A DNA stretch of 31,015 nt from a virus (Duplodnaviria > Caudoviricetes). Below, in pieces: positions 1-31,015 of the stretch. Each line of letters starts with the position of its first letter. The first letter of the stretch is position 1. The stretch is from positions 1-31,015 of the IMG/VR virus record IMGVR_UViG_3300048892_000042. One strand, given 5' to 3'. The position numbers and the translations under genes were made by a program. Under the pieces are notes generated by a model. The model made no database searches, was not told the DNA's origin, and saw only the letters and a program-made list of their open reading frames with translations.

Positions 1-29
1 GTGGCTAATGTCCATGTTGTGTCTCATTG

Positions 30-530
30 TCAAGAAGAAACCACATGCAGCCGTTGCACCGGAACATGGGTTCGGATGGTGCGGCCGAGCATCAGCATCG
101 AGACGGTGGCCCTGCCGTCCGGGGTCAGTGCATCGAGCACACCGAGGATTCGCTGGCCGAACGCCTCGATTTCGACGGCATCGCCGATGGCGAATTGCTT
201 CCCGACCGTATCGAAGTCGCGGCTTCGTTCGCGGTCCATGATGTAGGCGACATCCTCATCCGAAAGTTTGGCCGGAATGCCGGGTTGCAGGCTCATCAAT
301 CCGACGACGCAGCCGATTGGCATAGCCGGCCAGCCACGCCAATCCTGCGCAAACAGCATTCGAGGAAAGATCGGCCGCAGGACGGTCACGGCGCTGCGGC
401 TGCGGCCATGCGGGTGGACGAGGCAGCGATAGCGCGGCAGGTAAACCCGGTATCCGGCGAGCCGCAGCGAGCGCTCAGCGGCGTCCTCGGCGGCCGGTCG
501 TGTCTCGACGATGACCCAGGGCGGCGGCAT
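30..530 (-). CDS. NusG/RfaH-family transcription antiterminator (NGN + KOW)
   Basis: N-terminal WVIVETRP..E..A...L...GY.VYLP and RPIFPRMLF (NGN); C-terminal FAIGDAVEI..FG..G..V..MLGR..V (KOW). Confidence 0.9.
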   Translation of the reverse strand: MPPPWVIVETRPAAEDAAERSLRLAGYRVYLPRYRCLVHPHGRSRSAVTVLRPIFPRMLFAQDWRGWPAMPIGCVVGLMSLQPGIPAKLSDEDVAYIMDRERSRDFDTVGKQFAIGDAVEIEAFGQRILGVLDALTPDGRATVSMLMLGRTIRTHVPVQRLHVVSS

Positions 531-859
531 CAGGTGCTAACGAACGAAGGCCGGCAGGATGGACCCCTGTCGGCCTTCGAGAGGAGAGAGCGATTGTTTC
601 GAGCAATCCTCAAGCTCCGGCTGAAGATATTATCGGGATGCTCTGATTCGTCAAGTGCGCGGCTCCACCGCGGCAACAGCGCCACCGGCACGCGGCGAAT
701 GCCGCGCTCGTAATTGTCCATAGCCGTCACGGTGACGCCGAGCTGGCGCGCGAGGGCGGTGCAGCCGAGGCGGGCGCGCCGGCGGCGGGCGAGAAGCCGC
801 GACAGTTCATCGGTGGTGAACTGCACGCGGGTGACGAATTGCTCGGCGCGTTTGCTCAT
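530..859 (-). CDS. XRE-family HTH protein
   Basis: ATG at 859 overlapping upstream stop; RRRARLGCTALARQLGVTVTAMDNYERGIRR is a Cro/CI-type HTH. Confidence 0.75.
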   Translation of the reverse strand: MSKRAEQFVTRVQFTTDELSRLLARRRRARLGCTALARQLGVTVTAMDNYERGIRRVPVALLPRWSRALDESEHPDNIFSRSLRIARNNRSLLSKADRGPSCRPSFVST

Positions 860-1080
860 GTCGGGTCGAGCGGCTGGGTGGTGGCGATCGACACCGCGTC
901 GATGCCGCCGTCGCGGAACATGATCGCGTTGATCCGGTCGAGATCCGGGCCGACATGCTCGCAGCAGCCGCAGGGCTTGCGCCAGACGATGACCCAGCCG
1001 AGGCGCTCGGGCAGTGCGGCGGTGATCAGCGCGAAGCCGGAATAGGCGTGCGCGTCGGGCGGCTGCTTGGCGTGGCTCAT
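856..1080 (-). CDS. Hypothetical protein (CxCC motif)
   Basis: ATGA overlaps at both ends; MSHAKQPP...KPCGCCEH. Confidence 0.6.
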   Translation of the reverse strand: MSHAKQPPDAHAYSGFALITAALPERLGWVIVWRKPCGCCEHVGPDLDRINAIMFRDGGIDAVSIATTQPLDPT

Positions 1081-1325
1081 GTGCCGAGCCTTTCCGACAC
1101 CGACACCAGCTTGTGCACGCACCGGACCGCCTCGGCCTCGGTGGCGTACGGCGCGGCAACGGGTTCGCCCTGATGACACGGGCAGGTCCGCAGCACCCAC
1201 CAGCGCTTGTCGAAAAACCGCACCGTGAGCCATTTGGCGTCGTTGTGGCCGGGCGGCTCCAAAGCCGTTGGGCGGCCATAGCGGCGGCGAAAGGCTGCGA
1301 CGAGAGCTTGGACCGGGTTATTCAT
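1077..1325 (-). CDS. Hypothetical protein
   Basis: ATG at 1325 coupled to upstream stop; MNNPVQALV... Confidence 0.6.
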   Translation of the reverse strand: MNNPVQALVAAFRRRYGRPTALEPPGHNDAKWLTVRFFDKRWWVLRTCPCHQGEPVAAPYATEAEAVRCVHKLVSVSERLGT

Positions 1326-1597
1326 CGCTCGGCCCGGCCGAGCATGGTGCGCCACAGGGCGCGGACGAGGGCGCGCTGGTAGGCGCTGGTGACGCCGCCG
1401 GCGCCGATCGGCAGCGCGCGGTTGAGTTCGTCGCGGCCGGCTTCGAGCATGTCGCGGCTGGGCTCGGCGAGTGTGTCGAGCACCAGGTCGACGATATCGT
1501 CGGCGTGGTCGGCGAGCGTGTTAGCGCCGAGCCCGTCGAGGTAGGCGGCGACGTGCCGGGTTGCCACCTCGCTCAGGCATTTGGCGGCGGTTTTCAC
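1322..1597 (-). CDS. Hypothetical protein
   Basis: GTG at 1597 overlapping upstream TGA; helical MKTAAKCLSE...EPSRDMLEAG. Confidence 0.6.
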   Translation of the reverse strand: MKTAAKCLSEVATRHVAAYLDGLGANTLADHADDIVDLVLDTLAEPSRDMLEAGRDELNRALPIGAGGVTSAYQRALVRALWRTMLGRAER

Positions 1598-1761
1598 CGG
1601 ATGACACCGAACAGCAGCAGGATGAGCAATATCACCAGCAGCACGCTGATGACACCGGACGGGTAGTAGCCGAAGCTGCCGTAAGCGGGACCGTACCAAT
1701 GCGGCAGGCCGGCGACGAGCAGCACCACCAGCACGATCAGGATTATGGTTACTGCGGACAT
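1594..1761 (-). CDS. DUF3309-like small membrane protein (55 aa, not in ORF track)
   Basis: Manual translation MSAVTIILIVLVVLLVAGLPHWYGPAYGSFGYYPSGVISVLLVILLILLLFGVIR; two TM helices around LP.W...GYYPSG. Confidence 0.8.
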   Translation of the reverse strand: MSAVTIILIVLVVLLVAGLPHWYGPAYGSFGYYPSGVISVLLVILLILLLFGVIR

Positions 1762-2192
1762 CAGTACGTCCTCCGTCTCGGTATTTCCCAGCGGTCTAGT
1801 TGCTTCAACACCTCATCGATGGTGAAGCAGACAGCGATCTCTTTCACCGCTCCGGTTCGGAGCAATGCCGGGAACACCCGGTCCTGGCCGAGCAGTTCGC
1901 GGGGTGCGCCGCGCTTGGTGTAAGTGATGCGGGTTTTTGTCAGTGATGCACCGCGCCGCTTCAACTCGATCATGTAGAGATGGTCGTGCAGGAACCAGAG
2001 GTCCGGCATCCCGCGTTTCAAGCCGAACCGGCTGAACGCCGCCTGCTGCGCCGGTGACAGCTGCACCACACCCGCCGGGTACGGCGTCCACATGGCCGGC
2101 GGCAGGATCACCGCGTCGAGCACCTTGGCGCATTGCTCATGGATGTCGCGCTCGAGCGGCACCGGCGCGGTCAGGCGGAACGGCGCGGTCAT
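1761..2192 (-). CDS. VRR-NUC-like PD-(D/E)XK nuclease
   Basis: ERDIH, GLKRGMPDL and IELKR motifs. Confidence 0.75.
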   Translation of the reverse strand: MTAPFRLTAPVPLERDIHEQCAKVLDAVILPPAMWTPYPAGVVQLSPAQQAAFSRFGLKRGMPDLWFLHDHLYMIELKRRGASLTKTRITYTKRGAPRELLGQDRVFPALLRTGAVKEIAVCFTIDEVLKQLDRWEIPRRRTY

Positions 2193-2338
2193 CGCCACCA
2201 TCGCAGTAGCCGTTGCAGCCAGTGCATACGAGGGTTGGGTGAAATGATTTCACCGCGGCACATTTTCTCCCAAACTTCCTTGAGCTGCCGCACCTCCTCT
2301 TCGGTGAGCTGCCGATTGGGTGTGAGCGGCGCGGTCAT
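2189..2338 (-). CDS. Hypothetical protein
   Basis: ATGA-coupled; MTAPLTPNRQLTEEEVRQLKEVWEK. Confidence 0.5.
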   Translation of the reverse strand: MTAPLTPNRQLTEEEVRQLKEVWEKMCRGEIISPNPRMHWLQRLLRWWR

Positions 2339-2547
2339 TGGCCGGCGCGCTCCCACAGGCTCTTCGGCATAGCGCCGCAAGCCCGGCAATAGCCGCTGCC
2401 GGTGATCGCCGGCGGGCCGCACTCGACCCAGCAATGCTCGGGATCATGGCTGCATTCGGGCGGCTCGACGAGGGCGCGGCGCGGACGGTAGGCCGCGAAC
2501 AGGGCGTAATCGTCGGCGGTGAAGTGGCGTTCGCTGCGGGTTCTCAT
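2335..2547 (-). CDS. Small Cys/His-rich (Zn-finger-like) protein
   Basis: ATG at 2547; CSH..HC and CRAC motifs. Confidence 0.55.
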   Translation of the reverse strand: MRTRSERHFTADDYALFAAYRPRRALVEPPECSHDPEHCWVECGPPAITGSGYCRACGAMPKSLWERAGQ

Positions 2548-2657
2548 TGTGTCACCGGCGCCGGGAAGATGATCGGCACGAGCAGCAGGCCGAGCAAGGC
2601 GAGCGCGATCAAGATCACCAGCGGCAGCCACTCGCGGCGGGAGATCATCGGTCGCAT
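2544..2657 (-). CDS. 37-aa single-TM peptide (not in ORF track)
   Basis: Manual translation MRPMISRREWLPLVILIALALLGLLLVPIIFPAPVTQ; start and stop overlap both neighbours. Confidence 0.55.
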   Translation of the reverse strand: MRPMISRREWLPLVILIALALLGLLLVPIIFPAPVTQ

Positions 2658-3262
2658 CAGTCACCACCGCGCTGCTTGCGGGCTTCCGTCACCAATTTGG
2701 CCGGCGCCCAGCAGCCGGGCTCGTCAGGCGACGGCCCCCAATCGGGCATCCAGCGGGCGCCTTCGGCCCAGGCTCGGCAGCGGTTGGGCCAGGGCGTTTC
2801 GGGTGGCAAGCCCTCGCGCGCGTGCGCGGAGAGATTATTATTATATTTATTATATATATACCCATGGGTATGGGTATGGGTGCTTTGCTGCTGGGTTTCT
2901 GCCGGGTTAGGGTCGGGGATGCCCGCCGGGTTACGTGGACGCCCACCTTTCAATCCGTTAGCCCTCGAAACCTCGGCACGCTCTTGCACGTATTTCCATT
3001 CACGCTCTAGTCGCTTTTGGTGCCATTTTCCGTCGATTATCTTAAAGAACCTTTCGAGCGTTGGGCGCAGCTTTTTCCAGCGGTGATCGCTGACCCGGCA
3101 AACCCGCGCCAGCTTCCGGTCGTCGTCGGGCAGCGGCTCGCCGTTGTTGCGCCAGGTGGCGAACAGAAGCAGGCAATAGGCACCGAATTCATCGACCGAC
3201 AGGTGCAAAGTGTCACCTAGCAGGGCGTCGGTGTAGAGCGGCATGCACGGCGCTTGCGACAC
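2657..3262 (-). CDS. DUF1376/YdaU-family replication initiator-like protein
   Basis: MPLYTDALLGDTLHLSVDEFGAYCLLL...LPDDDRKLAR...WHQKRLERE...NGLKGGRP; likely GTG start at 3262. Confidence 0.85.
   Translation of the reverse strand: MSQAPCMPLYTDALLGDTLHLSVDEFGAYCLLLFATWRNNGEPLPDDDRKLARVCRVSDHRWKKLRPTLERFFKIIDGKWHQKRLEREWKYVQERAEVSRANGLKGGRPRNPAGIPDPNPAETQQQSTHTHTHGYIYNKYNNNLSAHAREGLPPETPWPNRCRAWAEGARWMPDWGPSPDEPGCWAPAKLVTEARKQRGGD
2833..2960. other. Putative replication origin inside initiator gene
   Basis: Near-pure AT tract 2834-2860, tandem ATGGGT repeats and several GGGTT(A/T) motifs inside the initiator ORF, as in lambda O. Confidence 0.55.
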
Positions 3263-3263
3263 A

Positions 3264-3431
3264 TTAACGGGTCCGGTGATAAGTGCGGAGAGGATCGCCG
3301 CTGCGGCAGCGGTTGTAGAGCATCCGGGCGAAGCGCAACCGGCACAGCTCGCAGCCGCAGAACGTGCGGCTCTCGCGCTTGCCATCGCGCAAGAAGTAGC
3401 GGCGTTTGATGAGCGGCCGGCGCGTGGTCAT
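3264..3431 (-). CDS. Small basic CxCxxC protein
   Basis: ATG at 3431 overlapping upstream stop; FCGCELC. Confidence 0.5.
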   Translation of the reverse strand: MTTRRPLIKRRYFLRDGKRESRTFCGCELCRLRFARMLYNRCRSGDPLRTYHRTR

Positions 3432-4315
3432 ACGTTGAATAGGGCGCGATCGGATGGTGGGCGGCACTCGCCATCCGGGTTTGATTCCAGTAGGCCGCAG
3501 AGCAGTGTGAAGACTTCGAGGAAGCGCCGCATTTCGAGATCTGCCGGTTGGGTCAGCCGACGCTCGATGAACATGTTAAGGAACCGAACCCGCAAGCGCA
3601 GGTTCTTCGCCATGTCGTGCGGCGGTTCTGGCAGGGAGATGTCCCGCTGGTGGATAAAGAACCGAACCGCCAAGACAAGCTGATCGTAATCGTACTGCCC
3701 GAGATTGACCCGTTCGGCGTCGGTCAACGGCCAGAGCTGCCGGCCGTACATGACCACCGGGAACGGCGTCTCGGTGAGCTTAGGGCGGCGATCGTTAGCC
3801 GCGGCCTCGGCTGCCGCCGCCGCCTTCTTTTCGCGCAGCGCCTTCACCTCGTCGCGATGGATCTCGGCCTCGATCTGCCTGCGCATTTTAAGAGGCAGCG
3901 TCGATGTTGTTTTTTCCTGTTTTTTTACGGTTTCGCGGGCCGTGAAACCTGATGATTTACGCACCCGAGCCCACTCTGGGTGCTTTTCGCGACACACCTC
4001 TTGTAGACGAGATGGCGTAAGCGCGTCGGGTGCCTTTTCGCTCAACACATCTCGTTGGCGCTCATCAAGCTGCGCCCACCACATCGCGGTAGACCGTTGT
4101 TGCGCCGTCAGCCCAATCCCATGTGTTCGACACGCAATGCCAAACGAACCGGCATCACCCGGATTGCGCTTCCGCAGATCGATCAGCCGCTGGCCCACGA
4201 CGACCCACTGCGCCAGGATGTCCTCGGCATGCTGGGCGATGCTGTTGAGCGCCTGGCGCACGTCGGTCCAGAGCCGCTCGTCGATCGATTGAATGTTGTT
4301 TTGCTGTGCTTCCAC
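3428..4315 (-). CDS. Hypothetical protein (N-terminus weakly DUF3102-like)
   Basis: 295 aa, SD (AGGGAG) before GTG; VGQRLIDLRK...SFG motif. Confidence 0.65.
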   Translation of the reverse strand: MEAQQNNIQSIDERLWTDVRQALNSIAQHAEDILAQWVVVGQRLIDLRKRNPGDAGSFGIACRTHGIGLTAQQRSTAMWWAQLDERQRDVLSEKAPDALTPSRLQEVCREKHPEWARVRKSSGFTARETVKKQEKTTSTLPLKMRRQIEAEIHRDEVKALREKKAAAAAEAAANDRRPKLTETPFPVVMYGRQLWPLTDAERVNLGQYDYDQLVLAVRFFIHQRDISLPEPPHDMAKNLRLRVRFLNMFIERRLTQPADLEMRRFLEVFTLLCGLLESNPDGECRPPSDRALFNV

Positions 4316-4331
4316 GTTCCGCTCCCTGAAT

Positions 4332-4360
4332 AAGAAAAAGGCGGGGCGGTTTCCCGCCCC
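4332..4360 (-). terminator. Rho-independent terminator
   Basis: Minus strand GGGGCGG-GAAA-CCGCCCC followed by GCCTTTTTCTT. Confidence 0.75.
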
Positions 4361-4374
4361 ACCAGAGGCTTTCC

Positions 4375-5391
4375 TTATTCGGCAGCGGCAGCCGGATACT
4401 TCTGACCCGCCGGATAGGTCGGGTCGGGCAGATGCTTGCCGGCGGCGATGATCTCCTGCTTGCGGGTGTTGGTCACCCCGCTTTCGGCCAGGGTCATTCC
4501 CCGGATCACCATGCCCATCTCACGCTGCGGCGTGACCGTATCGGCCGGCTTCCGATGGTCCTCAATGTACATCTTGGCAACGCAGAGCGGCGCCTTGTCG
4601 CTCGAAAAGTCCCCCATCTGCAACTCGTCGAGCCGCTCGATCAGCCGCGTTTCCGGCCATTGGTGCCGCAGGCAGACGCCGGCGACCTTGGCAGCTGCCT
4701 TGCCTTGCAGCAGCGGATCGTTGGCATCCTCGACCGAGGCGCGGCCAATCTCCAATGCCCGGGTCAGGAGCGCGTCGTTGCTGACGATCTCCTTGGCGAT
4801 TTCGCCGGGCGAATGGAAACTGGTGGAAGGAATGTGCGCGCCCTTCTCGTAGGACCAGATACCCTGGAGGAGCGCTTCCTTCTCTTTGGCGTTGGTGACG
4901 CCGATCAACGCCGCCACGTCGGCCCCGGCGCGGGTCTTGCCGCAATCGAGCGTTGCGACATCGGATTTCGACATGCCGAAGTAGATCGACATGGTCAACT
5001 CCGTGCCCGAGTAGGCTTGCGCCCCCAGGCGATGCCCACCATCGGCGACGCTGCCATCATCGCGATAGAAGCCATAGCCTTGTGGCGTGCGACGCCAATC
5101 GCCGTCGCGCATCATGCGGGCCAGAACATCCGTCCAATCCGGCCGCCAGCTCCGGTTGAACGTATTGTGGTGGAGGAACAGCAGGGCGGCCATGCCGGGC
5201 GTGATCTTGGCAAAGCCCAGTTCCGGCTCGTCGGTGCAAGCCTTCGCCCGCTCGCACAGTTCGGCGACCGCCTTGACATCGACCTCGGTCGCTGCCTCGG
5301 CAACGCGCTGAATGTGCGCCACGATCCGCTCGCCGACCGACAACTGCCGCTCGGGTTGCTGGAACGGGGATACTGGTTCCGTAGTCATCAC
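4375..5391 (-). CDS. ParB/Srx-fold (DGQHR-like) phage protein
   Basis: ITP.MA..L..N..NR....A..M..G.W....G.V.DGGHRL.A....D.GK.R motif series. Confidence 0.7.
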   Translation of the reverse strand: MMTTEPVSPFQQPERQLSVGERIVAHIQRVAEAATEVDVKAVAELCERAKACTDEPELGFAKITPGMAALLFLHHNTFNRSWRPDWTDVLARMMRDGDWRRTPQGYGFYRDDGSVADGGHRLGAQAYSGTELTMSIYFGMSKSDVATLDCGKTRAGADVAALIGVTNAKEKEALLQGIWSYEKGAHIPSTSFHSPGEIAKEIVSNDALLTRALEIGRASVEDANDPLLQGKAAAKVAGVCLRHQWPETRLIERLDELQMGDFSSDKAPLCVAKMYIEDHRKPADTVTPQREMGMVIRGMTLAESGVTNTRKQEIIAAGKHLPDPTYPAGQKYPAAAAE

Positions 5392-5480
5392 TTCACCTCA
5401 TCGTCAAACCGGAACGGCCGGCACCGCTTGCCCGGGTAGGGCGAAGTCCTTGGAGCGCGTGGCGAGGTCACACGCGCGCA

Positions 5481-5735
5481 TCAGACGGCCACGAGCCGCC
5501 GCGGCACTCCGATCGGCCACGGCGTTCCAGGGGGCCAGTTGTCGTAGAACCACGCCGCCGCCCGCTCGACCGTCAGCACGTTGCAGCCGCGGCCTTGCGC
5601 GAGGCGGGGGAAAATCTTGTCGTTATTGCACGATTTGACGCCGACCTGGGTGAGCGACAGACCCGTGGCCTGGGCGTAGGTTTCGGCCAGTTGGAGAAGC
5701 TGGGCAGCGGTCGGCATTGGCAGGGTAATCATCAC
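5481..5735 (-). CDS. Cro-like repressor
   Basis: Small helical protein divergent from cI-like gene; C-terminal WFYDNWP.GTPWP pattern recalled from alphaproteobacterial phage Cro-like proteins. Confidence 0.7.
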   Translation of the reverse strand: MMITLPMPTAAQLLQLAETYAQATGLSLTQVGVKSCNNDKIFPRLAQGRGCNVLTVERAAAWFYDNWPPGTPWPIGVPRRLVAV

Positions 5736-5742
5736 AGCGGCG

Positions 5743-5772
5743 AGAATGCGCCCGAATTCAATCGGCGCGCAA
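5743..5772 (-). promoter_or_regulatory. Putative PR-like promoter (possibly leaderless cro mRNA)
   Basis: TTGCGC-N18-CATTCT on minus strand ending 8 nt before the cro start; operator lies in the spacer. Confidence 0.5.
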
Positions 5773-5796
5773 GACCCTACCGCCGATTTTAGTCGG
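5752..5796. promoter_or_regulatory. Two operators CCGA-N6-TCGG (OR-like)
   Basis: CCGAATTCAATCGG 5752-5765 and CCGATTTTAGTCGG 5783-5796. Confidence 0.7.
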
Positions 5797-5901
5797 ACGG
5801 CCGTGTCAGGAAAAATTTCTGCGGCGCGACGGGGAAAAATACTATAAAGCTAGGCAATTCACCCCAGCGGTCTGCGGTCTACCGCTATCGACTGTGGAAA
5901 A

Positions 5902-6411
5902 TTGATAGAGGAACTGTATGTGATGGACGTCGGCAATCCACCTGAGGCCGGCGAACAGAGGGTCGGCAGCGAGCCAGATGCCGTGGTTTGGGACGATGCC
6001 GGTTTTATCCGGCGCGTCCGCGAGGAAGCACGCAAGCTCGGGCTCAGTCTCAACGAAGTCTACCGCCGCGCCGGACTCACCAAAGACTACCTCGGCAAAC
6101 AGCCGCAGGGCGGCAGGAACGTGCTCGCTATCCAGAAGATCGCCGCTGTGCTTGGGGTTGAGCCAGCCTACCTGATGGGCTTCGCCACGGTCGTCGAGAT
6201 CAAACAGAATCGCCAAACGCCGGAGGAAACGCAATTACAGGCGCTTGGCCTGGCCGCTAACATCGCCGCGCACGTCTACCTGGTGCTGAATTGCCAGCAG
6301 CAACCTACGCTTCCGGATGGCGTCGACAAGGATCAGCTCACCGAGCTTATCAGCCAGATGCTTAACCCGCAGCGGCTAAAGAAACCAAGTAAGCCGCCGT
6401 CCGACAACTAA
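5902..6411 (+). CDS. CI-like repressor (HTH, no visible S24 peptidase)
   Basis: RVREEARKLGLSLNEVYRRAGL...IQKIAAVLGVEPAYLMG; divergent from cro; start uncertain. Confidence 0.75.
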   Translation: MIEELYVMDVGNPPEAGEQRVGSEPDAVVWDDAGFIRRVREEARKLGLSLNEVYRRAGLTKDYLGKQPQGGRNVLAIQKIAAVLGVEPAYLMGFATVVEIKQNRQTPEETQLQALGLAANIAAHVYLVLNCQQQPTLPDGVDKDQLTELISQMLNPQRLKKPSKPPSDN

Positions 6412-6608
6412 TCGGGCAGCAACATATAGCGCTGTGGCTGTATTTCGAGGCCGCTCGGCTCGTCAAACCACTTATCGCCGTCCCATCCGCCGGTCGTCCA
6501 TTTGGTATTTAGGCCGGGCGACAGAAGACACGGGCCGAATTCCTGGCCTTGGGTAATCGGGGCCGTCTCGATATTCTGTATGGACAAGGTGTTTCCCTCC
6601 TTAGCCAT
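6408..6608 (-). CDS. Small hypothetical protein (DUF551-like pattern)
   Basis: IETAP...W..G.W...W...P..YM.LP; probable TTG start at 6587 behind AAGGAGG. Confidence 0.55.
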   Translation of the reverse strand: MAKEGNTLSIQNIETAPITQGQEFGPCLLSPGLNTKWTTGGWDGDKWFDEPSGLEIQPQRYMLLPD

Positions 6609-6667
6609 GCCCCGCTCCGTGTTTATTTTATGTTAATCCCCGCACTCGCCGGCTCGCAAGATGATTT

Positions 6668-6736
6668 CCGTAAATTTTCGCCACTAGGGCTTCCCTGCCG
6701 AAAAAATTCGGACTAGGCTTATCCGAAGATGATAGG
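6668..6736. promoter_or_regulatory. OL-like operator cluster
   Basis: CCGAAAAAATTCGG 6698-6711 plus degenerate CCGTAAATTTTCGC 6668-6681 and CCGAAGATGATAGG 6723-6736. Confidence 0.6.
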
Positions 6737-6814
6737 CGGCCGGCATCTAAACACCGCCGTCACGCGATTGTCATCCTTGTAGGTGCGAAAAAAGCTCGCA
6801 CGAGGGAACTACTG

Positions 6815-6886
6815 ATGGCCGCCTGGCGCATCGTCATAGACCGCAACGATTGGGTGGAGAAGCGGGGCGAGCACCAACGTGAGTGA
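6815..6886 (+). CDS. 23-aa leader peptide
   Basis: GAGGG SD, MAAWRIVIDRNDWVEKRGEHQRE, stop overlaps next GTG. Confidence 0.35.
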   Translation: MAAWRIVIDRNDWVEKRGEHQRE

Positions 6887-7199
6887 CCGATGGCCTATGC
6901 CGCCTGGTTTGAATCAGGCGAAACGAGTTTTCACGAGGCCGGCGATAACCGCTTTAACTGTAACTCGCGATGGCGATGTGCTGCATATCGATTTGATACC
7001 CGGCGCTGACGGTCCCGACACCGAGGGCGAGGAAGTAACGCCCGGCGTGGTGCTCCTTTATGACGGGCACGGCTGGCTGATCGGCATCGAGATCAACACC
7101 TCAATTCTGCGCGAGGCCGGCATGAGCCGCTGGAGCGACCCGCCCGAAGCCGATGAGTTCTACACCCGCCCCGGGAAGCGGGAGCGCGACGATGATTAA
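6879..7199 (+). CDS. DUF2283-like protein (putative antitoxin)
   Basis: GDVLHIDL...EEVTPGVVLLYDGHGWLIGIEI matches recalled DUF2283 pattern D.LYI.L...EV..GV..DYD..G...GIEI. Confidence 0.7.
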   Translation: MSDRWPMPPGLNQAKRVFTRPAITALTVTRDGDVLHIDLIPGADGPDTEGEEVTPGVVLLYDGHGWLIGIEINTSILREAGMSRWSDPPEADEFYTRPGKRERDDD

Positions 7200-7452
7200 A
7201 CAAAGCATGAAGATCGGCATGACCCCGCCGCATCCCGGCATGTTTATCCGCGATGAAATCTTGGCCGAGTTGCACCTTACGCTGAACGACGCGGCCGCGA
7301 TTCTGAACGTGCGGCGAGCGACCCTCTCGAATCTGGTGAATGGCAAGTCAGGGCTATCGCCGGAGATGGCGCTACGGATCGAAAAGGCGTTCGGCGTCGA
7401 CATGGACATGCTGCTGCGGCTGCAGGCGTGGCATGAAGGCCACTGGCCATGA
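7192..7452 (+). CDS. higA: HigA-family addiction-module antitoxin (orphan)
   Basis: PPHPGMFIRDEIL...AA.ILNV.RATLSNLVNGK..LSPEMALRIEKAFG..LL.LQ. Confidence 0.9.
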   Translation: MIKQSMKIGMTPPHPGMFIRDEILAELHLTLNDAAAILNVRRATLSNLVNGKSGLSPEMALRIEKAFGVDMDMLLRLQAWHEGHWP

Positions 7453-8336
7453 AGCGTGAATCCTGGACGATCACGTCCCGCGGCGAATGGCTCGACCGGC
7501 GCCGCGGGCTGCTCACCGCCAGCCGCATCGCGGCGCTGTTCGACGCGCACCCGTTCCTGACGCGCGAGCAGTTGGCCGGCACCATGACAGGCCACCACAA
7601 CGAGGGCGACAACGCGGCGATGAAGCGCGGCCGCATTCTCGAACCCGCCATCCTCGAAGCGATGCGCGAGGAGCACCCCGGCTGGCAGATCGAGAAGGCG
7701 ACGACGTTTCACACATTACCCGAGCATCGTATCGGTGCGACGCCGGATGCGTGGTTCGCCGACAGCGCGGCGGGCGGGTGGGTCGGCCTGATCCAGTGCA
7801 AGACGGTGGCGCCGGAGGTGTGGCAGGGGCGCCCATCGCTGGCTTATCAGCTTCAGACGCTCACCGAGATGCTCTGCACCGGCGTCGAGCGCGGCATCCT
7901 CGCCGTCATGGTGACGAGCCGCTCGCTGCCGCTCTACGAATTCGAGGTGCCGCGGCACCCGGCAGCCGAGGCGCGGTTGCTCGAAGCCGCCGCCCGGTGG
8001 TGGGAGGAATGGGACGCCGGCCGGATAGCCCCAGCAGCCCCTGCGGAGGCGCTGGAGGCACTACTCGATGACGGCTCGTCGATAGACCTGTCCGCCGACA
8101 ACTACCTCCACAGCGCGCTCCCGGACCGGCAGGCGCTGAAGTCCGTAATCAGCGACGCCGAGCGCCGCATCACCGAGATCGACAAATACCTGAAGCAAGC
8201 ACTCGGAACCGCGACCTACGGCCACTTGCCGGGTTGGCAAATCACATGGAAGGCGCACCAGCGGGCCGAGCGGCTGCTGCCGGCGGCGACGATCCGCACG
8301 CTGCGGGTCTCGGCCAAGGAAGAGGAAGCGTTGTGA
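7449..8336 (+). CDS. YqaJ-family viral recombination exonuclease
   Basis: SRGEWL.RR..LTAS.IA, AMKRG..LE, IGATPD, QCKT, YQLQ motifs. Confidence 0.88.
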   Translation: MKRESWTITSRGEWLDRRRGLLTASRIAALFDAHPFLTREQLAGTMTGHHNEGDNAAMKRGRILEPAILEAMREEHPGWQIEKATTFHTLPEHRIGATPDAWFADSAAGGWVGLIQCKTVAPEVWQGRPSLAYQLQTLTEMLCTGVERGILAVMVTSRSLPLYEFEVPRHPAAEARLLEAAARWWEEWDAGRIAPAAPAEALEALLDDGSSIDLSADNYLHSALPDRQALKSVISDAERRITEIDKYLKQALGTATYGHLPGWQITWKAHQRAERLLPAATIRTLRVSAKEEEAL

Positions 8337-8506
8337 CGCCCGACGAGCAAGAAGACATCTGCGCCAGCCTAGACACGGCAATCGAGGCTATCGGCGCCGC
8401 GGTTGACTGCGCAACCCAAGCGGGCGCCCCGCAATACAGACTGATAGCTGCGCTCTTCGCCGCAATCCTGGCACGCGATGTCTTTTCAAAACGCAGGGAT
8501 GAGTAA
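8333..8506 (+). CDS. Hypothetical protein
   Basis: GTGA overlap with exonuclease stop. Confidence 0.5.
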   Translation: MTPDEQEDICASLDTAIEAIGAAVDCATQAGAPQYRLIAALFAAILARDVFSKRRDE

Positions 8507-8508
8507 GC

Positions 8509-9366
8509 ATGACCGACATCACGACGACGGTACGGCCGGGCGACATCATCGAGAGCGTGATCGCCAAGGGCGATCTCGCCCGCCTGACTCCCGAGGAGCG
8601 CACCCGGTATTATGTCGAGGTCTGCAAGTCGGTCGGCTTGAACCCGTTCACCCGGCCGCTCGAATACATCACCCTATCCGGCAAGCTGACGCTGTACGCG
8701 CGGCGCGAGGCGGCCGACCAGCTTCGCCAGATCCACGGCATCAGCATCGAGATCATATCGCAGAAGGTCGATGGCGACCTGCTCATCGTCCATGCCAAGG
8801 CTCGCGACAAGTCGGGTCGCACCGACGAGGATTTCGGCGCCGTCAATGTCGCCGGGCTGCGCGGCGAGGCGCGCGCCAACGGCATGTTGAAAGCGATCAC
8901 CAAGGCGAAGCGGCGGGTGACGCTCTCGATCGCCGGCCTCGGCTTCCTCGACGAGACCGAGATCGACGATATCCCGGCGCGCGACAAGGAGCCGGTCAGC
9001 GTCGGCGTCGATCTCGACGCCTTTGCCGCCGAGCAGATCGAGCCGCCGGCATCCACTCCCGACGAGCGGCTCGCCAAGCTGGCCGCCGGCGAGGGCACGG
9101 TCGGCTTCCGGGATTGGTGGCAGCAAATCAGCAAGGAGCGCCGCGACCGGCTGCGGCCGAACCTGGCGCACTATCAGGAAATAGCGGTGTCGGCCGACAC
9201 CGAGATGGCGCTGGCTGAAATCCCCGAGACAGAACCCGGGCGGGCACCCCCCGAACCACGCGACGGTCCCCACGCAACTCCTCGTCGCCGTGGACGCCCG
9301 CCCGGCCCCGGTCTGCTCGACGAGGAGGAGCCGCGGCCAGAGCAGGAAGGCGCCGCCAATGGCTGA
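8509..9366 (+). CDS. RecT/Bet-like single-strand annealing protein
   Basis: GDL..LT.EER..YY..VC..VGLNP...KA.TKAKRR..L...GLG.LDE.E; next to YqaJ exonuclease. Confidence 0.8.
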   Translation: MTDITTTVRPGDIIESVIAKGDLARLTPEERTRYYVEVCKSVGLNPFTRPLEYITLSGKLTLYARREAADQLRQIHGISIEIISQKVDGDLLIVHAKARDKSGRTDEDFGAVNVAGLRGEARANGMLKAITKAKRRVTLSIAGLGFLDETEIDDIPARDKEPVSVGVDLDAFAAEQIEPPASTPDERLAKLAAGEGTVGFRDWWQQISKERRDRLRPNLAHYQEIAVSADTEMALAEIPETEPGRAPPEPRDGPHATPRRRGRPPGPGLLDEEEPRPEQEGAANG

Positions 9367-9556
9367 GAAGATGAATGGACAACAATTCCGCGAGCTCGCG
9401 ATGGCTGCGGTCAATGATGTCGCCCGGTTCCTCGATGAATTTCCCGACCTCTACTGCGAAATACGCGTTACCGGGAAATTCGGGACGCTCGTGGTCGGTC
9501 TAGAGGAGCGAAACCCTGACGACGAAGCGGCCCACGATGACGACTCGGACGCGTGA
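9359..9556 (+). CDS. Hypothetical acidic protein
   Basis: ATG 9359, MAEKMNGQQF..., acidic tail. Confidence 0.55.
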   Translation: MAEKMNGQQFRELAMAAVNDVARFLDEFPDLYCEIRVTGKFGTLVVGLEERNPDDEAAHDDDSDA

Positions 9557-9559
9557 GCG

Positions 9560-9790
9560 ATGTCAGCCGAAAGCAAACTCGTCTCGGCGATCGCCGACGC
9601 CTGCGTCGATTTCCTGATCGAGCGCGGCGAGCTCGACGGCAAGCTGCGGGTCACCCGCGAGTTGCACACCGCGGCGCGGCGGGTCGTCTGGGCCGGGCAC
9701 TATTACGGCCACAGCAGCGTGAAATTCACCGATGCGCTGATCGATCTTGAGCGGCTGGTCGGCCGCCCGACACGGGAGATCGATATATGA
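9560..9790 (+). CDS. Hypothetical protein
   Basis: Tightly packed ORF in early operon. Confidence 0.55.
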   Translation: MSAESKLVSAIADACVDFLIERGELDGKLRVTRELHTAARRVVWAGHYYGHSSVKFTDALIDLERLVGRPTREIDI

Positions 9791-9981
9791 CCACGATCAG
9801 GCGCAAGAGCCTGACCCGGCGCTGCGCGATCTGCGGGCGCACGTATTACGGCTACGGCCACGTCGCCGAGCCGGTCGCGCCCGGCCGGTGCTGCGACGAG
9901 TGCCACGCCCAGCATGTCGTGCCGCGGCGGATTCGGCTGGTCGTCGATACGCGGACAGAGCAGAGGGAGAGGCGAGAATGA
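9787..9981 (+). CDS. Small Zn-finger protein
   Basis: CAIC...YGH.AEPV..GRCCDEC. Confidence 0.65.
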   Translation: MTTIRRKSLTRRCAICGRTYYGYGHVAEPVAPGRCCDECHAQHVVPRRIRLVVDTRTEQRERRE

Positions 9982-10382
9982 CCGGCGCACTTGTTCTCGC
10001 CCCCGGCGATCCGCCGTTGACCTTGGCCGAGGTTGCCGCGCACTACCGGATGACCGAGCGGCAACTGCGCCAGGTGATCCGCGAGCGCGCGGTGGAGGTA
10101 TTGCGCGTCGGGCATACCGTGCGGTTCGATGCGCACGCACTTAATTCGTTGGAGGAGAAACTTAGGTGCCACGCAAGTCAGAAGGACTCCGGGTCGTCCG
10201 GCGCGCCGACACCGGCAGCCTCACGATTGAGGGGACGGTCGCGGGGGAGCGCATACGAAGACGCGCTCAAAGCGACAATGCGCGTCTCGCAAAGGAAGAG
10301 GCCGCCGCGCTCGAAGCCGAACTGCTCCGAACCAAATGGCACGGGCCGCGTCGTGGCGCTCGCCCCTTTGCCGAGGCCGTAA
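9978..10382 (+). CDS. Excisionase-like HTH protein
   Basis: LTLAEVAAHYRMTERQLRQVIRE...RVG..VRF; ATG at 9978; immediately upstream of and overlapping the integrase. Confidence 0.75.
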   Translation: MTGALVLAPGDPPLTLAEVAAHYRMTERQLRQVIRERAVEVLRVGHTVRFDAHALNSLEEKLRCHASQKDSGSSGAPTPAASRLRGRSRGSAYEDALKATMRVSQRKRPPRSKPNCSEPNGTGRVVALAPLPRP

Positions 10383-11230
10383 AGCTCTACCTTGAGGCGG
10401 AAGAGCGCAGCCCCGGCACCGGCCGCCGGCTGCACCTGATCCTTGAGGCGATGGGCGACATCAAGCTGGGCCAGATCGACCAGCAGCTCGTCAACCGTAT
10501 CGCCAAGCGCATCCTACCGCCGGACGCGGCGCCGTCGACCAAGAAGCGCGGCATCATCACGCCGCTGCGCGCCGTCCTCAACCTGGCGCACAAGGAAGGC
10601 TGGTGCGACCCGCCGCATTTTGTGATCCCGAAGGAGCGGGAAGGGCGCACCAACTATCTGTTGCCGGAAGATGCCGTGCTGCTTCTCGCGGCCTGCGGGC
10701 ACTCGATGCGGATGCTGGTCGAGCTGGTGCTCGGGACCGGCGCGCGCATGGCCGAGGCGCTCGAACTCGACTGGCGCGACCTCGATCTGGTGGGCGCGCG
10801 CGCGAGCTTCTGGCGCACCAAGGGCGGCAAGCCGCGCCACGCGCATCTGCCGCCGGGGCTTGTCGCGGCTCTCGCCAACCTGCCGCACAAGAAGGGCGCG
10901 GTGATCCGCCGACCGGACGGGCAATCCTATGTCGACCGCGACCGGCAAGGTGGCGGCCAGATGAAGACGGCATGGCGGCTGACCAAGGCACGCGCCGGGA
11001 TCGACCCGGATCTGACGCAGCACGATCTGCGGCACACCTGGGCGTCATGGCACTACGCGCTCTATCGCGACCCGCTCAAACTCAAACTGGAGGGCGGCTG
11101 GGCCTCGCTCGATCAGGTCGAGCGCTACGTCCACCTGATGCCGGCCGGGCACGAGGCGGCGATCGAGGCGTTCTGGCGTGGTGACCGGACGGCTGAGCAG
11201 TGGCGCGGAGAGCACGCCACAACTGGCTAG
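10166..11230 (+). CDS. int: Tyrosine recombinase/integrase
   Basis: Catalytic set TGARMAE (R), TKGG (K), HDLRH, GGW, RYVH (Y). Confidence 0.95.
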   Translation: MPRKSEGLRVVRRADTGSLTIEGTVAGERIRRRAQSDNARLAKEEAAALEAELLRTKWHGPRRGARPFAEAVKLYLEAEERSPGTGRRLHLILEAMGDIKLGQIDQQLVNRIAKRILPPDAAPSTKKRGIITPLRAVLNLAHKEGWCDPPHFVIPKEREGRTNYLLPEDAVLLLAACGHSMRMLVELVLGTGARMAEALELDWRDLDLVGARASFWRTKGGKPRHAHLPPGLVAALANLPHKKGAVIRRPDGQSYVDRDRQGGGQMKTAWRLTKARAGIDPDLTQHDLRHTWASWHYALYRDPLKLKLEGGWASLDQVERYVHLMPAGHEAAIEAFWRGDRTAEQWRGEHATTG

Positions 11231-11270
11231 CTGCCTCACGAAATAAATCACCTTGATGTCGATTTTCCTC

Positions 11271-11300
11271 CTTGACGGAAATCAACACCATGCCTATTTC
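11271..11300 (+). promoter_or_regulatory. Sigma70-type promoter
   Basis: cTTGACG-N17-TATTTC. Confidence 0.6.
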
Positions 11301-11340
11301 TTGCGGGACCGGGCCGATGGTGGGCCGCAGGAGAAATCAG

Positions 11341-11568
11341 ATGAGCCGCTCGACCGACCTTTTCACACACCGCAGCCTGCACCGGCTGAAACGAGTGCAT
11401 TGGCAGCCTCACTATGAGGGCGAGGCCTGTTTGCAATGGCGCCCCGAGTGCGGCCTCTGGCGCATGACCGGGCCACAAGGCCCCTTCGAACTGCCGGGCG
11501 GCGTCGACCTGGAAACGATCAATCAAACCTGGGATCGCTTTGTTGCAGTCGCGAACGGCCAAGCATGA
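11341..11568 (+). CDS. Hypothetical protein (75 aa)
   Basis: AGGAG SD before ATG 11341; ATGA-coupled to HTH gene. Confidence 0.6.
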   Translation: MSRSTDLFTHRSLHRLKRVHWQPHYEGEACLQWRPECGLWRMTGPQGPFELPGGVDLETINQTWDRFVAVANGQA

Positions 11569-11819
11569 CAGCCGACGAGTTCCGCGCCACCCTCAAAGCC
11601 TTAGGCCTCCGCCAGCGCATTCTGGCGGAGGCGCTTGGCGTTGAACCGAACACTGTCAGTCGATGGGCCAAAGGCAAGGTCACAGTGCCGCGCTACGCCG
11701 AACTGTGCCTGATACTGCTTGCCGCGATCAGCGAACGGAGGATGCGCGACATTCTGGCGATGCCCGCATTCCGACACGTTGCTGACACGGGAAACGCCGG
11801 GAAAGCCGCAACCGTTTGA
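11565..11819 (+). CDS. XRE-family HTH regulator
   Basis: MTADEFRATLKALGLRQRILAEALGVEPNTVSRWAKG..VP. Confidence 0.8.
   Translation: MTADEFRATLKALGLRQRILAEALGVEPNTVSRWAKGKVTVPRYAELCLILLAAISERRMRDILAMPAFRHVADTGNAGKAATV
11773..11790 (+). repeat. Integrase arm-type site (left), 18-bp direct repeat
   Basis: GACACGTTGCTGACACGG, identical to 11971-11988. Confidence 0.75.
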
Positions 11820-11850
11820 AACCAAAGGGCAAATTGGGCGCGGGCCGCGT

Positions 11851-11897
11851 CCCTCCGAAGGCAGAGGTCGTACGTTCGAATCGTATCGGGTCCGCCA
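11851..11897 (+). other. attP core: 3' half of tRNA-Arg(CCG)
   Basis: CCCTCCGAAGGCAGAGGTCGTACGTTCGAATCGTATCGGGTCCGCCA: anticodon loop CCG, T-arm GTTCGAATC, CCA end; no 5' half. Confidence 0.88.
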
Positions 11898-11901
11898 TAG
11901 A

Positions 11902-11914
11902 GATCAAGCACTTA
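11902..11914 (+). promoter_or_regulatory. IHF-like binding site in attP
   Basis: GATCAAGCACTTA versus consensus WATCAANNNNTTR (one mismatch). Confidence 0.5.
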
Positions 11915-11970
11915 GCGACAATTTCAAACCGGCGCCAACCGGCCAAAACAGAACGAATCGCGTTTTTATT

Positions 11971-11988
11971 GACACGTTGCTGACACGG
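11971..11988 (+). repeat. Integrase arm-type site (right), 18-bp direct repeat
   Basis: GACACGTTGCTGACACGG. Confidence 0.75.
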
Positions 11989-12028
11989 CGAGCGCTCGGC
12001 GTTCTAACGACGTTCCCCGAGGAGACTT

Positions 12029-12256
12029 ATGGCCCGCCCGCCGCCGCTGCCGTTGCAGCATGAAGTAGCCGCCGCTGTCCGCGGTGCCCGCCAGGGCGGC
12101 GCCGAGGTGGCGCGGATCAAGATCAGAAAGTCCGCCGCTGGGGATGTTGAGATCGAGATTGAGACGACGCTAGCGCCGGCCTTGCCGCCGGAACCCGCCG
12201 AGGGCGAGTGGGACGAGTTCGCCCGCGCCGCCGCGGAGAAGATGCGCAAAATCTAG
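12029..12256 (+). CDS. Small protein, possible second excisionase/RDF
   Basis: GAGGAG SD; MAR.P...Q.EV..AVRGA...G.EV.RI.I...G.VEI...EWDE pattern recalled from small genes beside alphaproteobacterial integrases. Confidence 0.6.
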   Translation: MARPPPLPLQHEVAAAVRGARQGGAEVARIKIRKSAAGDVEIEIETTLAPALPPEPAEGEWDEFARAAAEKMRKI

Positions 12257-12309
12257 CCGGTCGCAAAATAATCCTGCGACGTTTTCCGATCCGATGAATT
12301 GAGTAGAGA

Positions 12310-12396
12310 CCCGCCCTGAAAAGGGCGGGGCCGGCATCAGCGCGTCCAACGCCGATGGCCGGCCCCTAATCATTCGACGTTGGAGGCGTCAAATGA
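12310..12396 (+). promoter_or_regulatory. Structured translation-inhibitory leader 1 (symE/SymR-like architecture)
   Basis: Hairpins 12310-12329, 12327-12366 and 12370-12396 (SD in loop, AUG in stem); linker CCTAATCAT. Confidence 0.65.
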
Positions 12397-12545
12397 CTGC
12401 GGCCATATACAGCCGAATTGCGTCCGCGCGTCTAGCCGCGGCCTTTCTTGCCCTGCTGCTGGCGCTGCCGGCGACCTACGCGATGAGCAAAGATAGTACC
12501 GACTGCCTGCGCATCGTGGTCACGCAGCTCGACCGCAATCGATGA
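12393..12545 (+). CDS. 50-aa single-TM peptide, candidate type I toxin (not in ORF track)
   Basis: GGAGG SD; MTAAIYSRIASARLAAAFLALLLALPATYAMSKDSTDCLRIVVTQLDRNR. Confidence 0.6.
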   Translation: MTAAIYSRIASARLAAAFLALLLALPATYAMSKDSTDCLRIVVTQLDRNR

Positions 12546-12722
12546 TCAATGGGCGGCGAGGCAGTGGTCGAGAACCCGGTTGGCGAGCGCCATGCGCTGC
12601 TCCATCTGGGCCGACAGGAACCACAGCACCATGCCAATAAAGCCGGCGTTGATGAGCACCAGCAGAATGAACGCCGGCGGCAGGGCGTCGATCAGGCTGC
12701 GGCCGAGCGCCGAGATGGTCAT
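12546..12722 (-). CDS. 58-aa membrane protein, possibly holin-like (not in ORF track)
   Basis: AGGGA SD; MTISALGRSLIDALPPAFILLVLINAGFIGMVLWFLSAQMEQRMALANRVLDHCLAAH. Confidence 0.7.
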   Translation of the reverse strand: MTISALGRSLIDALPPAFILLVLINAGFIGMVLWFLSAQMEQRMALANRVLDHCLAAH

Positions 12723-12796
12723 GGTGTCCCTGCTATCAAAGAATTGGCCGGCGCTATCAAGCCGGCGCCGCTGAGATTGCCCGATATAGGGAGCGA

Positions 12797-12866
12797 CGCC
12801 GGGCGGGTATCTGAAACCCGCCGCGGCGCCTAACCACCACCGAACGTATGAGGTTCGATCATGGCT
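12797..12866 (+). promoter_or_regulatory. Structured leader 2 (same architecture as leader 1)
   Basis: Hairpin 12797-12828, linker CCTAACCAC, hairpin CGAAC-GTATGAG-GTTCG over the SD, then ATGGCT. Confidence 0.6.
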
Positions 12867-13316
12867 TACCGGAGTTTAACCCTCGCCGCCTTCGCTTGCA
12901 TCGCCCTCGCCGGGCCAGCCCTCGCCGCCGACGAAATCCGCCCAAGCGGGCCAGCGATAGCCCTTAGAGTCAGCGGGGGGACGATGCTTCAGTCGCCGCG
13001 ACCGTTGGCGAGCGTGTTTATCGCCAACCCTGATATCGCCAATGTCCAAGTGCCAGACCAAGGCAACAAGGATGTGCTTTTTGTGTTTGCCAAAGCGCCC
13101 GGCAAAACGACCCTTTACGCCATCGATGCCGACGGGCGCGTGGCGTTGAGCCAAACCGTCGAGGTAACGGGGCCGAGAACCGTGCGCGTGATGCGCGGCA
13201 ACACGTCGTATACTTGGTCAGAGGCTCACGAACATGCGCCCAATCTGGCCGACTTGCCGGCAGGCTCGACGGTGACGATGCCTGCCGGGGCCGTGGCCGG
13301 GGCCGCGGCGAACTAA
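12861..13316 (+). CDS. Secreted Tad/Flp pilus secretin (CpaC/RcpA) N-terminal domain protein
   Basis: Signal peptide ending ALA-A; PRPLASVFIANPDIANVQV...LFVFAKAPGKTTLYAIDADG matches the T2SS-T3SS_pil_N pattern; no secretin barrel. Confidence 0.85.
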   Translation: MAYRSLTLAAFACIALAGPALAADEIRPSGPAIALRVSGGTMLQSPRPLASVFIANPDIANVQVPDQGNKDVLFVFAKAPGKTTLYAIDADGRVALSQTVEVTGPRTVRVMRGNTSYTWSEAHEHAPNLADLPAGSTVTMPAGAVAGAAAN

Positions 13317-13384
13317 TCGGCATGCCGGATCACCGCTGAGCGCCGGCTGATCCGGCAGCCATTCCGGCCACGGCACTGCGGACA

Positions 13385-14416
13385 TCACGCCACCTTGGCT
13401 TTCAGCTCGGCGAGCTGTGCCGAGAGTTCCTTGACGGCATTGACCAAAGCGAAAATCAACGGCCCGCTGTCGATCGTGCTAAAGCTGACCGGCTCGGCCG
13501 CGGCCTGTTCGGTATCGGGGTCGGTCGGTGCCCAAACCCCCTCACCGACAAGCTCCGGCATCACGGGACGGGTCGCCTCGGCATCGAGGCCATAGAACAC
13601 GCCATCCGTCGGCAACCCCGCCTTACCACTGTAACTGTATTGGATCGGTTCGAGTTGCAGCACTTCGGCAAGCCCGCTGTCATAGCTGGCGATATCACTT
13701 TTCAGCGCGGGGTCGGAAGGCGCCACCCAGGAGCCGCCACCGGGCTTGGTCGCGGTGCCGCCGAGGATGGTAAGATTGCCGCTCGCATCGAGCGAGTTCC
13801 CACCAGCCGTCGTGTAAAAAGTCACTTGGCCGGCGCCGGCGGAAGAACTGCCCCAGCAAACAATTCTTGGATTGTTGGTATTAAAGCCAAGCGCGACGCT
13901 TTCAGTCGCCGCCCCGGTTGGGGAGGTAAGTAATTGCCCCAAAATATACGCGCCGACGCCGAGATTGGCGTTTACCGTCAACGTGCCGGTAATCGTGCCG
14001 CCGGCCGTCGGCAGGTACGGCCCGCCGGTCACATAGTTCTGATTAGCCGCCGCCGTCACCCGCCCCTTGGCGTCGAGCGTCAGCCCCTGGAAAGTGCCGA
14101 CGTTGCTGTTGACCGTCGCCAGCGTCGCGGTGATCGCGGTTGCACCCGAGCCGGTCAGATCGCCGCTCAGCGTGATCACCTGATTATTCAGCAGATAGCC
14201 CTGCGCCTTGACGAACGCGGTCGTGGCGATCGACGTGTCGTTATCTGCGGTGGCGGGCGTCGGCGCTTTCGGGTCGCCGGTAAAGCTCGGCGAGTCGAGC
14301 GGCGCGCCGCCGCCGGCAGCCGCCGCCCACTTGGCACCGTCCCACTGCCACGACTTGCCGGCGCTGGTGAATACCTGCCCGACCGTCAGGCCGCCCGGTC
14401 CCGGAAAATCCAGCAT
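13385..14416 (-). CDS. Tail fibre with C-terminal S74 intramolecular chaperone
   Basis: MLDFP..GQVF..W.WDG.KW N-terminus; PLDSPSFTGDPKAPT...IATTAFV repeat; SD..LK..I...PELV...LVNAVKEL coiled coil. Confidence 0.88.
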   Translation of the reverse strand: MLDFPGPGGLTVGQVFTSAGKSWQWDGAKWAAAAGGGAPLDSPSFTGDPKAPTPATADNDTSIATTAFVKAQGYLLNNQVITLSGDLTGSGATAITATLATVNSNVGTFQGLTLDAKGRVTAAANQNYVTGGPYLPTAGGTITGTLTVNANLGVGAYILGQLLTSPTGAATESVALGFNTNNPRIVCWGSSSAGAGQVTFYTTAGGNSLDASGNLTILGGTATKPGGGSWVAPSDPALKSDIASYDSGLAEVLQLEPIQYSYSGKAGLPTDGVFYGLDAEATRPVMPELVGEGVWAPTDPDTEQAAAEPVSFSTIDSGPLIFALVNAVKELSAQLAELKAKVA

Positions 14417-14420
14417 CAGC

Positions 14421-14582
14421 CTATCCCGTGTTGATCGTGACGGCGGTCTGCGCAGCGGGCGGCGGCGGCGGCGCTGCGGTCGGGTTGACCAGCACCTCGC
14501 GCACCACGCCGGCGACGTTGGCGGTGGGCGCCGTCGTCAGCAGCACCTCGCGCACCGTGCCGGCATTGTTAACGTCCGTCAT
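14421..14582 (-). CDS. 53-aa fibre-associated peptide (not in ORF track)
   Basis: MTDVNNAGTVREVLLTTAPTANVAGVVREVLVNPTAAPPPPPAAQTAVTINTG; duplicated AGxVREVL; ATGA overlap. Confidence 0.6.
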   Translation of the reverse strand: MTDVNNAGTVREVLLTTAPTANVAGVVREVLVNPTAAPPPPPAAQTAVTINTG

Positions 14583-16066
14583 GACTCGACCCGCACGCCC
14601 GCCTGCGCGGCGTTGAGCGAGGCCGCCGTCCAGGCCGTGCCGGTCGCCGGGTCGGTCGGATAGAGGCTCGTCAACCAGCCATAGCTGGTGCCCGGCGCCA
14701 GCGTACCGGCGCTGCCGGCGCTGTCGGTGCCGCCCGACTTGAGCCGCAGGCTCAGCGTCTTGGCGCCGGCGTCGGACTTGGCGACGCTCGCCTTGACCGC
14801 GACCGCATAGATCGCCAGCGGTACCGCCGAGAGCGTCCCATAGCCGTACAGATCCTCGTGCCCGACCGTGGCGTCGGCGACATAGGAAAGGCCGCCCTGC
14901 ACCGGGTTCTGCGCCACCGAGAACCAGTTGGCGCCGGATGCGGTCACATTGCCGGCAATCACCGTGCTCGTCGTGTTCGCCATCGCCGGCGCGGTACCCG
15001 GCGCACCGGAGGCAAAGGTCGCGGTCGCGGTAAAGTCGTCGGCGACCGATGAGTATTGAGTTAGCCCGGCGTTAACCGCGATGTCGCACATGAACCCGAT
15101 GAAATACTGCGTGCCGGCGCTCAGCGCGACGCCGCTGGTGAGCGGCATGGTCTTCAGCGTGTTCGCCGTCGTCCCGGCCGTCGTCGAACCCGAGCCGAGC
15201 AGGGCGCCGGGCACGCCGCTGACGCTGGAATAGACGACCGGTCGCAGATTGACCGTGGCGCTCGCCGTGGCGCCGGCAACAAACGAGATCGCGGTTAGAG
15301 TGCAATTTGCCGCCGGTATCACCGAGCGCAACCGCAATTGGTTCGCCGTGATCGCTACCGAGCTGGCGGCCACCCGCGCCTGGCTGGCGCCGAGCATCGC
15401 GGCGCCGAAGGCGAACTGCACCGCGGCATCCGAACTCGGCAACTGCGTCTCGATGCGCGGCGAAGTCAGCAGCGCGGCGTTGTTGACGGTGCCGGTCGCG
15501 TCGAACAGGTAGAGGTCATCCCATGTCACGGTCGGGTTATTGAGTGAGAACCCATTCGCGGTGTTGTTAGCGGTTGCCGTGGTGTCGCCAGAGCCCGACA
15601 AGATCGACACGCCGTCGAGCCAGAGTTGATAGGCGGCGGCGTTGCCGAATGCGATATCCCATTCCAAGTAGTGCACGGTGTTTGCCGTGACCGATGCGGC
15701 ACTCGTACCCAACACGGTGCCGGAAAGATAATTGCCATTCCGCAGCGTGAAGGTGCCTGTCGTGTTAAACTGAATTCCGCACTGGTTCGTAGCGCCGTCG
15801 AGAAACTGGATGCCAGCCGACCCAGCAAGCGTGGCGCTGAACCGCACGCCGCCGATGAGCCGAGCCGCCGAGGCGGCCAGGGTCTTTGTAAGAACGAAAC
15901 CTGTCCCGCCCGCGAGGCCATAGCCCGTGGCACTCAAGCCGGCCACAAGAGCGTTGGCGGCGCCTGCCGCGCTCGTCCACTCGCCCGCCGTCAGCAATGC
16001 GTTGACCGAAGTCGAGTTGCTGTTCGGCCCGCCAAACTTGTCAAAACCCTCCATGAAAAGCAGCAC
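14579..16066 (-). CDS. Virion fibre/receptor-binding-type beta-rich protein
   Basis: MLLFMEGFD N-terminus, lectin-like HYLEW...DDLY, C-terminal TDPATG.AWT...N..QAG; sits among fibre genes. Confidence 0.7.
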   Translation of the reverse strand: MLLFMEGFDKFGGPNSNSTSVNALLTAGEWTSAAGAANALVAGLSATGYGLAGGTGFVLTKTLAASAARLIGGVRFSATLAGSAGIQFLDGATNQCGIQFNTTGTFTLRNGNYLSGTVLGTSAASVTANTVHYLEWDIAFGNAAAYQLWLDGVSILSGSGDTTATANNTANGFSLNNPTVTWDDLYLFDATGTVNNAALLTSPRIETQLPSSDAAVQFAFGAAMLGASQARVAASSVAITANQLRLRSVIPAANCTLTAISFVAGATASATVNLRPVVYSSVSGVPGALLGSGSTTAGTTANTLKTMPLTSGVALSAGTQYFIGFMCDIAVNAGLTQYSSVADDFTATATFASGAPGTAPAMANTTSTVIAGNVTASGANWFSVAQNPVQGGLSYVADATVGHEDLYGYGTLSAVPLAIYAVAVKASVAKSDAGAKTLSLRLKSGGTDSAGSAGTLAPGTSYGWLTSLYPTDPATGTAWTAASLNAAQAGVRVES

Positions 16067-16068
16067 GG

Positions 16069-18321
16069 CTACGTCTCCTGCGCCACCAGCGTGACGTAAA
16101 CATTGGCCAGCGTCGCATCCGCCGTAGCCGGGCCTTGCAACCGGATCACATCACCCTGCGCCACGCTGACGGCGGCGCCACCGGCCGTGGCAAAGGTCGG
16201 CGAGATGCCGGACGCGGCGATCGTGATCGTGCCGATCTGCGAGAAGGTGTTAGGGCTCGCCGCCAGCGCCCGATCGACCGAAATGACCGTGCTCGCGGTG
16301 GCGTTTGCCGTCGCGCCGGCCTGGCTGGTATGCCCGAGCACCGCACCGAACCCGGCCGGGATGGTGATCGCCTTGGAGACCTTGTGCAATCCGAGAAGCT
16401 GCGACGCGCCCAGCACGCCGCCGGTATAGCTGAACCCGATATTGTATTTCGCCGGGACGAGGGCTGGCGTTGGCGGGCTGTTGGCGACGACCCATTGGCT
16501 CGAACTGCCGTCGTTGTAATAGATGAAGAGCTGCCCCGAGAGGCTGTCCCACCACAGATTGCCGGCGGTGGGAGAGCCCGGCGGCGTGTCGCTGATGGTG
16601 ATGCTGGTGCCGCCGCCGCCACTGGATGCGGCCCAGCTCGGGTCGGTCGCGGTGCCGCCGGTGGTCAGCACCTGGCCGGCGGTGCCGGCCGGCAATGCGG
16701 CCCAGCCGGTCGCGCCGCGGTAGAGGATCATCCCGCGGGTCGAGCCGAACACCGCGTCGATGACGCTGGTCAGCGCCACGCCAACCGGCGCCGCGGTCGA
16801 GCCGCTGATATTGCCAAGAATGAGATTGTTGGCGATCGGTGCGGCGGCCGCGGCATTGGCCCAGGCGGGGTTGGCCGACGCGCCGCCGGTGGTCAATATC
16901 TGCCCGTTGGTGCCGGGGGCGAGCGCCACCCAGGCGGTGCCGCTGCGGTAGATGACCGCGCCTTGCGCCGCCGACAGCGCGCTGTCGAGCAGTTGCGAGA
17001 CCGTCACGGCCGCAGGCGCCGCGCTCGCGCCGCTGATATTGGCGAGCAGGTTCTTGTCGGCGACCGACGCCAGCGAGATTGTCCCGGCGCCGGTGATCGG
17101 CCCGCCGGTGAGGCCGGCGCCGGTGGCGATCGAGGTCACCGTGCCGCCGCCGGCTGGTGCGTCCCAGGTTACGTCGGCGCCGCTGCCGTTGGTCCGCAGG
17201 AAGTAGCCGTTGGTGCCCGGCGCGAGCCCGGCCCAGCCGGCGATCGTGCGGGTGAAGACGGTGCCGCGGGCATTCGAGACGACGGCATCGAACAGCGCGG
17301 TCAGCGACATGGCGACTGGCGGCGCCGAAGCGCCGCTGGTGTTCGCCATGAGCGTCCGGTCGGCAACCGGCGCCAGCGCGATGATGCCGGTGGCGACGAT
17401 GGTGTCCGGCTGGGTATCGATCCCGGCACCGGCGGTGAGCGAGGTGACGCCGGCGCTTCCGGCCGCCCATGTCGGGTCAGCGCCCGGCCCGGCAGTGCGC
17501 AGGAACAGGCCGGCCGTTCCCGGTGCCAGCGGCAGCCAGCCGGCGCCGCCGCGATAGAGCAATGCGCCACGCGCGGGCGCACTTAGTGCAGCGTCGAGGA
17601 ACGCCGAGAGCGTGTTCGCGACCGGCGCGGCCGAGCCGGGCTGCGCGTTCGAGATCATCGTCGCGGCCGGGATCGGCGTGGCGGTGCCGCTCACCACCGC
17701 GTCGACGTAGGACTTCGTGGCGGCGTCGTTATCATCGACCGGGTGCGGCAGGCCGGTGATGAAGCCGCCGGTGATGTTGACCAGCGACGATGGCTGGTAG
17801 GCCATGTCTTCGAGGTGGAGGTTCTCCCACTTCGAGGTCGTGCTGTTCCAGATCAGCGCGTCGCCGTCCTGGAGGTTTTGCAGCACGACATCGGGCAATT
17901 GCGACAGGCTGGCATCGGCCGAGCCGAAAATCTGCATCAGCGCCGGGTTGCCGCCGACCTCGATGTTCGGGTCGAAGACATCGCCCGAGACGTGATCCAA
18001 CTGCACCAGGTAGATGCCCTGGTCGGTGACCTTGAAGACATCCAACTGCACGTAGGGCGTCTGCGGCTGCCACTCGTCGCGCCAGCGCATGACGAGCACC
18101 GGGATCGTGTACGGCCCCATGACGCTGCCATCGGTCAGCGTGATGGTCATCTGGGTGCCGCTGATCGTGATCGACTGAATCCCGGTCGGCAGCGCCGGAT
18201 TGTCTTGCAGGTTCAGTATCTCGGTGGCGACCGACCAAAAGTTGGCGTCGACCTCCGCGGCCTGGAGGTTGGCGCCTTTGCCAGGCCCCCAAGCGCCGTC
18301 AGTGCGAAAGGTCAGATCCAC
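16069..18321 (-). CDS. Long tail fibre with four ~60-aa repeats
   Basis: N-terminal WG.GKG.NL.AAEVDANF anchor, DAATKSYVD, four RG..LYR...W..L.PGT.G..L.T...P.W repeats. Confidence 0.85.
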   Translation of the reverse strand: MDLTFRTDGAWGPGKGANLQAAEVDANFWSVATEILNLQDNPALPTGIQSITISGTQMTITLTDGSVMGPYTIPVLVMRWRDEWQPQTPYVQLDVFKVTDQGIYLVQLDHVSGDVFDPNIEVGGNPALMQIFGSADASLSQLPDVVLQNLQDGDALIWNSTTSKWENLHLEDMAYQPSSLVNITGGFITGLPHPVDDNDAATKSYVDAVVSGTATPIPAATMISNAQPGSAAPVANTLSAFLDAALSAPARGALLYRGGAGWLPLAPGTAGLFLRTAGPGADPTWAAGSAGVTSLTAGAGIDTQPDTIVATGIIALAPVADRTLMANTSGASAPPVAMSLTALFDAVVSNARGTVFTRTIAGWAGLAPGTNGYFLRTNGSGADVTWDAPAGGGTVTSIATGAGLTGGPITGAGTISLASVADKNLLANISGASAAPAAVTVSQLLDSALSAAQGAVIYRSGTAWVALAPGTNGQILTTGGASANPAWANAAAAAPIANNLILGNISGSTAAPVGVALTSVIDAVFGSTRGMILYRGATGWAALPAGTAGQVLTTGGTATDPSWAASSGGGGTSITISDTPPGSPTAGNLWWDSLSGQLFIYYNDGSSSQWVVANSPPTPALVPAKYNIGFSYTGGVLGASQLLGLHKVSKAITIPAGFGAVLGHTSQAGATANATASTVISVDRALAASPNTFSQIGTITIAASGISPTFATAGGAAVSVAQGDVIRLQGPATADATLANVYVTLVAQET

Positions 18322-18324
18322 TGG

Positions 18325-19134
18325 CTAAACCTCAAGGCGCTGCGGAACGATCAGTGGCGGCGGCAGACGCGGCTCGGCGCGACGGCGAGCACCCAGCGGC
18401 GGCCTTACCGGCTCGTCGGTGCTGCCGGGCGCGGGATACACCACCAGCGTGCGTGGATCGAAAAACGTGCCCCACCCCGCCGGCTGCGGCGGGGCCATCG
18501 CCATCAATTCACCCGGGCTTGCGTCGAAGCCCGGCCAATAGCCCGGTGTCTCGAACTTGTTGCAGCCACTGGCGCCCGGCTTCGGGCAACAATGCGCCTG
18601 CACGACCAGCGGTGGATCGGCGGCGTAGATACCCCCACTCCCATTTTCAACAGTGAAAGCCGGCGGGTACACTTCACCCTCACGCTGAGACTGGATTTCG
18701 ATCGATCCAGTAGCTACCTGATCCGGCGCAGCGTTGTGTCCGGTAAAGACCTGGATATTCACGTTGCGGAATTCTTTGAATACAGCACCCGCCGCATAAT
18801 CCGCTCCCGTAACCGTCCAACTGCTCGGCTGCGACCAGATATAAGGCAACGACCCATTGAGAAAGTAGTTATAGTATTCCATCTGGTTAAAATAGTTGTA
18901 CGGTTTGGTGGGCAGGTGCCCCGGGCTGGCATCGGGATGCTGCTGATATAACCAATAACCATCCAATATGTAGACGCCGGTTGAGCCGACAAATGAACCA
19001 CTGTGGCCGTTGATAAACGCGCCGCAGGTCTGGCGAAAGTCGGTCGGGTCGCCGGGATCGTTGGGATCGTCCGGCTTTTTCTTCCAGTTTACGTTGACCA
19101 CCGGATCGGTGGGGAACTCGACATAGAACGGCAT
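18325..19134 (-). CDS. Tail-tip-associated hypothetical protein
   Basis: 269 aa in tail operon; N-terminal VVNVNW, aromatic-rich centre. Confidence 0.6.
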   Translation of the reverse strand: MPFYVEFPTDPVVNVNWKKKPDDPNDPGDPTDFRQTCGAFINGHSGSFVGSTGVYILDGYWLYQQHPDASPGHLPTKPYNYFNQMEYYNYFLNGSLPYIWSQPSSWTVTGADYAAGAVFKEFRNVNIQVFTGHNAAPDQVATGSIEIQSQREGEVYPPAFTVENGSGGIYAADPPLVVQAHCCPKPGASGCNKFETPGYWPGFDASPGELMAMAPPQPAGWGTFFDPRTLVVYPAPGSTDEPVRPPLGARRRAEPRLPPPLIVPQRLEV

Positions 19135-19137
19135 GGC

Positions 19138-19578
19138 TCAGGCGGTGCCGGTGGTGTTGTTGTTCAGCTTCATCGTGACGGCGCACTTCTGCACGTCGTT
19201 GAGGGCCTGGGCCTTGAACTCTGACGGCCGGAAGTCGCCGGCGTCGGCGTAATCGGTCTGCCCTGCACTGGCGGGGTCTTTCTTCCAGTTCTCCTCCTGC
19301 TTATCGAGGTAGAGCTTGTCGGCGCGGTTCACGTCGATCCAGTTCTCGGGGTCATTGCCGTAGATCCTCGTTGTTGAACTGTCACGCCGCAATTCAATGC
19401 TGTCCTCTTTGCAGGTTGCTATCTGGAAGCCCGTGGTGATGAATTGCGTATCGGGCAGCGTCGCTTCGCCGCCCCAGGTGATGATCGCCCGCTCCTCGGT
19501 CTCTTTCGGGTTGGACGAGATAATGATGGTGCCGTGCGCGTTCGGCTGCTGGAACGGCCGGACGATGTATTCGAGCAT
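19138..19578 (-). CDS. Tail-tip-associated hypothetical protein
   Basis: MLEYIVRPFQ..., tightly packed in tail operon. Confidence 0.6.
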   Translation of the reverse strand: MLEYIVRPFQQPNAHGTIIISSNPKETEERAIITWGGEATLPDTQFITTGFQIATCKEDSIELRRDSSTTRIYGNDPENWIDVNRADKLYLDKQEENWKKDPASAGQTDYADAGDFRPSEFKAQALNDVQKCAVTMKLNNNTTGTA

Positions 19579-19581
19579 TGG

Positions 19582-21768
19582 CTAGGCTCCGGGCGGCGGC
19601 GCGCGCAGATCGATCGTCTGCGGTATCGCCAGCAGGCTCACGGCCGGCAGGAAGTCGGTGTGGTACTCGGCGCCGGTCACCGGCACGAGTTCGAGCGTCA
19701 CGGTGGACACCATCTTTTTCACGGCGTCATAGGGATCGGACAACCCGGCCATCGGCATCGAGACGTTCTGGAACTTGCCAAGTTCGGCGAGCTGGGTGGT
19801 CATGCCGTGCGTCACGGTGCAGCTTTTGACGACGGCCGCGGTGGTCATGTGCTGCAAGCGGAGCCCGTCGTCGACGACCTCGAACTGATCGAGGGTCTGA
19901 TAGGCAAGCTCGTCGGTCAGGAACATGCGCTGGCTACCGGCGATCACCTGGTAGCCGTCGTCGACATAGCCGTCGTCGACATAGGCGTTGATCCCGGTGG
20001 CAGCGGTCGCGGCGATGCCGGTGCCGACACTGCACCCCATCGTGAACTCGCCCCACATGCCGTCTTCGCCGACCGTGATGCGGTACTGCTTCACCTTGCC
20101 GATAGCCGAGCCGCCCGGGATGCGGCGATCGAACAGCGCCACCGAATGCCGCAACGAGATCGCGATGGCATTCGCGAAGTCGACGCCAAAGGTGATCTCG
20201 ACTGCCCGCGCACGCGCCCGCAGCTTGGCACGCGCCGCCAGCAGCAGGTATTCGAAACTCCCAGCACCGCGGTCGGTTTGCAGATAGGTGCGCGCCTCGG
20301 GGCCGCCGATCGGAATGCCGCCGCCCGGGTCGATCGCCTCGGCCACCTTGTCGGACGAGTAGGCGATCTCTTCGCTGCTGTCGGTGCCGGTGTTCTCCGA
20401 GACGTCGAGCACGTCCGCGACCATAACCGCGCGGACGGTCTCGGTACGCTTCCGGCTGGCTTGGTAATGCACCACCATGCGGATGTGGTAGGCGTTGAGC
20501 GCGAAGCTCCAGGTCCAGGTGCCGTGATTGATGAATGCGGTAAAGTCGGTCTGCTCTTCGGGCGGCGCGTTCGGATCGTTGGTCAGGTCTTTTGGCGGCG
20601 GCCCGATATAGGAAACGTTGTACGAGTAAGGCCGCAGCCAGCCGATCGGCGAGGTGGCGTCGAGCATGAAGGATAGCGGCTTGCCGTCGTCGCCGTTGCC
20701 GGGCGCCACTTCCCAGCCGCCGCCGATGCTGGTGCCCGGCTGCGGCCAGCCGGATTTGAGCGAGGTGCCGTTGAACGTGTAGATGACCGCGCCGCCGGTC
20801 AGCATCGCATGCCAGCGGGTCATCGTGATGCGGGTGATGATATTGCTCGGGTTGCCGGCGGCCCCGAAGGCCGAGACCAGCGGCCCGGTCACATCGACGA
20901 AGCCCTCGCCGGTCTGCTCCCACTCGACGGTCCCGGACACCGAGACTTGCCGCAGCGGCCCGCCGTCGCCGAAGGCCATCGAGAAATTGTCGTAGAACGC
21001 CTGGTCTTCGCCGACCGTCCAGGTGCCGGCCTCGCCCTCGATGATATCGCTGGCGGTGACCTCAAGCGTCGTCCGGTCGGTGTGCCACAGGGCGGAGTAT
21101 GTCTCCAGCACCGTGTCGGGATTGTCCTGCTGCGTCGCCAGCCACACCGGGTCCCAGAACGGCAGCACCTTCATGTCCTCGGCGAGCGCGAGCTTCTGTT
21201 GGTTGTAGTCGTCGGGCCGCGCGAGGAACTGCAACAGCATGACCTCGGCGGCGGCCAGCCGCGGCGTGCCGATCAGCCGGCCGTTGAACAGCGGCACCGG
21301 GTCCGGATCCCCGGCGATCGAGAGCCAGCACCACAGATTGCGCCCGGTCGCGAGCAGCCCAGCGCCGGTATTCTTCACGTCGACCGTCAGCGTCGCGAAG
21401 TCGCCCTCGCTCTGGCTGATCTCAAAGCCGAGCACGTCCTCGTCGAAGCGAAGGTGCGCCACCGGATCGAACGGCTCGTTTTCGGCGCGCGGCCCGGTGA
21501 AGGTCAGCAGCGCCGCGTCCATCGTCGCGGTCGGCGCCTGGTCGAGATCGATCGAGGTGGCGCCCAGGTCCGGCGCGATAAACGTGGTGCCGCTCGGAAT
21601 GCTGTTGCCGGTGGCGTTGTACAGCAGGCCCGGCGTCAGCGCCGCGAGCGCCTCAGTGGGAATGCCGGTAACGGTGAGGTCGGCTTCCGCGACGTTGCCG
21701 GTCGTGATGACCGTGATCGGATCGACGATCGTGCCGCCGACCCACGCAAAGTAGAACGGCCCCGGCAC
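19582..21768 (-). CDS. Tail tip/baseplate hub protein
   Basis: 728 aa, two genes after TMP; FYFAWV, EGDFATL, PLFNGRL, LARP.D motifs. Confidence 0.75.
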   Translation of the reverse strand: MPGPFYFAWVGGTIVDPITVITTGNVAEADLTVTGIPTEALAALTPGLLYNATGNSIPSGTTFIAPDLGATSIDLDQAPTATMDAALLTFTGPRAENEPFDPVAHLRFDEDVLGFEISQSEGDFATLTVDVKNTGAGLLATGRNLWCWLSIAGDPDPVPLFNGRLIGTPRLAAAEVMLLQFLARPDDYNQQKLALAEDMKVLPFWDPVWLATQQDNPDTVLETYSALWHTDRTTLEVTASDIIEGEAGTWTVGEDQAFYDNFSMAFGDGGPLRQVSVSGTVEWEQTGEGFVDVTGPLVSAFGAAGNPSNIITRITMTRWHAMLTGGAVIYTFNGTSLKSGWPQPGTSIGGGWEVAPGNGDDGKPLSFMLDATSPIGWLRPYSYNVSYIGPPPKDLTNDPNAPPEEQTDFTAFINHGTWTWSFALNAYHIRMVVHYQASRKRTETVRAVMVADVLDVSENTGTDSSEEIAYSSDKVAEAIDPGGGIPIGGPEARTYLQTDRGAGSFEYLLLAARAKLRARARAVEITFGVDFANAIAISLRHSVALFDRRIPGGSAIGKVKQYRITVGEDGMWGEFTMGCSVGTGIAATAATGINAYVDDGYVDDGYQVIAGSQRMFLTDELAYQTLDQFEVVDDGLRLQHMTTAAVVKSCTVTHGMTTQLAELGKFQNVSMPMAGLSDPYDAVKKMVSTVTLELVPVTGAEYHTDFLPAVSLLAIPQTIDLRAPPPGA

Positions 21769-22233
21769 TCAGACTTCCTCCAGCGTCATCGACCAGGAGA
21801 CCGAGGCTCCCCACTCGTCGCGGCTGGTTTCCAACTCGACTATCAGCATGACTAATTGCGGCCGATAGTACGTATAGTCGCCGTCGACCCAATCGCTGCC
21901 GGGCACCATCGGGCGCGAGGCGGACCCGCCGGCCGTCAGGAACGCCAACTCGACGTGGCAATCCACGTTCGCCTGCATGCCGACCCAGAGCCCGTCGAGC
22001 GCCGCCGGCGCCACGTCCTCGCCTTGCACTTCGAGCCGGTATTTCCACATCTGCGGTGCGGCGATGCTGATCAACGTGCCGTTAACGGTGCGGCGCAATT
22101 TGTCGATGCCTTGTGCGGCATCGATCGGTCGGAGCGTGCCTTTAAGGCCGCGCGCCGAGAACGGGTTGACGCCGGGCGCGCCGGTCCCGGTGTCGACCAC
22201 GATATCGAATGCGGTCGGTAGCGGCGCGATCAT
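21769..22233 (-). CDS. Distal tail protein
   Basis: Directly after TMP (ATGA overlap at 22233); LRRTVNG.L, W.M.LEEV end. Confidence 0.7.
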   Translation of the reverse strand: MIAPLPTAFDIVVDTGTGAPGVNPFSARGLKGTLRPIDAAQGIDKLRRTVNGTLISIAAPQMWKYRLEVQGEDVAPAALDGLWVGMQANVDCHVELAFLTAGGSASRPMVPGSDWVDGDYTYYRPQLVMLIVELETSRDEWGASVSWSMTLEEV

Positions 22234-23984
22234 CCCGAGACGCGCCCGCCATACCACGACGGCTTGAGCCCGCCCGACCGCATCCGCTGCCGGCTGGCCT
22301 CCGTGACCAACGCATCGACGACGTTGCTGGCGCCGGACAGCGCGAACTCGCTGCCGCCCAGATGCAAATGCACTGCCCGCCCGGTGCCACCGCCGGCCGC
22401 GACGAGGCCGCCATCCGCGAAGCGGTGGCCGACCAGGCCGCCCGCCGCAAAACCGGCGAACGGGTTGCGCATCGCGTTCATCGCCGCCATGAAGTCGGGC
22501 CCCCAGGCACGCACCGCAGCGGCGCGCATGACGAATTCGCCATCGGACAGGCGAGCCATAATGCTGTCGCTGGTCGCCGTGCCGGGTCCGTTTACCATGC
22601 CGCCCGCGGCGAATTGCGGACCCATTATTGGAGGGGTGAGGCCGGGCGTGGCGTTGCTCAGGCTATTCGCGACGCTCTGTGCGCCGGCCTGTATGCTGGA
22701 CCACAGAGCGGCGAAGCTATTGGAGATTTGCTGGGTCAGGCTATCAAAAAACTGCGGTAACTGACTCCAATCGGTCATGATCTGGTCGGCAGCATTTGTC
22801 TTGCTGATCTCGTCGCCGGCGAGCTGCACCTCCCGCAATCCTTTGGCATAGCTGGCGGCGGCTTGCAGCGCGGCGGCTTGGGCCTCGGTGGCCGCTTTAT
22901 TTGTCTCGCCCAATGACAGGAGCGTCGCGGCGGCGGCTTCCTGTTTTGCTTGCTCCAATTTGACTTCGGCCTGCCGTTGCTCCTCTGCCTTTTGGATGTT
23001 TGCATCGGTGGCGCCACGCTGGCTGTCGGCGAGTTCCTTTGTCTTTTTATCGAGCCCGTCGAGTTCAGCCGTGGCGGCCTTTACTGCCTTGTCCATCGGC
23101 AGGCCGACGAGCGCTTGCGACACCGAATTCAATTGCTCGATTGAGCGACCGGCATTCGCCGCGTTCTTGTTGTAGCTGACGAGCGCCTGGTCAAAGGCGC
23201 GCAGTCGCTCCTCGGGTTTGAGTCGCATAAATGCATCGGTATTGATGCCGATCTCTTTCAGGGCGTCCGAAAAATCGCGGATGACGGGAACGCCGCCCCT
23301 GAACGTTTGAACTGTGCGCTCGGCGAAGGCCTGCACATTTTGCATGTGGCCGGCGGCCTCTTCGGCAGCGCCTGCTTCGCCGGGGCCGCGCCCCTGCATT
23401 TGTCTGACGCCCCGGAAAACATCCTGCCGGCCCGTCGCCGTCATCAGCTTGGTGATCGCGTCGCTGCGGGCTTGTTGAAACTTGGTGGCGTCCGCGTCGC
23501 TCAGGCCGGCTTGTCTTAAAAGCTCTTGCGTGGCTTGCGTGGCGATCGGTTTACGGCCGATCTCGGAACTGAGGTCTTTAATCTTTTCGAGTTGATCGAC
23601 GGCGCTTTTGATTGCATCGCCTATAGCATTGATGCCCTTAACCGCGGCGAATGCGATAAGGCCGGCTCGGGCGCCGGCAAGGCTGCGGCCAATGCCGAGC
23701 ACCGCCTGATCGAGCGAGCGGAAGGAACGCGCGCTGAGCCCGATCTGTCGGCTCGTGGCTGCCGTAACCGCACCCGTCTCGGCGATGGTCTGGTTCAGCC
23801 CCCGCATGTTGCTGCGCAACACGCCGATCTGGTCGGTGTATTGGGTGACGGCCGCGGTGTCGCCTCGATCAAAAGCTTTTTTGGCTTCCCTCGATAAGCT
23901 TCTGATTTGGAGTTTTGTGTGCTCGACGGCGGCATCCAGCTTGCTGGTGTCGGCGCCAAATTGAAGGGTTAGGTTATCAGGCAC
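22230..23984 (-). CDS. Tape measure protein
   Basis: 584 aa Ala-rich helical; C-terminal FAAGG.V.GPGT.TSDSI.ARLS.GEFV. Confidence 0.9.
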   Translation of the reverse strand: MPDNLTLQFGADTSKLDAAVEHTKLQIRSLSREAKKAFDRGDTAAVTQYTDQIGVLRSNMRGLNQTIAETGAVTAATSRQIGLSARSFRSLDQAVLGIGRSLAGARAGLIAFAAVKGINAIGDAIKSAVDQLEKIKDLSSEIGRKPIATQATQELLRQAGLSDADATKFQQARSDAITKLMTATGRQDVFRGVRQMQGRGPGEAGAAEEAAGHMQNVQAFAERTVQTFRGGVPVIRDFSDALKEIGINTDAFMRLKPEERLRAFDQALVSYNKNAANAGRSIEQLNSVSQALVGLPMDKAVKAATAELDGLDKKTKELADSQRGATDANIQKAEEQRQAEVKLEQAKQEAAAATLLSLGETNKAATEAQAAALQAAASYAKGLREVQLAGDEISKTNAADQIMTDWSQLPQFFDSLTQQISNSFAALWSSIQAGAQSVANSLSNATPGLTPPIMGPQFAAGGMVNGPGTATSDSIMARLSDGEFVMRAAAVRAWGPDFMAAMNAMRNPFAGFAAGGLVGHRFADGGLVAAGGGTGRAVHLHLGGSEFALSGASNVVDALVTEASRQRMRSGGLKPSWYGGRVSG

Positions 23985-24253
23985 TTACCGTTCCAATTCC
24001 CTGAGTGTTTCCTTCAACGCCTGCGGCTCGCCGCGCGCCGCCAGCGCGCCTATGTGCAATTGCTCGGCAAGTTCGGAGCGTTTGCGGGAGAGCCCGAGTG
24101 ACGCCCACGCCATCGCCTGTCTCGGCGTGTATTCCCAAACCGCGGTCGATGGATGCCCCCACGCCATCAGTTGCTCAATTGTGTTGGCAAGGTCCGATCC
24201 AGCCCGTCGACGACTACCGCGGCGGCGGCGCCGGGCTCGGCGGCTGTCGGTAA
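23985..24253 (-). CDS. Tail assembly chaperone -1 frame extension (gpT-like)
   Basis: The -1 frame after the slippery site is open and reads TDSRAR...IEQLMAWGHPSTAVWEYTPRQ. Confidence 0.75.
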
Positions 24254-24592
24254 AGGGGCGACATCGGCTTTCGGGAATGTCAGCGCGACCGCTGCGAGGG
24301 CGAGCGCGGTTACGTCGGTGCTCGGAAACTTCTCGATATGCTTTTCGTATTCGGTGTCGCCAGCATGGCCTAGTGCGGCGGCGATCAACGCAGCCAGCGC
24401 ATCGGGGTCGCGCATGATGCTGCCGCCGCCGCCTTCAAGCACCTGCGCGAATTCGGGGAAGCGCTTGCCTATATCCGCCAGCACCCGCAGCGAAACGCCG
24501 GTCAACGCGAGTTCTACCGGCCCGGTCATCGTCTCGATGGTGACGGTCGCGCTCGGCGGCTTCGGTACGAGATCGAGAAAGCTGACCGGCAT
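24167..24592 (-). CDS. Tail assembly chaperone (gpG-like)
   Basis: Between tail tube and TMP; contains slippery heptamer. Confidence 0.8.
   Translation of the reverse strand: MPVSFLDLVPKPPSATVTIETMTGPVELALTGVSLRVLADIGKRFPEFAQVLEGGGGSIMRDPDALAALIAAALGHAGDTEYEKHIEKFPSTDVTALALAAVALTFPKADVAPLPTAAEPGAAAAVVVDGLDRTLPTQLSN
24251..24257 (-). other. -1 ribosomal frameshift heptamer C CCT TTA
   Basis: X XXY YYZ in frame with the chaperone ORF. Confidence 0.8.
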
Positions 24593-24595
24593 AGG

Positions 24596-25108
24596 CTATG
24601 GCCCCGCCGTGGCGAGCAACGCCATTTGCAGGTTATCCTTGGTGAACTCATCCATGACCAACTGGACGGTCATGGCCTGCTGGACGACCGGCGAAAAATC
24701 CTTTTTGCGGATGCCGCCGACGCGGTGGTTCCAGTGTTCGAGGCGCTCGACGGTCGGCGTCAATGAAAAGGTATTGACGTTGCCGACATCGCGTGGGGTT
24801 ACGTCGCCCTCGCCCTGCCAGGTGATGATCCCGGTGCCGACGTAGTAAGCGGCGGTGGTGGGGCTCACCATCGCGTCATCCGGATGCACCAGGGTGCCGA
24901 ACGAGCCGGTGACGGGATCGGCGAGCACGTCGCCTTCGAGTTCGATCTGGCCCCATTGATCCTGGATGAATGCGAGCGCGCCGGACGGCCCGAATTGCAC
25001 GAGCGGCAGGGTGATCACCACCTTCGGCCCGATGTCGTTGGTGCCGGTGAACACCAGTTCGCCGCTGATCTGAGACTGTAGCCCGATGTTCAGTGTGCTT
25101 GCGGCCAT
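24596..25108 (-). CDS. Major tail tube protein
   Basis: Position plus YYVG.G...RDVGNV..F..TP..E.LEH and F.GTNDIGP...WG.IELEG.VL motifs. Confidence 0.85.
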   Translation of the reverse strand: MAASTLNIGLQSQISGELVFTGTNDIGPKVVITLPLVQFGPSGALAFIQDQWGQIELEGDVLADPVTGSFGTLVHPDDAMVSPTTAAYYVGTGIITWQGEGDVTPRDVGNVNTFSLTPTVERLEHWNHRVGGIRKKDFSPVVQQAMTVQLVMDEFTKDNLQMALLATAGP

Positions 25109-25124
25109 TGAGCGACCTCCTCTA

Positions 25125-25616
25125 CTAGAACTTGGTGAATTCGCGCAGTGTCTCGCCGACGATGGCTTCCAGTTCGGCTATGGCCCGCGGACGCATCGCA
25201 GCGCCCGGGCCGCGCAGGAAGCGGCGTGCGGTGATGTGCGGTCGGCGGCGTTGGTAGGCGGCGACCGACCCGGTATTCCGCCGATAGCCCCTCACCGGAA
25301 CCGGCCCACTACGCCGCTTTCCCGGGCCGCCGTATTCGAGCGCCCCGAATGCCGCCGCGACCCGCTGCGCCTTGCCGGTCGGCAATATCCGCACCCGGCC
25401 GCGCACGAAATCCTGGCGCACATCGACGAAGCGTCGCGTCGCGGCGCGCAGCCGCCCAGTTTGAACCGGCTCGCGGGCTTTGACTTGCGACAGCAGTTGC
25501 ATGGTCAGTTGGGTGATCTTGACTTCGAGCCGGTGCTTCAGCTCGGCCGGCATCGCGTCGAGATGCAAAATTAGGCTGTTGACGTTGGAATCGATGCTGA
25601 CGTTGAGGTCGCTCAC
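25125..25616 (-). CDS. HK97 gp10-like tail completion protein
   Basis: PVQTGRLR, LEYG, RRFLR motifs; basic. Confidence 0.7.
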   Translation of the reverse strand: MSDLNVSIDSNVNSLILHLDAMPAELKHRLEVKITQLTMQLLSQVKAREPVQTGRLRAATRRFVDVRQDFVRGRVRILPTGKAQRVAAAFGALEYGGPGKRRSGPVPVRGYRRNTGSVAAYQRRRPHITARRFLRGPGAAMRPRAIAELEAIVGETLREFTKF

Positions 25617-26062
25617 GCCACGAGATCATCCAACCGGAAGGCGTAAACGAAGGTCAGCGTGATATCGAGCCGGTGTTCCTTGGCTTCGGCATCGGGCGGC
25701 AGCACGACGCAGCCGTGATAGGTGATCCGGCCATTCGTACCCACGGCGTCGCGCAACTGGCCGTCCGACAGCACCGCGGCGACGATGGCACTACGGTAGC
25801 GGGACAACAGCACGCCGGGATCGGCGGTGCCGCCGGCGCGGAGGTAGACGCTGATCCCCGGCGACAACTCCATGCGCTGCAATTCGCTGTAGCGGACGGT
25901 CTCGGGCTGATTGCGCATCGCCTCGATGCCGTCCTGGATGATGACGGCCGGCCGGGCGTTGCTCGGCACGTCGAGGGCGTTGCGCACCACCGCGGTAATG
26001 CCGCTGACGGACGCGCAGAGCGCCGCCAGGCGCGACAGGATGACCTCGCGCTGGTCAGCCAC
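25613..26062 (-). CDS. Tail terminator protein
   Basis: D.RE.IL.RL N-terminus, RPAVII.DG; neck position. Confidence 0.65.
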   Translation of the reverse strand: MADQREVILSRLAALCASVSGITAVVRNALDVPSNARPAVIIQDGIEAMRNQPETVRYSELQRMELSPGISVYLRAGGTADPGVLLSRYRSAIVAAVLSDGQLRDAVGTNGRITYHGCVVLPPDAEAKEHRLDITLTFVYAFRLDDLVA

Positions 26063-26399
26063 GGCAGAGCAGGTTCACGCGGCACAGCGCGCCGCCGTAG
26101 GACAAGGGCGCAATCTCAGTGATGTTGGCCGGATTGCCGTCGATCAGAATGATGTCGTCGCGCGATGGCACGCCGAAGCTGCCGAGGCCGGTCGGGCTGA
26201 GCACGACCCGGATTTCCTGCGACTCGCCGGCTTCGAGCGATTGCGGCCCGAAGTTGCGCACCGCCGCCGGTGCCTCGACCTGTTCGGAAACGGTGTTGGC
26301 GCCGGTAACCGGATCGACCGTCGTGCGCTGCAAGGTGACCGTCTGGCCGTAGCCGGCGATGGCCGCGTCGAGGCGGGAGATGAGGGTCTGCGGGGTCAC
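26055..26399 (-). CDS. Head closure/head-tail joining protein
   Basis: GTG 26399; GQTVTLQR...D.ILIDG...NLLCRG. Confidence 0.7.
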   Translation of the reverse strand: MTPQTLISRLDAAIAGYGQTVTLQRTTVDPVTGANTVSEQVEAPAAVRNFGPQSLEAGESQEIRVVLSPTGLGSFGVPSRDDIILIDGNPANITEIAPLSYGGALCRVNLLCRG

Positions 26400-27043
26400 A
26401 GCGACCAACTGATCCGGTACGGGGTCAGCCACTCGCGGACTGATCCCGGCATCGCCGTTGCGTCCGAGGTGTCGCCGGCGCTGCTGTAGACTTGGGTGAT
26501 GAGGTCGGGGATCGTCTCGGAGCGCACCGAGGGATCGCGCCCGACCGCGTTGTAGCGGATCGATATCCACTCCAGGCACGCGCCCTGCACATCGGCTGGG
26601 ATCGGATCGAAGCCGGCGGTGTAATCGACCACCAAGGTCGCGGTATTCCAGGCATAAGGCGCCGCCGACCCGTCGAGCCGGTAGAGGCTGCCGGCGTCCG
26701 GGTAGATGTCGAGGTATGCCGGGTCGAGCGCCACGCCCGCTTCGGTGACGGCGACGAGCGGCACGCCGGCAACGTCAACCGCGATCGGATATTGCCGGGT
26801 TATGAACGGCTCACCGTAACCGCCGTAAGCATTGCGAACCTGATCGCGATAAACCTGCTGGACGAATACGCGGTCGCAGTAACTGGCGATCGCCGCCGAG
26901 GTCGCGCTGATGTGCTGGCTGATCTGGGCGTCCTTCGAGGTGTCCGCGGCATCGATGCCGAGCAATGCCTTGGCCTGGTCCAGCGTCACCAAATCGAGGC
27001 TCGTCGCCGGCGTGACGACGCGGGTGATGCGGTAATAGTTCAC
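26396..27043 (-). CDS. Head-tail connector (gp6/gp15-like)
   Basis: GTG 27043; LVTLDQAK..L, YCDR.F, VDYTAGF..IPADVQ.A, L.PYR. Confidence 0.85.
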   Translation of the reverse strand: MNYYRITRVVTPATSLDLVTLDQAKALLGIDAADTSKDAQISQHISATSAAIASYCDRVFVQQVYRDQVRNAYGGYGEPFITRQYPIAVDVAGVPLVAVTEAGVALDPAYLDIYPDAGSLYRLDGSAAPYAWNTATLVVDYTAGFDPIPADVQGACLEWISIRYNAVGRDPSVRSETIPDLITQVYSSAGDTSDATAMPGSVREWLTPYRISWSL

Positions 27044-27666
27044 CGGGCGAGCCGCGACAGCAGCGGGTAGAGATCGCAGCCGAGGGCGCTGCCGTCGCCG
27101 AAGCGCAGCGTCAGCATGCCCTCGGGATCGACTTCGAGCGCGGTCGCCACCGGCCCCGGCGGCCCGCGCTCGCCCCGCTCGCCGGGCTTGCCTGGCTTGC
27201 CGTACCCGCCCTGCGCCGCGAGCATCTGCCAACCCTCACCGGGGCACGGACCCGGACCATCGACCCGCGCCGCAAAGCTCGCGCCATTGAGCATCACAAC
27301 GTCGAGCGCGCGATACTCGGATGACGGGTTCCACGTCCCACGGATCGTGAAGCTGCGCCCTTCGCCGCCCGGCTCCCCTGGCGGTCCAGGAAGCCCCTGG
27401 ATGCCCGGTTCGCCGGGTGGGCCTGTGATAGCCTCGCCCGGCTCTCCACGCTCTCCACGCTCGCCGGGCGGCCCTGGCGGGCCATCCTGTAGCGATGCCA
27501 GCCGCTCGGCGACGGCGCGCTCGATCCGCAGCTCGAATTCGGCGCGGTCGGCGCGCAGCCGCTCGGCCTCAACGGTAAAGGCTAGCTTCAGGTCGCGCTC
27601 GATGCGGGCGGCTTGCGCGCCTAGCTCGCCGCCGAGCGCGATGGCGAGTTCATCCAGCGCCGGCAT
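27040..27666 (-). CDS. Collagen-like head-associated protein
   Basis: Coiled-coil N-terminus, two Gly-X-Y runs, RGTW..Y..LDVV...GASF.A...GPCPG.GWQ domain. Confidence 0.8.
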   Translation of the reverse strand: MPALDELAIALGGELGAQAARIERDLKLAFTVEAERLRADRAEFELRIERAVAERLASLQDGPPGPPGERGERGEPGEAITGPPGEPGIQGLPGPPGEPGGEGRSFTIRGTWNPSSEYRALDVVMLNGASFAARVDGPGPCPGEGWQMLAAQGGYGKPGKPGERGERGPPGPVATALEVDPEGMLTLRFGDGSALGCDLYPLLSRLAR

Positions 27667-29020
27667 CGATCATCCTCCGAATCTCCGCAATGCCGCCAGC
27701 CTTTGCCGCCGCAGTGTCGACAGGTTTGTTTTCGTTGGCGCTGGCGGCTGACGCGGCAGGTTGCGCCGCCTGCGGCGAGGGCGGCTGCATGTCGCTGCCG
27801 TAGCTGAGCGGGACGACCTGCTGCTGGACCCGCGGTTGCTTTCCGACCCCGCCCGGTACTGCCGGCAGGTCTTCGGATGCGCGCGCCTCGTCGGGACTGT
27901 AGATGCCGGAAATGACACCGCGCGCCAGCGCCTCGATGCGCTCCCGGTAGGCCGAGCGGAGCAGCGCCCGGGTATCGAGTTCGAGATATTCGTCCGGCAC
28001 GCCGCGAAGCTGGAAGAGTTGCCCGAAGGCTTCCTCGATGTGGTTCAGGGTAAAGCCCAGCCCGGTGCCGATCCACGACTGCATCAGCAACTCGGTGTTG
28101 GCGAAGGTTGTGCCGCCGATGCCGAGGATTTGCAGCGGTATCCGCATCGCCAGCGCGATGTTCTGATCGCTCATCTTGAGCATTTCGGCGAGCTGCGCAT
28201 CGACCGCGCTTGTGGCGATCGACTGCGCCTTTAGTCCGTTCGTCAGGATCGGGGTGCGACCGGCATTCTCGCTCTGGGTTTGCTGGTCCCACCATTGGCG
28301 CAGTTCCTGCGCCTGCTCGCGCTTCAGCGGCAGATCGGTAGTCAGCAGAAAGCTCGGCCGCGCCTGGTTCAGATAGAACGCGATCTGTTGATTGAGCGCC
28401 GCATCCGACATTGCCAGATCCAGCGCCGCCGCCATGATCGGGCTCGCGCCCTTGAGCGGATGCCGCGGCGTATGCAGCCGAATATGCAACACGTCGCGCG
28501 CCGGCACCGGATACGATAAATCCAGCCGCTGCTCGATGATCTCGTTGCCCTGTAGCGAATAGAAGATGCTGCCGTCCTCGGCCACCGTCGCCGAGCCTTC
28601 GCGCATCAGGTGCAGTTCAATGATCTCGGCGCGTGCGTTGCGCACCGCGAGCGCAAACGTCTCGCCGCGCTCATACAGCCGCCGCGTCAGGTTCAGCAAA
28701 AAATCGCTGATGCTCTGGTAATCGTTCGGCCGCCGCATGATGCGCGACAGCGCCGAATTCGTCACCCGCTCGCGCCCGCCATTCGACAGGCTGCGCCAGT
28801 GGTCGCCGGGACACATCGGCACCGTCTGGCTGTAAGCGCTGATGCACGCCTCCAGCATGGCGCTGCGCCCGCCATAGGGCTGCACGTTTTGGCCGTTTTG
28901 CCAGTAATTCCACGAACTGCCGGCGGGCAGCCAGCCGTGGGAGAGGAAATACGGCCCGGGACGGTATTGCCCCTCGGCCGCCCGCCCCCACGGCAGCATT
29001 CGGGTGAGCCAGTTCGCCAT
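27650..29020 (-). CDS. HK97-family portal protein
   Basis: RPNDYQS..DF, DVLHIRL, G.SPI, NAG...IL..G, IA...RIP...LG, S.DEAR..E.LP. Confidence 0.93.
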   Translation of the reverse strand: MANWLTRMLPWGRAAEGQYRPGPYFLSHGWLPAGSSWNYWQNGQNVQPYGGRSAMLEACISAYSQTVPMCPGDHWRSLSNGGRERVTNSALSRIMRRPNDYQSISDFLLNLTRRLYERGETFALAVRNARAEIIELHLMREGSATVAEDGSIFYSLQGNEIIEQRLDLSYPVPARDVLHIRLHTPRHPLKGASPIMAAALDLAMSDAALNQQIAFYLNQARPSFLLTTDLPLKREQAQELRQWWDQQTQSENAGRTPILTNGLKAQSIATSAVDAQLAEMLKMSDQNIALAMRIPLQILGIGGTTFANTELLMQSWIGTGLGFTLNHIEEAFGQLFQLRGVPDEYLELDTRALLRSAYRERIEALARGVISGIYSPDEARASEDLPAVPGGVGKQPRVQQQVVPLSYGSDMQPPSPQAAQPAASAASANENKPVDTAAAKAGGIAEIRRMIDAGAG

Positions 29021-29328
29021 CAGGTGCGGGTCTGATAACCGCTGCGGCCTTGCTCCGGCTTCACGTCGCGCTGTTGCCGTTCTTTTTCTTCGCGCTCACG
29101 GCGCTGGTGCGCGGTCTCGCCGTGGCGCGCTTCGGGCGGCGGCTCGGCGGGCGCTTCCGCGGCACCCTCCTTGAAGGCGTCGGCTTCCTCCTGTGTCGGC
29201 GTCGGCTGTTCCGGCGGCGACGATACCCGCTGGGCAATTTCCTTGTCGGTCTGCTCTTTCTGGGCTCGCTCCTGATCCTTCCGGTCGGCTTCCGGACCCG
29301 GCGGTGTGCGGCGTGTGCTGTCCATCAT
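29020..29328 (-). CDS. Charged disordered head-module protein
   Basis: GGAGG SD; PTPTQEEAD motif, GYQTR end. Confidence 0.65.
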   Translation of the reverse strand: MMDSTRRTPPGPEADRKDQERAQKEQTDKEIAQRVSSPPEQPTPTQEEADAFKEGAAEAPAEPPPEARHGETAHQRREREEKERQQRDVKPEQGRSGYQTRT

Positions 29329-29348
29329 TTCCTCCGTTGTGATTCGGT

Positions 29349-29753
29349 TTACGCCGTCGCTACGGCAATGGCATTGGACGGCGGCGCGGCGGTTGACCCG
29401 GCGCCATTCGTCGCGGTGACGACGCAGGTCATGCTGTGTCCGGCGTCGCTTGCCGCCACGACGTAGCTGTTGCCGCTGCCGGCAACATCGGCGCCGTCGC
29501 TCTTCCAGGCATAGGCATAGTCGGTCGGCTGGCCGCCCCAGACGCCCATCGTACAGGTGAGCGTGGCGCCCACCACGCCATCGCCCCCGAGATAGGGCAC
29601 GTCGAGATTGCGCGGCGGCGCCAGCGCGCTCGGCTCTTCGCCGTGCACCTGCTCCTTGATGTAATCGGCGCGCACCTGCGACGGTTGCGGCATCGGGGCC
29701 GGGCCTTCGTCATCGCGCGCGGTGCGGTCGCTTCGCATGTGCTTTTCCTCCAC
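29349..29753 (-). CDS. Ig-like domain virion protein
   Basis: P.N..VP...G...VG.TLTCT.G.W..QPT.Y.Y.W...Y.V...D.G....C.VTATN..GS. Confidence 0.75.
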   Translation of the reverse strand: MEEKHMRSDRTARDDEGPAPMPQPSQVRADYIKEQVHGEEPSALAPPRNLDVPYLGGDGVVGATLTCTMGVWGGQPTDYAYAWKSDGADVAGSGNSYVVAASDAGHSMTCVVTATNGAGSTAAPPSNAIAVATA

Positions 29754-29758
29754 GAGCA

Positions 29759-29778
29759 GGCGGGGCCGAAGCCCCGCC
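29759..29778 (-). promoter_or_regulatory. C(UUCG)G tetraloop hairpin after capsid gene
   Basis: GGCGGGGC-TTCG-GCCCCGCC without U-tract; stabiliser or weak terminator. Confidence 0.55.
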
Positions 29779-29785
29779 CGTGGCT

Positions 29786-31015
29786 TTATCCCCAGTTCAC
29801 GCCGGAACCGATGAACTGCACCATGCCGCTGCGCCGCATTGCCCAGTTGACGTTGGCCAGCATGCGGATCGCAATCTGCGCGGTTTGGAACATCGATTGC
29901 GTCGGGGTCGCCAACACGCCCGAGCCCTGCGCGCCGGACGCGATGTTGAGTGGCGTCGTGTCCTCCATGTGGATGGTCGCGACTTCACTGACCTCGAACT
30001 CCGGTGCGCCGGACACACTGACGAAATCCGCCGCGTCGATCATGTAAACCGCGCCGGCCGCGATGCTGGTCGACGTGATGACGGTAAACATGTCGGTGAA
30101 TTGGGTTGACCAGCCGAACGGCGCGCCGGCCGGCCCCGGTGCGAACATCAACTGGTTGCGCTGCGCCGGATTCATCAGCAGCACCAGCTTGCGGCCGGCA
30201 TTCACGGCGTAAAATGGACCCGTCAGCTTGGCGAGGTCGCCGAGAAACGCCGCATAGCCGCCACCCGCCGTTGCGGTGAGGGTGGAGACGCCGTTGGTGA
30301 GGCCCGCCGGGCGCGTCGTTGACACCGCCACATTGTCGAGCAGCAGCGCATCGATGTTGATCTGCGTGTCGTCGATGATGCTGGTGCGGATCAGCGCCTC
30401 GATGTCGGGGTTGGAATAGGCCGCAATCTCGCGGCTGAACACCGAGATGCCGCCGACCTTGTGCGGGTAGAGCGTGATCGACGTGGTGCCCAGCCGGCGC
30501 ACCGGGATCGGCGCCGCTTCCGCGACGAACGAGCCGCCGATCGAGGGCGTTGCGGCGCGCGACGGGATTTTGATTGCCCCGGCATTCGGGCCGAAGGTCA
30601 GCGCCGTGCCGAGTTGCGCGAGCTTAGGAAACACCTGGTTGGGCATCAGGCTGTTGACGAACTCGCCCTGGCCCAACTGCACCAGTTCGGCCGCCCATCC
30701 CGCGGTTGTCGTAGTCGCGCCGGCGATCGCCGCGCGGGTGACGACCGCGGTCTGCTCGTCGTCGGGATAGCGCTCGCTCAGCACAGCCTCGATCGGCAGG
30801 CCGCGGGCGACCGCGATAAACCGCGCGACGCAGTGATTGGCGTATATTGCGCCCGGCGAGCGTTCCTTGACGGGCAACCCGAGCGGCCGGCGGTTGATCG
30901 ACGGCGCGCTCAGCGGCGGCAATACCTGCTGCTCCGCGGCGGCACGCACCGCCAGCGACCGCTCGGTCGCCCGCAACGATGTCAGCCGCTTTTCCTGCTC
31001 GGCAATCTCGGCATT
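29786..31015 (-). CDS. HK97-fold major capsid protein (5' part outside window)
   Basis: Frame open to window end with coiled-coil segment; FVAE..PIP, L.P.K.GGI..FS.E, RPAGL.NG, SMFQT...AIR...NW..RR. Confidence 0.93.
   Translation of the reverse strand, partial: NAEIAEQEKRLTSLRATERSLAVRAAAEQQVLPPLSAPSINRRPLGLPVKERSPGAIYANHCVARFIAVARGLPIEAVLSERYPDDEQTAVVTRAAIAGATTTTAGWAAELVQLGQGEFVNSLMPNQVFPKLAQLGTALTFGPNAGAIKIPSRAATPSIGGSFVAEAAPIPVRRLGTTSITLYPHKVGGISVFSREIAAYSNPDIEALIRTSIIDDTQINIDALLLDNVAVSTTRPAGLTNGVSTLTATAGGGYAAFLGDLAKLTGPFYAVNAGRKLVLLMNPAQRNQLMFAPGPAGAPFGWSTQFTDMFTVITSTSIAAGAVYMIDAADFVSVSGAPEFEVSEVATIHMEDTTPLNIASGAQGSGVLATPTQSMFQTAQIAIRMLANVNWAMRRSGMVQFIGSGVNWG

Follow-up and report, generated by a model that had tools for sequence, protein, structure and literature searches.

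In this study, we describe a gene of a temperate tailed phage whose product appears to combine, in one small protein predicted to be exported, the two halves of a pilus-assembly joint: an Ig-like domain resembling the N-terminal domain of CpaC, the Tad secretin (the "socket") and, behind it, a predicted beta-hairpin resembling the C-terminus of CpaB (the "plug"). The gene lies at 12861-13316 on the plus strand of the window, by which we mean the whole 31,015-base stretch of DNA that was analysed, and encodes 151 amino acids from an ATG preceded by GAGG at 12850-12853. We propose that the protein uncouples CpaB from CpaC, reducing pilus-dependent phage entry, a reading for which confidence and doubt are, in our judgement, evenly matched.

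The socket (aa 32-103; 12954-13169, plus strand) matches PF13629, T2SS-T3SS_pil_N, with an E value of 7e-17 and 61.3 bits against a gathering cut-off of 23, which bears out the assignment of a pilus secretin N-domain made in an earlier note on this DNA. That note had also read the product as a signal-peptide protein without a barrel, and this holds: no secretin barrel family matched the 151-aa protein, and a Sec signal peptide is predicted at aa 1-22 (12861-12926, plus strand), read by eye from Arg at position 4, a hydrophobic stretch at 8-22 (Kyte-Doolittle 15-mer, 2.12) and A-L-A at 20-22. A lipoprotein was ruled out, since C13 is not conserved. What does not hold is that the protein consists essentially of the N-domain, given that about 40 conserved residues follow it, comprising the plug (aa 106-120; 13176-13220, plus strand) and an L-x-D-L-P-x-G-S tail motif (aa 129-143; 13245-13289, plus strand), each found in 54 of 55 family members. 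The tail motif is absent from the CpaI proteins that we read, and the idea that it repeats the linker and hairpin of CpaB was rejected (E 0.16 against CpaB tails). With 151 residues, and a stop in all complete homologues, the protein falls outside the CpaC/RcpA secretins, which have BON and barrel domains and about 450 residues or more; it does have the domain composition of CpaI, namely a signal peptide (here predicted), a single pil_N domain and C-terminal strands. No PHROG family matched it. In an AlphaFold2 model built from 140 sequences (a model from 32 was poor, with a pLDDT of 45), the socket forms a beta-sandwich (pLDDT 80-94) beside which lie two hairpin strands, 107-112 and 115-120 (pLDDT about 58-67), and the tail at aa 129-143 takes no defined shape. 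The socket fold is Big_2-like (Z 9.3), with viral BIG2 matches as well; sequence and fold searches matched only generic Ig-like folds and no solved Tad N-domain.

The protein belongs to a conserved family carried by soil phages. A single-sequence search returned 34 relatives and a profile search 55 clusters at 138 bits or more, followed by a gap down to 69 bits, at and below which secretin N-terminal fragments begin. The mature part is under purifying selection (median dN/dS 0.28; 82 of 105 pairs usable), as are the hairpin and tail taken together (0.30), and Cys is absent from all 55 mature proteins. The survey of phage-borne homologues that the earlier note had called for found the gene on 17 distinct contigs, and every one of the 13 that exceed 3 kb carries homologues of the window's phage genes. 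On these 13, the gene is convergent with tail genes in 10; two end too soon, and one (L086) has it at another site. Because the early regions vary among these phages, the slot of the gene is kept across mosaic genomes. The claim that the window holds no other tad gene was upheld with 65 long ORFs, same-strand and drawn from four tad loci of hosts, as queries, which gave 45 and 47 matches in two control tad loci and matched nothing in the window or in the 13 phage loci except the pil_N ORF itself. In plasmids there were 53 matches, none of which covers as much as 80% of the query; of the 30 matches listed, those with an annotation are secretins. No longer or fused form of the family was found, in a weak search that also missed known CpaC. 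Neither the 151-aa protein nor the 728-aa tail protein of the phage had a match among 50,697 cultured phage records.

The record is 85% complete and represents most of a temperate tailed phage, with early genes followed by an integrase and then, on the minus strand, genes for capsid, portal, connector, tail tube, tape measure and tail fibres. The tyrosine integrase (10166-11230, plus strand; PF00589, E 5e-17; phrog_1) is followed by a 98-aa ORF and an HTH gene (11248-11819) and, about 600 nt from its stop, by a probable attP core at 11851-11897 (plus strand). In 6 of the 401 genomes that belong to G001's class, this core matches the 3' half of a tRNA-Arg(CCG) with 1-2 mismatches, and ARAGORN calls tRNA-Arg(CCG) at five of the seven matching loci. 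G001, a record of the alphaproteobacterium Vineibacter sp., is the only named candidate host. A pil_N secretin is present in five of the six genomes with the matching tRNA, and three also have a short CpaI-like protein. The pil_N gene lies about 1 kb from the attachment core and is convergent with the last tail gene, a tail fibre with an S74 chaperone (13385-14416, minus strand), whose end is 68 nt away; its place between attP and the tail fibres, against the late operon, is therefore as the earlier note described it. On the other side of the gene, a 58-aa hydrophobic ORF of the late strand (12546-12722, minus strand), which had no family match and whose homologues follow tail genes in two related loci (L087 and L174), may be a late, holin-like gene, and late transcription toward it would run antisense through the whole pil_N gene. 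Elsewhere in the record, an HTH protein that matches a PHROG of plasmid antitoxins comes after a DUF2283 ORF (6879-7452; kept in L001, L002 and L016), possibly a toxin-antitoxin pair of the early region. In phages, the portal gene usually precedes the capsid gene; on the late strand at 27650-30976 the order is reversed, with capsid, two small ORFs and then portal.

The plug shares a short motif with CpaB. V-x-V-x-RG occurs at 108-113 of the phage protein, and RG occurs in the last 25 residues of 60 of 74 CpaB-like ORFs upstream of cpaC (identified by position, length and motif), mostly as V-x-V-x-RG; CpaI proteins have a like motif after their pil_N domain. An 11-column profile derived from CpaB ranked aa 106-116 first among the 42 proteins of the window (20.7 against 8.7; 0 of 1000 shuffles), and missed the hairpin of one homologue (L172). 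With an 18-column profile, the hairpin came second of 9080 windows, behind a tape-measure window (12.7 against 14.0). Profile-profile comparison gave E values of 6e-5 to CpaB tails, 1.2e-3 to CpaI tails and 0.09 to reversed tails. All these profile tests are to some extent circular, the tails having been selected for the motif and trimmed at it.

For the socket, two origins have to be weighed, CpaC and CpaI. Mean identity is 38-42% (best 51%) to CpaC N-domains and 25% (best 29%) to 12 CpaI proteins, and two trees both exclude the phage clade (SH-aLRT 100) from that of the CpaI proteins (96-98), the large one a quick tree made without L235 and 20 CpaC rows and the small one made without L234 and L226. 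An AU test on 37 rows and 77 columns, its CpaC rows collected by likeness to the phage family, did not reject phage and CpaI proteins as one clade (p 0.071). These comparisons suggest that the phage protein is a CpaC-derived socket with a CpaB-type plug, a CpaI-like design that was probably reached independently. Among 30 genomes near G001, pil_N was found in 22 and a short CpaI-like copy in only two of these; this lineage therefore appears to rely for the most part on direct CpaB-CpaC coupling, as far as such incomplete genomes tell.

In addition to its unusual product, the gene has an unusual leader. An antisense RNA of about 80 nt is predicted from folding and pair counts on the minus strand at 12785-12866, where it would cover the ribosome-binding site and start codon. 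Read from 12866 to 12785, this strand forms two hairpins joined by GUUA, with an anti-Shine-Dalgarno sequence in the first loop, and its fold is far more stable than that of the sense strand (z -5.8 against -1.7; E. coli SymR, -5.3). Rfam RF00043 scored 46.8 bits at 12794-12868 and between 34 and 40 bits at six of eight related loci, every score falling short of the 55-bit cut-off; the strand of RF00043 was deduced from the GUUA linker that PMC8136791 describes. In a set of 21 leaders, 97.9% of the cells are paired and two-sided changes occur in 4 of 23 pairs, a count reached in 2 of 500 shuffles, a rarity that relatedness inflates; in the second helix, 38 cells are G-U when the antisense strand is folded, whereas folding of the sense strand would make only 2 cells G-U. 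A predicted -10 box, TAAACT (12873-12878, minus strand), falls within codons 5-6 of the gene. Its TA...T pattern is present in all 27 leaders, 19 of which came from the protein search and so were not selected for it, and codon 6 is CTA or TTA in 27 of 27, against 7 of 228 other Leu codons. That codons 5-6 hold this box would explain the fixed MAYRIL start of the protein. The ends of the RNA are estimates, since its -35 region is weak and its terminator tail has few U residues. The design, two hairpins on the strand facing the ribosome-binding site and start codon and a predicted promoter in the first codons, is that of SymR- and RepX-type antisense RNAs, and the predicted RNA likely limits the amount of protein made; it may keep the protein low in the lysogen. 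About 100 nt upstream, a TATCAAG element (12755-12761), seen by eye in most leaders, is possibly part of a promoter or operator; a sigma-70 scan found no sense promoter.

A second cassette of like design precedes the gene at 12315-12545. It comprises a predicted antisense RNA (12315-12398, minus strand; z -6.0) that would cover the beginning of a hydrophobic ORF of 50 aa (12393-12545, plus strand), which had no family match and is kept in five related loci (L002, L003, L004, L006 and L016). A model of the phage RNA matches the L016 copy (E 0.002) and not that of the window. We regard the pair as a candidate type I toxin-antitoxin-like module.

The leader and signal peptide together behave as a cassette with exchangeable payloads, most of them unrelated to pil_N. 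A 24-base leader pattern identified 17 viral loci, in which the payload is a pil_N protein in six, a small Cys-containing protein in five, a predicted-helical Cys protein in two and a peptide of 13-19 residues in four. In L002, the identical 22 signal residues lead into an unrelated Cys-rich protein. L001 and L002 are 96% identical over the leader and signal peptide and 98% identical over 9.8 kb of tail genes; because they share tail genes and not payload, there is no fixed link between the pil_N gene and the tail of its phage. The gene can be classed as an accessory moron: it belongs to a temperate phage, can be exchanged and has a control region to itself. Looser versions of the leader stand before integrases and numerous ORFs of unrelated kinds (37 of 105 distinct ORFs in a partial scan), on which basis we read the leader as a generic dose-control part. 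Metagenome runs (4 of 24) gave patchy contigs: X5 covers the left arm at a depth of about 21 and hardly covers the pil_N gene, and one X7 contig joins 12932 to 13285 over only 25 letters, patterns that are hints of, and not evidence for, other payloads at the site.

The leader occurs in other settings that deserve mention. It covers integrase-like start codons in L176 (4448-4531) and L086 (7221-7302), which suggests that integrase translation is under antisense control in these phages. It precedes a 13-aa ORF in L179 and L184 and a 19-aa ORF in L178 and L182, and in L179 the ATG that opens a repeat-rich protein of 125 aa overlaps the stop of the 13-aa ORF, much as when two genes are translationally coupled. 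L009 carries tandem copies (4351-4434 and 4614-4698), the first before a 63-aa signal-peptide ORF. Three payloads (L173, 3007-3381; L183, 3007-3279; L185, 3007-3339) form an exported-type four-cysteine family with a proline-rich linker and no Pfam, NCBIfam or Atlas match; two of them end near an RG motif.

Could the other payloads also be plugs? A hydrophobic-x-hydrophobic-x-RG core is present in three of the seven other long payloads (0.04 expected), although two of the three are homologous and the pattern was written after the payloads had been seen. It is found in none of five exported-type ORFs behind more distant leaders, the CpaB hairpin profile gave no significant score for the seven (68 to 929 of 1000 shuffles), and no family or Atlas match was obtained for the other payloads. 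The shared core is a lead only. In its widest form, our proposal would be that an antisense-gated, portable cassette delivers interchangeable periplasmic CpaB-type hairpins that plug the Tad secretin N-domain, with the pil_N, Cys-rich and helical payloads as independent solutions; we think this improbable, but if it were true the cassette would constitute a periplasmic, Tad-directed exclusion system.

For the pil_N protein itself, the mechanism we favour is as follows. The predicted signal peptide would direct export to the periplasm at low dose, in the lysogen, upon induction or early in infection. There, the protein would compete at the CpaB-CpaC joint that couples the secretin to the alignment ring: its hairpin would fill the groove of CpaC, its socket would capture the CpaB hairpin, or both, and its extra C-terminal motif would block proper bridging. 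Tad pili would be cut or retuned as a result, and fewer or uncoupled Tad machines would deny the receptor to other phages, giving superinfection exclusion or protecting progeny. The suggestion of the earlier note, that a secretin decoy interferes with the pilus, survives in part. A phage-borne, CpaC-derived domain with predicted export does sit in a moron slot, but the decoy is not a bare one, since a CpaB-type plug has been added. Several considerations weigh against jamming. The antisense leader, as predicted, implies repression. Competition by the hairpin may be insufficient to part RcpC from RcpA in Pseudomonas, because RcpC lacking its hairpin still co-purified with the RcpA N-domain (bioRxiv 10.1101/2024.10.29.620805). 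Furthermore, the same socket-and-hairpin design is a required positive factor in CpaI, and the P-FimU mimics of Pseudomonas prophages work as pilus parts.

The last point makes a working adaptor the strongest rival, since CpaI shares the design and P-FimU is a functional prophage pilus part. Here, the protein would stand between CpaB and CpaC as CpaI does and keep the pilus functional while retuning it in conduit length, dynamics or adhesion; variants of the idea are a phage-proof replacement in the style of P-FimU and lysogenic conversion of attachment. The order of parts is that of CpaI, both predicted binding faces are under purifying selection, the AU test leaves CpaI kinship standing, the dose of P-FimU is likewise held to the host level, and the scarcity of short CpaI-like copies near G001 would allow a phage to supply one. 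Against this, the socket resembles that of CpaC, the extra conserved tail is present, and most of the CpaI proteins read have, after the hairpin, a Cys pair that is missing here. Moreover, a periplasmic part is not known as a surface to which phage tails bind, so a silent swap of one would not obviously protect. We consider an adaptor unlikely, if somewhat less so than the wide cassette proposal. Uncoupling, which we continue to prefer, also has to be set against readings that separate the protein from the Tad machine. The leader has the layout of symE/SymR, its payloads are exchangeable and mostly unrelated to pil_N, and the second cassette with its 50-aa hydrophobic ORF lies 300 nt upstream, all of which would suit a module of the type I toxin-antitoxin-like or envelope-stress kind, in which the antisense RNA silences an exported protein that damages the envelope once released and whose pil_N origin is incidental. 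Integrases, nuclease-like ORFs and short leader peptides, however, also have leaders of the same type, and the gene that RepX controls serves replication, so the leader marks dose control and not toxicity; the conservation of the CpaB-type motif also speaks against a module of this kind, which strikes us as quite unlikely.

Less likely again is an adhesive or structural Ig-like protein without a role in Tad, serving as a virion decoration or as a polymer in which hairpin and groove join head to tail. The fold does match the Big_2 domains found in S-layers and in phage tails (Z up to 9.3), viral BIG2 matches exist, and a socket with a plug permits polymerisation in principle. Nevertheless, a signal peptide is predicted, the gene is oriented against the late operon, unrelated payloads replace it in a phage with the same tail, and its sequence affinity is to CpaC and not to phage Ig families. 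In favour of a functionless stray piece of cpaC, or an artefact of assembly, it can be said that several database labels name family members CpaC, but 55 clusters of constant length with intact frames under purifying selection, with their own leader and their own C-terminus, leave this explanation hardly credible, and parts of the region are found in other soil and root metagenomes, which argues against an artefact. No RNA data set was listed among those containing parts of the region, a silence that speaks neither for nor against expression.

If uncoupling is correct, phages competing in soil alphaproteobacteria make a target of the CpaB-CpaC joint, and the protein offers a natural probe for a joint whose Tad models rest largely on AlphaFold predictions, as well as a dominant-negative tool for Tad pili. 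The phage anti-pilus proteins described so far act on type IVa motors or chaperones or replace the tip pilin; the targets of Zip and Aqs1 are cytoplasmic. The cassette is of interest in its own right, since exported payloads are swapped behind a fixed dose-control leader whose predicted promoter is written in signal-peptide codons. As to novelty, the earlier note knew of no description of such a mechanism, and this needs qualifying: the architecture of a lone secretin N-domain is that of CpaI, and phage pilus mimics and inhibitors, like the SymR/RepX type of leader, are already known. In the open-access literature, we found no paper on a phage-encoded secretin N-domain, a CpaI mimic or a Tad-directed exclusion protein, and to this extent the claim stands: no phage mimic of the Tad joint was found. 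What appears to be new, judged from sequence, is the combination of a periplasmic Tad-joint mimic with a swappable, antisense-gated cassette.

The leader is closest in design to SymR and RepX. RepX of R1162 (RF00043) is reported as a 75-nt antisense RNA with a GUUA linker over the ribosome-binding site and start codon of repA (PMC8136791), and the symR promoter is reported to lie inside symE, where silent changes in CATTCT kill it (PMC1891008). All three, the phage RNA as predicted, are two-hairpin antisense RNAs of 75-80 nt over these two elements; the phage leader is like symR in its predicted promoter within coding sequence, with a CATTCT stretch in several phage homologues, and like RepX in its GUUA linker. 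It is unlike both in that its target is a predicted exported protein, and in sequence it lies below the RF00043 cut-off; SymR, for its part, was not found by the model of the phage RNA. Among phage proteins that affect pili, Zip and Aqs1 tune or block pilus assembly and deny the receptor by binding PilZ or the extension ATPase (bioRxiv 10.1101/2024.03.05.583538; PMC13436744), and for Zip it is reported that receptor masking can protect progeny (bioRxiv 10.1101/2024.03.05.583538); they are not exported mimics of the machine, as the phage protein is predicted to be. P-FimU of F10-like Pseudomonas prophages is such a mimic, one that blocks phages while it remains functional as a pilus part at a dose held to the host level, and the accompanying survey of other phages gives only PilA-like proteins in its main text, with further phage pilus-like proteins listed in its supplements (PMC12952977). 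P-FimU and the phage gene share pilus-part mimicry, a variable moron and a conserved upstream region that sets the dose, although P-FimU is a type IVa surface tip pilin and the phage product a predicted periplasmic Tad assembly part.

The nearest relatives in architecture are the Tad components themselves. In Pseudomonas, the hairpin of RcpC, on which Tad function depends, has been modelled in direct contact with the N-domain of RcpA (bioRxiv 10.1101/2024.10.29.620805); the CpaB hairpin is described as completing the sheet of the secretin N-domain, directly in Pseudomonas and by way of CpaI in Caulobacter, mostly from AlphaFold models with support from mutants. The phage socket resembles the CpaC/RcpA N-domain and the phage plug the CpaB/RcpC hairpin, but here both are parts of one small soluble protein that has no barrel, BON domain, membrane anchor or oligomeric ring. 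In the Tad machine of Caulobacter, whose pili are the receptor of phages such as phiCbK, cryo-tomography places CpaI as a bridge between CpaB and CpaC; the C-terminal hairpin of CpaB is predicted to sit on CpaI and the last strands of CpaI on the CpaC N-domain, and deletion of cpaI leaves secretins without the alignment complex, CpaI being needed for Tad assembly (PMC12637624, PMC13170226). Unlike CpaI, the phage protein is phage-borne, encoded away from any tad/cpa locus behind a leader predicted to be under antisense control, and it has a CpaC-like socket, no Cys pair after the hairpin and the additional L-x-D-L-P-x-G-S tail. The two proteins are alike in other features: both are of similar size, and in both a signal peptide, predicted for the phage protein, is followed by a lone pil_N domain and C-terminal strands with a motif of the V-x-V-x-RG type.
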